Source: an uncultured Gemmatimonadota bacterium (GTDB taxonomy: Bacteria; JAAXHH01). From it: DNA of 64,000 nucleotides. Positions 1 through 64,000 of the stretch are shown one piece after another. Position 1 is the stretch's first letter; each line of letters opens with the position of its first letter. The position numbers and the translations under genes are program-made. The notes under the pieces are model-generated. The model searched no databases. It was not told the DNA's origin and saw nothing but the letters and a program-made list of their open reading frames with translations. The DNA is taken from NCBI GenBank assembly GCA_951812955.1, contig OX638340.1, positions 544,001-608,000 of the forward strand. Reading direction: 5' to 3'.

Positions 1-31
1 TACCGTTTCCCAAAGTCTGCAGGAGATCATC

Positions 32-1213
32 ATGAGTCAGCGGTTGTCATCTCAGGAACTCCTCGCCCAGGTCAAGGGCGAAGTGAAAGAGATGTCCATG
101 GAAGAACTCAAGGAGCGGCTTGACCGGAAGGACGACCTGGTCTTGATCGACGTACGAGAGCAGGACGAGGTCGACCAGGGCGTCATCGTTGGGGCCACCC
201 ATATTCCGCGAGGTTTTCTCGAACTCAGAATCGAAAACACCGAAAGCGACAGAGACCGGGAAATCGTGCTGTACTGCGCGGGCGGCAACCGCTCGGCGCT
301 GGCGGCGCAGTCCCTCGAGGCCATGGGGTACACCAATGTCATCTCCATGCGGGAGGGCTACACCGGTTGGAACGCTGCCGGTTTTCCCACGGTCCAGGAA
401 CGCGCTTTGAGCAAGGAAGAGCGCCTGAGGTACTCCCGCCACCTGATCGTGCCGGAGATCGGCGAGCCCGGTCAGGTAAAGATTCTCGAATCGAAGGTGC
501 TGCTGGTGGGCACGGGGGGACTGGGTTCTCCATCGGCCTACTATCTCGCGGCCGCCGGTGTGGGCACCATCGGACTCATCGACTTCGACGTCGTCGACGT
601 GACCAACCTGCAGCGGCAGATCATCCACGGCACCTCCGACATCGGCCGTCCCAAGGTGGTCTCGGCCCAGGAGACGATCAACGACCTGAACCCGGACTGC
701 AACGTGGTTCTCCATGAAACCCGGCTCATGGCCGAGAACATCATGGACATCATCAAGGACTACGACATCATCGTCGACGGGTGCGACAACTTCCCTACGC
801 GGTACCTGGTCAACGACGCATGCGTGCTGGCCGGCAAGCCGAACGTCCACGGCAGCATTTACCAGTTCGACGGCTACGCCACGGTATTTCATCCCGCGAA
901 GGGACCCTGCTACCGCTGTCTCTACCCCGAACCGCCGCCGCCCGGCGCCGTACCGAGCTGCGACGAAGCCGGGGTGCTCGGAGTCCTTCCCGGCACGGTG
1001 GGGCTTATTCAAGCCACCGAGACCCTCAAGCTCATACTCGACGAGGGCGATCCGCTCATCGGGCGGATCCTGATGTACGACGCATTGGACATGACCTTTC
1101 AGACCTTTAACGTTCAGAAGGATCCCTCCTGTCCCCTCTGCGGCGAGAACCCCACGGTTACCGAGTTAATCGACTACGAAGCCTTCTGCGGTTTCGCGCC
1201 GGCCGCCGGCTGA
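32..1213 (+). CDS. Rhodanese-domain / ThiF-MoeB (E1-like) adenylyltransferase-sulfurtransferase fusion
   Basis: 393-aa ORF. N-terminal rhodanese fold with active-site loop CAGGNRS. C-terminal E1 fold with nucleotide loop LLVGTGGLGS and paired CxxC zinc knuckles (CYRC ... CPLC). ATG preceded by GGAG. Confidence 0.85.
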   Translation: MSQRLSSQELLAQVKGEVKEMSMEELKERLDRKDDLVLIDVREQDEVDQGVIVGATHIPRGFLELRIENTESDRDREIVLYCAGGNRSALAAQSLEAMGYTNVISMREGYTGWNAAGFPTVQERALSKEERLRYSRHLIVPEIGEPGQVKILESKVLLVGTGGLGSPSAYYLAAAGVGTIGLIDFDVVDVTNLQRQIIHGTSDIGRPKVVSAQETINDLNPDCNVVLHETRLMAENIMDIIKDYDIIVDGCDNFPTRYLVNDACVLAGKPNVHGSIYQFDGYATVFHPAKGPCYRCLYPEPPPPGAVPSCDEAGVLGVLPGTVGLIQATETLKLILDEGDPLIGRILMYDALDMTFQTFNVQKDPSCPLCGENPTVTELIDYEAFCGFAPAAG

Positions 1214-1359
1214 CGGTGGTTCGGCGTGACCCATTGTGTTCGACCGCGCGAAAATCCGGACCAACTGGATTTATACTGGACGGCCGGGCGGTTATGGGAT
1301 TTTCATGTTCAATGAGTCAAGTGTCCATCCAATCCGTTAACCCATAAGGAATACTCACC

Positions 1360-2250
1360 ATGGCGGAAAGAATCGGTTTCATCGGCCTCGGCATCATGGG
1401 AGAGCCGATGTGCCGCAACCTGATGAAGGCGGGATATGCCTGCACCGTGAACACCCGGACGAAATCGCGGGCTGAAAAGCTCCTTTCCGAAGGCGCGGTC
1501 TGGAGCGATACCCCGAAGGAAACGGCAAGCAATTCGGACGTGATCATCACCATCGTGACCGACACGCCGGACGTGGAGAAGGTCATTCTAGGCGGGAACG
1601 GAGTCGTAGAAGGCATCCAGCCGGGTTCGGTCGTCATCGACATGAGTACCATTTCCCCTTCAGCCACCCGGGACATGGCCGCGGCGCTCAAGGAGCAGGG
1701 TGCCGATATGCTCGACGCGCCGGTCAGCGGCGGCGACACGGGGGCGATCGCGGGAACGCTCTCCATCATGGTGGGCGGCAAGCAGGACGTATTCGACCGG
1801 TGCCTGCCGGTCTTTGAGGCCATGGGCAAGAGCATCAATTTGATCGGCGATCACGGCGCCGGGCAGATGACGAAGCTCTGCAACCAGGTGGCGGTAAGCG
1901 TAGCGAACCTGGCCATGGCGGAAGCGCTCATCCTGGCCGCCAAGGCCGGGCTGGACATGGAGAAGATGCTCGCCGCGATCAGCGGAGGCGCCGCAGGCTC
2001 CTGGCAATTGTCCAACCTGGCGCCGCGCATCATCAAGCGGGACTTCGATCCGGGATTCATGGTGAAACTGCAACAGAAAGACCTGCGGCTTGTGATGGGC
2101 GCCGCTTCGGAACTCGGGCTGGGACTGCCCGGCGCGAGCCTGGCTCACCAGTTGTTCAACGCCATCGAAGCCGCCGGTGAGGGCGACGAGGGCACGCAGG
2201 CGCTGGTTAAATCCCTCGAACGCATGTCCGGGGTGGAAGTACACGGTTAG
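1360..2250 (+). CDS. NAD(P)-dependent beta-hydroxyacid dehydrogenase (3-hydroxyisobutyrate / tartronate-semialdehyde reductase family)
   Basis: 296 aa. N-terminal Rossmann motif GFIGLGIMG. Family-typical SGGDTGAIAGTLSIMVGG segment. AAGGA Shine-Dalgarno sequence before the ATG. Confidence 0.85.
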   Translation: MAERIGFIGLGIMGEPMCRNLMKAGYACTVNTRTKSRAEKLLSEGAVWSDTPKETASNSDVIITIVTDTPDVEKVILGGNGVVEGIQPGSVVIDMSTISPSATRDMAAALKEQGADMLDAPVSGGDTGAIAGTLSIMVGGKQDVFDRCLPVFEAMGKSINLIGDHGAGQMTKLCNQVAVSVANLAMAEALILAAKAGLDMEKMLAAISGGAAGSWQLSNLAPRIIKRDFDPGFMVKLQQKDLRLVMGAASELGLGLPGASLAHQLFNAIEAAGEGDEGTQALVKSLERMSGVEVHG

Positions 2251-2272
2251 CCGCGTTTCCTGAGGGAGATCG

Positions 2273-2746
2273 ATGCGTTTCAGCGTGCTGGTGACCCTCT
2301 TCGGCGTCGGCGCAATCCTGATGGCCGTTGCCGTTGTATTCATGTATGGCGTGGACGGAGCGGACGAACCCAGGACGCCGGAAGAGCACGGACGCCGGCT
2401 GTTTCGCCTGCAGGGATGCGCTACCTGTCACGCCATCGGCGGAGGCATTTCCCGCGGCCCGGACCTGGCCGGGTTAATCCCCAGGCTCGCCGCTCGCCTG
2501 ACTGACGACGTGTACCGGGCCCACCTGGACTCGCTTAATGTGGCAAGACCGGATGTATACGACTTTTTCGCTCCCCGGTACGAGGGGATCTTCAACGTAC
2601 AAGGCGATGAGCGGATCAAGGTATGGTTCGCCCAGCATTTGAAAAACCCCCGGTTCGATCATTTCACGGGACTGATGCCCAATTACAGTCATTTGACCGA
2701 GGACCAGGTCGATCGCTTGACCGCCTTTATCATGACCCTGAAGTAG
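2273..2746 (+). CDS. membrane-anchored mono-haem c-type cytochrome
   Basis: 157 aa. Hydrophobic N-terminal anchor VLVTLFGVGAILMAVAVVFM. Single CxxCH (CATCH). GAGGGAG Shine-Dalgarno sequence. Confidence 0.65.
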   Translation: MRFSVLVTLFGVGAILMAVAVVFMYGVDGADEPRTPEEHGRRLFRLQGCATCHAIGGGISRGPDLAGLIPRLAARLTDDVYRAHLDSLNVARPDVYDFFAPRYEGIFNVQGDERIKVWFAQHLKNPRFDHFTGLMPNYSHLTEDQVDRLTAFIMTLK

Positions 2747-2778
2747 CAATCCGATTAGTGAACACTCACGTTGTGGGA

Positions 2779-2876
2779 AGAACTGTCGTACGAACTTACG
2801 CGCACGAACTGTCGCACAACTATCGCATAAACTTACGCGCACGAACTGTCGCACAACTATCGAATGAACTGTCGCG
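2779..2876. repeat. tandem direct repeat in the ilvD leader (33-bp unit, 37-bp period, two full copies, core GAACTGTCG x4)
   Basis: AACTTACGCGCACGAACTGTCGCACAACTATCG occurs at about 2793-2825 and again at about 2830-2862. GAACTGTCG also occurs at about 2780 and 2866. Confidence 0.8.
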
Positions 2877-2909
2877 CGCAGTCTACTCAAGCAGAACGGA
2901 GACCGAAAA

Positions 2910-4586
2910 ATGAATGACGCAGGAAAAAGACACAGCAGGACCATAACGGATGGCCCCTCGAGGGCTCCGGCCCGGGCCATGCTCAAGGCCTCCGGGTTCA
3001 CCGATTCGGATCTCTCCCGGCCGATCATCGGGATCGCCAACACCTGGATCGAGATCGGTCCCTGCACTTATCACCTCCGCGATCTGGCGGAATACGTGAA
3101 GGAAGGCGTCCGCGAAGCCGGCGGCACGCCCATGGAATTCAACACCGTATCCATTTCGGACGGGATCACCATGGGCAGCCAGGGCATGAAGGCATCACTG
3201 GTCAGCCGAGAGGTGATCGCCGATTCCATCGAACTGGTCACGATCGGAAACATGTTCGACGGTCTGATCGCCCTATCGGGATGCGACAAGACTATTCCCG
3301 GTACGGTCATGGCACTCGGAAGGACCAACGTCCCCTCGCTCATGCTCTATGGCGGTTCGATCATGCCGGGCAGTTTCCAGCAGCACGACGTCACCATTCA
3401 GGACGTCTTCGAAGCGGTAGGCGCCCACGCCTCGGGCAGTATGAGCGACATCGAACTGAAGGACATGGAAGATCACGCCTGTCCCGGCGCCGGCGCGTGC
3501 GGCGGCCAGTTCACGGCCAATACCATGGCCATCGCCTTCGAGATGCTGGGTATCTCGCCCATCGGAAGCGCGAGCGTGCCAGCCATCCACCCGGACAAGC
3601 CGAAAGTAGCCCGCGAGTGCGGACGCCAGGTCATGGAGCTGGCACGAAGGAACATCTGCCCCCGCGACATCATGACGCGGAACGCCTTTGAAAACGCCAT
3701 CGCCGCCGTGCTCACCACGGGCGGATCGACCAACAGCGTGCTCCACCTCCTGGCCGTCGCCCAGGAATCGGGCGTAGATCTGCAGATCGAAGATTTCGAC
3801 CGCATCAGCGAAAAGACGCCGCTGCTCGCCGATCTGAAACCAGGCGGCCAGTTCGTCGCCAACGACCTGTTCGCCGCGGGAGGCAATCGGCTCGTGGCCA
3901 AGCGCATGCTGGAAGGCGGCATGCTCCACGAGGACGAGATTACCGTGTCGGGCCGGACCATCTCAGAAGAAGCGGCCGATGCCTTGGAGACTCCCGGACA
4001 GATTGTCGTCCGCGAACTCGAGGAACCGCTGAAACCCACAGGCGGTTACGTGATCTTGAAAGGCAACCTGGCCCCCGAAGGCTGCGTGCTAAAGGTCGCT
4101 GGGCACGAAAAGACCCATCACCGCGGACCCGCTCGGGTCTTCGACTCCGAGGAAAACGCGATGGAAGAGGTCATGAACGGGGGGATACAGCCCAATGACG
4201 TGGTGGTCATCCGTTACGAGGGTCCGAAGGGCGGACCGGGGATGCGGGAAATGCTGGCCGTCACCGGCGCCCTGGTCGGCCGGGGCCTTGGCGAATCGGT
4301 GGCGCTGATGACCGATGGCAGGTTCTCAGGCGCGACCCATGGTTTCATGGTAGGACACGTAGCGCCCGAAGCCGCGGTGCGTGGTCCCATCGCCGCGCTG
4401 CGCGACGGGGACACCGTGGTCTTCGACGTCGAGTCCCGCCGCCTCGACGTGGAGATATCCGACGAGGCCATCGCCGAACGCCTTGCCGAATGGAGCGAGC
4501 GGCCCTCCGTTTTCGGCGACGGCGTCATGACCAAGTACGCCCGGCTCGTATCTTCAGCGGCAAGAGGGGCGGTAACGCGGGCGTGA
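2910..4586 (+). CDS. ilvD: dihydroxy-acid dehydratase
   Basis: 558 aa. IlvD/EDD family hallmarks: IGIANTW near the N-terminus, CDKTIPG Fe-S ligand region, and SDGRFSG/THG near the C-terminus. GGAG 9 nt before the ATG. Confidence 0.95.
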
Positions 4587-4590
4587 CCAG

Positions 4591-5499
4591 TCACAGAATC
4601 CCGTGGCCGAGCGCCGAACGCAGGAGTTCCACACCCAGTTCGGCCGTGGCATTGCGCACGTCCAGGATCGGATTCAGTTCGACCAGGTCCAGGGCGCGCA
4701 GCAGTCCACTGTCGGCCACCGTTTCCATGAGCAGGTGGGCTTCGCGGTAACTCAGTCCGCCCTTGACCGGCGTGCCCACGCCGGGTGCGATGCCCGGATC
4801 GCACACATCGAGATCGAAGGACACGTGCACGCCCGCCGTGCCGTTGCCCGCCAGCTCCAGCGCTTTCTCTGCCACCCGGGCCATCCCCAGTTGATCCACG
4901 TCCTTCATCGTATAGACATGAATACCTGACTCGAGCACCTGGTTGCGCTCGGCGTCGTCCAGGTTGCGTACACCTACGAGGACGGTGTTTTCCGCTTCGA
5001 CGGCCGGATCGGTCGGCCCGAAACCCGTCAATTCGGCCGGTCCTCCTCCAAGCAGTGCGGAAAGCGCCATACCGTGGACGTTTCCGCTCGCACTGGTGTC
5101 GGGGGTGTTCATGTCGCCGTGGGCATCGACCCACAACAGGCCAATCCGCTCGCCCTCGTCACGGGCGCATGCGGCCGTGGCTACCACCGAACCGGCGGCC
5201 AGGCTGTGATCGCCGCCCAGAACCACGGGGATCGCTTCATCACGCTGCGACGCAAGCGCCGTGTCGAAAACGTCCCGGCAGACGTCGGCGATATCTTCGA
5301 TATACTTCTTCGAGGGAACACCTGGACGGCACGTTTCCCGTATGGGCGCCGGCAGGTCTCCCCGGTCAGTCAACTCACGGCCAAGCTCAGAAACCACGCC
5401 ACCTACGCCGGCGATGCGCATGGCTGATGGCCCCATGTCGACTCCTCGGCGTCCCGCGCCGAGGTCGAGGGGCACCCCGATGATATGGATGGGATTCAT
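4591..5499 (-). CDS. arginase-family ureohydrolase (arginase-like)
   Basis: Binuclear Mn motifs GGDHS, DAHGD and SFDLDVCDP. N-terminus IHIIGVPLDLGAGRRGVDMGP is typical of arginases. Start trimmed to the internal ATG (MNPIH). The longest ORF reaches 5727, but its N-terminal 76 aa are low-complexity. Confidence 0.85.
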   Translation of the reverse strand: MNPIHIIGVPLDLGAGRRGVDMGPSAMRIAGVGGVVSELGRELTDRGDLPAPIRETCRPGVPSKKYIEDIADVCRDVFDTALASQRDEAIPVVLGGDHSLAAGSVVATAACARDEGERIGLLWVDAHGDMNTPDTSASGNVHGMALSALLGGGPAELTGFGPTDPAVEAENTVLVGVRNLDDAERNQVLESGIHVYTMKDVDQLGMARVAEKALELAGNGTAGVHVSFDLDVCDPGIAPGVGTPVKGGLSYREAHLLMETVADSGLLRALDLVELNPILDVRNATAELGVELLRSALGHGIL

Positions 5500-5593
5500 C
5501 GATGGATTTCCCTGGCTAGAATTGACCTGGAGGTCCTGACTAAACGAACGCAACATCAACGGAAAGGTCGGTCGATCCGTAGGAATCGTTTGG

Positions 5594-6022
5594 TCAATCC
5601 CGTACGGGCAGTGCTCCCGGTGGCGCGATGCGACAACCTGGCAGGGTGCGGAGAAAGGCCTCGGGACCGGGTGGACAGTAGATGGCGATGATGCGCATAG
5701 GTTCCCAGCCGGTGTTGATCGTTTCATGGTACATGTCGGCGGGAATGTGGCACATCATGCCTGGCGTGACTTTCTTACGAATCTCCTCGCCGTCTTCCTC
5801 CACCATCTGTTCACCTTCGCCCGAAATGTAGTAGAGGATCTCCTCCACGCCGGGATGGTTATGCCGTTCGTGTCCCTTGCCCGGTTCGAGTACGACCAGC
5901 CCCATGCTGAAGCGCTCGGTTTCGGTCACCCGGGGTTCGCTGAACCACTTGATGTTCCCCCAGTCGAACATCATGGTTTCCACGTCGTCCGGCTCTACGA
6001 ATCGTAGGCCCGGTTCAGGCAT
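5594..6022 (-). CDS. cupin-domain protein
   Basis: Two His-containing cupin motifs (HERHNHPGVEE, PADMYHE). Start placed at MPEPGLRF. The longer ORF to 6145 would translate the upstream tandem repeat. Confidence 0.65.
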   Translation of the reverse strand: MPEPGLRFVEPDDVETMMFDWGNIKWFSEPRVTETERFSMGLVVLEPGKGHERHNHPGVEEILYYISGEGEQMVEEDGEEIRKKVTPGMMCHIPADMYHETINTGWEPMRIIAIYCPPGPEAFLRTLPGCRIAPPGALPVRD

Positions 6023-6033
6023 GTCCGCCTCCT

Positions 6034-6092
6034 GAGTCTGCGTTTGTGAGTCTGGTTTATACGAGTCTGGTTTATACGAGTTTGTGTTGGTG
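6034..6092. repeat. degenerate 15-bp tandem repeat (about 4 copies) upstream of the cupin gene
   Basis: GAGTCTGGTTTATAC occurs twice perfectly in tandem, flanked by GAGTCTGCGTTTGTG and GAGTTTGTGTTGG. Confidence 0.7.
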
Positions 6093-6204
6093 AATTTGTA
6101 CCGATTGAGCCAGTGTCGCGCTGGCTGTATGAATCCGCCGTTCATCCTGTGAACCCGTGTCGTGAAGGCTCTGCGAATCCGCGGATCACCGGCTCTATCT
6201 TTTC

Positions 6205-7062
6205 TTAAATGGCCAGTCCCTTGAAAAGACGGACCTGTTCCGTGAGCGCCCTTTCCACGGGCAGGCGCTCGATACTCGACGCCCCGAAGAAACCGACGAC
6301 CCCGGTTGTGTTGCTCAGCACGTACTCGGCGTCATCGGGTTCGGCAATAGGACCGCCGTGGCACAGCACCAGGATATCATTCCTAACACCGACTGCGGCA
6401 TCCCGGATGGCCTGCACCCTTTCTGCGGCCTCCTGTATCGTCATGGCCGTCCGGGCGCCGATCGTACCGCTCGTCGTCAGACCCATGTGGGGTACGAGCA
6501 CGTCTGCGCCGGCCTCGGCCATCTTCACGGCTTCTTCCTCGTTGAAGACGTAGGGACAGGTCATAAGCCCCGCCTGGTGGGCCTCGGCGATCATCTCGAC
6601 TTCCAGGTCGTAACCCATGTTCGTTTCTTCGAGATTCTGGCGGAACAGGCCGTCGATGAGTCCGACCGTGGGGAAGTTCTGGACCCCCGAGAATCCCTGG
6701 TCCTTCAACTGGCGAACGAACACGCTCATGATCCGGAAGGGATCCGTGCCGCAGACGCCTGCCAGCACGGGGGTGTCCTCCACGATGGTCAGGACCTCCT
6801 GGCCCATCTCCACGACCACCTGGTTGGCGTCGCCGTAGGGCATCATGCCCGATAGGGAACCCCGCCCGCCCATGCGGTACCGCCCGGAGTTGTAGATGAT
6901 GATAATGTCGGCGCCTCCCGCTTCCGCGCACTTGGCGGACAGACCGGTGCCGGCGCCTGTGCCGATGATGGGGCAGCCTTCGGATACCTGTGCCCGCAAT
7001 CGCCGCAGGCATTCGTCGTAGGGTATGGCCATTGATAACTCCGTAATCGGGTAGGAATTCAA
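6205..7062 (-). CDS. phosphoenolpyruvate-hydrolase-like TIM-barrel protein (TIM-barrel signal-transduction family)
   Basis: 285 aa. Strongly family-typical blocks GTGAGTGLSAK, IIIYNSGRYRMGGRGS, VQNFPTVGLIDG, HMGLTTSG, LCHGGPI, FFGASSIERLP. An alternative ATG lies 10 codons in (MAIPY). Confidence 0.7.
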   Translation of the reverse strand: MNSYPITELSMAIPYDECLRRLRAQVSEGCPIIGTGAGTGLSAKCAEAGGADIIIIYNSGRYRMGGRGSLSGMMPYGDANQVVVEMGQEVLTIVEDTPVLAGVCGTDPFRIMSVFVRQLKDQGFSGVQNFPTVGLIDGLFRQNLEETNMGYDLEVEMIAEAHQAGLMTCPYVFNEEEAVKMAEAGADVLVPHMGLTTSGTIGARTAMTIQEAAERVQAIRDAAVGVRNDILVLCHGGPIAEPDDAEYVLSNTTGVVGFFGASSIERLPVERALTEQVRLFKGLAI

Positions 7063-7304
7063 AGTTCATACGGGAATAACCGCGTCTTTTCAATCTTCAG
7101 CGGCATGATTCGAGTATAGGAACACGTTGCCCAAACGTCAACGAAATTGGCGGGATGTGAAGGTGAACCCGAAATAGGTTTGAATCGTATCTCACCACGC
7201 TGTAAAATGTCTGTAGAACGGATCAAAATGTCCAATGAACGAAATCTCGATCAGATCCGTGCAACAGATCCACACATGGCCTGGAAATCATCCGGAGACT
7301 ACCC

Positions 7305-9716
7305 ATGATCGGTAATGAGATGCTGCGCATTCAGCAGATGCGCCACGGGCATGCCCACATCCTCCGTTTTGAAGTCCTCGATCCGAATGCCGGGTGGCGT
7401 ACGGTATTGTCCCACCGGGCCGAAACCAAGCATCGGCCATGGGAAAAGGACGAAGGATCTTCGGTGGAAGATTTGGAGGTCGCAGGCGCGGACGGAGTAG
7501 CAGACGCGGATGGGAAGTCGACCGCTGTCTTCTCGCAGATCGACCTGCAGGATGCCGGGAGGCTGACCCGTCGAGGCGAGATACCTGGCCATCGCATCGA
7601 GGAGCGAATTACTGTCGCATCGGACAATCTGCTTCGCGTCGAGGTGCGCGATCGACTCACCCGGCCCGGCCTACAGCTTGCGCGCCTGATGAACCACTAC
7701 TATTTCATGCCCGACAACCGGGCGATGGGTTACGCGCTGCCTCTGGACTTCGCCTGGCTTCCGGGTCTGCACGAAAACGAGAAGCACGTGGCCGGGGACT
7801 GGTTCTTCCGGTCTCCCTGCGCCATCGTCCTGGCCCACGGTGTGTACGCGGCCATCGTGCCCGATCTGGACCGAATGAACGAACAGCCGACCCTGCCCCA
7901 TGCCCTCGACCTTCGAGCATGGCATCATCCGTGTAGCGGTGAGACCTATGGCCTCCCGAGACTATCCTACGGAATCTGCCGGTGGAGGCCTGACGGGCAC
8001 GTGATCACGGCGCTCGATGTAGCCGCACCGATCGAGGAGACGGAAATCACCTACGCTTTCGATCTGATCATCGGGACGGCTGGAGGTCCCGAATCGATCG
8101 TAGGGCAGGTCACGGAGCTGCTGTGGGATAAGTACGGGGCGCGATACCTGCAGGACATCCGGCCGCAGGTCATGCCCTACGAGGAATACGGAAAGCGGTA
8201 TACCTACAAACATGAACTGAAACTCTGGGCGAAACGCGTAACCCTCTCTGGTAAAGATGGTTACGGAATTGAGAACACGTGGCGACGGGGCGTCAACTAC
8301 CACGCCTGGGAGAACGACTTCCAGTCCGGCTTCGGCATGTTGCACTACGGGCGAAAATGGGCCGACCGGGACCTTATGGCCATTGCCGAGGGCATGGTCA
8401 TTCTGCGCCTTTCCTCTCCAAGACGGGACGGGGCCTTCCCTTGTATATACAATGTAGATACAGCATCCTGGGAAGGAGCCATGTACTGGACCTCATGGCC
8501 CGCTCACCCGATGGATGGCTACGATTTGCAGTCCATGGGCGTAACGGCCTGGTGGATGCTCTACTGGTACGAACAGTATCCCGATCTTGAACGCGGCCCC
8601 GATGTGCTGAACTGGATCATCGATTTCTGCCGGTTCCTGGTCGACGCCCAGCTTCCCTCCGGCGCCATTCCAACCTATTTCGACGGCCAACTCAACCCTT
8701 CGCCCCAATTGAAGGAAGCGGCGCCCACGGCTATTGGAGGTGCGGTGTTGGCGAAGACCGCTGGCCTCATCGGCGATCCGGAAATGGAACGTGCCGCCTT
8801 GAAAGCCGGCGAGTTCATGATGAGGGAAATCGTCCCGCGGACTATGTTCCAGGACTTCGAACTCTTCTATTCCTGCGCGCCGCGACCATTGCACTGGGTC
8901 GATCCGCTCAACGGCATTCCACCGGTCAATACCCTGGCCATACAATGGACCGCGGACCACTTCCTGGCCCTGTACAAACTCACAGAGGACGGGCAATGGT
9001 TTAGCCAGGGCGAGTACTGCATTGGGTTGCTATCCCTGTTCCAGCAGGTTTGGGCACCTAACCGATACGGGAAGGCCTACCTCTTCGGCGGTTTCGGCGT
9101 GATGAACTGCGACGGGGAATGGAACGACGGCAGACAGTCCCGCATGGTTCCGACCTACGCGGACTACTTCCTTTCAACAGGTAAAATTGAATACCTGGAG
9201 CGGGCCGTGGCCGCCAGCCGCGCCGCCTTCGCCGCCATGGACATGGAAGAAAACCATGCTAACGGCATAAATGATTACCGTGTTACGATGGCTGAGCAGT
9301 TGAAAGTGGAAGCCGGTATTGGTCTCTCGCCGGAGAGCATCATGCACGGCGATCCCCGGGTGCATTCGGGAGAGGGTGGCGGCTGGACGGGAATCAATTG
9401 GGGCCCCGGCGGCGGCCTGGCTGCGACGGCCTACCTGGAGAGGCATTTTGGTAATGTGTGGGTAGACGGCAGGACGAAAAAAGCGGTCGCCATCGACGGC
9501 GCCAGCGCGGAAGTGAAGGAATGGACACGCGGGCACATCGCATTGACCGTAACCAACGCGCTGCGAAATCTCGTTTCACCGTATACCGAACGACGAACGA
9601 TCCTGCTTAAATTCGGTTACCTGGATGATGACGCATACACAATCACGCTGAACGGGCGGGACCTGGGTGAACAGAAGCGTGCCACACTGGAGCAGGGGCT
9701 GGCAATCGAGATTTAA
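7305..9716 (+). CDS. hypothetical 803-aa cytoplasmic protein, possibly an (alpha/alpha)6-toroid enzyme
   Basis: Long ORF with GGAG Shine-Dalgarno sequence and no signal peptide. Trp/Tyr-rich repeats (WWMLYWYEQYPD, WTSWPAHPMDGY) are reminiscent of six-hairpin glycosidase-like folds. No catalytic motif recognised. Confidence 0.55.
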   Translation: MIGNEMLRIQQMRHGHAHILRFEVLDPNAGWRTVLSHRAETKHRPWEKDEGSSVEDLEVAGADGVADADGKSTAVFSQIDLQDAGRLTRRGEIPGHRIEERITVASDNLLRVEVRDRLTRPGLQLARLMNHYYFMPDNRAMGYALPLDFAWLPGLHENEKHVAGDWFFRSPCAIVLAHGVYAAIVPDLDRMNEQPTLPHALDLRAWHHPCSGETYGLPRLSYGICRWRPDGHVITALDVAAPIEETEITYAFDLIIGTAGGPESIVGQVTELLWDKYGARYLQDIRPQVMPYEEYGKRYTYKHELKLWAKRVTLSGKDGYGIENTWRRGVNYHAWENDFQSGFGMLHYGRKWADRDLMAIAEGMVILRLSSPRRDGAFPCIYNVDTASWEGAMYWTSWPAHPMDGYDLQSMGVTAWWMLYWYEQYPDLERGPDVLNWIIDFCRFLVDAQLPSGAIPTYFDGQLNPSPQLKEAAPTAIGGAVLAKTAGLIGDPEMERAALKAGEFMMREIVPRTMFQDFELFYSCAPRPLHWVDPLNGIPPVNTLAIQWTADHFLALYKLTEDGQWFSQGEYCIGLLSLFQQVWAPNRYGKAYLFGGFGVMNCDGEWNDGRQSRMVPTYADYFLSTGKIEYLERAVAASRAAFAAMDMEENHANGINDYRVTMAEQLKVEAGIGLSPESIMHGDPRVHSGEGGGWTGINWGPGGGLAATAYLERHFGNVWVDGRTKKAVAIDGASAEVKEWTRGHIALTVTNALRNLVSPYTERRTILLKFGYLDDDAYTITLNGRDLGEQKRATLEQGLAIEI

Positions 9717-9773
9717 AGGATAGCTGAATACCAGTTCCGTTGGCTGTAAGAGTCTATTGGACGGTGGTTCTCT

Positions 9774-10616
9774 GTGAAGTTGACCCCCACGCAACTCGAA
9801 GCGTATCGCCAGGATGGGTTTGTCATTGTTGATTGCCCCTTTCTTGCCGGCTACACGGAGGCTTGCCTACGGGCGGTAGATCGCGTGGCGGCCGATCCCG
9901 TATCAGACGATGTTGATACACGCCGAAACCATTTCCGGCTCGCTCCGCAGATGCCCGGATCATACTGGTGCGCCCTTGACCATTCCCAGCCATTTCTGCA
10001 GATCATTCTCCATCCGGAAATTCTCGAATTGGTTCGGCAACTGACCGGCGACGACGATGTCTTCCTTCGCAATGGCGGTATCAATGAACTGGCGCCTGGC
10101 AACTCGTTCTGGTGGCATCGCGACAGCGAGATGGTTTACACCGAGTACATGCACTACTTCTCTGGATCTTCCGTGGAACAGGGTTGCTTGAGGGTCATTC
10201 CCGGTAGTCATGTGGCCTCTGCGGATGAATTCAAGGAAGAAGCGGAACATCGTAGACGCGACCAGGGATATCCCGAGGAATACTGGGTCGATGGCCTTGC
10301 GGACGTGGAATTACCTGGAGAGGTCCCGCTCGAGGTCAGGCCGGATCAGCTCATCGTTCGCGATTCAAGGATCTACCACGCGACCGGGCTCAATACTACG
10401 AAGGATGCCCGACTGATGAGCCACTGGCTGTTTCGCGCCGGCGGCTGCGACGACCACCGGTTTCACTTCGAGGATGTGCTGACTAAAGAATTGATCGACG
10501 CGCTTTCACCCGAGCAGCAGGATGCGCTGTGGCTGGGCAGGGATTTCGAGATTGCCAAGGTGTACCGTGAAGAACGGGAAAGGGAGCGGGGGAAGGTGGC
10601 GTGGGGGGTGGTGTGA
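9774..10616 (+). CDS. phytanoyl-CoA dioxygenase (PhyH) family Fe(II)/2-oxoglutarate oxygenase
   Basis: N-terminus LTPTQLEAYRQDGFVIV is typical of PhyH. WHRDSE (HxD iron ligands) and distal H in RIYHATGLN. GTG start. Confidence 0.8.
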   Translation: MKLTPTQLEAYRQDGFVIVDCPFLAGYTEACLRAVDRVAADPVSDDVDTRRNHFRLAPQMPGSYWCALDHSQPFLQIILHPEILELVRQLTGDDDVFLRNGGINELAPGNSFWWHRDSEMVYTEYMHYFSGSSVEQGCLRVIPGSHVASADEFKEEAEHRRRDQGYPEEYWVDGLADVELPGEVPLEVRPDQLIVRDSRIYHATGLNTTKDARLMSHWLFRAGGCDDHRFHFEDVLTKELIDALSPEQQDALWLGRDFEIAKVYREERERERGKVAWGVV

Positions 10617-10745
10617 GTAAGTCCCCGGAGTACGGCTTCGGAAGCGTCTTCTTAGTCGGTGTCTTCGCTCGACCCAGGTGAGCAGATTTTGAATGCGTAT
10701 TCCTAGAAGGCAGTTTCACTCGACCTATGCAGGCCGGCGGCGAGA

Positions 10746-11618
10746 TTAGAACGCATAGCGCAACGATGCCCTGAATCCCTGCCCATTGAGCATTGCCCTG
10801 GTTTCGACGAGGTCTATCTTTAGCGGTTCGCGTCTACCGTCTTTCCAGACGACCTCACCTGTGGCTCGTCCGGTCTCCGCAATCCCCCAATCCACGTATC
10901 GCCAGGCAAGATCAAGCGTGATTTTGTCCGAAAGAGACGTAGCCACGCCAGACGTCAGCATCACGGCGAGATCAACGTTCCGGCCATCGGGAACGATGGT
11001 CTCCGTATTAGGAAACGTCATGCGGAAGTTACTGATATCGACATAGTGCAGCCCAGCGCCGCTTCCCGCGAACATGCGAAATGGACCGTATTCAGAAAGA
11101 TCCATGTACGCGGCGACCATGCCGGACATGGACCACAGGTCCGCCGATACGGGTTGGTCCGCGCTAGTCTGGACAAAATTAGCGCTACCTTCGAATGTAA
11201 AACGAGGGCGGTAGGCTATGGACGTTTCCAGTCGCAGTTTCGGCGTTACCAAGAAGCCAAGGCCGACTTCGACACCGGCTGTCGATCCGAAATCACCCTG
11301 CGTGCCCAGCGTGGTGCCGTTGTTCCCCTTGCCACAGCCGTAGAGCGCCGCAGGAGACTTGCTCAAGCAGTCCGCGTCCCCGAACCTGGTTTTCGAGGAC
11401 AGATCGAGGTTTACTCCGGCTCGAAGGTAGAAAGGATTTTGGGGTGGGGTGAGGCCGGATGCGGGCTGTGCAGAATCGATCTGGCCTGAACTGGCTCCTT
11501 CTGAGCCAGAGACCGCACTCGCTTGAACACCTGCCGGATTGAGATACATGGTGGCTATGATTGAAGCCAGGGTAATGGCCGTTCTGATCCCTATAACTGT
11601 CATGCGGTCGCTGGTCAT
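10746..11618 (-). CDS. outer-membrane beta-barrel protein (OmpA/OmpW-like porin fold)
   Basis: Signal peptide ending AGVQA. Alternating amphipathic strands. C-terminal aromatic terminus RYAF. Confidence 0.7.
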   Translation of the reverse strand: MTSDRMTVIGIRTAITLASIIATMYLNPAGVQASAVSGSEGASSGQIDSAQPASGLTPPQNPFYLRAGVNLDLSSKTRFGDADCLSKSPAALYGCGKGNNGTTLGTQGDFGSTAGVEVGLGFLVTPKLRLETSIAYRPRFTFEGSANFVQTSADQPVSADLWSMSGMVAAYMDLSEYGPFRMFAGSGAGLHYVDISNFRMTFPNTETIVPDGRNVDLAVMLTSGVATSLSDKITLDLAWRYVDWGIAETGRATGEVVWKDGRREPLKIDLVETRAMLNGQGFRASLRYAF

Positions 11619-11690
11619 GTTCGTCTCTCGTTACGGTTCGATGTGGAGTGCTTGATTCTCGTCCAGATGGTTCGACGATAAAACCTCCGT

Positions 11691-11741
11691 GCGAAAATAG
11701 ACAAACTCCAAGCGAAAGTAGACAACCTTCCAGCGCAATCG
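11691..11741. repeat. 21-bp tandem direct repeat (2 copies plus partial) in the OMP promoter region
   Basis: GCGAAAATAGACAAACTCCAA is followed by GCGAAAGTAGACAACCTTCCA, then GCGCAATCG. Confidence 0.6.
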
Positions 11742-11803
11742 TGGCTCGCCCACCGGATCGCGCTCACAATCCAACCAGATGTCACCCGTACTTAATCGTG
11801 AAT

Positions 11804-12649
11804 TCAATCGATTTCGATCAGAATCCGACAGTGATCGCTTGAACCCCACTCATCGGGTTCGTTCATCGCCTGAGTACGTACACTATGGTGGAATCCCCGT
11901 GAAGCGAATACGTAGTCGAGCTGATTTACGGCGTTTTCTGGCATTCTCGCACGTGGCGCGTAATATGTGGGTGTATTCTTCGTATCTTCAGGTAGTCCAT
12001 ACGGAATGGGATCGGTCCTTCTGCCATCCGGATATCGAGGTCCCACAAACTCTAGACCCAGGGCGTCCATTCGTTCGAAAACAGTACGGTCGCGATCAGG
12101 CAGCACCAGTTTCGTGTCTTTAGACCCGAAAACGGTGTTCAGGTCTCCTGCCGCCAGGATCCGATGGGTGCTTGAATCTAGATCTCCAATAAAAGCTGAG
12201 ATATCAGAGATGATCCGATGTGTCGACGCGTCTGAGTATCCGGCCCACCATTTCGAGTCAACCGAAGCGTGCGGTCTTAACCAACGCGCATACATGGATA
12301 CAGCGATAAAAGGCTCCTGATCGCGGGGAATCACCCGGGCGGCCGCGATGGTACCGATGTCGCTGACGACCATCTCGTCGGGGCCGGTTGCTTTGTATTG
12401 AGGGAGAACTCGCCTGAACCGCTCAACCATGACTCGGTCGGATAGCTTGACGATTATTGGCCAGCGATCGAAATCATCCAGGTCGCTCCACTGGTCGCCG
12501 GTTGTTTTGGTTCCGGTGTCGAGACGCGTGCGCAGATCTGGAGGCACTTTACCAGCCTCTTGAATCAGAGCGACGTCCGCGTTCATCTCAAGTAGTTCGT
12601 CCCACGGTGCTCTTCTCCTTGCGATATTCCAACTGACAACAGTTGTCAT
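11804..12649 (-). CDS. endonuclease/exonuclease/phosphatase (EEP) family protein
   Basis: N-terminus VVSWNIARRR and C-terminus SSDHCRILIEID are canonical EEP ends. GC is visibly lower (~50%) than the flanks. GAGGGGA Shine-Dalgarno sequence. Confidence 0.8.
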   Translation of the reverse strand: MTTVVSWNIARRRAPWDELLEMNADVALIQEAGKVPPDLRTRLDTGTKTTGDQWSDLDDFDRWPIIVKLSDRVMVERFRRVLPQYKATGPDEMVVSDIGTIAAARVIPRDQEPFIAVSMYARWLRPHASVDSKWWAGYSDASTHRIISDISAFIGDLDSSTHRILAAGDLNTVFGSKDTKLVLPDRDRTVFERMDALGLEFVGPRYPDGRRTDPIPYGLPEDTKNTPTYYAPRARMPENAVNQLDYVFASRGFHHSVRTQAMNEPDEWGSSDHCRILIEID

Positions 12650-12658
12650 CCAATCCCC

Positions 12659-13735
12659 TCATCCACCCACCTTCGCCTCGAACGCCGCGATCTCCTCCGC
12701 ACCCTCCAACACACCGATTTCCAGATGAAAATCGCGTACTTCGTCCGGTTCGATGTGCTGCAGGTAGCCGTTCTTGCGGTTCCAGGCTCGGCCGAGCATG
12801 CTGACGTTGCCGGGTTCGATGCCAGTGACGTAGGTTCCCCGGTGGAAGTGCTGCCAGTGGGTAACGATAGGGATTTCGGCCTTGGGGAAGGACCAGTAGA
12901 TTCCGAGGCCGAGGCGGTCGTTGATCAGACCCACGCGGCACAGGCCGGCGGCATCGGCCCGTGGATGAAGGATGTAGACGTCGTCATGCGCTTCGTCCCC
13001 GGGTGCGGAGACTGTAGCATAGGTTTCGGGGCCTACTTCACGGTCTTCGAGCCACTCGGTCGTTTTCTCGCTGTCAATGACGACGCGCGTGCCCTCGTCG
13101 AGGACGGGAAAACCGGGGTTGCAGTGATAGACGAACATCAGGGGTGAGCGATCGACCGATTGATTGTGTATCCGATCGTGAATATGCAGCGATTTTTCGC
13201 CCAGGACCGTCGAGATTTCCCGGGTGAGTTCCAGGTTGGTGCCGAAGACGACGGCCTCCCTGACCTTCCCTCGCACCTTGACGATGTAGTCGTCGCCGTC
13301 CCACTGGCCATCGGTATGTACCTGCCTGGCGGGGAGGAAGGACAGGCGGCCGTGGAGTCCGAGTTCTTCGTTTTCTTCTTCAGGATCGGTCTCCGGATGG
13401 CCTGTGAAGGTCATTCCGCAGCTAAGGACCAGGCCGCCAAAGAACCCGCGCATCCAGCCGTATCCCTGTGGCTCGTAGAAAGAAGGGCCCACGTCGCCCG
13501 TGCTTCCGCGAAAACAAAGCGACATGCCTTTGTAGTGGGCCGAGGCCACGTCGAGTGCACGTCCCGGCAGCAGGGAGAAGCATAGTCCCGATGCGTTGAA
13601 TACCTCGATGAGATCCGCGCCTCGATCGGTTCCCTCGCGCAATTCGCCTTGCCTGGCATGGGCTACCTGGCTCATGTCGCCCACGAGATCGAGCAGTTCC
13701 CTGCGGGTATATTCTTTTCCAAATAGACGCGCCAT
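12659..13735 (-). CDS. DUF4432 / aldose-1-epimerase-like (galactose-mutarotase fold) protein
   Basis: About 358 aa, resembling the mutarotase-like DUF4432 family. Start taken at the ATG (MARLF) with a GGGAG Shine-Dalgarno sequence. The longest ORF starts at the GTG at 13741. Confidence 0.55.
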   Translation of the reverse strand: MARLFGKEYTRRELLDLVGDMSQVAHARQGELREGTDRGADLIEVFNASGLCFSLLPGRALDVASAHYKGMSLCFRGSTGDVGPSFYEPQGYGWMRGFFGGLVLSCGMTFTGHPETDPEEENEELGLHGRLSFLPARQVHTDGQWDGDDYIVKVRGKVREAVVFGTNLELTREISTVLGEKSLHIHDRIHNQSVDRSPLMFVYHCNPGFPVLDEGTRVVIDSEKTTEWLEDREVGPETYATVSAPGDEAHDDVYILHPRADAAGLCRVGLINDRLGLGIYWSFPKAEIPIVTHWQHFHRGTYVTGIEPGNVSMLGRAWNRKNGYLQHIEPDEVRDFHLEIGVLEGAEEIAAFEAKVGG

Positions 13736-13752
13736 AGTCACTTTCTCCCTGT

Positions 13753-15480
13753 TTACTTCTTCTGGATCTTCGCCCAGGTATCGCGCAGGGCGATGGTGCG
13801 GTTGAATACTGGTCCGGTCTGGCCGGTCTGGCCGTACTCTGGCGCAGCCCGGTCGATTGCCGGTCCATCGGACTGCGTTTCGTCGGCATCGATGCAGAAG
13901 TACCCAAGTCGCTCGAACTGGTAATTCACACCGGGTACAGCTTCGGCCAGTCCGGGTTCGACCTTGCAGTCCGTGACGGTCTTGAGCGAGTCCGGATTGA
14001 GTAAGGATCGTTCATCGTCCACTTCACCCGGACGGGGATCCGGATCGCTGAAGAGCCGGTCATAGAGCCGCACGGTCGCGTTCAGGGCGTGGGCGGCCGA
14101 AACCCAGTGTATGGTGCCGCGTACCCGTCTCCCGTCGGGCGTGCTTCCACCTCTGGATTCCGGATCGTAAGTGCAGTGCAGCTCGACAATGTTTCCCTGG
14201 TCATCCTTAATCACGTCCGTACAGGTAATGTAGTACCCGTAACGCAGCCTGACTTCCCGTCCCGGACCGAGCCGGAAAAACTTCCGCGGCGGATCTTCCA
14301 TGAAGTCGTTCCGCTCGATGTAGATCTCGCGAGAAAACGGGACTTCCCGTGTCCCCATTCCCTCGTCTTCCGGGTTGTTCACGGCTTCCATGTGCTCGGT
14401 CTGGTCGGCGGGATAATTGGTGATCACGACCTTCAGGGGATCCAGCACGCCCATGACGCGTGGTGCGCGCTTGTTCAGGTCTTCCCGGATGATGAAATCC
14501 GACAGGGCCATGTCTATGAGATTGTGGTTCTTGGCCACGCCGACACGGTCGCAGAGGGTTCGTATCGAATCGGGCGTATATCCACGTCGCCGCAAGCCGG
14601 ACAGTGTGGGCATGCGGGGATCGTCCCACCCGGAAAGCACGCCTTCCTCGATCAGGGGCCGGTAGAAGCGCTTTGACAGCACGGTGTGCGCCAGTACCAG
14701 CGGCGCAAACTCGATCTGCTGGGGATGGTAGACATCCAGCCGGTCCAAAATCCAGTCGTAGAGCGGCCGGTTGTTTTCGAATTCCAGCGTGCAGAGCGAA
14801 TGGGTGATGCCCTCGATGGAATCCGACAGGCAGTGGGTGAAATCATACATGGGATATACACACCACTTGTCCCCGGTGCGGTAATGATGGGCGTGCCGTA
14901 TCCGGTACAGCACGGGGTCGCGCATCGTCAGGTTCGGATGGCCCATGTCAATCCGGGCCCTGAGGACATGGGTGCCGTCCGGAAACTCCCCGGCCTGCAT
15001 GCGCTGGAACAGTTCCCTGTTCTCATCTCCCGGCCGGTCGCGGTACGGACTGTCCCGGCCCGGTTCCGTGGGTGTGCCGCGATAGTCCCGCATCTCGTCC
15101 CAGGTCAGGCTGTCGACGTAGGCGTCACCCTGGTCGATGAGCTGAAGCGCGTAACCGTACAGCTGATCGTAGTAATCGGAGGCGAAGTATAGCCGGTCTT
15201 CCCAGTCGAACCCCAGCCACTTGATGTCCCGCTTGATCCCCTCGACATAATTCGCGTCTTCTTTCTCGGGATTCGAGTCGTCAAACCGGAGATTGCACAG
15301 GCCGCCGTACTCCTCGGCCACCCCGAAATTCAGGCAGATCGACTTCGCGTGACCGATATGGAGATAGCCGTTCGGTTCCGGGGGAAAACGGGTCATCACC
15401 TTGCCCCCGAACTTGCCGCTTTCCATGTCCGCGTCGATGATCTCGCGTATGAAGTCCCTATACTGCTTTTCTTCGCTCAT
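13753..15480 (-). CDS. glnS: glutaminyl-tRNA synthetase
   Basis: Class I aaRS motifs HIGH ([14 protein letters not shown]) and VLSKR. Overall GlnRS architecture. Start at MSEEKQY with an AGGAAGG Shine-Dalgarno sequence. The longest ORF reaches 15555. Confidence 0.93.
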
Positions 15481-15607
15481 AGCCTTCCTGTTCAGGTTAC
15501 TTTTTGGAGCAGAATAAAGACCGAATAATATAGATCGTCGAGGGGGAAAGGGCAAGGTTTAGAGCAGGGGAGAATGTCCATGCGTTGCCTTAAACAGTTT
15601 TTACGAT

Positions 15608-17014
15608 TTACTGCTTGATGAGTGGCTGATACAGTTCAATGAGTCCGGCTATGTGACTGATTGTGTTCCTTGAGATAGAATTATCCTCGTAGTGGTTGAC
15701 AAGTCGTAATATCTCTTCGATCCTTCTGTCGTCTGGTCTGCCCGTTCTGCTAGAGATGTTATCCAAAGGAGGACCAAGCGCCCCTTTTTCTTCGGACTCA
15801 AAATAACGACGCAGTTCGTATACAGAAACACTCATAGTACCTTTTACATCTGCGTTTTGCATCTTACGATCGGTTAAGTAAACAAATGTCTCTAACTCAT
15901 TAAGATTGTTATTTTGGGTGTCATTCAGATCAAAATTGGCAATTAATTCGTCAATGCGGTTCATTAACTCATACCCTTTTTTATCCCCTCGAACGAATGC
16001 GCGATAAAGCGATGGGTCATGTAACCGTAGCGTAACAAGCAAACTCAGTATAACTGCTCGAAGTGGTTCCCCCTCTTCTATGGATGCTCTTACAAAGGCG
16101 ATTGACCTAATGCATTGTTCGATATCACGAAGTGAAAAACCAAAACAACTGCAGAGAATTGGAAAAAACTCGCGGAACCAATCAGAATCCAATGAATGGT
16201 CTTTGAAAAACCTATCCAACAAATAACGATTAACTAAATGCCTACAATAGGCTTCCGGGTCGATTTCAGGTAAAGTAAACGTAAAATCAAAAAACCGTCT
16301 CAAGTAAACATCTGAATCGATTTTACCATAAACAGACTGGAATGATTTGCATAACTCATCTCGATTGATTCCAAAAATGAAAACCAAACCTGGTATCTCA
16401 AATATGTGTTTAACCCGTTCCAAGAGTTCTATCGCAAAAGTAGGTCTACAACGGTCAAGTTCATCAACAATAAAAACCAGAGGATGCTTGGTTTCTTCCC
16501 TTACTTGAGTAGCAAGTTTTTCGAGATGTTTTCTTAAATCATCACGTTTTTTAACAAGGCTTTCATATCTGCCAAGTACATTGGGGGAGAATAGCCTTCC
16601 CAAGTCCCATCCAGTCGTCCCCTTAACCACAGTGAGCAACCCTGATATCAATCGTCCCCCGTGTTTCTGAATCAGCTTAATTGCACAATTGTATTTACTA
16701 TCATTCACTTGATCTGTCAGTTGTCCAAGAATCGAAGCTAAGGGGTCATCGCCAAAGTCATCATTCCACGCGTTTATATAGACACTTTCAAATCCTCGGT
16801 TTTGAAGATCTTTCTGCCATCGCTTGAGAAAGAACGTCTTACCCGTTCCCCAATCTCCATGTAAACTTACGATAAGGGATGGTCTTTGGGCCTGAACAAG
16901 ATTCGTCAATGTATTCGCAACTTCGGCTCTGCTCATTACATCATCTATCCAGGGGTCCTGTACGTTAATCACAGGTTCTGGGACCTTTAGGATTTTTCTG
17001 TTATCTTCGTACAA
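15608..17014 (-). CDS. KAP-family P-loop NTPase
   Basis: Walker A GDWGTGKT and Walker B FIVDELDR in a KAP-type arrangement. Gene GC is about 40-45% by eye against about 65% in the flanks. TTG start, not well defined. Confidence 0.85.
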   Translation of the reverse strand: MYEDNRKILKVPEPVINVQDPWIDDVMSRAEVANTLTNLVQAQRPSLIVSLHGDWGTGKTFFLKRWQKDLQNRGFESVYINAWNDDFGDDPLASILGQLTDQVNDSKYNCAIKLIQKHGGRLISGLLTVVKGTTGWDLGRLFSPNVLGRYESLVKKRDDLRKHLEKLATQVREETKHPLVFIVDELDRCRPTFAIELLERVKHIFEIPGLVFIFGINRDELCKSFQSVYGKIDSDVYLRRFFDFTFTLPEIDPEAYCRHLVNRYLLDRFFKDHSLDSDWFREFFPILCSCFGFSLRDIEQCIRSIAFVRASIEEGEPLRAVILSLLVTLRLHDPSLYRAFVRGDKKGYELMNRIDELIANFDLNDTQNNNLNELETFVYLTDRKMQNADVKGTMSVSVYELRRYFESEEKGALGPPLDNISSRTGRPDDRRIEEILRLVNHYEDNSISRNTISHIAGLIELYQPLIKQ

Positions 17015-17236
17015 TGAGTCGACCTTTCATTCTGATGATCATGGGTATTGGTTATATCCGACGTTATCGTATTCCTTACTTAGAGGCTTCAAAATCAACA
17101 ACATAGCCTAGATTGAGGCATTCGTCTTGGAACGGATATTTGAGGATAAGTTCATGGATTTATACACTGAATCGGTATGCATACAAATCGCATTTGAAAC
17201 ATGCAAAGCTATCCTACACTAGTCACGTCCGTTTCA

Positions 17237-18397
17237 TCACAGCCCAACCGTACATGCGTGTTCAAGCCCAACCACTTCCACGCGGTCGTGAATCCGGAAT
17301 CGCGATTCGCCGGGGAAAACGACGACTAGCCGGTCTAGTTTCAGGTCGGACAACGCCGTGTGCATGGAACGCGTCATCGAAGGCGCGCTGGATCGCTTGA
17401 ACTCGAACCCGGTTCTTCGACCGCCTTCCATGATCAGAAGATCGAGTTCCGACCCGCGATGGGTAGCCCAGAAATAACAGTCCTCCCAGGAAGCGCCCGC
17501 AATTCGGACCACCTCCTGCATGGCGAAACCCTCCCACGAAGCACCGGATTTTGGATGCCCCATGAGATCTGCCTCGTCCTTCACACCCAACAGCGCGTGT
17601 AACAGCCCGGAGTCCGAAAGATACACCTTGGAGGCTTTGACCTGACGTTTCTTAAGATTCTCGTACCATGGTTGCATCCTGCGCGCTACCAATGCGTCGA
17701 CGAGGGTGTCGAGGTATGAATTTACCGTTGGTGCGGTGACGCCAAGTGCGCGGCCGAGTTCGGCTCCATTCCAGTGATTCCCGTGGTAGTGGGCCAACAT
17801 GGTCCAGAATCGACGCATGGATGCGGCGGGAACAGAAATACCGAGCTGCGGCAGATCTCTTTCGAGGAAAGATCGAATGAACGCCGTCCGCCAGGTAAGG
17901 CTGTTCTCGTCGTTCTGGGCAAGGAACGAAGGAGGGAATCCGCCGCGCAACCAGAGTCGGTCCGTTTCAGCCGTACCCGTTTCGTTGATCCGTAGCGGCG
18001 GTAGTTCATAGTATGCGATCCTCCCGGCGAGCGATTCTGAAGACTGGCGAAGTAGTACGGGTCCCGCACTGCCCAGGACCAGAAAACGGGCCGGTGTACC
18101 TGGACGGTCCGAGAGCACACGAAGCAGGCGGAAAAGTCCTTCGTTTCGTTGGATCTCATCGATTACGACCAACCCGCGCAGCGGTTCCAACGCGAGCTTG
18201 GGATCAGACAGTCGCGTCTCGTCGGTCGGGTCTTCAAGATCGAAGAAGGTGACGGGACGCGCTTCGCCCTCTATCAGTTGGCGCGCGAGCGTGGTCTTTC
18301 CAACCTGCCGTGCCCCGATAAGACAGACCACGGGAAACTGGTTTAACAGTTCGCGAATTGCGGTGAGATGTTGGGTCCGTGGGATCATACGGGACAA
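17237..18397 (-). CDS. AAA+ ATPase with DUF4143 (COG1373-type ATP-binding protein)
   Basis: N-terminus ...LIGARQVGKTTLARQL (P-loop). C-terminal DUF4143-like region. Start is TTG at 18397 or ATG at 18388. Confidence 0.85.
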   Translation of the reverse strand: MSRMIPRTQHLTAIRELLNQFPVVCLIGARQVGKTTLARQLIEGEARPVTFFDLEDPTDETRLSDPKLALEPLRGLVVIDEIQRNEGLFRLLRVLSDRPGTPARFLVLGSAGPVLLRQSSESLAGRIAYYELPPLRINETGTAETDRLWLRGGFPPSFLAQNDENSLTWRTAFIRSFLERDLPQLGISVPAASMRRFWTMLAHYHGNHWNGAELGRALGVTAPTVNSYLDTLVDALVARRMQPWYENLKKRQVKASKVYLSDSGLLHALLGVKDEADLMGHPKSGASWEGFAMQEVVRIAGASWEDCYFWATHRGSELDLLIMEGGRRTGFEFKRSSAPSMTRSMHTALSDLKLDRLVVVFPGESRFRIHDRVEVVGLEHACTVGL

Positions 18398-18421
18398 TAT
18401 ATGTGAAAATCGAAAGCGGCG

Positions 18422-19267
18422 CTATTGATTTTCTACATTAGTCCTCGCCCACGCGGCGAAATGTGGCGGAACGACCACGGGGCGCTTCGACGCTTCGATT
18501 TCCTCTCGAACGCGCTGTGGTATGGTATCTACGTCCACTTCTTCCGCGGTGGCAATTCCGTAATGCTCCAGGAGCGGAACAACGCTTCGGAAGGAATTCG
18601 CCACGTAGGAGTAACCCGGCCAGTCGGAGGCGGCGCCGACCAGCAGTCCGGCATCGAGCGTGGGTTCGGGCAGGCCGGCCTCGGTGAAAACCCGGTACAG
18701 TTCCAGCCCCATGGTGGCATTGGCACCGGACCGTTCGAATACCTCGACGATCCAGTCGCCGAGTTGTCCCATGAGCGGTGTGTCGGGGTGCTTATAGGTC
18801 TCTGTAATGGTGAAATCGATCTCCTGGAACATGACAATACCGCCGGGACGTACCTGGTTTAACAATTGCTTCAACGCCGTAACCGGATCGGGAAGGTACA
18901 TGAGCACCAGGCGGCCGACCAGGGCATCGAACCGGTCTCCAAGGTCCATGGTTTGTACGTCGCCGGCAAGGAACGCCACGTTTTCGTATCCCACCTCCTG
19001 GACGCGCGTCCGGGCGATCTCGAGTATATCGGGATTCATATCCACGCCCACCACTTGCCCTTCGGGCCCCACCAGTTCCGCCGCGATCAACGACACGTCG
19101 CCGGCGCCGCTACCGATGTCCAGTACTCGCATGCCTTCACTGATACCGGCCGATGTCAGAAACCGTCTCGTGATCGGCTCGAAAAGGCGTGACTGTTCGA
19201 TCAGGCGTTCCGTCTCTTCATCACTGCGTCCCATGGTATATTTCCGCTGGCTGTTTTGATCCGTCAT
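18422..19267 (-). CDS. class I SAM-dependent methyltransferase (small-molecule type)
   Basis: Motif I VLDIGSGAGDVSL. Acidic loop after beta2 (VGVDMNPD). Motif post-I LAGDVQ. No DNA-methyltransferase motifs. Confidence 0.85.
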   Translation of the reverse strand: MTDQNSQRKYTMGRSDEETERLIEQSRLFEPITRRFLTSAGISEGMRVLDIGSGAGDVSLIAAELVGPEGQVVGVDMNPDILEIARTRVQEVGYENVAFLAGDVQTMDLGDRFDALVGRLVLMYLPDPVTALKQLLNQVRPGGIVMFQEIDFTITETYKHPDTPLMGQLGDWIVEVFERSGANATMGLELYRVFTEAGLPEPTLDAGLLVGAASDWPGYSYVANSFRSVVPLLEHYGIATAEEVDVDTIPQRVREEIEASKRPVVVPPHFAAWARTNVENQ

Positions 19268-19440
19268 GTTCGGGATATCTCCTTTCGGGATATGCCGTTG
19301 GTGAGTCCTCGTGCGGACTTGTGGATGTCAGCTTTCGAACTGCCGAAGTTGGGTATCCGGGTCTGACGCGTCAACCCTAAAGTATATATCCTGCTGTCGT
19401 TTGATTTTGGTCAGGGACGATCCGTCACACGTCCTACTCC

Positions 19441-19600
19441 TTCACCGCCTCCTGCACGCTCACCACCCCTGCTCCCTTACCACCGTTGCTCTCCCGCTGC
19501 CCGTTGCTCTCCCGTTGCCCGTTGCTCTCTCACCGCCTCGCTATTCCCTCTCCGCGCCCCTGCCCCTTCACCGCCTCGCTATTCCTTCACTGCCCCGAGC
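19441..19600. repeat. CT-rich degenerate tandem repeats (CCGTTGCTCTC x3 and TTCACCGCCTC x3)
   Basis: Lies between the 3' end of the ABC permease gene and the start of the methyltransferase gene. Read directly from the sequence. Confidence 0.7.
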
Positions 19601-20403
19601 GTGATCCCCTGGACGAATTCCCGCTGCATCGCGAGGAACAGCACCATGATGGGCAGGATGGACAGCAGGGTGCCAGCCATGAGCATGCCGTATTCCTGGC
19701 GGTAGACGCCCACCAGGCTGGCCAGACCGAGGGGCAAGGTGTATTTGTCGGCGTCCCGCAGCACGATCATGGGCCAGAGAAACTCGTTCCAGGCACCGAG
19801 AAACCCAAAGATGCTCAGGGCCCCCATGGCCGGTTTTACGGCAGGAATGATGACGCGCCAATAGATACCGAATTCGGAGGATCCGTCTATCCGGGCCGCG
19901 TCGATGAGGTCCGTGGGCACGCCGAGGATGAACTGCCGCATGAGGAACACGCCGAATCCGCTGGACGCCAGGTAGGGCAGGATTACGCCCTGGTAGGTGT
20001 CCAGCCAGCCGAACTTGTACAGCAGGGTGAAGAGGGGGACCAGCACCAGGTGGAAAGGGATCATCATCGAGGCGAGGACGATGGCGAACAGGATGCCGCG
20101 TCCTTTAAAAGAATACTTGGCGAAGGCGAAGCCGCCCATGGTGGCGATGATCAGGAGCAATAGTGTATGGGAGGTGGCCAGGAAGGTGCTGTTGACTATG
20201 TACTGGATGATCGGCATCTCCTGGAACAGCCGGGTGAAGTTATCGAGCGTCGGATCCTGGGGAAGGAAAGTGGGCGGATAGGAGAAGATCTCGCCAGTCG
20301 GCTTGAACGAAGCGGATACCACCCAGAACAGCGGCGTGAGGACCATAACGGTCAGAAATACCAGGAGAACATAAGTGAGCGCGGTGCGCAGCGGGCTTCT
20401 CAT
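19579..20403 (-). CDS. carbohydrate ABC transporter permease (MalG/UgpE-like)
   Basis: 6-TM binding-protein-dependent permease with an EAA-like loop (DAARIDGSSEFGIYWRVIIPAVKP). Confidence 0.9.
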   Translation of the reverse strand: MRSPLRTALTYVLLVFLTVMVLTPLFWVVSASFKPTGEIFSYPPTFLPQDPTLDNFTRLFQEMPIIQYIVNSTFLATSHTLLLLIIATMGGFAFAKYSFKGRGILFAIVLASMMIPFHLVLVPLFTLLYKFGWLDTYQGVILPYLASSGFGVFLMRQFILGVPTDLIDAARIDGSSEFGIYWRVIIPAVKPAMGALSIFGFLGAWNEFLWPMIVLRDADKYTLPLGLASLVGVYRQEYGMLMAGTLLSILPIMVLFLAMQREFVQGITLGAVKE

Positions 20404-20407
20404 GTGG

Positions 20408-21259
20408 TCAGTTCTCCCTGAACACGCCGAAGAAGCGGACCTGTATGATAGAAATGACGCCGATAATCACAGCCAGGGCCCAGCCGATTGTGGCCGCGTA
20501 ACCGAGGTTAATGAACTCGAATCCGTGCTTGTACAGGTACATCACCATCGTCATGCTCGCGTTGCCCGGTCCCCCTTCCGTGAGTACGTAGGGCAGGTCG
20601 AAGAGCTGGAACGAACCGATCATGGAGGTGATCACCACGAAGGCGATTACGGGTCTTAGAGCGGGTATCGTCACGTGAATGAAGGTCTGCCAGGTTCCCG
20701 CTCCATCAACAGCGGCCGCTTCGTAGAGCTCACGACGGATGCTCTGCAGCCCAGCGAGGAAGTAGACCATGTTGAACCCGGCCCATCGCCACACACCGGC
20801 CAACACCAGGGCCGGCATGACCAGGTCCGGATCCTGGAGCCACGGGATTTCGAATCCGAGTACCTTGTTGACCAGGCCGTATCGACGATCGTAGAGCAAG
20901 TAGAAGATCACGGCGATGAACACGCCGGAAATCAGGACGGGCGAGAAGAAGGAAAGACGGAACAGGTTCCGGCCCTTCAGACGGGCGTTGCTAAGAAGCA
21001 GGGCAAGTCCCAGAGCCACGGGCAGTTGCAGCAGCAGGCTGCCGAGGGCGAAATAGGCCGTGTTCCAGAGGGCGGTCCAGAAAAGCGGATCGGCGAGCAG
21101 CCGTTCGATGTTCTCGAACCCCACGAAGGTTTGGTGCCGCATGCCCCGGACACTGTACGTACTGAGCCGGATCGAATCAAACAGGGGATAGACCATGAAA
21201 ACGCCGAAAAGCAGGAAGAAAGGCGCGAGGAAGAAGTAGGGTGCGTAACGGGGTTTCAT
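20408..21259 (-). CDS. carbohydrate ABC transporter permease (MalF/UgpA-like)
   Basis: EAA loop AAAVDGAGTWQTFIHVTIPALRP. 4-bp gap to the downstream permease gene. Overlaps the solute-binding-protein gene by 4 bp. Confidence 0.9.
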   Translation of the reverse strand: MKPRYAPYFFLAPFFLLFGVFMVYPLFDSIRLSTYSVRGMRHQTFVGFENIERLLADPLFWTALWNTAYFALGSLLLQLPVALGLALLLSNARLKGRNLFRLSFFSPVLISGVFIAVIFYLLYDRRYGLVNKVLGFEIPWLQDPDLVMPALVLAGVWRWAGFNMVYFLAGLQSIRRELYEAAAVDGAGTWQTFIHVTIPALRPVIAFVVITSMIGSFQLFDLPYVLTEGGPGNASMTMVMYLYKHGFEFINLGYAATIGWALAVIIGVISIIQVRFFGVFREN

Positions 21260-22620
21260 TCGGTCTCTGACGTTTCGATTTGTGGTGACGGCAGTCTCAA
21301 CGCTCCACCTTCCGTCATGGCGGGAGTATCCTTCATCAGCGCCCGTACCTGTTCCGCCAGGTTCGAAAGCGCTTCGGTGGGCGTCCGAATCCCATTGGCG
21401 GCTTCGTAAACGGCCTGACGCAGGAGGTCGTTTGCCTCGGCCCAGTACGGGTTCAGGTAGAATCCGGGGATGTCAGGCGCGAGTTCGGTCAGGTTTTTCC
21501 CCAGGAACTGGCCGCCGAGGTAGGGGTCAGGCTCGGAGAACACCGGGTTGGACCATGCCGAACGTATCGGCGGAATGATATAGGTCTTGCGGTACCGGTT
21601 GGCCAGCGCCTCGTCGTCCATGTAGGCGTACTTGACGAATTCCCAGGCCAGATCCGGATTCTCGGCCTGGTTCGTGACCGCGATCATCGTTCCGCCCCAG
21701 GTCGAGGTGCGGCGTTCGCCTTCCCGCCAGGCCGGCAGGGGCATAGCCCGCCATTTCCCGGCCAGTTCGGGGACAAATCTCCGTACGGCACCGATATACC
21801 AGTCAGGCGCAAGGACGCCCAGCACCACGCCTTCTTTCATGGCGGCGAAGCTTGCGGGGTCCTGGGAGAATTCCGGGATGGCCAGCCGTTCTTCGTTGAG
21901 GAGTCGGCAGTAGAATTCCAGGGTGGAAACGGCGATTTCGTTGTCGATGATGACTCCGCCGTGCTCGTCGAACATCCCTCCGCCGTTCTGCAAGAGTAAT
22001 AACCAGAAGTGGCCTGGCTTGTGTGCGCTCAGCAGGAGCGGGTACCGGTCCGGACGCCCGTCTCCGTCGCCGTCGCGGGCGAGGGGACGGGTCTCGCGAA
22101 CGAAATCGTCCCAGGTCACAATGGATTCCGGCTCGATTCGCGCTTCTTCGTATGCGTCGTGCCGGTAGAGCAGGACGACGGGATGGACGTCGTGGGGCAG
22201 GCCGTAGACCCGGCCGTCGAGGGACCAGGGCGCCAGCCGGGCCTGGACGAATTCATCCCTGAACCCGTCCACCTCGATGCGGTCCGTCACGTCCACGAAG
22301 CCGATTTCTTCTTTGCTACCTTTAAAGAAGCGCCCTACCGAGGAGATCTCCACTTCGGCGAGGTCGGGCGCGCCGACGCCGGAAAGGAAAGCGGCCAATA
22401 GCTTGTCGTGGCTCTTGGAAATAAGTCGAAGTTCGATTCTTACGCCCGGATTCGCGGCTTCGAAGGCGGGTATCCTCGCGCTGTATTCATCGTAATGGAT
22501 CTGGTGGAAGACCCAGAATTCCAGCGTGTTCGAGCGGTCGTCGCCGCGGAACACGATGACGGGGAAGGCCAGGAGGAAAAGCAGGCCGAAAATCAGCGGG
22601 GCCTTACCTAGATGGTTCAT
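21256..22620 (-). CDS. ABC transporter extracellular solute-binding protein (sugar family 1)
   Basis: Signal/anchor LIFGLLFLLAFPVIVF. Solute-binding-protein fold, upstream of two cognate permeases. No ATPase gene in the locus. Confidence 0.85.
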   Translation of the reverse strand: MNHLGKAPLIFGLLFLLAFPVIVFRGDDRSNTLEFWVFHQIHYDEYSARIPAFEAANPGVRIELRLISKSHDKLLAAFLSGVGAPDLAEVEISSVGRFFKGSKEEIGFVDVTDRIEVDGFRDEFVQARLAPWSLDGRVYGLPHDVHPVVLLYRHDAYEEARIEPESIVTWDDFVRETRPLARDGDGDGRPDRYPLLLSAHKPGHFWLLLLQNGGGMFDEHGGVIIDNEIAVSTLEFYCRLLNEERLAIPEFSQDPASFAAMKEGVVLGVLAPDWYIGAVRRFVPELAGKWRAMPLPAWREGERRTSTWGGTMIAVTNQAENPDLAWEFVKYAYMDDEALANRYRKTYIIPPIRSAWSNPVFSEPDPYLGGQFLGKNLTELAPDIPGFYLNPYWAEANDLLRQAVYEAANGIRTPTEALSNLAEQVRALMKDTPAMTEGGALRLPSPQIETSETE

Positions 22621-22686
22621 TTTCTATATTCGTTTCAGGTTTGAGGACTACATACGTGGCCACAATTTAGCCCCGGTTTCTAATCC

Positions 22687-22845
22687 TTAAAAACCGATAT
22701 GAACTCCTGGATACGGAGCTCAACGCGCTGTTTGGGCGTCATCGCGTTTTCAAGAATGTTGTTGGGGCGCTGCAGGTATGCATAGGTCATCAGAATCAGA
22801 CAGACCATAACCACTAACCGAAATAAGGTTTTCATTGTGTTCGCT
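22687..22845 (-). CDS. small hydrophobic protein (52 aa), absent from the ORF track because it is under 60 aa
   Basis: ATG preceded by AGGGAG with 8-nt spacing. MKTLFRLVVMVCLILMTYAYL is a TM or signal anchor. Lower-GC codons than the neighbours. Confidence 0.4.
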
Positions 22846-22931
22846 CCCTATCGCACCAAGTCCTCCTGTCACGGCCTGCCGCTCTAGGTGCCGGATAACG
22901 TGATTCACCTCCCCGAACAAACGCCGATGGA

Positions 22932-24401
22932 TCAACCGTCCCCCATGGCCCGTCGAATGGGCCTCATCACGGGTTCGGTGACCTCTTCCGGCGGCGGGGA
23001 CGTGAAACGCGACACCACGATACCCACCACGGAAGTGGCCATGAAACTCCATGCAACCGGTATGAGCCCTGGATTCGGAAGCCATTCGTAAAACATGGCA
23101 ACGAGCACGGCGTTGCCCACGATGATGGCCGAAATGGCCGCCGTGGCCGTAAAGCGTCGCCAGTGTAGGCCCAGCAGCCAGATTGGGGTCAGCGTGACAA
23201 ATCCCGAGAAGGACAACTGTGCCAGGGCGAATATGGATGCCGGCCTTAGGATCACGATATAGTAGGCGATCCCCCCGAGTATGACGAGGAACAACCGGCC
23301 GAGCACCACCTGTCTGCGCTGGGACAGGCCGTGCCACACGTCGCGGGTGAGCATGGACGACAGGGTGAGCATCTGGGCGTCCAGGGTGGACATGACCGCC
23401 GCCAGGATGCCGGCCAGCGCGAGTCCCTGGATCAAGGGACCGAAGTGGCTGCGGATCACCATGGGGAAGACCAGGTCGGAATCCCGGCCGACGAAATCCG
23501 GAAACTCGATGCGTCCCCACACGCCGTAGAGCGTGGCCACAAGCATCAACCCGATCATGATAATGGGGTAGTACCGAATGGAGTTCTTCAGCGATTTCAC
23601 GTCTTTCGCGGCGAATACGCGCACCAGCAGGTGGGGAAAGGCGAGTACGACCAGTCCCATGGCCATGCCCCAAACGAACCAGTTGCCCGTCGTGAATGGC
23701 GGCGTGTCTTTCGTGGCCGTGAGCTCCGGAAACCGCTGGGCGACTTCCTTCATGACGCCTGAGATGCCTCCGAAATCGGCCGCGACAACGAAGATGGACA
23801 CGTACAGGAAAACGCCGAACACGAGGCCCTGGAACACGTTGGTCCACATGGTCGCCCGCATACCGCCCGTGGTAGTGTAAATCAGCGTGATGATCAGGAT
23901 GCCGGCCGCCGCGACCTCAAAGGAGATCGCCTGTTGGGTGAATACGTCGACGGCCAGTCCCACGCCGGCGACGCCGGTGGACAGGTAGGGCAGCATGTAG
24001 ATGAAGTACACCAGGAAGAGCAGGCGGCCGAGGTTGGGGCTGTCCAGCCTGCGGGCGAGCAGTTCCGCCGGCGTTACGGCGTTCAGTTTCCGCGAGGCGA
24101 TCCAGGCCGGATACCCGATGACGTAGTAGGCCACCGGTATGATCAGGGCCGCCATGGCCGCCGTATAGCCGAACACCCCGTAGCCGTGATGGTACGACAG
24201 GCCCGATATGCCCATGATCAGGAAGGGCGTGATGTTCGTGCCGAAAAGGGCCATGAACATCACCAGCGACCGGGCGAGGCGTCCCCCGAGGAAATAGTCT
24301 TCGGCCGTCGGCTTGGATCGGCGGAACGCGGCGGCTCCGATGGCCAGCACCACGGCGAAGTACACCACGACGACGACGAATATGGTCGCTTCAGGACCCA
24401 T
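22932..24401 (-). CDS. sodium:solute symporter (SSS family)
   Basis: 489 aa, about 13 TM segments. SSS-family signature region GGMRATMWTNVFQG. Confidence 0.9.
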   Translation of the reverse strand: MGPEATIFVVVVVYFAVVLAIGAAAFRRSKPTAEDYFLGGRLARSLVMFMALFGTNITPFLIMGISGLSYHHGYGVFGYTAAMAALIIPVAYYVIGYPAWIASRKLNAVTPAELLARRLDSPNLGRLLFLVYFIYMLPYLSTGVAGVGLAVDVFTQQAISFEVAAAGILIITLIYTTTGGMRATMWTNVFQGLVFGVFLYVSIFVVAADFGGISGVMKEVAQRFPELTATKDTPPFTTGNWFVWGMAMGLVVLAFPHLLVRVFAAKDVKSLKNSIRYYPIIMIGLMLVATLYGVWGRIEFPDFVGRDSDLVFPMVIRSHFGPLIQGLALAGILAAVMSTLDAQMLTLSSMLTRDVWHGLSQRRQVVLGRLFLVILGGIAYYIVILRPASIFALAQLSFSGFVTLTPIWLLGLHWRRFTATAAISAIIVGNAVLVAMFYEWLPNPGLIPVAWSFMATSVVGIVVSRFTSPPPEEVTEPVMRPIRRAMGDG

Positions 24402-24618
24402 CGCTGTCCCGCCAGACGTATTGGGTGAAGTAGAGGACGAGCGCGGCTGCGGCGATGACCCAGACCATATGATAGGCCAGGTCGACGGGGAGCCAGCCGA
24501 AAATCGGTGGCGGGGATACTCCGTGGTTGAAGAAATCGACGTGGAGCGCGGCCAGCACGACCACGAGTACCCAGAATACTCTTCTATGGTGTCTTCGCGT
24601 CATGGCTGGCCTGTCCAT
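24391..24618 (-). CDS. DUF3311-like small membrane protein coupled to the SSS transporter
   Basis: 75 aa with two TM segments. Overlaps the SSS start by 11 bp. This is the usual arrangement for the small subunit that accompanies such SSS transporters. Confidence 0.55.
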   Translation of the reverse strand: MDRPAMTRRHHRRVFWVLVVVLAALHVDFFNHGVSPPPIFGWLPVDLAYHMVWVIAAAALVLYFTQYVWRDSDGS

Positions 24619-24679
24619 GCTGCCGGTCTATCTCGAAGGTTTCAATCCAGTGATCGCTGATGGCTTCGGGATGTGGCGA

Positions 24680-26047
24680 TCAAGACCCTTTTGATGCTGT
24701 TGCGCCTCGCAAACCGGCCGCGTACCTGCGAGTTTCCGCCGCAACGATGGGCGAAAGGAAAAGCAGGGCCACCAGGTTCGGGAAGGCCATGAGGCCGTTC
24801 ATGATATCGGATACTCCCCAGACCAGTTCCAGCTCTGATACGGCGCCGATTCCTACGAAGAGGCAGAACAGCGTGCGGTAAGGCAGCGCGGAACGCTCAC
24901 CGAGCAGGTACACGACGGATTTCTCGCCGTAGTAGCTCCAGCCCAGGATGGTGGAGTAGGCGAACAGCACCAGGCCAATGGCTACCAGGTGGCCACCGAA
25001 TCCTCCCGGCAGTCCCGCAGTAAATGCAGCGGCGGTGAGCGGCGCTCCGGTGTCGCCGGATAGCCATACCCCCGTGCCGATTATGGTGAAACCTGTGATC
25101 GTGCACACCACAAGCGTATCGATGAAGGTCTGCGTCATGGACACCAGGGCTTGCGTGACCGGATCCTTCGTTTGCGCGGCGGCGGCGGCGATACCCGCGC
25201 TCCCCAGCCCGGATTCGTTGGAGAAGATGCCTCTCGCCACGCCGAACTGGACCGCCTGGCGGACCATGGCCCCGGCGAAGCCCCCGGCAGCCGCGGTGGG
25301 TGTGAAGGCGTGCATGACGATGAGTTCGAAGATGCCCGGGATCGCGGATGCGTTAATGAGGATGGCCGTCAGTCCGCCCAGGATGTATAGCACGATCATC
25401 GTGGGGACGATCAGGCTGGCCGCGCGTCCGATGCTCTTGATCCCGCCTATCAGGACCAGTCCCGTGCCGGCCATGAGCACGATACCCGTAACCCAGGGCG
25501 AGACCCCGAAGGTACTCTGGATTACGTCGGCCATGGAGTTCGACTGCGTCATATTCCCGATGCCGAAGGCCGCGAGCGCGGCAAACAGGGCGTAAGCGGC
25601 GCCGAGCCACTTCCATCCCAGGGCATTGGAAATGTAATACATGGGACCGCCCCTCATGAGTCTCTTCGAATCGGTCTCGCGGTACTTGACGGCCAGGACG
25701 GCCTCGGAGTACTTGGTGGCCATGCCCACCAGGCCCGTCATCCACATCCAGAAAAGCGCGCCCGGTCCGCCGGCCGCGATGGCCGTGGCCACACCCGCGA
25801 TGTTTCCCGTACCGACGGTCGCTGCCAATGCCGTCATCAGGGCCTGGAAATGGCTGATATCGCCCTCCGCGTCCGCCTCGCGGCGGCGTACGAAGGCCAG
25901 ATACAGTGCGTGGCACAGGGAGCGGAATTGCACACCCTTCAGCAGGACCGTAAGGTAGAGACCCGTACCGCCCAGCAGCACCAGCATGGGTAGTCCCCAA
26001 ACGAGTGCCTGAACGTTGCCGACGTAATCAAGAAACGTGTTTTCCAT
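24680..26047 (-). CDS. alanine or glycine:cation symporter (AGCS family)
   Basis: 455 aa. AGCS signature blocks [22 protein letters not shown] and GPGALFWMW. Confidence 0.9.
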
Positions 26048-26215
26048 ATCGTTTTCCGTGTGAGGGTGAAGAGGAGAATAACGAAGGCCAACCTAAGAGC
26101 CCACTCGAATCGCTGTCAAGCACTTTCATTTTGTTGCTTGATCTTTAAACGCCCCGTTTTTATAGTGAACCATCGCCGGTGACGGTTGGAAGAGACCAGG
26201 CCGGTTTTCCGTCTT

Positions 26216-26281
26216 TCATGGCAGTACCAGCTTCTATGGCAGAACCTTTGTCGCAATACCAGTTTTATGTCAGAACCTTCG
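26216..26281 (+). promoter_or_regulatory. three direct copies of ATG[G/T]CAG[A/T]ACC, with an embedded sigma-54-like -24/-12 element (TGGCAGAACCTTTGTC)
   Basis: Copies lie at about 26218, 26235 and 26266. TGGCAG-N5-TTGT lies about 65 bp before the ATG at 26320. It differs from the TGGCAC-N5-TTGC consensus at two positions. Confidence 0.3.
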
Positions 26282-26319
26282 TGGATGAACCAGCATTCAC
26301 CAACTGAGGATCATGCTAC

Positions 26320-27309
26320 ATGTCAACACTACAGATCGGCATTGCCGGCGCCGGCGGCATGGGCGGCCACCACGCCCGGATGATTTCCGCCCGGGAGGAC
26401 GCCCGGGTCGTGTCCCTGTTCGATACAGACCCCGTGGCGATGAACCGTTTGGAGAAGAACCTGGGAACGGCGGCGCAGGGCCTGAACCACTATGGGTCGC
26501 TCGAAGCAATGATCGATTCAGAGGAACTGGACGGCATCGTCATCGCCACCCCTCATACCCGGCATGCGGACCAGGTTCGCGCCAGCCTGGAAGCGGGTCT
26601 GCACGTCCTCGTGGAAAAGCCCATGGCGACGACTACGCGGGACGCCAGAGACTTCATCGCGTATTCAGAACGGGCGGGCAAGGTGCTTGCCGTCGCCTAT
26701 CAGCGCCATGGCGAGGGCAAGTTCATAAAGGCTCGGCAGATGATCGCGGAAGGAGCCATCGGCGACGTACGGCTCGTCCACGTCATCATCGCCCAGGACT
26801 GCCTGGGGATCTTCAGTCCCGGCGCGTCCTGGCGCGCGGACCCCGAGTTATCCGGCGGCGGCCATTTCATGGATACGGGCAGCCATATCAACGACATCCT
26901 GTTGTGGACGACCGGACTGGAACCGAAGTCGGTCCACGCCTTTATCAACCCGGAAGGCACTCTGGTCGACGTGAATACAGCCATTTCGGTGGAGTTCACC
27001 AACGGCGCCGTCGGCAATCTTTCCTACACGTCCCTGTCGCCCGAATGGCGGGAAGAGTTTACCTTCTACGGTACGGAAGGCGTGATGCGCTTCGGCGCGT
27101 CGGAGCCGCTGTTCGTCCACCGCAAGGGCGAGGATATACGGTTGCCTCAGACCCCCGGCCGAGGAAAGCCGCCGGCGGACAATTTCATCGAAGCCATACA
27201 GGGCGAGGCGGACGTACAGGCGCCGCCCATCTGCGGATTGCGCGTGGTACAGCTGACCGAGGCGGCCTACAAATCGGCCGCGAGCGGTAAGCCCGAGGCA
27301 GTCGGTTGA
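26320..27309 (+). CDS. Gfo/Idh/MocA-family NAD(P)-dependent oxidoreductase
   Basis: N-terminal Rossmann motif IGIAGAGGMGGHH. EKP catalytic motif (HVLVEKPMA). Confidence 0.85.
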   Translation: MSTLQIGIAGAGGMGGHHARMISAREDARVVSLFDTDPVAMNRLEKNLGTAAQGLNHYGSLEAMIDSEELDGIVIATPHTRHADQVRASLEAGLHVLVEKPMATTTRDARDFIAYSERAGKVLAVAYQRHGEGKFIKARQMIAEGAIGDVRLVHVIIAQDCLGIFSPGASWRADPELSGGGHFMDTGSHINDILLWTTGLEPKSVHAFINPEGTLVDVNTAISVEFTNGAVGNLSYTSLSPEWREEFTFYGTEGVMRFGASEPLFVHRKGEDIRLPQTPGRGKPPADNFIEAIQGEADVQAPPICGLRVVQLTEAAYKSAASGKPEAVG

Positions 27310-27372
27310 TCCGGACTATCTCGGTCCAGTTAGATCGAGCACGGTCATGTACAACATCCTTTGAGGAGTAAG

Positions 27373-28839
27373 ATGAACGAAAATGGTATGAACACCTGTC
27401 CCCTGTTTATCGATGGCAGCTGGACCGACGCGGGCGACGTAGCGACGGAACCGGTATTTAACCCATCGGACGGCAGCGTCATCGCGAGAACGCCCATGTG
27501 CGGCGAAACCGAGGTCGATTCGGCGGTCCGGGCAGCCCGTGCGGCCTTGCCCGATTGGTCCGCGACCCCGGTCGTTGACCGTGCGCGGATTCTCTTCCGT
27601 TACGTGCATCTGCTAGAAGAGAACTTCGAAGCGCTGTCCCGCCTGGTAACGCGTGAGCATGGCAAGACCCTGGTAGAAGCCCGGGGTTCGGTGCGCCGCG
27701 GTATCGAAGTCGTGGAATTCGCCTGCGGTGCGCCTACCCTGCTGATGGGCGATTCGCTCGAGCAGATCGCCAGCGGGATCGATTGCGACACCATACGCCA
27801 GCCCGTGGGGGTCTGCGCGGGGATCACCCCTTTCAACTTCCCCGCCATGGTGCCCATGTGGATGTATCCCATCGCCATCGTCTGTGGGAACACCTTCGTA
27901 CTCAAGCCTTCCGAAAAAGTACCCCTCACCGCCATACGGCTCGTGGAACTGCTCCATGAAGCCGGCCTGCCGTCCGGGGTGATGAACCTGGTCCACGGCG
28001 GCGTGGACGTGGTAAACGCCCTGTGCACGCACCCGGATATCGACGCCGTCTCCTTCGTCGGTTCTTCCCCCGTGGCGAGGCACGTCTACCAGACCGCAAC
28101 CGCCCATGGCAAGCGCGTGCAGTCGGCCGGAGGCGCCAAGAACTACATGATTATCCTGCCCGACGCGGACCCTGCCTTCACGGTGGATGCCCTGATCGGC
28201 TCGGTATACGGTTGCGCCGGGGAGCGATGCATGGCCGGCAGTGTGGCCGTGGCCGTGGAGGAAGCGGCGCAGCGCGTGCTGCCTCCGCTGCGCGAAGCGC
28301 TGGATGAAATGAAGGTAGGACCGACGGACCGGGAACCGGCGGCGGACATGGGGCCGGTCGTCACCCGCCAGCACCTCGACAAGGTGCATGGTTATATCGC
28401 TTCGGGCCTGGCGGACGGCGCCTCGCTTTACCGGGACGGCCGCGGTGTTGAAGTACCGCAAACACCGGAAGGCTTCTACCTGGGTCCCACGATATTCGAT
28501 GATGCCGCCACCAGCATGAAAATCGTCCGGGAGGAGATTTTCGGTCCGGTGCTTTCCGTGATTCGCACCGACAGCCTTGACAAGGGCATCGAAGCCTGCA
28601 ATCAGAGCGGATTCGGCAATGCCGCGGTCCTTTTCACGGGCGACGGGAAGGCTGCCAGGACGTTCAGAAACCGGGTCAGCGCCGGGATGGTGGGCATTAA
28701 CGTCGGCGTCCCGGCGCCCATGGCGTTCTTCCCCTTCACGGGCTGGAACGGCTCGTTCTACGGCGACCTGCACATGCAGGGCAAGGAAGGTTTCGCTTTC
28801 TATACCCGTCAGAAAGTCACCATGAGCCGGTGGGCGTGA
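27373..28839 (+). CDS. mmsA: CoA-acylating methylmalonate/malonate-semialdehyde dehydrogenase (MmsA/IolA type)
   Basis: Aldehyde-dehydrogenase catalytic Cys in ERCMAGS and Glu in VLKPSE. MmsA-specific N-terminus and C-terminus (FTGWNGSFYGDLHMQGKEG). ATG with GGAG 5 nt upstream. The track ORF begins at the TTG at 27361. Confidence 0.9.
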   Translation: MNENGMNTCPLFIDGSWTDAGDVATEPVFNPSDGSVIARTPMCGETEVDSAVRAARAALPDWSATPVVDRARILFRYVHLLEENFEALSRLVTREHGKTLVEARGSVRRGIEVVEFACGAPTLLMGDSLEQIASGIDCDTIRQPVGVCAGITPFNFPAMVPMWMYPIAIVCGNTFVLKPSEKVPLTAIRLVELLHEAGLPSGVMNLVHGGVDVVNALCTHPDIDAVSFVGSSPVARHVYQTATAHGKRVQSAGGAKNYMIILPDADPAFTVDALIGSVYGCAGERCMAGSVAVAVEEAAQRVLPPLREALDEMKVGPTDREPAADMGPVVTRQHLDKVHGYIASGLADGASLYRDGRGVEVPQTPEGFYLGPTIFDDAATSMKIVREEIFGPVLSVIRTDSLDKGIEACNQSGFGNAAVLFTGDGKAARTFRNRVSAGMVGINVGVPAPMAFFPFTGWNGSFYGDLHMQGKEGFAFYTRQKVTMSRWA

Positions 28840-28873
28840 GCGCGGCCTAAAGCATTAACGCGGCCATAACCAA

Positions 28874-29971
28874 ATGAGGGATGAAAGCATGTCCAAACCC
28901 GATGTCTACATTTTGAAAACCCAATTGGACGGCGAAGATGCGTTGAACGACGCCGCCTTCGCCACCCCGGCCCGAGAGATGCTGCGCGCGCTGGACATCG
29001 ATCCCGGAAACCGCGCCGTGATGATGAAGCCCAATGTCACGGCGGGAGCGCCGCGCAACAGTGGAATCGTTACGCATCCGGCCTTCGTGGGCGGTATGGT
29101 CGACTACTTTGTCGAGGAAGCGGGTGTGCCGCACGAACGTCTCTACGTCGGCGAAGCGACAAGCCGGCTGACTTCGAAGACGCAACGCGACCTGAGTTGG
29201 GCCCGGAGCGGCTACACGGAGATGGCGCGCGAGAAGCGCGTGCGGCTGCTCGAACTGGCGGACTATGGCAACGTGCGCGTGATGCCGGGCGGCACGGTAC
29301 AGCTCCACAACATCGGGATCTCCCGTTGGGCGGCATCGGAAAACGTGTTCTACATCAACGTTCCCAAACTGAAGACCCACAACCTGGGCGTGGTCACCCT
29401 GTGCGGCAAGAACCAGCAGGGCATCATGATACCGGTCACGGAACGGCACCTGTGCTCGGATGCGTGGCGCGCCACATTCGGACGGGACGACAAGAGAAAG
29501 CAGGGACGGGAATGGATGCGCGAGGAGGACCACGAGGCGTGGCAGCGGACCATTGCGCACATGCACTGGGACGTCTTCCTGGCGTGCCGGCCCGATTTCA
29601 ACCTGGTGGAGGGCATCGTGGGACGAGACGGCAACGCCTTCTACCAGGGCCGCAACTTTCCCACAGGTCTCGCTGTCGCCGGTGAATCCATGGCCGCGGT
29701 GGATCTGGTGGCGGCCCATCTCATGGACTTCGAGCCGCCGAACCTGGTCTATCTTCAGGTCGGGATCGAACGGGGACTTTGTCCGCCCTCGATCGGCGAC
29801 GTGAATGTACATCTCGTCCGGAACGGCGAGGTGGCCGGATTGACCGATGCGGATCGATTCAAGGCCGATCCTCCCTTCGAAGTATACCGCGATATCCCAG
29901 CTGACTACGCCAAAAAAGACCTGTTCGACGAGTACGATCCGAACGCCGAGGACTTTCAGATCACGGCCTGA
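28874..29971 (+). CDS. DUF362-domain protein
   Basis: Family-typical KPNVTAG ... THP ... INVPKLKTH blocks. A second ATG at 28889 has a better Shine-Dalgarno sequence. Confidence 0.65.
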   Translation: MRDESMSKPDVYILKTQLDGEDALNDAAFATPAREMLRALDIDPGNRAVMMKPNVTAGAPRNSGIVTHPAFVGGMVDYFVEEAGVPHERLYVGEATSRLTSKTQRDLSWARSGYTEMAREKRVRLLELADYGNVRVMPGGTVQLHNIGISRWAASENVFYINVPKLKTHNLGVVTLCGKNQQGIMIPVTERHLCSDAWRATFGRDDKRKQGREWMREEDHEAWQRTIAHMHWDVFLACRPDFNLVEGIVGRDGNAFYQGRNFPTGLAVAGESMAAVDLVAAHLMDFEPPNLVYLQVGIERGLCPPSIGDVNVHLVRNGEVAGLTDADRFKADPPFEVYRDIPADYAKKDLFDEYDPNAEDFQITA

Positions 29972-30040
29972 CGGAGAGCCGGATCACGGCCTGACGAAGA
30001 GCCGGTTCTCTCGGCGTGAGGAATACCCGGAGGGTCTCCC

Positions 30041-31225
30041 ATGACACAGGAAGTGGTGGATCCCCTCTACGCCGCTTTGATGTCACCCGGAACGCGTGAC
30101 TATACCCACGGGTTCCTGCCCCCAGAGGATCCGCTTCCCCGCCTGCCCGAGCTTTTCGAGGAATGGGAACAGACCGGCGACGTGTTGCCCAAGCTGGCCC
30201 TGACGCGGCATATCCGCCCCGCGATAGAGGATCTGCCTTCATTCGCGGTCGACCGGCTGGATACCCTCGCAGAGCATGAACGGGCCATGAGTCTGCTGTC
30301 CTTCTTGGCCAACATGTACGTTTTCGCCCCAGATCATCCGGTGGCCACGGCGATCCCCCGGAACCTGGCTCTGGCCTGGCACGGCGTGGCCTGCCGCCTC
30401 GGACGTCCTCCCATGCTGACCTACGCCTCCCAGGTCATGTACAATTGGCGAAGGTTCGACAAGCAAGGCCCCGTCGAAGTCGGCAATCTGCGCATGTTGC
30501 TTAATTTCCTCGGCGGCATGGACGAAGAATGGTTCGTCACCATACACGTGCACATCGAGGCCGTCGCGGGCCGCGCGCTCTCCTTGCTGATCCCCGGCCA
30601 GGAAGCGGTGTTGCGGGGCGAATCGGAAACGATCGCACATTGCCTGGATGCCGTGGCCGAAACGCTACGCGAAATGCGGTCGATCCTGGAGCGGATGACG
30701 GAACGGTGTGATCCGAATACGTACTATCACCGGGTCAGGCCGTACATGTTCGGCTGGAAGAACAACCCTGAATTGCCCGAAGGCATGGTGTATTCGGGCG
30801 TGGAAGCCTACGGCGGCATGCCTCAACAGTTCCGCGGCGAAACCGGGGCGCAGAGCGCGGTCATTTACGCGGTGGACGGGTTTCTCGGTATAGACCACGG
30901 GTACGACGAAATGCGGGCGTACCTGATGGAAATGCGCGACTACATGCCCGTTCAGGACCGCCATTTCATCGAAACGGTGGAAGGCGGACCGTCCGCCAGG
31001 GCGCACGTCCTGGACCGGAAGTCCGACCTGCCGGGGCTGCGGAAATCCTACAACGAAGCCGTGGAAGCCCTTTACGAATTCCGCCGGCTGCACATCGAGT
31101 ACGCTGCGATGTACGTGCTCAAGCCGGGACAAAAGGAATCCAAGGGCCACGTCGGCACCGGCGGCACGCCATTCACGGTATATTTAAAGAAGCACATCGA
31201 CGAAACCCTGGCCCACCGTATCTAG
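30041..31225 (+). CDS. indoleamine 2,3-dioxygenase (IDO)-like haem dioxygenase family protein
   Basis: FRGETGAQSAVIYAVDGFLGI aligns with the IDO GGSAGQSS..F..D..LGI block. FRRLHIEYAAMYV aligns with the proximal-His helix (SYHLQIVTKYI in human IDO1). GGAGGG Shine-Dalgarno sequence. Confidence 0.7.
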   Translation: MTQEVVDPLYAALMSPGTRDYTHGFLPPEDPLPRLPELFEEWEQTGDVLPKLALTRHIRPAIEDLPSFAVDRLDTLAEHERAMSLLSFLANMYVFAPDHPVATAIPRNLALAWHGVACRLGRPPMLTYASQVMYNWRRFDKQGPVEVGNLRMLLNFLGGMDEEWFVTIHVHIEAVAGRALSLLIPGQEAVLRGESETIAHCLDAVAETLREMRSILERMTERCDPNTYYHRVRPYMFGWKNNPELPEGMVYSGVEAYGGMPQQFRGETGAQSAVIYAVDGFLGIDHGYDEMRAYLMEMRDYMPVQDRHFIETVEGGPSARAHVLDRKSDLPGLRKSYNEAVEALYEFRRLHIEYAAMYVLKPGQKESKGHVGTGGTPFTVYLKKHIDETLAHRI

Positions 31226-31312
31226 CCGCACTGTGGTCAAAACAGTTGCCCTTTCGTTCTCTCCGTGTTAAATTGTAGTACCGGTAAAGGCCATATCCAC
31301 AAGGGCTTAGAG

Positions 31313-32569
31313 ATGGCGCGCAAGTTCGATATCCCCAATTTCTACAAAAGCGAGATTACCGCCCGGATCAAGCAGGGCCGGAGACTGGTCGATCCCAAGA
31401 AAAAGGACCTGTCGCCCTCCATTCTGGATTTCGACAGCGTCCGGTTTGTCTTCGCCAGGCATTTCGGTTTCTGCTACGGCGTGGAAAACGCAATCGAAAT
31501 CGTATACAAGACTTTGGAGGAACACCCGGACAAGCGGATTTTCCTGCTCAGCGAGATGATCCACAATCCGAATGTCAACACGGATCTGCAGTCCCGGGGC
31601 ATCCGGTTCATTCATACCACCCTGGGCGAACAGCTTATTCCCTGGGACGAATTGACCCCCGATGACCTGGTCGTCGTTCCCGCGTTCGGCACTACGGTGG
31701 AAATCAAGGAGATGCTGACTCGCCGGGGGATCGATTTCTGCACCTACGATACGACCTGTCCCTTCGTCGAGAAGGTCTGGACCCGGGGCGGACAGATCGG
31801 CCAACAGGGATTTACGGTCGTCATTCACGGGAAACCCCGGCACGAAGAGACGCGCGCGACCTTCTCCCACAGTGTCCAGCAGGCCCCGACCGTCGTGGTG
31901 CGTAACCGGGAGGAGACCCGTCTCCTTGCCGATATCATCACGGGGAGATCAACCCGGGACCGGTTTTTCGAAGTATTCGGCGAAAACTGCTCGAAGGGAT
32001 TCGATCCTGATATTCATCTGAACCGGGTCGGCGTAATCAACCAGACTACCATGCTCGCCAGCGAGACGCATGAAATCGCGCGGTTAATCAGAGAAGCGCT
32101 GGAGGTACGGCATGGCACCGAACTTATATCCGATCATTTCGCCGATACCTCGGATACCCTGTGCTACGCCAGCAACGAAAATCAGAATGCCACATACGCC
32201 ATGATTGACAAGGGGGCTGACGTCGCCCTTGTCGTCGGGGGCTACAACTCGTCCAACACTTCTCATCTCGTAGAGCTTTGCGGGGAAACGATCAGCACCT
32301 TCTTCATCAACAGCAGCAAAGACATCCTCTCCGACAGGCAGATCCGCCACTTCGACCTGGAATCCAAGTCGATCCTCGCCACCATTGACTGGCTCCCGGC
32401 CGCCCGGCCCGTGGACATCATCCTGACCTGCGGCGCTTCGTGTCCCGATATCATGCTGGACAACGTGCTGCTGCGCATTCTTTCATTCTTTCCCAATGCA
32501 CCGCCGGTAGCGGAAGTCCTTGCCGATTACGAAAACACCGTACGGAAGCCGGTGGTTGCAGAATCGTGA
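31313..32569 (+). CDS. ispH: 4-hydroxy-3-methylbut-2-enyl diphosphate reductase, long form with insertions
   Basis: All three cluster Cys present (GFCYGV, DTTCPFV, LCYASNENQ). Also HGKPRHEETRAT, INQTT, VVGGYNSSNTSHL and TCGASCPD blocks. About 100 aa longer than E. coli IspH. Confidence 0.88.
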   Translation: MARKFDIPNFYKSEITARIKQGRRLVDPKKKDLSPSILDFDSVRFVFARHFGFCYGVENAIEIVYKTLEEHPDKRIFLLSEMIHNPNVNTDLQSRGIRFIHTTLGEQLIPWDELTPDDLVVVPAFGTTVEIKEMLTRRGIDFCTYDTTCPFVEKVWTRGGQIGQQGFTVVIHGKPRHEETRATFSHSVQQAPTVVVRNREETRLLADIITGRSTRDRFFEVFGENCSKGFDPDIHLNRVGVINQTTMLASETHEIARLIREALEVRHGTELISDHFADTSDTLCYASNENQNATYAMIDKGADVALVVGGYNSSNTSHLVELCGETISTFFINSSKDILSDRQIRHFDLESKSILATIDWLPAARPVDIILTCGASCPDIMLDNVLLRILSFFPNAPPVAEVLADYENTVRKPVVAES

Positions 32570-32675
32570 ACTGGCCGCCGTCCCTTGAACGGCGGCGTGG
32601 CGGAAGATCGCCTTGTGCCCGGTCGCCCGTACATTCGAGACACACTCGAGACACATTTCACTACAGGGGAGTTTC

Positions 32676-33542
32676 ATGCAGATCGGGGTGAGTTCATACA
32701 GTTACAGCAGATTGATCCGAAGCGGTGCGATGACGGAATTCGACGCGGTCCGCCAGACGGCGGAACTCGGATTCGACGTGATCGAATTCTCCTCACTGAA
32801 CCCGCCCGGGAACCAGTCATTCGAGGAGTATGCCCCTGAGATACGCGCGGCCTGCGACGAGGCGGGTCTGCCCATCGCCAACTACACGGTCGGAGCGGAT
32901 TTCATCAACGGAAGCGAAGGAAACCGGGACGTCGAGGTTGAACGGGTGAAGGACGAGGTGCGTATCGCCCACTTGCTCGGTGCACCCGGCATGCGCCACG
33001 ACGCCACCCGGGGGTTTCCTGGAAGCCGTCCCGGCGAACGATCATTCGACGACGCCCTTGCCATCCTCGTGCCGGCGATCCGGGCGGTCACGGAGTTTGC
33101 CGAGGACCTGGGTGTCCGTACCATGGTGGAGAATCACGGGTTGTTCTGCCAGGACAGCGATCGCGTGGAGAAACTGGTCAATGCGGTAAATCACGAGAAC
33201 TTCGGTGTGCTCATCGACATGGGCAATTTCCTGTGCGTGGATGAACAGCCTGACATCGCCGTGGGACGTTTGATTCCGTACGCTTTTCACGTCCACGCCA
33301 AGGACTTCCACACCAAGCCGGGCACGGCGCCCGATCCCGGCGAGGGATGGTTCCGAACGCGGGGGGGCAACTATCTGAAGGGTGCTGTCGTCGGCCACGG
33401 CGAAGTACCCCTGACTTCGTGTCTGCAGGTGCTATCGCGGCACGGGTACGATGGCGTGCTTTCCATCGAATTCGAAGGCATGGAATATCCCGTCGACGGC
33501 GTTCGCATCGGGCTCGAAAACCTCAAGCGCTATCTGGGCTGA
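32676..33542 (+). CDS. sugar phosphate isomerase/epimerase (xylose-isomerase-like TIM barrel)
   Basis: AP-endonuclease-2/XylA-like TIM barrel with metal ligands in VENHG, DMGNF and HAKD. Start at MQIGVS with an AGGGGAG Shine-Dalgarno sequence. The longest ORF begins at 32613. Confidence 0.8.
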   Translation: MQIGVSSYSYSRLIRSGAMTEFDAVRQTAELGFDVIEFSSLNPPGNQSFEEYAPEIRAACDEAGLPIANYTVGADFINGSEGNRDVEVERVKDEVRIAHLLGAPGMRHDATRGFPGSRPGERSFDDALAILVPAIRAVTEFAEDLGVRTMVENHGLFCQDSDRVEKLVNAVNHENFGVLIDMGNFLCVDEQPDIAVGRLIPYAFHVHAKDFHTKPGTAPDPGEGWFRTRGGNYLKGAVVGHGEVPLTSCLQVLSRHGYDGVLSIEFEGMEYPVDGVRIGLENLKRYLG

Positions 33543-33572
33543 GGATCAGACCGGACAGCTGCTCCGCGTTTC

Positions 33573-34538
33573 TTATCCGAGCCGGACGACCTCGCCCGTC
33601 TCCATGGATTCATTCGCTGCAAGCGTGACCGCCAGACTGTCGACCACGTCTCCGTAAGCCGACCGGATCAGAGACGGATTCTCTTCTTCGACGGCCTGCA
33701 GGAAGAGTTCGTTCTCGAGCTGGTAGGGGTTGTTCCGGCCCGGGTACCTTACCGTTTCATCTTCCCTTACGACCACGAGTTCTCCCCGCACGATCTCGAC
33801 CGTCAATCCGCGGGCGATGACCTGGAGTCCGGTGCCATACCCCTGTTCGGCGACACAGGACGAGAGAATCGTGGCCACGGCGCCGCTCGCGAAGGTAAGC
33901 GATACGGTGCTGGCATCCTCCACGTCGTAATTTTGCAGGTCTTCCATAAGGCCCTTCGTACCCGCGGCGTATACGCTGACCACGTCGCCCATGAGATACC
34001 GCGCGCAGTCGTACACGTGCGTGGTCTGTTCCACGATCTGTCCACCTGACTTGGATTTTACGCGCCACCAGGGTGAGCCGGGCGTGTTGCCGATCCAGTA
34101 TCCATAGGCCAGGGCCGGGCGAACGCCGGACAACAGCTCCCGTGCCTTCTGCGTTACGTCGAGGTACCGCCAGTTGTATCCGACGCAGGAGAGCACCCCG
34201 CTTTCCTCGACCTTCGCCGCGATAACCCGCGCGGTATCCATGTCCAGCGCCTGCGGTTTCTCGACGAACAGGTGGAGGTTGCGTTCCAGCACGGCCAACT
34301 CGGGCTCGCCATGGGCGAAGGGCGGGAGGCATACGTACACGGCATCCAGCTCTTCCCTGTCCAGCATCTCACGGTAGTCGCCGTATGCGCGACCGCCGCA
34401 CCGGTCAGCCGCCGCCTGCGCGCGATCGATAGAGATATCCGCGTACGCCACGAGTTCGGCCCGATCGATATCCGGCAAGAGCCCCAGATGCATGCCCGCT
34501 ATGCCGCCGGTTCCTATAAAACCAATACGAACGCCCAT
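33573..34538 (-). CDS. Gfo/Idh/MocA-family oxidoreductase
   Basis: Rossmann motif IGFIGTGGIAGMH. EKP motif (LFVEKPQA). Start at MGVRIGF with a GGAGG Shine-Dalgarno sequence. The longest ORF extends to 34637. Confidence 0.85.
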   Translation of the reverse strand: MGVRIGFIGTGGIAGMHLGLLPDIDRAELVAYADISIDRAQAAADRCGGRAYGDYREMLDREELDAVYVCLPPFAHGEPELAVLERNLHLFVEKPQALDMDTARVIAAKVEESGVLSCVGYNWRYLDVTQKARELLSGVRPALAYGYWIGNTPGSPWWRVKSKSGGQIVEQTTHVYDCARYLMGDVVSVYAAGTKGLMEDLQNYDVEDASTVSLTFASGAVATILSSCVAEQGYGTGLQVIARGLTVEIVRGELVVVREDETVRYPGRNNPYQLENELFLQAVEEENPSLIRSAYGDVVDSLAVTLAANESMETGEVVRLG

Positions 34539-34614
34539 GTGCAGTCCTCCGCTGTTTCTGGTACGTGAAACCCTGGATGACCGGTCATACCCACCGCCGT
34601 TCATCCTTAAAAAG

Positions 34615-36369
34615 TCACTGTTCCCTCTTTGCGACAATCATCGTCGTGTCGTCGTCCTGGCTGTCGCCACCCACGAAGGCGCGCCACACTTCGATCACGT
34701 GGTCCCGGATCTCCTCGACCGTGCATGAATGGCAGTCCTTGATCGCCTGCTCCAGCCGGTCGATTCCGAAGATCTCGTCCCTGTCGTTGGATTTCTCGAT
34801 GAGACCATCGGAATACAGGACCACGACATCGCCTTCGTCCAGGTACACGCGTCCGTCCTCGAAACTCGCGTAGTCGAAGGAACCCACGATCAGGCCCCCG
34901 GTGTAAAGGTTGACCGTTTCGCCGGATTTCCTGCACAGCAAGGGCGGCGGATGGCCGGCATTGCAGTAGACGAAGGTGTTTTCCTGCAGGTTCGCGATGC
35001 CGTAGAACAGGGTGGCGAACCGGTCCGCGGACGTGACCTCGTACAGGACCTCGTTGACGTGCCCGATTACGTAACTCGGCAGGTATACGTAGTAATTGGC
35101 AAATTCGTGGAATGACGTGTAGAGCGAAGCCATGGTCAGCGCGGCGGGAATGCCCTTGCCGACCACGTCGCCCACGGCTAGGCCCAGTTGCTTGTCCGAA
35201 AAGGGAATGAAATCGTAGAAGTCGCCCCCGACCTCCCTGCTGGGCTCGCTGAATACGGCCAGGGAAAGGCCGGGCACTTCAGGCACGGCGCGCGGCAAAA
35301 GGGCGCGCTGGATCTCACCGGCGACCTCCAGCTCCCTGTCCAGCAACCGGCTTCGGCGCGCGTCCTCGAACAGGCGCGCGTTCTGTATAGCGATACTTGC
35401 CTGGGAAGCGAAGGCTTCGAGCAGGAACTGGGCTTCCTCGTTGTAAGCGTTTGCCTCGTCGTTTTCGATGTTGAAGACCCCGATCACCTGATCTCCTGAA
35501 AGTATAGGCACGGCCATCTCCGATTTGGTGCCCGGCCGGTGTTGCACGTACCGGTCGTCCCGGGACACGTCCGACACGATGATCGCCCGGCCGGTCTCGG
35601 CCGCTGATCCGCTGATGCCTTCGCCCATTTTCAGGTTGATCGCGTCCAGATCCGGCGAATATCCCCTGATGGTCCGTTCGACCACCGCGTTCCGGTCTTT
35701 GTCGAGAAGAAAGATGGCCGCTGCGTCGTAGGGCACCACGGTCTGCAGCGCATCGATGATCAGGTTCAGCACCTCGCTCAGATCCAGCGAACTGCTAATC
35801 CGCTTTCCCACCTCGTACAGGGCGGTTCGGTGAATCATCTGCTGACGGGCCAGCTTGAAATGCAAAAGGCGCGTGACCGAGTAGCCCGCGTGGCGCGCCA
35901 GAGAAATGGTGACTTCAAGGCGTTCGGAATCAAATTCGGTCTCGCCGGAATCCATGACCGCCAGCAGTACGCAGTGAAACCGGACGTCGATCTGGTGATG
36001 AAACAACACGGCATGGCCGGAGAGGGCATTCCGGTCAGTCATGGCATGCAGGGGCCAGTCCAATTGCTGCACGTCCTCGATCAACCGGGTACTCGGCTGC
36101 GGTCGCAGCCAGGACAGCAATAATTCGACTTCCCGCTCCTCAATGGGTTGGAAAAACCCGCATCCTGCAGTTTCGAAGACGATCCGATTCGAGTCACAGT
36201 CCACCATGAAGAATCGGCAGACTTCCGCGCCGGACAGCTCCAGCGTGATTTCTTCGATGGCGGCGGACAGGTCGGCTTCGTCCGTTGCGGCCGTCATCCG
36301 GGTCAGGCCCTCGACCACGCGGTGCCACAGGATGTCCGATCGCGCTTCTACGATATTTGGTTCCAGCAT
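34615..36369 (-). CDS. GAF-GAF-PP2C serine phosphatase (SpoIIE/RsbU-like)
   Basis: Two GAF-like regions followed by a PP2C domain with metal-binding Asp residues (GGDFYDF, DGLIE, GDSQDDDTTMIV). Confidence 0.85.
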   Translation of the reverse strand: MLEPNIVEARSDILWHRVVEGLTRMTAATDEADLSAAIEEITLELSGAEVCRFFMVDCDSNRIVFETAGCGFFQPIEEREVELLLSWLRPQPSTRLIEDVQQLDWPLHAMTDRNALSGHAVLFHHQIDVRFHCVLLAVMDSGETEFDSERLEVTISLARHAGYSVTRLLHFKLARQQMIHRTALYEVGKRISSSLDLSEVLNLIIDALQTVVPYDAAAIFLLDKDRNAVVERTIRGYSPDLDAINLKMGEGISGSAAETGRAIIVSDVSRDDRYVQHRPGTKSEMAVPILSGDQVIGVFNIENDEANAYNEEAQFLLEAFASQASIAIQNARLFEDARRSRLLDRELEVAGEIQRALLPRAVPEVPGLSLAVFSEPSREVGGDFYDFIPFSDKQLGLAVGDVVGKGIPAALTMASLYTSFHEFANYYVYLPSYVIGHVNEVLYEVTSADRFATLFYGIANLQENTFVYCNAGHPPPLLCRKSGETVNLYTGGLIVGSFDYASFEDGRVYLDEGDVVVLYSDGLIEKSNDRDEIFGIDRLEQAIKDCHSCTVEEIRDHVIEVWRAFVGGDSQDDDTTMIVAKREQ

Positions 36370-36441
36370 GGGATGTAGGTGCTGTGTGCCCCGAGTCAGC
36401 GGGCGGTTTCCGGACCTTCTGGTTCGATCGGGGTCGATCGA

Positions 36442-37440
36442 TCAGATGCGGTCCGACAGTAAGGCGACAGCCTGTTGCATGTCGTCAGGCACAGGCGCGC
36501 TAAAGGTATGGGTCCGGCCCGAGTAGGGATGAATAAACTCCAGTTCGGATGCATGTAGCGCTTGCCGCTTCAGGATATCCAGCATCATGCGCAACCGGGG
36601 ACGGCGCCGTGGCGCAATACGGGCCAGCCGTTTGATCCTTCCCCCGTAGACAGGATCCCCGATGACGGGATGGCCCAGATGGGCAAGGTGGACCCTGATC
36701 TGGTGGGTACGGCCGGTTTCCAGCGCCAGGGCCAGCAACGTCCCGTCCTCCATGGAATCACGTACCCGGAAGTGGGTTACGGCCCGGCGGCCTCGGTCCT
36801 CTTCCACTACGGCCATCCGTTGTCTGTACCGTGGATGCCTGCCGATCGGCGCGTCTACCGTACCCGAAGACTCGGCGAACTGGCCCCACACCAGCCCGGT
36901 ATATCCGCGCTTGATGCGGCGCTCGGCCAGTTGGCGGGAAAGAAACGCATGGGCGTCTTCGCGTTTCGCTACGATCATCAGGCCGGACGTATCCTTGTCC
37001 AGACGATGCACGATTCCGGGCCGGACGGGATCGTCAAACCACTTCAGACTCTTGCAGTGGTGCAGCAACGCATTTACCAGCGTAGAACGCGAATGTCCAT
37101 ACGCGGGATGTACGACCATTCCCGCCGCCTTGTTCACAACCAGGAACGCTTCGTCTTCATAGACGATGTCCAGCGGGATGGACTCCGGTTCCACGGTAGA
37201 AGGAGGGGGATCTGGAACGGTCACGATGACGACGTCGCCTTCGCAAACACCGTGTCCACACTTCTCGACGACGATCGAGTTGACCGAAACCGCACCGGCC
37301 CGTATCCAGCGCTGAATCTTCGACCGGGTTACCGGCAGGTCCGTATCCGAAAGATACTGGTCCAGTCGCCTCTGGGACTGCGCGGCGGGCACCACGGTCT
37401 CAACGATGGATCCCTCGCTGTCATCCGGAAGGCGCTTCAT
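36442..37440 (-). CDS. rluD: 23S rRNA pseudouridine synthase, RluA family with N-terminal S4 domain (RluD-like)
   Basis: S4 domain RRLDQYL. Catalytic HRLDKDTSG motif. Confidence 0.9.
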   Translation of the reverse strand: MKRLPDDSEGSIVETVVPAAQSQRRLDQYLSDTDLPVTRSKIQRWIRAGAVSVNSIVVEKCGHGVCEGDVVIVTVPDPPPSTVEPESIPLDIVYEDEAFLVVNKAAGMVVHPAYGHSRSTLVNALLHHCKSLKWFDDPVRPGIVHRLDKDTSGLMIVAKREDAHAFLSRQLAERRIKRGYTGLVWGQFAESSGTVDAPIGRHPRYRQRMAVVEEDRGRRAVTHFRVRDSMEDGTLLALALETGRTHQIRVHLAHLGHPVIGDPVYGGRIKRLARIAPRRRPRLRMMLDILKRQALHASELEFIHPYSGRTHTFSAPVPDDMQQAVALLSDRI

Positions 37441-37897
37441 CGTTCAAGATCCGGTTGATCGCGGGCAGCCGGGTGAACAGCAGGATGATTCCGATGGTAA
37501 TGGCAGTGTCCGCCACGTTGAATACGGGCCATCGGTACGCTCCCATCCCGATATCTATGAAATCCGTGACCTCGCCATAGAGCGCGCGATCGATCAGGTT
37601 GCCAAAGGCGCCGCCCAGGATACCCATCATGGCATAACGGCCCCACCGCTCGGCGGATGGAAGCCTTATAAGGTAATAGAGCATGACCACACAGGCAATG
37701 ACCGACAGAACCAGGTAGATCCATCGGCCGCCCAGCGTGATTCCGAACGCGGCCCCGGGATTCCGTATGTAGGTTAACTGGACCATTTCCCCAAGGAGGG
37801 GATAGGACTGGTGCAGCGCCATCCCCTGCTGAACGGCGATCTTGGTAATCTGGTCCAGGATCAGGATGACGGCGCAGACGACGGCCGGCTTTGTCAA
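37421..37897 (-). CDS. lspA: lipoprotein signal peptidase II
   Basis: 158 aa with 4 TM segments. Conserved NxGAAFG and FNVAD motifs. 20-bp overlap with rluD. Confidence 0.9.
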   Translation of the reverse strand: MTKPAVVCAVILILDQITKIAVQQGMALHQSYPLLGEMVQLTYIRNPGAAFGITLGGRWIYLVLSVIACVVMLYYLIRLPSAERWGRYAMMGILGGAFGNLIDRALYGEVTDFIDIGMGAYRWPVFNVADTAITIGIILLFTRLPAINRILNDEAPSG

Positions 37898-37916
37898 TGC
37901 TTGCAGTCTGGAGATG

Positions 37917-38291
37917 TTAGATCAGACCTCGTTCTTCTTTGGATTTACACTCAATGCACATCCGGGCGTGGGGTACGGCCTCGAGCCGCGCCTTGCCGAT
38001 ATCACTGTTACACACGTAGCAAAGGCCGTAGGCGCCGTTCTTGATTCGCTCCAGGGCTTCGTCGATATGAAACAGGAATCTGCCCTCCCGGGAGGCGAGA
38101 TCATAGGCCTGTTCCTGCTCCATGGACTCGGTGCCCTGGTCTGCCGGGTGTTCCGAGAAAGGATAGCTGCCCGCGACATCGCGCGCAGCGGAATTAATCG
38201 TCTTGTCACCGAAATAGCCCAGCTCATGCAACAGGGTTTCACGTTTCTCGAGCAGGAGCTTTTCGAATCGTTTCAAATCTGCACCCGTCAT
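37917..38291 (-). CDS. DksA/TraR-family C4 zinc-finger regulator
   Basis: C-terminal CxxC-N17-CxxC (CYVCNSD...CIECK). Coiled-coil N-terminus. Start at MTGADLK with a GGAGG Shine-Dalgarno sequence. This start overlaps the upstream phosphorylase gene by about 53 nt. The longest ORF begins at 38411. Confidence 0.7.
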   Translation of the reverse strand: MTGADLKRFEKLLLEKRETLLHELGYFGDKTINSAARDVAGSYPFSEHPADQGTESMEQEQAYDLASREGRFLFHIDEALERIKNGAYGLCYVCNSDIGKARLEAVPHARMCIECKSKEERGLI

Positions 38292-39063
38292 CCATACCTC
38301 CACGACAAAGAAGACATTGATTGATGATTTCCGCCAGCCTTCCGTATACCTCACTTTGCGCGGGTATCGACGAAAATAAGGCATTTCCGTCGACCGGCCA
38401 ACACTTTTCAACGACCCCCACCGCGGCGACCGGCAAACCGCAATGCACGGCCGCGATCACTTCATCCAGCAATCCTTCGCCGACCACATCTATACCCGCA
38501 TCGATACCCGACTGCAACCACGTAGATGGATCGTCACCGGCCGTGGACCCGCCGATCCGGCCATACACAACGCTCCGCAAGTCAAGGCCCATCGATGCCG
38601 CACCGCGCTTCAGCCTGAACGACCAGAGCGCGTCATAAGGTTCGCTCATGTCGGGATAACGCGGACCCAGCCGTTCGTCGTTGGGGCCCCGCAGCGGGCT
38701 CTCACCTGTGCAGTTTACGTGATCGCCCACAAGCACGTAAGAACCGGCTTCGTATTCGTTATTCAGTGCGGTACAGCCTGCCGCGATTACCAGGCTCTCT
38801 GCGCGCAATATACGCAGGACCCGCACCGCATCGATTCTGCGTTCCGGTTCCACGTCGAATCCAAGGAAGGGAAGCACCACCGGTCCAGCCCGGTATACAG
38901 TCTCAAAGGGCGACCAGGATCCGGACGTCTTCATTTCCTTCCAGTTAAAGGCATGCGATGATTCACGGGGAAGCATCAGACCGACAATTCTGTTGCCCCG
39001 CAGTTGTTCTTCCATCCTGCCGGCCAGCATAGTAATTCGGTCGTAGGTCATCCTGCTGCGCAA
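38239..39063 (-). CDS. purine nucleoside phosphorylase (PNP/MTAP family 2, trimeric type)
   Basis: Family-typical block VLVGDHVNCTGESPLRGPNDERLGPRYPDMSEPYD. Confidence 0.8.
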   Translation of the reverse strand: MRSRMTYDRITMLAGRMEEQLRGNRIVGLMLPRESSHAFNWKEMKTSGSWSPFETVYRAGPVVLPFLGFDVEPERRIDAVRVLRILRAESLVIAAGCTALNNEYEAGSYVLVGDHVNCTGESPLRGPNDERLGPRYPDMSEPYDALWSFRLKRGAASMGLDLRSVVYGRIGGSTAGDDPSTWLQSGIDAGIDVVGEGLLDEVIAAVHCGLPVAAVGVVEKCWPVDGNALFSSIPAQSEVYGRLAEIINQCLLCRGGMDDGCRFETIRKAPARET

Positions 39064-39087
39064 GTCAGCCCCTGGATATCGAGTGAA

Positions 39088-39606
39088 TCACGGAACTCGG
39101 CCCGATTGGGACTGCGGACCGGGTTCCAGCGTCTGGTTCTCGCCGCTTTCTTTCTTCATGCTCAGCATGGTGTCGAGCTGTTCCTGGTGAGATTCGAGCA
39201 GAATCCGGAATTTAACCTCGTAGTCTTTTCTCAAGGAAGTGAGCTCACGGAGTTCCCGTTTGATTTCGGTGACCTGGTTATTCGCGTCGGATATCCAGCG
39301 GTCCGCCTGGTTTTCCGCTTCCTTCAACACGTTCTCCGCTTCCTTCATGGCATTGGCTTTCATGTCGTGAATGACCCGCTGCGCCGACACCAGGGCGTCT
39401 TCGAGCAGTTTCCGCCGCCTGCCGACATCGGATAGCTCGTGATCCATCTTCGCCACCTGGCCGCGCAACGTTTCATTGTCCCTGACCAGTATTTCGAGCG
39501 CGGCGGCGGTAGAATTCAGAAACGCCTCCACTTCATCCATATCATATCCACTGACCCAACGTGTCTTGAATTTCTGACTCCGTATTTCATCGGGATTGAT
39601 GTCCAT
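39088..39606 (-). CDS. divIVA: DivIVA-domain cell-division protein
   Basis: N-terminus DEIRSQKFKTRWVSGYDMDEVEAFL is the canonical DivIVA lipid-binding domain. Coiled-coil remainder. Confidence 0.85.
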   Translation of the reverse strand: MDINPDEIRSQKFKTRWVSGYDMDEVEAFLNSTAAALEILVRDNETLRGQVAKMDHELSDVGRRRKLLEDALVSAQRVIHDMKANAMKEAENVLKEAENQADRWISDANNQVTEIKRELRELTSLRKDYEVKFRILLESHQEQLDTMLSMKKESGENQTLEPGPQSQSGRVP

Positions 39607-39637
39607 GTATCACCTCTATTTCTAGTTCGCGCTCCGG

Positions 39638-40462
39638 TCAGATCCGAAGCAACAGGGGCAGGAGACTTACCTGGATAAACCTGAGGATCAGGATAGCGAT
39701 CAACGGCGAAAAATCGATGCCGTACGTCGTCGGAAGTAACCTGCGGATCGGTTCCAAAATGGGATCGCTGTACAGGATGAGCATTTGAAAGAGCGCGTTG
39801 CTCGTGTCCGGGTTGAAGAACGAGAGCACCGCGCGTACGAGTATCACGATAAAGAGCACGTCGAATATGAAGTCGACCAGGTAGACGATGCTTCCGAGGA
39901 TCATCCCCGCCGCCGAACCGGCCGCCTGTGCCGCCAGCACGCCGACCTGGTAAAACACCATACCGTGCAGAACACCCAGGAGCACGATGCCCAGCAGTGC
40001 GGAAACGTCCGCGCGACCGATACGGTAGCCGGTGAAGCGGCGGATTGGAGCAAGGAAGAAGTGGGCGATGTTGTGCATCATGTGCCCGGACTGGCTGAAT
40101 GCGAACGGAGACTCGATCGAGATGAAAAAGGCGCCTAGGAACAGGATGGCCAGCACCCGCACTGAAAAATCGAATACATCCAGCAATCCGGAAGTCATGG
40201 AGACGGTGAAGGGGACGCCCATGACGACTGTCGTGAGCATTCCCTGCACTACGACGAGCAAAAGAATGGCAAAGACGGGCGACCAGTCGAAACGGGGCTC
40301 GCCGCGCATGATGACCTGGCGAATCGGCCGCAGCACGGGTTCGGTCGCGGTGTACAGGCCCCTTTGGATCGGATTCTCGCTAAAGGGACTCGCAGCAGGC
40401 ATGAACAGGCGAATTCCGAAGGCCAGCATGTATATGTTGATGATTAACTCGATCAGTCCCAT
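39638..40462 (-). CDS. YggT-family membrane protein (duplicated YGGT repeat)
   Basis: Two YggT-like halves. Start at MGLIELIINIY. The longest ORF reaches 40531. Confidence 0.7.
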   Translation of the reverse strand: MGLIELIINIYMLAFGIRLFMPAASPFSENPIQRGLYTATEPVLRPIRQVIMRGEPRFDWSPVFAILLLVVVQGMLTTVVMGVPFTVSMTSGLLDVFDFSVRVLAILFLGAFFISIESPFAFSQSGHMMHNIAHFFLAPIRRFTGYRIGRADVSALLGIVLLGVLHGMVFYQVGVLAAQAAGSAAGMILGSIVYLVDFIFDVLFIVILVRAVLSFFNPDTSNALFQMLILYSDPILEPIRRLLPTTYGIDFSPLIAILILRFIQVSLLPLLLRI

Positions 40463-40496
40463 GTAGAGTCCCGTTCCATGCCAGGTCGGTGTCGCG

Positions 40497-41186
40497 TCAC
40501 GCCGGGCGTGCGCCGAAAATCGCCGTACCAACCCGGATCATATCCGCGCCTTCTTCAATGGCTACTTCAAAGTCATGGGACATGCCCATGGAGAGAACGT
40601 CCATGCCGATGCCCGTGACACCGGCGGAAGCAATGCGATCTCGCGTATCCCGGAGCATCCGGAAAGCAGGCCGGACATCTTCAGGATCGGGCGAGAAGGC
40701 GGGGATCGTCATCAGTCCCCTGACGGACAGCCCGGAGAGGACGGACAACTGCTCCGCGAGTTCCAGCGCGCGGTCAGGCTCCACACCTGCCTTCGTCTCC
40801 TCCGACGATGTGTTGACCTGGATCAGCACGGGCATGATCCTTCCCGCGGTCTGGAGACGCCGATCCAGTTCCTGTCCGAGCGAAAGGCGGTCGACTGAGT
40901 GGATCATGTCGAAAATCCGCACGGCAGACTTCGCCTTGTTACGCTGCAGCGGACCGATCATGTGCCACGTGGCGCCGTCTTCCGGACGGGCCTTCTCAAG
41001 CGCTTCCTGCACCCTGTTTTCACCGAAATCCGTGACACCGGCCCGCAAGGCTTCTTCGATCATCGCAAGGGGCTTGGTCTTCGATACCGCAATGAGGTGA
41101 ATGGACGAGGCCTCGCGGCCGGTTCGTTCGGCAGCCTTGGATATACGGTCGTACACCCGGACCAGATTGTCTTTGATCGTGGACAA
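40497..41186 (-). CDS. yggS: YggS-family pyridoxal-phosphate homeostasis protein
   Basis: AVSKTKP (PLP lysine), FGENRVQE and HMIGPLQRNK blocks. Start assigned to the TTG (LSTIKDNL) with a GAGG Shine-Dalgarno sequence, giving about 229 aa, typical for YggS. The longest ORF reaches 41246. Confidence 0.8.
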   Translation of the reverse strand: MSTIKDNLVRVYDRISKAAERTGREASSIHLIAVSKTKPLAMIEEALRAGVTDFGENRVQEALEKARPEDGATWHMIGPLQRNKAKSAVRIFDMIHSVDRLSLGQELDRRLQTAGRIMPVLIQVNTSSEETKAGVEPDRALELAEQLSVLSGLSVRGLMTIPAFSPDPEDVRPAFRMLRDTRDRIASAGVTGIGMDVLSMGMSHDFEVAIEEGADMIRVGTAIFGARPA

Positions 41187-41396
41187 AGGATCAGCCTCAT
41201 CGAAAAACAAGTCTGATAATATATGCGACCCGGGACTACGTCGCAATAGAAATCAGAAATTGTCGAGATTGCATCGGTGAACGAGATTCTGCCCGGCTTC
41301 TCCGACTGTAACAAAAGTGCAAACGGCTGCGATGCCGCGTTTCCGGACCGGCCGGCCGGCATGAGTGACGCAGCCTGAAATCGGAAAGGGAACATC

Positions 41397-42938
41397 TTGC
41401 TATCGCGAGTCTCAAGTGGCGCCGTGCAGGGCATCGACGCTATTCACGTAGCCGTGGAAACCCATATCACCAACGGCCTCCCTCATTTTTCCACCGTTGG
41501 GCTTCCGGACAGCGCCGTACGGGAGAGCAAGGATCGCGTGATGGCCGCAATCAAGCAGTCCGGTTTTAACTATCCGTACCGCCGGATCACCATCAACCTT
41601 GCGCCCGCGGACGTGCGGAAGGCGGGTACCTCCTTCGATCTCCCCATCGCCGTCGGCATTCTCGCCGCGTCGGCGCAGTTGCCGGCCCAGTCCCTTGAAG
41701 ATACGGTTCTGCTGGGCGAACTGTCATTGGACGGCGCCCTCCGGCCGGTCAGAGGCGCGCTATCCGTCGCGCTTGCGGCGCGGCGTCTGGGCGCGCGCAG
41801 GGTGATTGTTCCGCGCGAGAATGCCGATGAGGCCGCAATGGCCCGCGACATCGACGTTTACGGCGTACCGACTCTGGAATCCGCGGCCCGCTTCCTCCAG
41901 GGACGAACCGGTTTTGTCCGGTCCCGCCGCGATGCCTGTCAACTCCTCTCGTCCAACGGGGAGTATCCCTTCGATTTCGCCGAAGTAAAAGGACAGGATC
42001 ACGCGAAACGCGCCATAGAAGTAGCTGCCGCGGGATCACACAATCTGCTGCTCATCGGCCCACCGGGTTCGGGCAAAACGATGCTTGCCCGCTGCTTGCC
42101 GTCCATACTTCCCGATTTCACCCTGTCGGAGGCGTTGGAGACTACCCGGATTCATAGTGTGGCGGGCAAGATACCTGCGTTCTCTTCCCTGGTGACCTCA
42201 CGGCCCTTCCGTGCGCCTCACCACACCATTACCGAGGCGGGACTGATCGGCGGCGGGAGGAATCCTAAGCCCGGAGAGGTGTCCCTGGCTCACAACGGCG
42301 TGCTTTTTCTGGATGAACTGCCCGAATTCCGAAAGCACGTGCTGGAAATGCTCCGGCAACCCCTCGAAGACGGAAAAGTCAATCTTTCACGCGCTTCGAG
42401 GTCGCTGGCCTATCCAGCTCGATTTACCCTGGTCGCCGCCATGAATCCCTGTCCATGCGGATACTTCGGCGATCCGGCCCACGAATGCATCTGCCCGCCC
42501 AACCGGATTCATCAATACATGTCCCGGATTTCCGGACCGCTGCTCGACCGGATCGATTTGCACGTCGAGGTACCCCCGGTACCGTACGGGCTCCTCAGCG
42601 GCCGTTCCGGCGGCGAACCGTCCGATCGAATCAGAGATCGGGTCAACCGCTCCAGGGAACGCCAGTTGCCGCGTTTTTCCAACCATCCCGGCTCCTTTGG
42701 CAACGCGCACATGACGCCCCGCGATCTTCACCGCTATTGCAGTATGGACGGAAGCGCCCACGACCTGTTGCGGAGCGCCATCGCCCGTCTGGGTCTCTCC
42801 GCCAGGGCCTACGATCGTATTCTGAAAGTCGCCAGAACCATCGGCGACCTGGCCGGTGCGGAAGAGATCAACGCGGAACACGTGGGCGAAGCTATACAGT
42901 ACCGGTCACTCGACCGCGGCAAATGGATGGACTTCTGA
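41397..42938 (+). CDS. comM: YifB/ComM-family Mg-chelatase-like AAA ATPase
   Basis: N-terminal Lon-like domain. Walker A GPPGSGKTMLA. C-terminal MCM/chelatase-like region with a 4-Cys cluster (CPCGYFGDPAHECICP). Confidence 0.9.
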   Translation: MLSRVSSGAVQGIDAIHVAVETHITNGLPHFSTVGLPDSAVRESKDRVMAAIKQSGFNYPYRRITINLAPADVRKAGTSFDLPIAVGILAASAQLPAQSLEDTVLLGELSLDGALRPVRGALSVALAARRLGARRVIVPRENADEAAMARDIDVYGVPTLESAARFLQGRTGFVRSRRDACQLLSSNGEYPFDFAEVKGQDHAKRAIEVAAAGSHNLLLIGPPGSGKTMLARCLPSILPDFTLSEALETTRIHSVAGKIPAFSSLVTSRPFRAPHHTITEAGLIGGGRNPKPGEVSLAHNGVLFLDELPEFRKHVLEMLRQPLEDGKVNLSRASRSLAYPARFTLVAAMNPCPCGYFGDPAHECICPPNRIHQYMSRISGPLLDRIDLHVEVPPVPYGLLSGRSGGEPSDRIRDRVNRSRERQLPRFSNHPGSFGNAHMTPRDLHRYCSMDGSAHDLLRSAIARLGLSARAYDRILKVARTIGDLAGAEEINAEHVGEAIQYRSLDRGKWMDF

Positions 42939-43056
42939 GCGGGGTACGCGTTCCATAAACAGCTTTGAATCCACCTTGACCCGTGCTATAGTTAACAGGA
43001 TGGAAGAGGGGGGCGCACCGAGCAGACCAATCACCGCAGGCGCGGAGTCCGAATCC

Positions 43057-44187
43057 ATGTCCAGAACTGGAACGAAGTTTATCGGTCTTTCCGTCGTGTT
43101 CCTGCTGATTGCGGGATGTGGATTTCCCGGGCAGGCGGATCCGGCCGTCTCATTTTCCCCGGAACGCTACGCGGCCCTGGTGGACAGCCTTTCCGAGCAG
43201 GGCGGCTTTTTCGACAGCGACAACCTCGTATCGAACGAGGCCGGTTATCTGCACGTTAAGCATGCGCTTAAGCGGATCGGCGTCGAAGGCGGGGTCTACA
43301 TCGGCGTGGGTCCTGATCAAAATTTCACCTACATTGCGCAGATCCGGCCCCGGTACGCTTTCATACTCGATATTCGCCGGGACAACCTCATCGAGCACCT
43401 GCTGTACAAGGCCATCTTCGCCCTGGCGGAATCGCGTACCGAATTTCTTTCCATCCTCTTCAGCAAACCCGTTTCGAACGCCCGATTCACCGGCGGTACG
43501 CCCACAATTGAAGAACTGGTTACGTATTTCGATCGTACCGAAGGGGACGCAGGTCTGTTCCGCCGCAATCAGGAACGCGTTCTGGCGCGCTTAGGTGCTT
43601 TCAAGGTCCTGTCGAGTGAAGCGGAGATGCAGCGGGTGTCCGAACTGTACCGCGCTTTTTTCGAGCGGCATCTGAACCTGAGGTGGGAGTACCGGTCGGA
43701 CGGAGACCGGGGTATCTCCTTTATTTCCTACAAATCGTTCCTGCTGGGCCAGGACCTCGATGGCGTCCACGGGAATTTCCTGGCATCGGACGAAGACTAC
43801 CAGTTCATCCGGGATATGCAGGAGCGAAACGCCATCATACCCGTAACGGGAGACTTTGCAGGCAGCCATGCCCTCAGGGCCATCGGGGATTTCGTTCGGG
43901 AAAGGGGAGATAGAGTATCTGCGTTCTATCTTTCGAATGTCGAGTACTACCTATATCCCGACGGACGTCTTGACGAATTCGCGGATAACGTCCGGTATCT
44001 GCCGACGGACGGCGGGAGCGTACTGATTCGCGCCTTCGTGAATCTGAGACAGCAGGCCCATCCGTTGCGGGTGGAACGGCACCTGATGACCACCGTACTC
44101 CAGTACACGCGATCCTTCAGCCAACTGTACGCCGACGGGGCCTACTCTTCCTACCTGGACCTGGGCGTGAAAAACTACATGCAGTAG
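43057..44187 (+). CDS. hypothetical lipoprotein
   Basis: Lipobox LLIAGC after a hydrophobic signal. GGAG Shine-Dalgarno sequence. The upstream part of the 42856 ORF overlaps comM and is rejected. Function unknown. Confidence 0.55.
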   Translation: MSRTGTKFIGLSVVFLLIAGCGFPGQADPAVSFSPERYAALVDSLSEQGGFFDSDNLVSNEAGYLHVKHALKRIGVEGGVYIGVGPDQNFTYIAQIRPRYAFILDIRRDNLIEHLLYKAIFALAESRTEFLSILFSKPVSNARFTGGTPTIEELVTYFDRTEGDAGLFRRNQERVLARLGAFKVLSSEAEMQRVSELYRAFFERHLNLRWEYRSDGDRGISFISYKSFLLGQDLDGVHGNFLASDEDYQFIRDMQERNAIIPVTGDFAGSHALRAIGDFVRERGDRVSAFYLSNVEYYLYPDGRLDEFADNVRYLPTDGGSVLIRAFVNLRQQAHPLRVERHLMTTVLQYTRSFSQLYADGAYSSYLDLGVKNYMQ

Positions 44188-44189
44188 GT

Positions 44190-45482
44190 TCAGAGCGTCC
44201 GCTCCACCGCTTCCACCGCTTCCCCGAGCACCGTGGCTATTCGTACAATCTCATCCTCGGTGACGGTGTAGGGCGGACTGATCGCGACGTGATCGCCGTT
44301 CACTCCATCCAGGGGACCAGGTGCGCCCGGCATGATCAACACGCCCCGTTCAAAGGCTTCCCGCACCACCCGGCCCGTCACGCCGAGCGACGGATCGAAG
44401 GTTGTGCCCCGCTCAGCGTCCGCCGCGAACTCGACTCCGCAGAGCAGGCCCTTACCACGCACTGTCCGCACCATGGACAGTCCGGTCAGCGCCTGCAGCT
44501 GGTCAAGCAGCGCTTCTCCCATTTCCGCGCACCGTGCAACGAGGTCATGGTTTTCGACATACTCCTGCACCGCCAGCGCGGTGGCGCAGGACAGGGGATT
44601 GCCGCCGTAAGTATGGCCATGCGCGAAGGCCGGCGCGGTTTCGTAGATGGTATCGTAAATCTCGTCCCTTGCGAGGGTCGCGGCGATCGGCGTGTATCCG
44701 CTGCTGAGTCCCTTCCCGGTGGCCATCAGGTCCGGGACGACCCCCCAGTGATCGATCCCGAAATTTACCCCGGTCCTTCCGTACCCGGTGACGACTTCAT
44801 CGACGATCAGGAGAATCCCGTAGTGATCGCAGATGTCCCTGACTGTGCGGAAGTAGTCGTCCGGCGGCGCCAGTCCGGCGGAGGAAGTCCCCAGGATGGG
44901 TTCGACGATAAAGGCGGATATGTATTCCGCGCCGACCTGAAGGATCTCGCGCTCCAGTTCGTCGGTGCTGTGTTGCGATATGTGGGGGAAATCCAGCAGG
45001 TACGGCGTGTAGTCCTTCCTCCAGGCCGATCGGCCCGACATGGACAGGGCGCCGATCGTGTTTCCGTGCCAGCTCTGCCAGCAGGAAATGACCTTGTATT
45101 TAGACGGGTTGCCGGATTCCACGTGGTATTTCCGCGCGATCTTCATCGCCGCTTCCGTGGCCTCCGACCCGCCGGATACGAAAAACACCCGGCTCATCCC
45201 TTCCGGCGCCAGATCGGTGATCTTCCGCGCCAGGTCGATCTGCGGCTGGCTGATGAACTGTCCATAGGCAAAGGTGATCTTCCGGGCCTGTTCGGACATG
45301 GCCTCGGCGATTTCCTCTACGCCGTGGCCGATGCTGACGACGTGCACCCCCGCGCAGGCATCCAGGTAGGCCATGCCTTCCGTATCATAAAGGTAGCACC
45401 CCCTTCCGTGTGATATCCGCGGCCAACGGTCCCTGCGCGCACGGTGGAAGATGCGCTCTCCCGGTTCGCCTCGATGTACCAT
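44190..45482 (-). CDS. class III (omega) aminotransferase, PLP-dependent
   Basis: GxGxYLxDxEGxAYLD N-terminus. VDEVVTGYGRTG (PLP-Lys region). Start at MVH with a TGGAG Shine-Dalgarno sequence. An alternative ATG lies at 45524. Confidence 0.85.
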   Translation of the reverse strand: MVHRGEPGERIFHRARRDRWPRISHGRGCYLYDTEGMAYLDACAGVHVVSIGHGVEEIAEAMSEQARKITFAYGQFISQPQIDLARKITDLAPEGMSRVFFVSGGSEATEAAMKIARKYHVESGNPSKYKVISCWQSWHGNTIGALSMSGRSAWRKDYTPYLLDFPHISQHSTDELEREILQVGAEYISAFIVEPILGTSSAGLAPPDDYFRTVRDICDHYGILLIVDEVVTGYGRTGVNFGIDHWGVVPDLMATGKGLSSGYTPIAATLARDEIYDTIYETAPAFAHGHTYGGNPLSCATALAVQEYVENHDLVARCAEMGEALLDQLQALTGLSMVRTVRGKGLLCGVEFAADAERGTTFDPSLGVTGRVVREAFERGVLIMPGAPGPLDGVNGDHVAISPPYTVTEDEIVRIATVLGEAVEAVERTL

Positions 45483-45529
45483 GTATACTCCAGGATTCGA
45501 TTGCCCACTTCGGAAGTGGTACATCCCAT

Positions 45530-46417
45530 CTACTTCAAAATGCGCTGGTCGCTCAGGTCCTTGCCCCCGACGGTTTCCACGATATTCGCGCCCCGGAAGG
45601 CGACCTGCTCCAGTTCCGAAAAAGCGTTTACTATATGATACTGCGTAGGAAGGTCCTGCCATTCCGCCCGGTGGAACCGCACGCTTCCCCGGCCTGTCTG
45701 CTGCGCCGTCACCCGGCGGTTCGGAGTATGGGAAGGGGTTAAAACGGCATAGGCAGCGTCGGCCCTGCCCCATTCCCCGGTACGTGGTATGTACTTGTAG
45801 TGAAGCGTTCCCGTCAAAGGCTCCTGGCCAGTCTCGGCCGCGACGTCTTCGTCTACGCCGTCCGGCGCAACTTCCACCGCCGCTTCACCTTCTGTCTCCG
45901 ATGCGGGGACTCCTGTCATCTCCGCCAGGCACATGTCCATGAAGACGAAACCGAGCCAGTCAGCCGTGCAGCGTGTGTGCCCGTTCAGGACAACCGGTGG
46001 CTGGATCGCGCAGTAGATCTTCGAGAACCCCAGTTGTTCCCTGCCGGTGAGAATGGGATCGGCAAGGTTTTCCCACAACACCGCAAGGAAGGATCCCCGG
46101 GCACGGTCCCGTTCCCCCGTGTATTCCGCAGGGAAACTCACTCCGAGGGTGTTGTATCCCCTGCCGGCCAGCCATTCGATTTCGGTGATGTAGGAAACCG
46201 TCACGGTAATCACGGGCTCTCCGGCCAGACTGAATCCCTGGGGAAGCAGCGCGTCCAGCTGATCCGCCCTGGTCAGGAAGCTCACGGAATACGAAGTGGT
46301 CCTCGGCGAATCCTTGCAGTCGAATCCGCGCCCGTCGGGTCCCTGCCGGGGTCCCGCCCCAGGCCCGAAATGAGTCGGCATCATATACATACGTCCGGGC
46401 TGAAGCTTATAGGGCAT
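45530..46417 (-). CDS. acetoacetate-decarboxylase (ADC)-like family protein
   Basis: N-terminus MPYKLQPGRMYMMPTHFGP resembles the conserved ADC-family start. Function inferred only at family level. Confidence 0.5.
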   Translation of the reverse strand: MPYKLQPGRMYMMPTHFGPGAGPRQGPDGRGFDCKDSPRTTSYSVSFLTRADQLDALLPQGFSLAGEPVITVTVSYITEIEWLAGRGYNTLGVSFPAEYTGERDRARGSFLAVLWENLADPILTGREQLGFSKIYCAIQPPVVLNGHTRCTADWLGFVFMDMCLAEMTGVPASETEGEAAVEVAPDGVDEDVAAETGQEPLTGTLHYKYIPRTGEWGRADAAYAVLTPSHTPNRRVTAQQTGRGSVRFHRAEWQDLPTQYHIVNAFSELEQVAFRGANIVETVGGKDLSDQRILK

Positions 46418-46442
46418 GGCGCACGCTCACACGAAAATCCGG

Positions 46443-46480
46443 CGGACCGCCTGGGTCGCACTCTGTCGGACCGCCTGGGT
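46443..46480. promoter_or_regulatory. 14-bp direct repeat CGGACCGCCTGGGT x2 (24-bp period) in a divergent promoter
   Basis: Between the ADC-like gene (minus) and the aldo/keto reductase gene (plus). Confidence 0.3.
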
Positions 46481-46618
46481 TTCCATCGGGTTCCGTTTCG
46501 TACCGAATTGCGCTAAAACAGTCCGAACATCCAGTTTTGTCTGGCATTGCATTGGTCCGACTATATACAATTCCTACAGTTCATGTCAAGTTCAGGGTAT
46601 ACCTCCGGCGGGACAATC

Positions 46619-47605
46619 ATGCGGCACAGAATCCTCGGCAGGACAGGTATTCGGGTAAGTGAAATCGGAATGGGCGGGCTGTTCGTTTCAAAGCACGGTT
46701 CGGAACGAGCCGGCGGGATTCGGGCGGTTCGGCGAGGACTGGAACTCGGCATTAACTACGTTGATACGGCCCCGTCATACATGGACTCCGAGGAAGTGAT
46801 GGGTCAGGCCCTGGACGGGGTTGCGCAGAATTACATCCTTTCTACCAAGCTGGGAGGGCGCCCAGATCCCTTCGATCCCCGGGACCGGAAACAGTTGCGG
46901 CAGTCGGTGGAAACCAGCCTGGAGCTGTTGAAGCGAGATAAAATCGATATTCTTATGATCCATGAACCGGATCGTCCCGGCCAGTACGACTGGTTTAACG
47001 ACTGGGAACGGTTTCATGGCCCGGTCTGCGATCTACTGACGGAATTGAAATCCGAAGGCGTAATCCGTTACACCGGCCTGGGAGGCACCACGGCGTATAC
47101 GCTGCCCGATATCATGGCGACCGGCGCGTACGATGTCGTGCTCACGGCTTTCAATTATAGTCTGCTCTGGCAGGAAGCGCTTCACGTGGTACTCCCTGAA
47201 GCGGTGAAACAGAACATGGGGATCGTCGTGGGATCCCCCCTGCAGCAAGGCGCGCTCTCCGCCTGTTTCACCGAGGAGGTGGAGCACGGAGCGCCGTGGC
47301 TGTCCCCACCACGGCGCGAGCAGTTCAGACAGCTTTACGACCTGGTGGCGGAACTGGATATGCCCCTTCCGGAACTGGCGATCCGCTGGGTGATCTCCAA
47401 TCCCATCGTCTCCACGGTCCTGTCGGGTTCGCGGTCGGTCGAGGAGGTAGAACAGAACGTTGGATACGTGGATTCGGGGCCCCTGCCGGACGCAGTCATG
47501 GAACGGGTGCAGGAGATCGCCGACCTGGTGCCTTTTCGGCCCTTCGAGGAGCCCTTTGGCCTGCCCTTCACGCGCGCTTACCGGGGGCCCGGAATGGCGC
47601 GTTAG
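46619..47605 (+). CDS. aldo/keto reductase
   Basis: N-terminus RILGRTGIRVSEIGMG. Catalytic-tetrad context (D...Y...K...H) with IDTAPSY. The longest ORF starts at the TTG at 46547. Confidence 0.85.
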   Translation: MRHRILGRTGIRVSEIGMGGLFVSKHGSERAGGIRAVRRGLELGINYVDTAPSYMDSEEVMGQALDGVAQNYILSTKLGGRPDPFDPRDRKQLRQSVETSLELLKRDKIDILMIHEPDRPGQYDWFNDWERFHGPVCDLLTELKSEGVIRYTGLGGTTAYTLPDIMATGAYDVVLTAFNYSLLWQEALHVVLPEAVKQNMGIVVGSPLQQGALSACFTEEVEHGAPWLSPPRREQFRQLYDLVAELDMPLPELAIRWVISNPIVSTVLSGSRSVEEVEQNVGYVDSGPLPDAVMERVQEIADLVPFRPFEEPFGLPFTRAYRGPGMAR

Positions 47606-47622
47606 ACCGAATCAGGAACAAT

Positions 47623-48975
47623 TTACCGATTATCGGGGCGAACATCCGTCATGCCCAGCACGTTCCTGAGCTTTGCGGCGGCCGTGGCGAGATCATATTC
47701 CGCCGTTACGTGATCGGTCTCGGCCTGTTTCAGGATGAGCTGGGCATCGATGAGTTCGAGCTGCGTGCTGACTCCGCCTTCGAACTGAACCTGGGCGATG
47801 GTCAGGCCTCGGCTGGCCAGTTCAACGGCCTCCGCGCCTGCCAAAACGCGTTCCGATGCTTCCACCAGGTTGAGCAGGGCCTCGGTGACGTCGACTTCGA
47901 TCTGCTTCCGAAGCTGGCGCTCGAAGTATCGTGACAGCTCATAGTCCGCCTGGGCCTGCATGATCCGGCCCGAATTCTCCCTACCGTCAAAGACCGGAAA
48001 CGACACGTTGATCAGCGTGTTCCAGCTCCGGGAGAAATCGTTGAATCCGAGTGACTTGAAACCCGGGTCGTTCACCTGGGCCTGCATGAGGTAGCCGGCG
48101 GAAAGCGATACGTCGGGACGGTTTTCGCCCCTGGCGAGCCGGATGGACGCATCGTTCATCGCCGCCTGCAGTTGGGCGGCTTTAAGGTCCGAACGGTTCG
48201 ACAGCGCCACGGCCACGGCCGATTCGATGTCGCCCGGCAAACCGGACACATCCACATCGAGACTGCCGGTACATCGAATCGGTACCTGCCGCGGCAACCC
48301 AATCAGGCGCTTGAGGTCCGCTTTTGCAATGGCGAGTCGGTTTTTGGCCTGGGTGACCGGCGGGTGGGCGTTGGTCACCTCCACCTTCGACCTGAGCACG
48401 TCGTATTCGGACACCGTTCCGGCCTCATAGAACCGCTGTATGCCTTCGTACTGGGCTACGGCGCGGTCATAGGCCGCCGTGGCGACCTCTACGATGGCTT
48501 CGGCCAGCAGGACGTCGTAGAACCCGTTACGTACCTGGTGCAAGGTGTTTTCGCGCATCTGGTCCGTGTTGGATTCGGAGATCTGTTGATAGAAACGCGC
48601 CATCTTCAGGCCGGCGCCAACCTGTCCCCCCCGGTAGATGGTCTGGGAAAGATCGAGCCCGAAGTTGATCACGTTGTCGGTGCCCACCTTGAAAGTCTGG
48701 CCGCCGAAATTGAACTCCGGCAGAGACCAGTTACGCGTGACCGTACTGCTGAAATCCAACTTGGGCAGCGCTTCGGAGTAGGCTTCCCGCACGCGCGCAC
48801 GCGCCCGGTCTTCTTCAAGCCTGGTGCTCAACAGGGATTCGTTATTCTTCAGCGCGAGTTCGAACGCCCGGTCGAGCGTAAGCACGATCTCATCGCCCTG
48901 CTGGGCGGAAGACGGGAATGCGATGCTTGTCGCGCATGCGACGGACACCAGTGTTTTCAGCATGGCGCGAATCAT
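47623..48975 (-). CDS. TolC-family outer-membrane efflux protein
   Basis: Signal peptide, then two OEP repeats. GGAGG Shine-Dalgarno sequence before the ATG (MIRAMLK). The longest ORF reaches 49104. Confidence 0.85.
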   Translation of the reverse strand: MIRAMLKTLVSVACATSIAFPSSAQQGDEIVLTLDRAFELALKNNESLLSTRLEEDRARARVREAYSEALPKLDFSSTVTRNWSLPEFNFGGQTFKVGTDNVINFGLDLSQTIYRGGQVGAGLKMARFYQQISESNTDQMRENTLHQVRNGFYDVLLAEAIVEVATAAYDRAVAQYEGIQRFYEAGTVSEYDVLRSKVEVTNAHPPVTQAKNRLAIAKADLKRLIGLPRQVPIRCTGSLDVDVSGLPGDIESAVAVALSNRSDLKAAQLQAAMNDASIRLARGENRPDVSLSAGYLMQAQVNDPGFKSLGFNDFSRSWNTLINVSFPVFDGRENSGRIMQAQADYELSRYFERQLRKQIEVDVTEALLNLVEASERVLAGAEAVELASRGLTIAQVQFEGGVSTQLELIDAQLILKQAETDHVTAEYDLATAAAKLRNVLGMTDVRPDNR

Positions 48976-49007
48976 GTTATCCTCCGGATTCACTCTCTGG
49001 CTTCCGG

Positions 49008-52000
49008 TTACACCGCAGCCACGGGTTGTTCCACGGCGGTCCCGGTATCCGGGCCGCGCTCTTCCTCTGCCTCTCCGCCACCTCCACCACCCCGTTCCGC
49101 CCATCCCGATATGAAGTCATACATCACGGGAACCACGATCAGCGTCAGTACCGTGGCAATGGCCAGGCCGAAGATCACGGCCACCCCCATGGGCCCCCAC
49201 CACTGCGAGCTTTCTCCGCCGATTTCCAGGGTCAAAGTCCAGAAATTGAAACTCAACCCCGTGGTCAGGGGTATGAGCCCGAGAATCGTGGTAATTGCAG
49301 TCAACAAGACGGGGCGCAGACGGGTAACGCCTCCCTGGACGATCGCTTCCCGTTTGCGGAGTCCCCGGTTGCGCAGCTTTCGGATATAGTCGATCAGCAC
49401 GATAGCGTTGTTCACTACCACGCCCGCCAGGCTGATCACTCCGATGCCGGTCATGATGATTCCGAAAGGGGTCGCGGTAACAATCAATCCGAATAGGACG
49501 CCGATCAGCGAGAGCACCACGGACATCATGATGATGAGGGGCATGGTGACGGAATTGAACTGTGTGACGAGCACGAGCGTAATCAGGATCAGGGCGATGA
49601 GAAAGGCCTTGGATAAAAAGTCGGTGGCTTCGTCCTGCTCCACGTTTTCCCCGGTGTACCGCAGGCTGTATCCTTCTGGTAGCGACAGATCCGCGAGGGT
49701 AGTTTGCACGTCCTCGAGCACGTCGTTCGCCAGCCGGCCTTCCACGTCGCCCGCGATGGTCAGCACGCGTTCCTGGTCCTTCCGCTTGATGGATCCTACC
49801 CCGCCGGTCACGCGGGTCTGCGCCAGGGAACTGAGCGAGACCAGTTCGTCATCATGGATGATGTGGATTCTCTCCAGATCGGCGAATGTGGATCGCTCGG
49901 GTTCCGCGAACCGTACTATGATATCGTATTCTTCCTCCCCCACTCTGTATTTGGAGGCTTCCGTGCCATTGATGGCCGTACGCACCGCGCGGGCGATCTT
50001 GGCCGTGTTCAATTCAAGTAGCGCGGCCTGTTCTCTATCGATTTCCACCGTGAGTTCGGGCTTGCCCGAATCGTAATCGTCCTTGAGATCCACCAGGCCG
50101 GGTATATTCTCGATCATCAGCATGGCCTCGTCGGCAAGCCGGCCGAGCACGGAGAAATCCTCCCCGACGAATTCGATGTTTACGGGCGCCGCGGTGGGCG
50201 GTCCGGCCTGAGGCGTAATGATCTCCACGTCGGCGCCGATGAGACGTTCCATCCTTTGCCTGATCATTTCCACGGTCAGGAAAGAGGATTGCGTGCGGTC
50301 TTGCCGTTCGAAGAAGTCCACGATGATCCTGGACTTGTGCGGCGTACCGCCGCCTGCTGCGCTGAAGTCCTGTGGATTCGGCGATGCGCCTACGCTGGCG
50401 ACGTATTGTTTCATGTCCGGTACGTCCCGGATGTAATCCTCCGCCTGGCGTACGATATCATTTGATACGTCCAGCTTGGTGCCGATCGCAGAATTCACGT
50501 CGATATACGCCTGGTTGGGTTCGGTCTCGGGAAAGAACTCCACGCCCTTGCCGATCGCGGCGTAGAGTACGATCATTCCGAAGAGCGAGGCGCAGGTGAC
50601 CAGCATGACCACGGCCCTGTGCGCAAGCGCCCACATGAGAAACCGGCTGTAGCGGCGCCGCAGAACCATCAGCCAGCGTTGGTCCTCGCGTTTGCGGGTC
50701 ACACTGAGCAAAACCGAACAGACGGTAGGATTGATAATGAGACCGACGAACAGGGAAGCAGAGAGCGTGATGATCAGCGTGGCGGGCAGGTAGCTCATGA
50801 AATCACCGATTATGCCGGGCCAGAATAGCATGGGGGCGAAGGCGCACAACGTGGTCAGCGTGGAAGTGCACACCGGCACTGCCACCTCTCCCACGCCCTC
50901 TCGCGCGGCACGAACCAGGGGAGTTCCTTCCTCGCGGTGGCGATAAATGTTCTCGACTATGACGATGGCGTTATCCACGAGCATGCCCAGCGCCAGGATG
51001 AGGCTGAACAACACGACCATGTTCAGGGTGTAGCCGAGGATATCGAGTACGATGAAGGAGATCAGCATGGACAGCGGAATCGCAATAGCCACGAATAGTG
51101 CGTTGCGCACGCCCATGAACATGAACAGTACGCAGACCACCAGGATCAGCCCCGAGATGATGTTGTTCTCGAGGTCGCTGATCATGGACCTGATGTCCTT
51201 AGACTGGTCGGCCAGGACGGCCAGGTTGATGGTCTTCGGCAACCGTTCCCGTTCTTCGTCCAGCAATTCCTTCACGGCGTCGGCAATCTGTATCAGGTTC
51301 TCTCCGCTGCGTTTCTGCACATTCAGCGATACACACGGCAGTCCGTCCAGCCGCGCGTAGGTGGATACTTCCTTGAACCCGAACCGCACCTCCGCCACGT
51401 CCCCGATGGCGATAGGCTGACGATTGAAGGTCTTGATGACAAGCGCTCCGATCTCTTCCGGTGTCGTAAATTCGCCCGGCACCCTGACCGCGTATCTCAG
51501 CGTTCCGGTCTTGATCGAACCGCCGGGCATGTTGAGATTTTCCTGCCGGATCGTTTCGATGATATCCTCGAGTTCCAGCCCGTAATACACCATCCGATCC
51601 GGATCCACGTTGACCTGGACTTCCCTTTCCAACCCGCCCGCGACCGTAACGTCCAGTACGCCCGCGATCTGTTCGATCCGCTGTTCCAGGTCTTCCGCGA
51701 TATCCTTCAGCGTCACGAGGCTGTGCGTGCCGGCGACGTTGATCACCAGAATGGGGATATCGTCGAAGTTGATCTCCCGGATGGTTGATTCTTCCGCGTC
51801 GTCCGGGATCTCGGATCGCGCGAGGTCGACCTCTTCCCGCACCTTCTGGAGCGCGTTGTTGATGTCCACGTCGGTCTCGAATTCGATCACGACCGTCGAG
51901 ATGCCTTCACTGGAGGTCGAGGAGATCTCCTTCACGTTGGCAAGTTCTTCGAGGTGTTTCTCGAGCGGCTGGGTAACCAGGTTCTCTATGTCCGCTGGAG

Positions 52001-52163
52001 ACACCCCGAAATAGGGGGTGGCGACGAACACGATCGGTATGGTGATTGAAGGAGTGGATTCGCGCGGCAGCGAAAGGTAGGACATGAAACCGAGGAAGAT
52101 GACGGCCCCGGTCATGACGAAGATGCTGATTTTGTTTTTTATGGCGAGGTCAGAAACTCTCAA
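49008..52163 (-). CDS. RND (HAE1/AcrB-type) efflux transporter permease
   Basis: 1051 aa with 12 TM segments and two large periplasmic loops. Typical AcrB blocks. Confidence 0.95.
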   Translation of the reverse strand: MRVSDLAIKNKISIFVMTGAVIFLGFMSYLSLPRESTPSITIPIVFVATPYFGVSPADIENLVTQPLEKHLEELANVKEISSTSSEGISTVVIEFETDVDINNALQKVREEVDLARSEIPDDAEESTIREINFDDIPILVINVAGTHSLVTLKDIAEDLEQRIEQIAGVLDVTVAGGLEREVQVNVDPDRMVYYGLELEDIIETIRQENLNMPGGSIKTGTLRYAVRVPGEFTTPEEIGALVIKTFNRQPIAIGDVAEVRFGFKEVSTYARLDGLPCVSLNVQKRSGENLIQIADAVKELLDEERERLPKTINLAVLADQSKDIRSMISDLENNIISGLILVVCVLFMFMGVRNALFVAIAIPLSMLISFIVLDILGYTLNMVVLFSLILALGMLVDNAIVIVENIYRHREEGTPLVRAAREGVGEVAVPVCTSTLTTLCAFAPMLFWPGIIGDFMSYLPATLIITLSASLFVGLIINPTVCSVLLSVTRKREDQRWLMVLRRRYSRFLMWALAHRAVVMLVTCASLFGMIVLYAAIGKGVEFFPETEPNQAYIDVNSAIGTKLDVSNDIVRQAEDYIRDVPDMKQYVASVGASPNPQDFSAAGGGTPHKSRIIVDFFERQDRTQSSFLTVEMIRQRMERLIGADVEIITPQAGPPTAAPVNIEFVGEDFSVLGRLADEAMLMIENIPGLVDLKDDYDSGKPELTVEIDREQAALLELNTAKIARAVRTAINGTEASKYRVGEEEYDIIVRFAEPERSTFADLERIHIIHDDELVSLSSLAQTRVTGGVGSIKRKDQERVLTIAGDVEGRLANDVLEDVQTTLADLSLPEGYSLRYTGENVEQDEATDFLSKAFLIALILITLVLVTQFNSVTMPLIIMMSVVLSLIGVLFGLIVTATPFGIIMTGIGVISLAGVVVNNAIVLIDYIRKLRNRGLRKREAIVQGGVTRLRPVLLTAITTILGLIPLTTGLSFNFWTLTLEIGGESSQWWGPMGVAVIFGLAIATVLTLIVVPVMYDFISGWAERGGGGGGEAEEERGPDTGTAVEQPVAAV

Positions 52164-52208
52164 AGAATGACACTCCAGTGGATGCCGGTGGTGAATGCCG
52201 CCATCGCT

Positions 52209-53276
52209 TTACATTCTATCGTCTCTGACCTGAATGGACTCGCCGTTCACCAGGTTACGGTGGCCGACGACAATCAGGGTGTCACCGGCGGCCAGTCCAT
52301 CCGTTACAAGCACCTGGTCTCCCGAAATCGACCCCAGCGAAATCGGGACGGAACGTGCGACGCTTCCGTCCGCGACGAACACAATCCGGCCCTGATCGGT
52401 ATCGATCACCGCGTCCTGTGGAATGACGATCGCTTCCGGGATATAATCTTTGACGACGCGAATCGTTACGGCCATTTCAGGTTTCAGCAGGTGATCGGGG
52501 TTATCGAGCGTGATCTCAACCGGTACGGTGCGGCTGTCCGGATCCAGGGTCGTTCCGACGTAGGTTACGTCCGCCTCCACGCTGACGTCCGGATAGGCCG
52601 GAAACGCCAGTGCGGCGCGCGTGCCCACCGAGACGTGCTTCAGGTGGCGTTCAGGGACACCGGCCACGACTTTGACCCGGTCGATATCGACCACCTCCAC
52701 GAACTCCCGCCCTGGCGTGGCCAATTCACCCACCTCCATCATACGGCTGTCCACCACGCCGGAGATCGGCGACCGGATCACCGTTTTTCCCAGGTATGTC
52801 AGTGCCTGCTGGTGCCGCGCCCGGTCCATGTCGTTCCTGTACTGGGTGTCCAGGTACACGGATTCCGCAAGCGCCTTTTGTTCAAACAGTCTTTTCTGAT
52901 TGCGCAGGGCCAGGTCGCTGGCGTTAACCGCCGCTTCGGCTTCGTCCACCGCGGCTCTGAGCAACTCGTCGTCCAACCGCGCCAGTATGGTGTTCCGCGT
53001 AACCGATTCGCCTTTTTCAATCTCGATTTCCGTAATCAATCCGGTCGCTTCGATACTCACCACGACGCGCCGGGCCGGCTTGATCTCGCCCACGAGCCGG
53101 AGGTGATTGATGAATTCCCGAGGCTGGACGACCCGGGTCACCACATTCACGGCCCGCGTCTCCTTCACGGCGCCCGTATCGTTGGCGGCGCTGCCACTTT
53201 CACTGCAGCCCGCGGCCATCAGTACGCCTGCCAGGCATGCGGCCGAACCGAACCATTGCCAAACGCGGGTGATCAT
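52209..53276 (-). CDS. RND efflux periplasmic adaptor (membrane-fusion protein, lipoprotein)
   Basis: Lipobox MAAGCS. Biotinyl/lipoyl-like and beta-barrel domains of HlyD/AcrA. Confidence 0.9.
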   Translation of the reverse strand: MITRVWQWFGSAACLAGVLMAAGCSESGSAANDTGAVKETRAVNVVTRVVQPREFINHLRLVGEIKPARRVVVSIEATGLITEIEIEKGESVTRNTILARLDDELLRAAVDEAEAAVNASDLALRNQKRLFEQKALAESVYLDTQYRNDMDRARHQQALTYLGKTVIRSPISGVVDSRMMEVGELATPGREFVEVVDIDRVKVVAGVPERHLKHVSVGTRAALAFPAYPDVSVEADVTYVGTTLDPDSRTVPVEITLDNPDHLLKPEMAVTIRVVKDYIPEAIVIPQDAVIDTDQGRIVFVADGSVARSVPISLGSISGDQVLVTDGLAAGDTLIVVGHRNLVNGESIQVRDDRM

Positions 53277-53335
53277 CGATGACTGCTCCTCGTGTTCCTG
53301 CCATGTACCGTGTCAGCCCGTCAATACCGACTTGT

Positions 53336-53347
53336 GGGGCCGGCCCC
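53336..53347. promoter_or_regulatory. perfect 12-bp palindrome GGGGCCGGCCCC in a divergent intergenic region
   Basis: Between the adaptor gene (minus) and the GT9 gene (plus). Read directly from the sequence. Confidence 0.3.
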
Positions 53348-53481
53348 AATAACGTAATATCAGGTAATCCTGTCAAGTACATCTATACAAGCGGGGAAGG
53401 CCCTTCATTCAATAAAACCGCGGTCCGTGCCGAAGCAGATTCTATCGGCCGGCGGCACGACGGGCCCGGCCTCGAATAGCC

Positions 53482-54699
53482 ATGTGGAAACAGTTCAACA
53501 ACCTAGCCTACCGGATCTTCTTCGCATACCGAAACCGGAAATCGCGCAGCAGGAGCCGGGGATGGGCGGTCCGGGCTCCACTCGCGGCCGAGGCGGGACC
53601 CAGGCCCGTGCTGTATGTGGCGTGGGGCCGCGTCGGGGACGTGGTTCTGAGCACGGGGCATCTGAAATGGTTGCGCCGGTGGTTTCACCCCAGTCCGGTC
53701 TGGTTCCTCGGAAGGTCGAGCGTGAAACCGATCGTCGAACCCCATGTCGACGTCTTCCTGCCGTTCCCGGTACCGTTTGAGCGGAATACCGGCTTCGGCA
53801 ACGTCCCCGCCGCGTCGCTCGGCCGCATGGCGAACCGATCGTTCCAATACCTCATTACGGACATCCACACGTTTTACGGCGGCCTGTTCACTCTGGATGG
53901 CCTGCTGGCCTCCGTGCGGGCGGAACGGAAGTTCGTCTACGAAGGATACCACCTGGGAAAAGACCTGGCTCCGGAGCGGCCTTATCCGGACGATTACGAG
54001 ATCGTGCCGAAGTACGGGGACCGGGATGACCGGGATACGGATTTCGCTGGTGGCCATATGTTGACACACAACGGCCATTACATCCGCCACGTGTTGGACC
54101 GCTGCGGTGTCGAGCCGGATGACGGGGCGCAGTGGCGTCCGGACCTTGGCCATGTCGGAGAGGGGACGGAGGAATGCCGCCGGTTGGGGATCGAACCGGG
54201 TGAATTCGTGGCCTGGCAGCCCACCAGCGCAAACAGGAGGAAAGACTACCCGTTGTCATGCTGGGCGGAGACGATCCGCGCATTTCCGGATCAGCAGTTT
54301 GTCGCGCTGGTCGAGCCGGGCGCCGCCGCCGGTCTGGACCAGGCCGCCTTGCCGGGCGTGCGCGTCGTCGAATCGGGTTTAGCCGTGGCGATGAAGCTGA
54401 TCAGGGAGGCGCGCCTGTTTGTCGGACTGGATTCCGGGCTGAGCCATATCTCGACGGTGCTGGGAACACCGACGGTGTGTGTCTGTCCGGACAGCCATCT
54501 CGGATACTTCTTTCCCTATCCCGACGGCTACGGCTTCACGAACCTGCGCACCGTCGCCCATCCGGACTACCTGTCGTGCCGGGGATGTTTCATGACTTGC
54601 GAACACGAACCCCTCATGTCGACGATCAGCCGGGGCGCGCTTTGCCTGCGCACATTGCCTCCCCGCCAGGTCATCGATGCGATAAAAGCCGCATTATAG
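53482..54699 (+). CDS. glycosyltransferase family 9 (heptosyltransferase-like)
   Basis: C-terminal block FVGLDSGLSHISTVLGTPTVCV matches GT9 GNDSGPMHLAAALGxPxVAL. Confidence 0.7.
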   Translation: MWKQFNNLAYRIFFAYRNRKSRSRSRGWAVRAPLAAEAGPRPVLYVAWGRVGDVVLSTGHLKWLRRWFHPSPVWFLGRSSVKPIVEPHVDVFLPFPVPFERNTGFGNVPAASLGRMANRSFQYLITDIHTFYGGLFTLDGLLASVRAERKFVYEGYHLGKDLAPERPYPDDYEIVPKYGDRDDRDTDFAGGHMLTHNGHYIRHVLDRCGVEPDDGAQWRPDLGHVGEGTEECRRLGIEPGEFVAWQPTSANRRKDYPLSCWAETIRAFPDQQFVALVEPGAAAGLDQAALPGVRVVESGLAVAMKLIREARLFVGLDSGLSHISTVLGTPTVCVCPDSHLGYFFPYPDGYGFTNLRTVAHPDYLSCRGCFMTCEHEPLMSTISRGALCLRTLPPRQVIDAIKAAL

Positions 54700-54767
54700 T
54701 TCGAATGTCGCCTCCCGCGTCCGCCTTTCCTGTTGTTCGCCTCCCGCGTCCGCCTTACCCGTCCGGC

Positions 54768-56711
54768 TCACGCGTCCGCGTCCGTTCTCAGATCGACCCG
54801 GACCGGGTGGGCCAGCGCGATGAGATCTTCGATATCGAACGAGGCGAGCAGGCCGAAACAGAAGAGCGGCGACAGCGTTTCATACCGTCCCGGTTCATCG
54901 ATCAGCCGTTGAAGGCTTGCAAGTCCCCGGCGCAGCTCGATTTCTTCCACCGCGTGACTGCTCAGGGACGATGCCATGAGCGCGACTACAGAAGAAGCGG
55001 GACCCACGGCCGTCAAGCCGGACAGGGCTGCTGCCTCGTGATCCAAGACCGCCGCGAGCTGCGCGACCTGCAGCCCCAGCATCCTTTCGCCGCCCGATGA
55101 GAGCATCATCGTCCACTGATGCGGCGCCTTGCCCAGTTCACACGCGCCCTGCATGACCACTTCCACCACCATGGCCGCGTTCCCTTCCCGCAGGGCTTCC
55201 GCTACCGGGGCCGACGCGCCCCGGCTTCCGGCGTCCGTCAGGATCAGTCGCTTTTTCGCGTATTCCCGCGTCGATGGAACGGTGGTACGGACAGGAAGCA
55301 CCCAGCCGTCCCGCAAATGGCAATGGCTGTAAGTCGTTTGGCGGCCGTCGCCGGATTCCGATGCCTGCTTGATCATTTCTTCAACCGGGAAGGGCCGGTA
55401 ACGTAGAATGGATCTGAGCCGGTCCCGTCCCGCCTTCTGCCATCGGCGCATCGCGGCCGGTTCCCCTGGTGGCTTTACGCGTTTCAGCCCAAGCGCCTCG
55501 GACCGGGCCAGGGTAACGAAATCGGCGTTTCCAATCGGCGTTCCTACGGTCAGTTCTTCTTCGGAACGCACCTCGTCGGCCGAGGGGATCTCCTCGTCGC
55601 GGCCGCACGCGCCCGGCAGAAAATGCCGGTTCAGGAACCGGTAGAAACTCTCCCTGTGCTCCCGTTCGTAGTTGTGGGTGCCCGGGTCGATGTTGTTGTG
55701 GAATTCAAAGGCATCCTGCCTTCCGTACGACGCGTAAAGCGGCCGGACCGGTTCGTAGACGGATGGTCTGGCCCTGGCGGTCTGGAAGCAGCAGTCGTCA
55801 TATTCGTTATACAGCAGCAGGGCCGGGCGCGGCGCAAGCATGGCCGTGAGTACAGGATAATCGGCCGTGGAGGCGAGATCCGCGGCATTCTGTTCGATGT
55901 CGCCGCGGTCGGCCGGGTGTTTGATCCGGCTGTCCAGGCCGATGTAACCGGCATTGGGCGCGGCGAGACGCACCCGCGTGTCCAGGGCGGCCAGGATAAT
56001 CGTCTGCCATCCGCCGCCGGACAGTCCGGTCACGGCTATACGCTCCGGATCGACATGTTCCTGATTCAGCAGCACGTCCAGCGCTCGGCTCATGGCGAGG
56101 TAGAAAACGGCGATACCGGCAACTCCGCACAGGTCCAGGTAAGCTGCGTTGTTGTGCTGGTAGCCCGGTCCCTGCAACTCGCCGAACCCCAGCCACTCGG
56201 GGTTCAGCGCTACCATGCCCCGCTTGGCCAGGTTGATGCATCGTTCCTGCTTGTAGTCCACCGCTTTGCCCGGGGGACCGACATGCCCGTTCAGGTTCAG
56301 CACCCCCGGCGTTGTATCTCCTAAATCATCCGGTTCATAAAGCAGCGCCGGGATGACGAGACCGGGCTGACCGGGCCAACCGGGCCGACCAGTACTGGCA
56401 GGACTACCGGGCAACGCGTGGTAGGTCAGCTTGCGGATCCGGTATCCTTTGCCGGTCTCGATCACGTCTTTCCACTCGACACGGAGCGCTCCCTCTCGCC
56501 ATTCGTCGGGAACGCCCTTGAAAATAACCTCCTCCAGCATGGTCCGACGCATCTTCGCGGCTTCTGCGTCCCAGGTATTCGCATCTGGAAGCCTGAAACC
56601 GGGAATACGGCCCAGCATATAAGTTCGGAGGGTCTCCATGGCATCGGGTTCACTGCGTGACGGCGATGGCCGCATTACCGCCCTGTCGTCATCCCGATCC
56701 GTTTCATTCAT
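54768..56711 (-). CDS. alpha/beta-hydrolase fold protein (esterase/peptidase-like, 647 aa)
   Basis: Nucleophile elbow GLSGGG. 8-bp overlap with the upstream transglutaminase-like gene. Collagen-like PGWPGQPGL tract. Confidence 0.55.
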   Translation of the reverse strand: MNETDRDDDRAVMRPSPSRSEPDAMETLRTYMLGRIPGFRLPDANTWDAEAAKMRRTMLEEVIFKGVPDEWREGALRVEWKDVIETGKGYRIRKLTYHALPGSPASTGRPGWPGQPGLVIPALLYEPDDLGDTTPGVLNLNGHVGPPGKAVDYKQERCINLAKRGMVALNPEWLGFGELQGPGYQHNNAAYLDLCGVAGIAVFYLAMSRALDVLLNQEHVDPERIAVTGLSGGGWQTIILAALDTRVRLAAPNAGYIGLDSRIKHPADRGDIEQNAADLASTADYPVLTAMLAPRPALLLYNEYDDCCFQTARARPSVYEPVRPLYASYGRQDAFEFHNNIDPGTHNYEREHRESFYRFLNRHFLPGACGRDEEIPSADEVRSEEELTVGTPIGNADFVTLARSEALGLKRVKPPGEPAAMRRWQKAGRDRLRSILRYRPFPVEEMIKQASESGDGRQTTYSHCHLRDGWVLPVRTTVPSTREYAKKRLILTDAGSRGASAPVAEALREGNAAMVVEVVMQGACELGKAPHQWTMMLSSGGERMLGLQVAQLAAVLDHEAAALSGLTAVGPASSVVALMASSLSSHAVEEIELRRGLASLQRLIDEPGRYETLSPLFCFGLLASFDIEDLIALAHPVRVDLRTDADA

Positions 56712-57621
56712 CGGCGCGTCTCCTCTCGACCGGATTGCGCCGTATCGGGTTATTTTCCGAAAGAGGCCGCATGGTCACAGCTACTTCGATCTCGATCTCA
56801 CCACCGCCCTGCAACACGCCGTGCGTGGGAGAAACGTCCCTGTAATCTCTACCCACGGCCACGCGCACATACCGCTCATCGACCAGGGTTGCATTCGTGG
56901 GATCGAATGCGGTCCAGCCGAGTTCGGGCAACTGGCACTCCACCCAGGCGTGCGTGGTCGTCATTCCATCTCCGCTGACTTCCGCTGCAACGTCATGGAG
57001 ATAGCCGGATACGTACCGGGCGGGTATGCCCCAGGTACGCGCGATGGCGATCATGACGTGGGCGTAATCCTGGCAGACGCCGCGTCCGCTATCCAGTATA
57101 TGTTCAATTGTCGAGGAAAACGTAGTGGTTCCAGGATCATAGTGGAAGCGATCGTACAGCGTGGCCGAAAGCCGCCCCAACGCGTTCAGCGGGTCGTCCG
57201 TGGGCTTGATCCCGTTCTCTCGAACGAAGCGTTCAAGGACTGATGAAGGCCTGGCCAGGGCGCTATGGTCCAGAAAAACCCGATGATGAAACGAGTTGCG
57301 CCAACCCCTGATGGTCGCCCATGCCTCGTCTTCTATACGCTCCGAAGATGATTCGCAAGGAGTCACATCGACCGTGGATCGTGCCGTGATTACCAGTGAC
57401 CGGTGTTCGCGGTACAGGTGAAACTGGTGCCTGGTATTTCCGAAACTGTCCTCGACTTGAAAGAGCGATCCGGTCGGCTCCGTATCGATCCGGAAACCAG
57501 ATACGCGCTGTCTGCGGTCTTCCGTCGGTTTCAAAGCCAGCGACATCGCGCAGTTGCGCACGGGAATGCCGTAGCGGTATTTCGTGACGTGTTCGAGTTC
57601 GTAACGTACGTTTCCGACCAT
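56704..57621 (-). CDS. transglutaminase-like cysteine protease superfamily protein (N-terminal bacterial TG domain plus TGc core)
   Basis: TGc core GVCQDYAHVMIAIARTWGIPARYVSGY with catalytic Cys. Downstream His and Asp. Confidence 0.85.
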   Translation of the reverse strand: MVGNVRYELEHVTKYRYGIPVRNCAMSLALKPTEDRRQRVSGFRIDTEPTGSLFQVEDSFGNTRHQFHLYREHRSLVITARSTVDVTPCESSSERIEDEAWATIRGWRNSFHHRVFLDHSALARPSSVLERFVRENGIKPTDDPLNALGRLSATLYDRFHYDPGTTTFSSTIEHILDSGRGVCQDYAHVMIAIARTWGIPARYVSGYLHDVAAEVSGDGMTTTHAWVECQLPELGWTAFDPTNATLVDERYVRVAVGRDYRDVSPTHGVLQGGGEIEIEVAVTMRPLSENNPIRRNPVERRRADE

Positions 57622-57625
57622 GGCG

Positions 57626-58594
57626 TCAGTGAGCCGGTAGAATCTCCAGCGGGTAGTCTATGTATGCGTCTATGACAAGGTGATGGAGTTTTTTGCTGTC
57701 GGCATGTACCCGGTCGAGTACCGGTTGCCATACCGCTACGTCGTTCCGGCGTGCCGTTACGCATTTGCACAGCGTGTCGCCCAGTCCAAGCGCTTCCCGG
57801 CTCGAATTCGGCGCCGGACCGTGGCCTATGGCGCGCAAAACTTCGGCGGCCGAATCGACGGAACGGCGGATCGAAGCAGGAAGCAGGCCATCTGTTACGA
57901 GCAGATCCAGCACCTGGCCGGGCTGGACCACCACGCTGTAGGTATGCACGTAGGCGTCGAATGCGTGAAACGCGTGCAGCAGGTTCGCCCAGTCCGCGTC
58001 GAAGGATTCGTCCTGCCGGCCGTGATCGGCGATCTGCGCGAGCATGACCGCGGCGGAGAGCTGCACCCTTTCGATATATCTACCCAGCTGAATGAAATGC
58101 CAGCCTTCGTCGCGGTACATGGTGGCGTCGGTCACGCCGGCAAACGTGTTGATTTCCACTGAAGTGCCGGCGTAAAACGACTCGGGGGTCGTCTTCCAGA
58201 TTTCCTGGATGTTCAGCTTCTGCAGGTGCAGATAGGCCGTGTTTAATGAAAGCCACATCTCCGCGCTGATGTAGTTGCGGACCTGCCTGGCGTTTTCCCT
58301 TGCGTACACGAAACAATTCCAGATGGAATCCGGATTCGTGGGCTCGAAGGTAAGATGGTCGGCAAGGGTGTACGAATCAGCGAGTGTGTAGTCATCACTG
58401 CGGAAGGCTTCAAGTGTGCCCGCGGGCGGCGCCTGGTTCATGCTGCGGTAAACCCGGTTCCAGCCGAAGTGGATTTCCCTCAGCGGACGATCCACGAGCG
58501 TTTCCACCTGCAGTTGCATCAAACGACACAGGTGCGCCGCACGTTCCAGGTATCTCCCCATCCAATAAAGACCTTGAGCGCTTCTGGACAGCAT
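57626..58594 (-). CDS. alpha-E domain protein (DUF403)
   Basis: N-terminus LSRSAQGLYWMGRYLERAAHLCRL is the canonical alpha-E start. Confidence 0.85.
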   Translation of the reverse strand: MLSRSAQGLYWMGRYLERAAHLCRLMQLQVETLVDRPLREIHFGWNRVYRSMNQAPPAGTLEAFRSDDYTLADSYTLADHLTFEPTNPDSIWNCFVYARENARQVRNYISAEMWLSLNTAYLHLQKLNIQEIWKTTPESFYAGTSVEINTFAGVTDATMYRDEGWHFIQLGRYIERVQLSAAVMLAQIADHGRQDESFDADWANLLHAFHAFDAYVHTYSVVVQPGQVLDLLVTDGLLPASIRRSVDSAAEVLRAIGHGPAPNSSREALGLGDTLCKCVTARRNDVAVWQPVLDRVHADSKKLHHLVIDAYIDYPLEILPAH

Positions 58595-60028
58595 TTAATC
58601 TCCCAGGACCCAGATGTCTTTGCCTCCCCCGCCCTGGCTGGAGTTCACGACGAGACTTCCCTCACGCAGCGCCACACGGCAGAATGCCCCCGGGACGATG
58701 CGCGTCTCGCGTCCGTGCAGGACAAAAGGGCGCAGGTCCACGTGTCGCGCCGCGGCGCGGCCCTCGATCATGCAGGGAGCGCGTGAAAGGTCGAGCACGG
58801 GTTGCGCAATGAAATCGGCCGGATTTTCCAGGATCTCGCGGATGTAGGCATCCCGCACCGCAGAGGTCGATCGGGGACCGACCAGCATGCCATAGCCCCC
58901 GGACTCGCCCACCCTTTTAACGATGAGATCCTCCAGATTGTCCAGCGTGTATTCCAGGTCTTCCTCCCTCCGGCAGATGTAGGTTTTTACGTTCATAAGC
59001 AGCGGTTCTTCGCCCAGATAGTAACGTATCATGTCCGGAACGTAGGCGTACACGCTCTTGTCGTCTGCAACCCCCGTGCCCGGTGCATTCGCCAGGGTAA
59101 CGTTTCCGGCCCGATAGACTCCCATCAGCCCGGGAAGTCCCAGCAGAGAGTCCGGACGGAAAACCAAAGGGTCAAGGAAGTCGTCGTCCACCCGCCGGTA
59201 TATGACGTCCACCTTGCGCAGGCCCGACGTGGTGCGCATGTACACGTAACCCCCGTTGACAAGCAGGTCCCGGCCTTCTACCAGGGTCGCACCGATCTCT
59301 TCGGCCAGGTAAATATGTTCGTAGAACGCCGAATTGTATACGCCAGGCGTCAGCAAAACCACGCACGGATCGGGATCTTCCCGGGGTGCGAGTTCCTTCA
59401 GGATTTCACGAAGCAGGCGGCCGTAGTGCTCGACCTCCTGTACCCGGCAACTGCGATAAAGCCTTCGAAGATTGGCCTTCACCGCCTTCCGGTTGGCGAC
59501 CATGTAGGACACGCCGGAGGGCACACGGAGGTTGTCCTCGAGGACGTGGAACCCCTCGTTCGTGCGCACCAGATCCGTTCCACAGACGGCGACATACGTG
59601 CCGTGGGGGACGTTTATGCCCCGCATTTCCACGCGATACTGGGGACAACCGTGCACCATGTCGACGGGAATGACCCCGTCCTCGACGATACGGGCTGATC
59701 CGTAGATGTCGGCCAGGAAAAGGTTCAGGGCTTTCAGGCGCTGGGTAAGTCCGGCTTCGAGTTGCCGCCATTCCCCGGCTGTGATAAGACGGGGTAGACA
59801 GTCGACCGGCATAATTCGTTCATTGGCCTCATCGCCGCCGTAGACTGTAAACGTGATGCCTTCGCTGGAAAAGGAATGGGTGACCCTTTCCTGCATGCGA
59901 ACGAGTTCTTCAACAGGAAGCCTGAGCAGGGAATCGTAGAGCGTACGGCAGTGATCACGGGGGTTGCCGTCGGGCTGGAACATCTCGTCGTAGAAAGCGC
60001 TGTCGATTTCGTAATCTTCAAAGTCCAT
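58595..60028 (-). CDS. circularly permuted type-2 ATP-grasp protein
   Basis: 477 aa, CP_ATPgrasp_2 architecture. AGGAG Shine-Dalgarno sequence. Its stop abuts the alpha-E start. Confidence 0.85.
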   Translation of the reverse strand: MDFEDYEIDSAFYDEMFQPDGNPRDHCRTLYDSLLRLPVEELVRMQERVTHSFSSEGITFTVYGGDEANERIMPVDCLPRLITAGEWRQLEAGLTQRLKALNLFLADIYGSARIVEDGVIPVDMVHGCPQYRVEMRGINVPHGTYVAVCGTDLVRTNEGFHVLEDNLRVPSGVSYMVANRKAVKANLRRLYRSCRVQEVEHYGRLLREILKELAPREDPDPCVVLLTPGVYNSAFYEHIYLAEEIGATLVEGRDLLVNGGYVYMRTTSGLRKVDVIYRRVDDDFLDPLVFRPDSLLGLPGLMGVYRAGNVTLANAPGTGVADDKSVYAYVPDMIRYYLGEEPLLMNVKTYICRREEDLEYTLDNLEDLIVKRVGESGGYGMLVGPRSTSAVRDAYIREILENPADFIAQPVLDLSRAPCMIEGRAAARHVDLRPFVLHGRETRIVPGAFCRVALREGSLVVNSSQGGGGKDIWVLGD

Positions 60029-60099
60029 AACGAGGGTCTCCTATCTTTGGACCAGCGAGATCCTTGTCCTGGAACGGCAGGATATTTCGGGCTCAAAGG

Positions 60100-60451
60100 C
60101 GCCCTTCATACCTTGCTCATGCATTTATCACATCTTTCTCATGCTTTCTACTGCATAAGCATGTTATATGTGGTCATGCAATAGATCAAGCGAAGTTCTG
60201 AATCATCGCGATGCCGGCCAGACACGCAGAATTGATCCTGCACATTTGGAGAATTTCCAAACATTTTCAATACTGAAGTAAATTGAAACATTTTCATTGC
60301 GCTTTCCCTGTGCAGGGGTATTTTGCGTTTTAGTTCGAGTTAGCCAGCCGGTTTTCGTCACAGAATAGACAATTCAACAACCTCAAATTGCTACGCTTTA
60401 ATGTAATATGTTGATAACCGCGGGTTTATCCATCGTGCGGGAGGCGGACGA
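60100..60451. promoter_or_regulatory. AT-rich divergent control region with recurring TCATGC / ATGCA(T) elements
   Basis: CTCATGCATTT, CTCATGCTTTC, CTGCATAAGCATG and GTCATGCAAT lie within about 60115-60180. Strongly AT-rich against 65%-GC surroundings. Confidence 0.35.
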
Positions 60452-62788
60452 ATGGTAATGGAGTTTGGCAATATCCTTACCGCTTACTTCGATTTCATCT
60501 GGATGTCGTTCCTGCTTCTGGGTCCGATGTTGATGCTGGGTCTGCTGCTTTCGGGCCTGATCCACGTTTTCATCTCCCGGGAAGCGATACTCAGATGGCT
60601 TCAGGACGACAGCCTTCGCTCGGTCTCAATCAGTTCCGCCGTAGGCGTTCCGGTACCGCTCTGCAGCTGTTCCGTCGTTCCCGTAGTTGCCGAAATGCGA
60701 CGAAAGGGGGCTTCCCGCTCATCCTGCATGGCCTTCCTGATTACGGCGCCTGAAACCGGGGCCGACTCCATCCTCGTCACGAACGCTTTTTTCGGCTTCA
60801 TCGCCGCCGTTGTGCGACCTGTCATCAGTTTTATCACAGCCGTCGTGGCGGGTATTTTCTGCATCGGCCTGATCCGGGACGATAGTGGCGAGGCCAAGCC
60901 GGAGGAGGAAGACCACGGACACGCCCACCACGACCATGACCACGGTCACGACCATGGACATGACCACGATCATGACCACGATCACTCGGTCCACGATCCG
61001 CTGCTGTCGGACAAGGATGACTGCTATGTAAGCCCCTCCGCCATGAAGATCCTCATGACGAAGTGGATCAAGGGGTTGACTACCGTGGCGTCCACCTGGA
61101 GGTTCGGATCGTGGATCAAACCGGAATTCTACCGGGAGATCATCGGAGAGCAACCGGCGAAATCCGCGAATCGGACCGAACTGGATGAGGTGGAAGAAAA
61201 ATACCCCGGGCTCGATTTCAAGAAGATCGTCAAGCATATCTTCCACTACGGCTTTGTCGAGATCGCCGATGATATACTCTTCGCGCTGCTCGTCGGTATC
61301 GCGCTGGGCGGCGTGCTGTTCCTGGTCATACCGGCCGACCTGATGTCCAACGAATACGCACGCTGGCTTTCCTACCCCGTAATGATCATCGTCGGCGTGC
61401 CCCTTTACATCTGCGCCTCCGCCAGCACGCCGATTGCCGCCGCGCTGGTCGCCCGGGGCGTCAGTCCAGGGGCCGCCCTGATATTCCTGATGACAGGCCC
61501 CGCGACCAACACAAGCACCATCGCCATCATCATGAGTCAGTTCGGCGCGCGTTTCGCGGCCGTATACGTCACGTCAGTCATCGCGGTCACCGCGGTGATC
61601 GGCATAGCCATCGATTTCATACTGGTGGCCACCGGGTTTGCCATTTCCGTCAACCTGTTGCCTTCCGATTCCCCCACGCTTCAAATTCTGCAGTGGGGCG
61701 GCGCGCTCGGGCTGATCGCGCTTATCGTCTGGAGGTACCGCGCCGGCGCCATGCGCAGCGGTTACGAAGACCTCATGCTCAACATCCGACCCTTCTCCCG
61801 GCCATGGCGGAACACGTGGAAGCGGCTGACCCGTGACCGGTCGTTCCGGGGTACGATTTCACCCACCACACCCATGGGCATGATGCTGTGGGGCTTGCTG
61901 CTGGTCCTCTTTCTTGGCAGCGGGTTCACGGCCGTGCCGCCGGGTCACGTCGGATACGGCCGGTTGTTCGGCGAGGTATACTGGAAAGACCTTCAGCCCG
62001 GGCTTCATTACCTGGCGCCGCGCCCCCTCGTCCAGGTCGACAAGTGGCCAGTCAGGGAAGTAAAATCAATTATGTCCGAGACACCGTACGAGTACGTGTC
62101 GGGCGACCTGAACATGCTCACGCTCACCCTGGACGTCCAGTACCGGGTAAACGACCCGTACACGTATCACTACCGTACGGTCGATCCGGAAGAGATCATC
62201 GAAGACGCGGTGCGCGAGCACGTTCGTACTTTTGTCAACGCACGTGACCTGGATCGGCTCCTCACTGCATACCGGGCGGAACTGGAAGATGAGCTGACGA
62301 ATCTCTTCGTGACGGATGCCCGGATGCACGGCGACAAGTCGGTGCTTGGCACCGTCGACCTCGTGAAGGTCAGCCTGCTGAACGTCACCCCGGCGGCGGA
62401 AGCCCTGAGTTCCTTCCGGGAGATTTCAAGCGCCCAGGAAGACAGGGAAAGAATCATCGTCAACGCGCAACGGTTCATGGTGTCCCTGGTGCCGCGCGCT
62501 CACGGCAATGCCGAGTATGAGAAAGAACAGGCCGATGGAGAGGCATTTCGCAAGGTGGCGACCTCCGCGGCGGAAGCGGATGCCATTATGGTCATTTCTT
62601 CTGCCATGCAGACGGCGCCGGAAGTCCTGCGGAACATGCTGTGGCGGGAAAAGTTGGAATCCGCTCTCGCCGGCAATCCCAAGATTATCGTGCCCAACAG
62701 ACAGAGTTTCAACAAGGTCGCGATCTGGAAAAAGAGGCCGGCGGAAGCCGCCGCCCCATCCGCCAAGACAGGAGGTAAAGGCAAATGA
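60452..62788 (+). CDS. fusion protein: ArsP/DUF318-family CxC permease with His/Asp-rich loop, fused in frame to an HflK-like SPFH (band-7) domain
   Basis: N-terminal half has about 8 TM segments, the PLCSCSVVP motif and the loop HGHAHHDHDHGHDHGHDHDHDHDH. After a linker, TM MGMMLWGLLLVLFLGSGF is followed by the HflK-type block VPPGHVGYGRLFGE...PGLHYLAPRP. There is no stop codon or Shine-Dalgarno sequence between the halves. Confidence 0.75.
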   Translation: MVMEFGNILTAYFDFIWMSFLLLGPMLMLGLLLSGLIHVFISREAILRWLQDDSLRSVSISSAVGVPVPLCSCSVVPVVAEMRRKGASRSSCMAFLITAPETGADSILVTNAFFGFIAAVVRPVISFITAVVAGIFCIGLIRDDSGEAKPEEEDHGHAHHDHDHGHDHGHDHDHDHDHSVHDPLLSDKDDCYVSPSAMKILMTKWIKGLTTVASTWRFGSWIKPEFYREIIGEQPAKSANRTELDEVEEKYPGLDFKKIVKHIFHYGFVEIADDILFALLVGIALGGVLFLVIPADLMSNEYARWLSYPVMIIVGVPLYICASASTPIAAALVARGVSPGAALIFLMTGPATNTSTIAIIMSQFGARFAAVYVTSVIAVTAVIGIAIDFILVATGFAISVNLLPSDSPTLQILQWGGALGLIALIVWRYRAGAMRSGYEDLMLNIRPFSRPWRNTWKRLTRDRSFRGTISPTTPMGMMLWGLLLVLFLGSGFTAVPPGHVGYGRLFGEVYWKDLQPGLHYLAPRPLVQVDKWPVREVKSIMSETPYEYVSGDLNMLTLTLDVQYRVNDPYTYHYRTVDPEEIIEDAVREHVRTFVNARDLDRLLTAYRAELEDELTNLFVTDARMHGDKSVLGTVDLVKVSLLNVTPAAEALSSFREISSAQEDRERIIVNAQRFMVSLVPRAHGNAEYEKEQADGEAFRKVATSAAEADAIMVISSAMQTAPEVLRNMLWREKLESALAGNPKIIVPNRQSFNKVAIWKKRPAEAAAPSAKTGGKGK
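60911..60998 (+). repeat. codon-level GACCAC/GACCAT repeat encoding a (H-D/H-G)n tract
   Basis: gaccacggacacgcccaccacgaccatgaccacggtcacgaccatggacatgaccacgatcatgaccacgatcac. Confidence 0.85.
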
Positions 62789-63678
62789 CCGGTAAGGGAC
62801 GTGGCATCCGAACGGCCATCGTCGCGCTCGTGCTGGCGGCGATCGTTTACGACTGTTTCTATGTGATCAACGAAACCCAGCAGGGGGTCCTGACGAACTT
62901 CGGCCGGATTTCGCCTCCGGTGAAGCAGCCCGGACTACATGTCAAGTGGCCCCGACCGATTTCAAGAGTCTACAAGGTGGACCGGAGGCTGCAGACACTC
63001 ACCGACGTGTCCCATGAGTTGATTACCGAAGATCAGAAGAACATCCTGATCAGCGGCTACCTGCTCTGGCGCATCGTAGACCCAATCCTGTATGTCGAGG
63101 CGATACGCACGGGCGCCAATGCAGCCGAACGTCTGCGGGATCTCTACCTTTCGAGCAGTGGGATCGTGATCAGTAACAAGGCCCGTGATGCATTCATCAG
63201 CCTTGGGCTGGAACACGAAGACCTGCACGAAGCGGCCCGTGACATCCTGAGCAGTGTCGCCCCGATTGCCAGTACCAACTATGGTATCGAGGTGCTGAAA
63301 GCCGGTATCATCGAATACACGCTGCCCATGGAAAACCGCCCGGCCGTGATCCAGCGTATGATATCGGAGCGCGCGCGCATCGCGGCCCGGTACCGCAGCG
63401 AGGGCGAGGAGATGGCCATCCGCATCGAAGCGCTGGCAATAAACGAACATGAGAAGCTTATGGCGGAGGCGCACGCGGAAGCCACGGCCATACTCGGTGA
63501 GGCCGAAGCGGAAGCGATGGCTTTGCTGGGCAGGGCTTACCGGAGGGACCCGGCGTTCTACCGGTTCATCCGGGCCCTTGACAGTTATGATCTGATTATC
63601 GACAAAAACACGACCCTTATGTTGCCGGCCGACAACGAACTGTTCAGATACCTGGACAGCAGAACGGTTCCCAGGTAG
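62785..63678 (+). CDS. HflC-like SPFH/band-7 protein
   Basis: N-terminal TM, then QQGVLTNFGRISPPVKQPGLHVKWPRPISRVYKVDRRLQTL (HflC-type block). GGAGG Shine-Dalgarno sequence. ATGA overlap with the upstream gene. Confidence 0.85.
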   Translation: MTGKGRGIRTAIVALVLAAIVYDCFYVINETQQGVLTNFGRISPPVKQPGLHVKWPRPISRVYKVDRRLQTLTDVSHELITEDQKNILISGYLLWRIVDPILYVEAIRTGANAAERLRDLYLSSSGIVISNKARDAFISLGLEHEDLHEAARDILSSVAPIASTNYGIEVLKAGIIEYTLPMENRPAVIQRMISERARIAARYRSEGEEMAIRIEALAINEHEKLMAEAHAEATAILGEAEAEAMALLGRAYRRDPAFYRFIRALDSYDLIIDKNTTLMLPADNELFRYLDSRTVPR

Positions 63679-63695
63679 AGCGAGATCTCAAACCC

Positions 63696-64000
63696 ATGAC
63701 GAACGAAAAGCGACCTTTACCTTACAGCACGCGCGTAATCTATGCCATGTTCGATTGGGCGCGCACCTACGGCTGGAACCGGCTGTTCTGGAGCGTGATC
63801 GCCTTTTCCATCGTGGCCGTGCTGGCCAGCGGGTTTTATATCATAAAGAAAGAAGAGCAGGGCGTCCTCGTTCGTTTCGGCAAGGTGGTGGACGAGAACC
63901 TTGGTCCGGGCATTCATTACTGCGTTCCGTTCATATACGAAACCCACATACGCAAGGTGAAGCGCATCGTCCGTGTCTCTATCGTCAGCGAAGGGACGGC
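63696..64000 (+). CDS. second HflK-like SPFH protein (5' part only, runs off the window)
   Basis: Cytoplasmic N-terminus, TM FWSVIAFSIVAVLASGFYII, then EEQGVLVRFGKVVDENLGPGIHYCVPFIYETH. Confidence 0.7.
   Translation, partial: MTNEKRPLPYSTRVIYAMFDWARTYGWNRLFWSVIAFSIVAVLASGFYIIKKEEQGVLVRFGKVVDENLGPGIHYCVPFIYETHIRKVKRIVRVSIVSEGT

What the first reader, a model, noticed from the sequence alone, without database searches (positions are those of the whole stretch)
60452..64000. In-frame fusion of a CxC metal-type permease (His/Asp-rich loop) to an HflK-like SPFH domain, followed by HflC-like and a second HflK-like gene
Seen in the sequence: one uninterrupted 778-codon ORF. Its first approximately 470 aa form an ArsP/DUF318-family permease (about 8 TM segments, PLCSCSVVP, a 24-residue H/D repeat loop). 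Its last approximately 300 aa are a TM-anchored HflK-type band-7 domain. No stop codon or ribosome-binding site separates them. It is translationally coupled (ATGA) to an HflC-like gene, and a second HflK-like gene follows. Established knowledge: HflK/HflC form a membrane cage that gates FtsH protease. DUF318/ArsP permeases with CxC motifs and His-rich loops are associated with organoarsenical or Cu/Zn efflux. Inference: a permease covalently tethered to its own SPFH/FtsH-gating scaffold, plus an extra HflK paralogue, is not an architecture I recognise as described. It suggests protease-supervised metal efflux or permease quality control.
Basis: partly seen in the sequence, partly recalled or inferred. 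Interest (0 to 1): 0.6.

Follow-up and report, generated by a model that had tools for sequence, protein, structure and literature searches.

The report
Metal permease fused to HflK-like scaffold
A real, widely conserved gene joins a zinc/copper-type membrane transporter to one subunit of a three-protein HflK/HflC-like membrane scaffold, a natural "client tethered to its cage" that I could not find described in the literature.

Summary
The 778-codon ORF (60452-62788, +) is real. It is an SO_0444/ArsP-type permease (NF033936, 314 bits against a cut-off of 300) fused in frame to an HflK-like SPFH domain. An HflC-like gene follows with an ATGA start/stop overlap, and then a second HflK-like gene that the window end cuts.

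It is not a frameshift artefact. More than 120 full-length clusters share 59-97% identity, and a wider fused family has 1586 clusters at E<=1e-20.

The window holds the start of a fixed five-gene module:
- permease::SPFH-A
- SPFH-B (HflC-like)
- SPFH-C (HflK-like, with a His-bearing tail)
- a type-I periplasmic binding protein
- a 162-aa three-TM protein

All five genes are present in order in 74 of 80 related genome loci. The A/B/C trio persists in relatives of only 31-36% identity. Neighbouring genes are mostly zinc or heavy-metal transporters: ZIP, ZnuABC, CusA/CzcA-type RND and P1B ATPase.

A parallel family fuses a CDF transporter to an orthologous trio and is annotated only as "HflK".

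Best reading: a dedicated periplasmic HflK/C-type assembly with a built-in metal-transporter client, working in Zn/Cu homeostasis. A role for FtsH is possible but unsupported. I found no paper describing it. Verdict: a new variant of known kinds, of moderately high interest.

The parts
60029..60451 (+). AT-rich intergenic region upstream of the fusion gene, shared with the divergent ATP-grasp operon. A candidate promoter reads TTGCGC (60297-60302), 16 nt, TATTTT (60319-60324). Regulation is not resolved.
   Evidence: GC falls to 0.44-0.50 here. The blocks TTCATTGCGC and GGGTATTTTG are conserved among close relatives. The consensus promoter scan found nothing. There are no inverted repeats and no Rfam match.
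60452..62788 (+). Fusion gene of 778 aa: an SO_0444/ArsP-type permease joined to an HflK-like SPFH subunit (SPFH-A).
60452..61741 (+). Permease domain, residues 1-430. It has two homologous repeats, each a long TM helix, a helix-break-helix, a broken TM helix and a long TM helix. One extra TM helix follows at residues 408-430.
60656..60682 (+). PLCSCSVVP motif, residues 69-77, at the break of the first helix-break-helix. It is the likely metal site.
   Evidence: P69, C71, S72, C73 and P77 are invariant in 49 sequences down to 31% identity. The unwound segment is residues 65-71.
60911..60997 (+). His/Asp-rich run, residues 154-182, in the central loop. It is followed by a conserved H-x-H-x-x-H...DDCY motif.
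   Evidence: The run varies in length among relatives, while H176, H178, H181, D190, C191 and Y192 are invariant in A1. pLDDT is below 50, so the loop is probably disordered.
61400..61432 (+). PLYICASASTP motif, residues 317-327, at the break of the second helix-break-helix. It is the repeat-2 counterpart of the CxC motif.
   Evidence: Y319, C321, A322, S323, A324, S325, T326 and P327 are invariant in A5.
61742..61870 (+). Conserved Arg/Lys-rich linker, residues 431-473, with 11 K/R. It is predicted helical and most likely cytoplasmic.
61871..61918 (+). Membrane anchor helix of the SPFH part, residues 474-489. It corresponds to the single N-terminal TM helix of HflK.
   Evidence: The alignment to HflK starts at this helix.
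61919..62785 (+). HflK-like ectodomain (SPFH-A), residues 490-778. It has an SPFH fold, a 73-residue helix (649-721), a second helix (723-738) and two C-terminal strands.
62785..63678 (+). SPFH-B, an HflC-like subunit of 297 aa. It is translationally coupled by an ATGA overlap, with AGGAGG at 62770-62775.
   Evidence: TIGR01932 scores 158.7 bits, above the 134.4 cut-off. PDB HflC 7vhp_G gives E 7e-34.
63696..64000 (+). SPFH-C, the second HflK-like subunit. Only the first 101 codons are in the window. It is 445 aa in the near-identical L003.
   Evidence: PDB HflK gives E 1.3e-30 and TIGR01933 gives 158.3 bits.

Best explanation
The window carries the first three genes (the third cut by the window end) of a conserved five-gene module for divalent-metal handling, most likely zinc and perhaps copper.

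Gene 1 encodes an SO_0444/ArsP-type permease. Its predicted fold is an ion-transporter-like, hairpin-containing fold, with Cys motifs at the two helix breaks. Its C-terminus runs on through a conserved Arg/Lys-rich cytoplasmic linker and one further TM helix into a periplasmic HflK-like subunit, SPFH-A. Gene 2 encodes an HflC-like subunit (SPFH-B). Gene 3 encodes a second HflK-like subunit (SPFH-C) with a conserved His-containing tail. Downstream, seen only in relatives, lie a secreted type-I binding protein and a 162-aa three-TM protein.

The most likely mechanism is this. A, B and C co-assemble on the periplasmic face of the inner membrane into an HflK/C-type ring or cage. B alternates with either A or C, so the transporter is a built-in client held at or inside the enclosed membrane patch. 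The A:C ratio sets how many transporters each assembly holds. The scaffold then localises, stabilises or gates metal transport. It might also couple that transport to neighbouring periplasm-facing systems.

Shown:
- the fusion and its conservation
- the orthologous A/B/C trio across deep divergence
- HflK-like architecture of the SPFH-A model (SPFH fold, long helix, second helix, C-terminal strands); SPFH-B and SPFH-C rest on sequence homology to HflC and HflK
- the metal-transporter neighbourhood
- an independent CDF::SPFH-A version of the trio

Inferred: co-assembly, the periplasmic orientation, the metal substrate, and what the scaffold does to transport.
For: The fusion is real and under constraint along its whole length, linker included.

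The five-gene order is fixed in 74 of 80 genome loci spread over at least 10 phyla or classes. The same A/B/C orthology holds in all six sampled relatives of 31-36% identity. The 3-TM protein recurs in three of those six, each time with a binding protein beside it.

A and B are translationally coupled.

A and C are closest to HflK and B is closest to HflC among solved structures. The A model has the SPFH fold, the long helix, a short helix and terminal strands, as in cage-forming SPFH proteins.

Metal link:
- NF033936 is passed. SO_0444 is required for growth under Zn and Cu stress in Shewanella (PMC3219624).
- Among the 80 loci, ZIP occurs in 47, CusA/CzcA-type RND in about 26, ZnuA in 18 and P1B ATPase in 9.
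- ZnuABC is adjacent in 3 of the 6 distant loci.

Independent support: an orthologous trio has a CDF transporter domain in place of the ArsP-type permease. It occurs on an Aquibium plasmid, in Rhizobium sp. and in Chloroflexi, with more than 120 clusters.

Literature lead: P. aeruginosa has a three-SPFH operon, PA2437-2439, induced 9-14-fold by zinc depletion (PMC4542158, PMC11761036).
Against: - No experiment exists for any member.
- Co-assembly and cage formation were not modelled. Only a monomer was predicted.
- The transport substrate and direction rest on one fitness study of a 350-aa unfused relative. The window protein passes that model by only 14 bits.
- The neighbourhood mixes uptake genes (ZnuABC, ZIP, TonB receptors) with efflux genes (CzcA-type RND, P1B), so the physiological role is ambiguous.
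- In the window's own clade the nearby RND pump is not of the heavy-metal type: 452 bits against a cut-off of 701.
- Topology depends on reading two helix-break-helix units as re-entrant hairpins. A hydropathy-based 4+4(+1) scheme (PMC7176098) would instead put the His/Asp loop on the same side as the SPFH domain.
- I could not test whether the P. aeruginosa trio is orthologous, or whether PA2437 carries a transporter domain.
Confidence: 0.5

Rival explanations
1. FtsH-linked quality control or regulated turnover. The trio acts like canonical HflK/C: it recruits or gates the FtsH protease, and the tethered permease is a supervised substrate, degraded or spared according to metal status.
For: The best-established role of HflK/C is to associate with FtsH and modulate its proteolysis of membrane proteins (PMC12048511). 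SPFH-B passes the HflC equivalog model and SPFH-C misses the HflK model by 1 bit. In the CDF-type version the trio is always followed by a large PpiD/SurA-like periplasmic prolyl isomerase, a protein-folding factor.
Against: No ftsH gene lies within 6-10 kb in any of the 88 ArsP-type loci or the 3 CDF-type loci. SPFH-A scores 124 bits against the 159 cut-off. P. aeruginosa keeps canonical hflKC in addition to its three-SPFH operon, so such trios are extra systems there (PMC13086221). Permanently tethering a substrate to the scaffold is an odd design for turnover. This rival does not exclude the best explanation.
Confidence: 0.25
2. Zinc-acquisition module under Zur rather than efflux. The system is switched on by zinc shortage and helps import or capture zinc. 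The permease would import, or the scaffold and binding protein would serve ZnuABC or ZIP.
For: ZIP follows the module in 47 of 80 loci. ZnuA is present in 18 and TonB-dependent receptors in 12. ZnuABC is adjacent in L084 and L085, and lies co-directionally right after the module in L088. The P. aeruginosa three-SPFH operon next to the importer HmtA is induced by zinc depletion and lies close to a candidate Zur site.
Against: The only genetic data for the permease family point to efflux. CusA/CzcA-type RND pumps lie within 10 kb in about 26 loci (directly upstream and co-directional in the Latescibacterota loci), and Cu-type P1B ATPases follow in the window's clade. No shared Zur-like box was found upstream across loci. 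Orthology of the Pseudomonas trio was not tested.
Confidence: 0.3
3. Organoarsenical efflux: an ArsP proper with an accessory scaffold.
For: Pfam places the N-terminal half in ArsP_1, and it has a vicinal-Cys motif like the one in ArsP.
Against: No ars genes showed up among the recurrent neighbour families within 10 kb of the 80 loci, or in the Pfam calls of the seven loci with called genes; the neighbours are Zn and heavy-metal genes. The best NCBIfam model is SO_0444, not an arsenical family. A His/Asp loop is typical of divalent-cation transporters.
Confidence: 0.03
4. Assembly or sequencing artefact: two genes joined by a frameshift or a lost stop codon.
For: None beyond the prior possibility. 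One relative (L050) does show the two halves as separate ORFs.
Against: More than 120 independent full-length clusters exist, and 1586 in the wider family, from many assemblies and sequencing technologies including closed chromosomes. The linker is conserved. The L050 split is a TGG-to-TGA change at a conserved Trp, and that copy has also lost SPFH-B.
Confidence: 0.01

Closest known systems
E. coli HflK/HflC complex with FtsH (PDB 7VHP, 7WI3, 9CZ1/2)
   Same: SPFH-A and SPFH-C are closest to HflK, and SPFH-B is closest to HflC. The domain order is the same: one N-terminal TM helix, the SPFH fold, a long helix, a short helix and terminal strands. The orientation is probably also periplasmic. 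The genes are adjacent and translationally coupled.
   Different: There are three paralogues instead of two. One carries a whole transporter on its N-terminus. The hfq-hflX context and any nearby ftsH are missing. The two HflK-like paralogues fall below the equivalog cut-off. Extra partners are present: a binding protein and a 3-TM protein.
Shewanella oneidensis SO_0444 (Q8EJL9, TC 2.A.119.1.6), proposed Cu/Zn efflux protein
   Same: The permease half passes the NCBIfam model built on it (314 against 300 bits). It shares the CxC motif, the His-rich central loop and the extra C-terminal TM helix.
   Different: SO_0444 is a single-domain protein of about 350 aa, in an operon with a ZntR-like regulator. 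Here the permease continues into an SPFH subunit and sits in a five-gene module. No MerR-type regulator was seen beside it.
Pseudomonas aeruginosa PA2437-PA2438-PA2439 (PaFlo7/6/5) three-SPFH operon
   Same: Three SPFH genes lie in one operon, annotated HflC-family, HflC and HflK-family. The operon sits next to a metal P-type ATPase (HmtA), is induced by zinc depletion, and is thought to be horizontally acquired.
   Different: I could not obtain the sequences, so neither orthology to A/B/C nor a transporter domain on PA2437 is tested. The papers mention no permease, and the 2026 survey draws no zinc link.
CDF::SPFH trio, e.g. Aquibium oceanicum plasmid NZ_CP018172.1, WP_072608301.1, annotated 'HflK'
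   Same: The A/B/C trio is orthologous. A metal-transporter membrane domain is fused to the N-terminus of SPFH-A. A heavy-metal P-type ATPase follows the module on the Aquibium plasmid. The family is widespread, with more than 120 clusters.
   Different: The transporter is a cation diffusion facilitator TM domain (PF01545) rather than ArsP_1. The accessory gene is a large periplasmic prolyl isomerase instead of a binding protein plus a 3-TM protein. This family is also uncharacterised.
SPFH scaffolds with channel or partner clients: stomatin with aquaporin-1 (9ZD2), and QmcA-YbbJ SPFH-NfeD (8Z5G)
   Same: An SPFH oligomer is associated with a specific membrane protein partner. These structures are among the fold matches.
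   Different: In those cases the client or partner is a separate polypeptide. Here it is covalently joined to a scaffold subunit.

Membership tests
SO_0444 family Cu/Zn efflux transporter (NCBIfam NF033936) | Whole-protein score at or above the curated cut-off of 300 bits | tested here: met
   314 bits over residues 19-426, covering model positions 4-348 of 351. The margin is only 14 bits.
SO_0444 family Cu/Zn efflux transporter (NCBIfam NF033936) | Single-domain permease of about 350 aa | tested here: not met
   778 aa, with a C-terminal HflK-like domain.
SO_0444 family Cu/Zn efflux transporter (NCBIfam NF033936) | Required for growth under Zn or Cu stress (efflux phenotype) | not testable with these tools
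   Known only for Shewanella SO_0444 (PMC3219624).
ArsP organoarsenical exporter family (Pfam PF03773, TC 2.A.119) | Match to PF03773 above the gathering score | tested here: met
   149.7 bits against 32.3.
ArsP organoarsenical exporter family (Pfam PF03773, TC 2.A.119) | Arsenic-resistance gene context (ars operon) | tested here: not met
   No ars genes were seen among the recurrent neighbour families of the 80 loci or in the Pfam calls of the loci with called genes. The neighbours are Zn and heavy-metal transporters.
HflK (TIGR01933 equivalog) | Score at or above 159.4 bits | tested here: not met
   SPFH-A scores 124.4 bits. SPFH-C from L003 scores 158.3 bits, just under the cut-off.
HflC (TIGR01932 equivalog) | Score at or above 134.4 bits | tested here: met
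   SPFH-B scores 158.7 bits.
HflK/HflC-FtsH system | Physical association with FtsH and modulation of it | not testable with these tools
   No ftsH gene lies in any locus examined. This is context only.
HflK/HflC-FtsH system | hflK-hflC pair, with hfq-hflX upstream in gamma- and beta-proteobacteria | tested here: not met
   The order here is K-like, C-like, K-like with other partners. No hfq or hflX appeared among the neighbour families I classified, including in the gammaproteobacterial loci.
Cage-forming SPFH proteins (HflK/C, prohibitin, stomatin, flotillin, erlin) | SPFH fold followed by a long coiled-coil helix and a C-terminal cap segment | tested here: met
Cage-forming SPFH proteins (HflK/C, prohibitin, stomatin, flotillin, erlin) | Assembly into a closed or open multimeric ring | not tested
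   Only a monomer could be predicted. A multimer model or cryo-EM is needed.
Ion-transporter-superfamily-like elevator fold (AbgT, ArsB, CNT, DASS, TRAP-DctM) | Inverted repeats with re-entrant helical hairpins | tested here: inconclusive

The most novel reading that the evidence does not exclude
The A/B/C trio builds a heteromeric periplasmic SPFH cage around its own covalently tethered metal transporter. This would make a confined membrane-plus-periplasm compartment for zinc or copper trafficking, with these features:
- The binding protein and the His-bearing tail of SPFH-C act inside the compartment.
- The A:C ratio sets how many transporters each cage holds.
- The transporter module on SPFH-A is interchangeable in evolution, either ArsP/SO_0444-type or CDF-type.

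That would be a new principle: scaffold-encoded compartmentalisation of ion transport in bacteria. It would also be the first SPFH cage whose client is fixed by a peptide bond.
Probability: 0.2. Interest if true: 0.85.

Novelty: new variant of a known kind. Interest (0 to 1): 0.66.

Why it matters
SPFH cages (HflK/C, prohibitins, flotillins, stomatin, erlins) have recently been solved by cryo-EM. What they enclose, and what enclosure does to a client, is still largely open.

Here the client is known in advance, because it is part of a scaffold subunit. The partner set is defined: two further paralogues, a binding protein and a small membrane protein. Evolution has repeated the design with a second transporter family (CDF). 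That makes the question directly testable by comparing metal transport, stability and localisation for three constructs: the full-length protein, the permease alone, and the permease with the trio.

It also matters for annotation. More than a thousand ArsP-type fusion proteins appear only as 'SO_0444 family Cu/Zn efflux transporter' wherever a source names them. The CDF-type fusions appear only as 'HflK'. Both names hide the architecture.

Last, it offers a possible explanation for the zinc-regulated three-SPFH operon of P. aeruginosa.

Tried and rejected
- **Shallow AlphaFold run.** The first run used a 24-sequence alignment and gave pLDDT 51, so I did not use it. A 49-sequence alignment that included relatives of 31-46% identity gave pLDDT 78.
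- **AFDB search.** The afdb50 fold library was not available.
- **Natural split versions.** L050 looked split, but it is a TGG-to-TGA change in a copy that has also lost SPFH-B. The nearest unfused permease I could place (P0175) has no SPFH neighbour. P0162 is cut by its contig end.
- **Plasmids.** No ArsP-type fusion is present in PLSDB. That search did lead to the CDF-type fusion.
- **Regulation.**
  - There is no sigma-70 consensus hit or inverted repeat upstream in the window.
  - No 9-mer is shared across the 86 upstream regions beyond clade-specific promoter blocks.
  - There is no Rfam match.
- **Anti-phage defence.** There are no PADLOC matches for any of the five proteins.
- **RND neighbours.** My first count of 41 'CzcA' loci was too generous. 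The window clade's RND is a generic type. About 26 loci have a CusA/CzcA-type pump.
- **Literature.** Searches for the fusion (SPFH/permease/fusion, PF03773+PF01145, sponge+SPFH) found nothing. The 2009 SPFH survey does not mention permeases.
- **P. aeruginosa PA2437.** I could not fetch the sequence with the collections on offer.

Full report

Yes. The region holds one uninterrupted ORF, 60452-62788 on the + strand, of 778 codons.

- Pfam finds ArsP_1 (PF03773) at residues 24-388 (E 1.3e-43) and Band_7/SPFH (PF01145) at residues 495-671 (E 8e-13).
- NCBIfam places the N-terminal half in the SO_0444 Cu/Zn efflux family: NF033936, 314 bits against a cut-off of 300, over residues 19-426.
- The C-terminal half matches HflK: TIGR01933, 124 bits, below the 159-bit cut-off.
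- The PLCSCSVVP motif is at residues 69-77. The His/Asp run is at residues 154-182.

The next gene (62785-63678, 297 aa) passes the HflC equivalog model, with 158.7 bits against 134.4. Its ATG overlaps the TGA of the fusion, and AGGAGG lies ten bases upstream.

A third gene starts at 63696 and is cut by the window end. In L003, whose DNA is 96.5% identical over this stretch, it is a 445-aa HflK-like protein.

**2. Is the fusion an artefact?**

No.

- A protein search returned 120 of 120 best clusters as full-length fused proteins of 740-890 aa, apart from two cut fragments of about 590 aa, at 59-97% identity. Nearly all carry both Pfam domains. They come from many independent assemblies.
- A scan of one genome per species matched 283 relatives. 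The best 80 loci all keep the frame through the junction.
- The linker between the two halves is conserved, with invariant W427, R428, G432, A433, G437, D440 and N444.
- The one apparent split (L050) is a TGG-to-TGA change at a conserved Trp, in a copy that has also lost the next gene.

**3. What surrounds it?**

The window ends too early to show the rest, but relatives do. In 74 of the 80 loci the same five genes follow each other on one strand:

- permease::SPFH-A
- SPFH-B, HflC-like, about 297 aa
- SPFH-C, HflK-like, about 445 aa
- a Peripla_BP_6 protein of about 390-405 aa with a signal peptide
- a 162-aa protein with three TM helices and no Pfam family

Four other loci are cut by contig ends and two are decayed.

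The small protein is well conserved, with a mean column identity of 67%. Its motifs are EEWLRE near the N-terminus and KEAHGAE..GLK.FVDGE in the predicted cytoplasmic loop. SPFH-C carries a conserved C-terminal motif with four conserved histidines: H..E..D.D...DGQFH....ERDH......RSLIFDTPSIFSH.H.

Among solved structures, SPFH-A and SPFH-C are closest to E. coli HflK (E 2.4e-17 and 1.3e-30). SPFH-B is closest to HflC (E 7e-34).

**4. How wide is the family?**

A full HMMER scan of 1.84 billion cluster representatives found 1100 hits at E<=1e-30. Of the 150 best representatives, roughly 100 are proteins of 650-940 aa at 25-47% identity, and their matches run through both halves. A profile search gave 1586 clusters at E<=1e-20.

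I fetched six such distant loci, at 31-36% identity. All six have the fused gene followed by two more Band_7 genes. By phmmer, gene 2 is an SPFH-B orthologue and gene 3 an SPFH-C orthologue in every case. The 162-aa protein recurs in three of them (E 1e-25 to 1e-36), each time beside a type-I binding protein: Peripla_BP_4 in two and Peripla_BP_6 in one.

So the fused A/B/C trio is old. The binding-protein 'slot' is filled by different families.

**5. Functional context**

Within 10 kb of the 80 close loci, 72 carry at least one recognisable metal transporter:

| Neighbour | Loci |
|---|---|
| ZIP, usually right after the module | 47 |
| ZnuC-like ATPase | 26 |
| ZnuA | 18 |
| TonB-dependent receptor | 12 |
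| Cu-type P1B ATPase | 9 |

An RND pump of the CusA/CzcA heavy-metal family lies within 10 kb in about 26 loci. Three were checked and scored 1071-1221 bits against a cut-off of 701. The RND pump in the window's own clade (49008-52163, minus strand) is not of that type.

Three of the six distant loci have ZnuABC next to the module. In L088 it follows in the same direction.

For the permease family itself, the only genetics I found is the Shewanella fitness study. There SO_0444 was needed under ZnSO4 or CuCl2 stress, with the annotation confirmed by complementation (PMC3219624). It is also induced by Cd and Cu in Nitratiruptor (PMC10092412).

**6. Structure and topology**

With a 49-sequence alignment, AlphaFold gave mean pLDDT 78.

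In each repeat the model shows four elements:

- a long helix
- a helix-break-helix whose arms (10-18 residues) are too short to cross the membrane singly
- a 26-residue broken helix
- another long helix

If the first break unit is read as a hairpin, each repeat crosses the membrane three times. That gives the following layout:

- The N-terminus is outside.
- The K/R-bearing loops 41-54 and 83-89, the His/Asp loop and the 11-K/R linker are all cytoplasmic.
- The SPFH domain is periplasmic.
- At least 18 K/R fall inside and about 2 outside.

This agrees with three other observations: the N-in orientation suggested by the charged N-termini of SPFH-B and SPFH-C, the signal peptide of the binding protein, and the known periplasmic orientation of HflK/C (the last from my own knowledge).

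A hydropathy-based 4+4(+1) scheme (PMC7176098) would instead put the His/Asp loop on the SPFH side. I consider that less likely but not excluded.

**7. An independent second fusion**

The plasmid search found no ArsP-type fusion. Its best hit, on a conjugative plasmid of Aquibium oceanicum, is annotated hflK-hflC-hflK.

The first 'HflK' there is 515 aa. It consists of a complete cation-diffusion-facilitator membrane domain (PF01545, E 4.5e-25; TIGR01297, 90 bits against 82) fused to an HflK-like domain. Its three SPFH parts match A, B and C respectively.

This CDF::SPFH architecture has at least 120 clusters, including Rhizobium sp. AN80A and Kouleothrix. The sources that name any of them (NCBI, JGI) call them HflK. 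In all three loci examined the trio is followed by a large PpiD/SurA-like prolyl isomerase.

Two unrelated metal-transporter families joined to the same scaffold subunit is the strongest argument that transporter and scaffold work together.

**8. Literature**

I found no paper on either fusion. The 2009 survey of prokaryotic SPFH proteins does not mention permeases.

A relevant lead is P. aeruginosa PA2437-PA2439. These are three SPFH genes next to the P-type ATPase HmtA. They are induced 9-14-fold by zinc depletion, with a candidate Zur site nearby (PMC4542158, PMC11761036, PMC9431628). A 2026 study names them PaFlo7/6/5 and notes the single operon and likely horizontal origin. It draws no link to zinc or to a transporter (PMC13086221). 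I could not obtain these sequences, so orthology is untested.

**9. Interpretation**

The best-supported reading is a dedicated HflK/C-type periplasmic assembly made of three paralogues. One of them brings a metal transporter with it, and the whole works in Zn/Cu homeostasis (confidence about 0.5).

It has no direct support, however: no ftsH is nearby, and the HflK-like paralogues sit below the equivalog cut-off.

Whether the system serves efflux or acquisition is open, because uptake and efflux genes both cluster with it. Artefact and arsenical-efflux readings are effectively excluded.

**10. Novelty and score**

Both parts belong to known families, and the proteins are already in databases under partial names. 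The covalent transporter-scaffold architecture, the three-paralogue module with its fixed partners, and the parallel CDF version appear undescribed.

I rate it a new variant of a known kind, with interest 0.66. It gives the SPFH field a system in which the client is known in advance.

Noticed in passing
L003-L082; window is 97% identical in protein to L003 (OY762445.1) and L007 (Gemmatimonadetes APA_bin_41): All 80 best genome hits are MAGs. Their taxa are the typical marine-sponge and coral symbiont groups: Gemmatimonadota, Latescibacterota, Arenicellales, Dadabacteria, Nitrospinota, Bryobacterales, Poriferihabitaceae and Opitutales. Bin and study names point to sponge projects (APA, RHO, ROBB21, PANK22). 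Protein identity of 55-72% across phyla suggests horizontal spread of the module within host-associated communities. More distant family members come from other MAG sets.
   Followed up: partly
L039:17489-19462 (-) and homologues in 10 loci: A gene combining a GPP34 (Golgi phosphoprotein 3) domain with a cytochrome P450 lies near the module. GPP34 was recently reported as a family associated with sponge symbiosis (PMC11706023), which fits the habitat inference.
   Followed up: no
L091 (Aquibium oceanicum plasmid NZ_CP018172.1) 5287-8932; L094; L095: A Cation_efflux (CDF)::Band_7 fusion is followed by HflC-like and HflK-like genes and a large prolyl isomerase. Public sources that name these proteins call them 'FtsH protease activity modulator HflK'. 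There are more than 120 clusters, some from cultured strains (Rhizobium sp. AN80A, Kouleothrix aurantiaca).
   Followed up: partly
SPFH-C C-terminal tail, e.g. L003:13272-14606, residues about 350-400 (alignment A6): A motif with four conserved histidines (H..E..D.D...DGQFH....ERDH......RSLIFDTPSIFSH.H) lies beyond the HflK-like core and is followed by a variable acidic or basic tail. It could bind metal or plug the cage. This was not tested.
   Followed up: no
window 56704-60028 (-): A divergent three-gene operon lies directly upstream of the fusion gene: circularly permuted ATP-grasp (477 aa), Alpha-E (322 aa) and transglutaminase-like (305 aa). It is syntenic in the close relatives only and is probably unrelated to the module.
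   Followed up: no
window 60120-60210 and aligned relatives (alignment A3): Conserved intergenic blocks with repeated CTCATGC and a CATGTTATAT(A)TG element, followed by AATAGATCAAGCGAAG, lie nearer the divergent ATP-grasp gene than the fusion gene. No function was assigned.
   Followed up: no
L018, L020, L029, L030, L032, L033, L065, upstream of the fusion gene: In one Latescibacterota/Gemmatimonadota subclade a clear TTGACT-17-TATCAT promoter lies 100-190 nt upstream of the start. The conserved leader contains a CGCC..GGCG hairpin and ends in ATGCACTGGAGG. There is no Rfam match. It could be a leader or regulatory RNA.
   Followed up: partly
L050:11330-11340 and L022:10001-11947: These are decayed copies. 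L050 has TGA in place of a conserved Trp codon in the linker and lacks SPFH-B. L022 has a 648-aa truncated fusion followed directly by ZIP and the P1B ATPase.
   Followed up: yes
window 49008-53276 (-): An RND pump (1051 aa) and its adaptor (355 aa) are encoded here. The pump is a generic RND type, not CusA/CzcA: 452 bits against a cut-off of 701. This differs from the heavy-metal RND pumps next to the module in other clades.
   Followed up: yes
L001:19599-22340 (-) and the same position in L003-L009: Downstream of the P1B ATPase, on the opposite strand, a HAMP-HisKA sensor kinase is paired with a second Peripla_BP_6 protein that is weakly similar to the module's binding protein. It may be a sensor for the same ligand. 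This was not examined.
   Followed up: no
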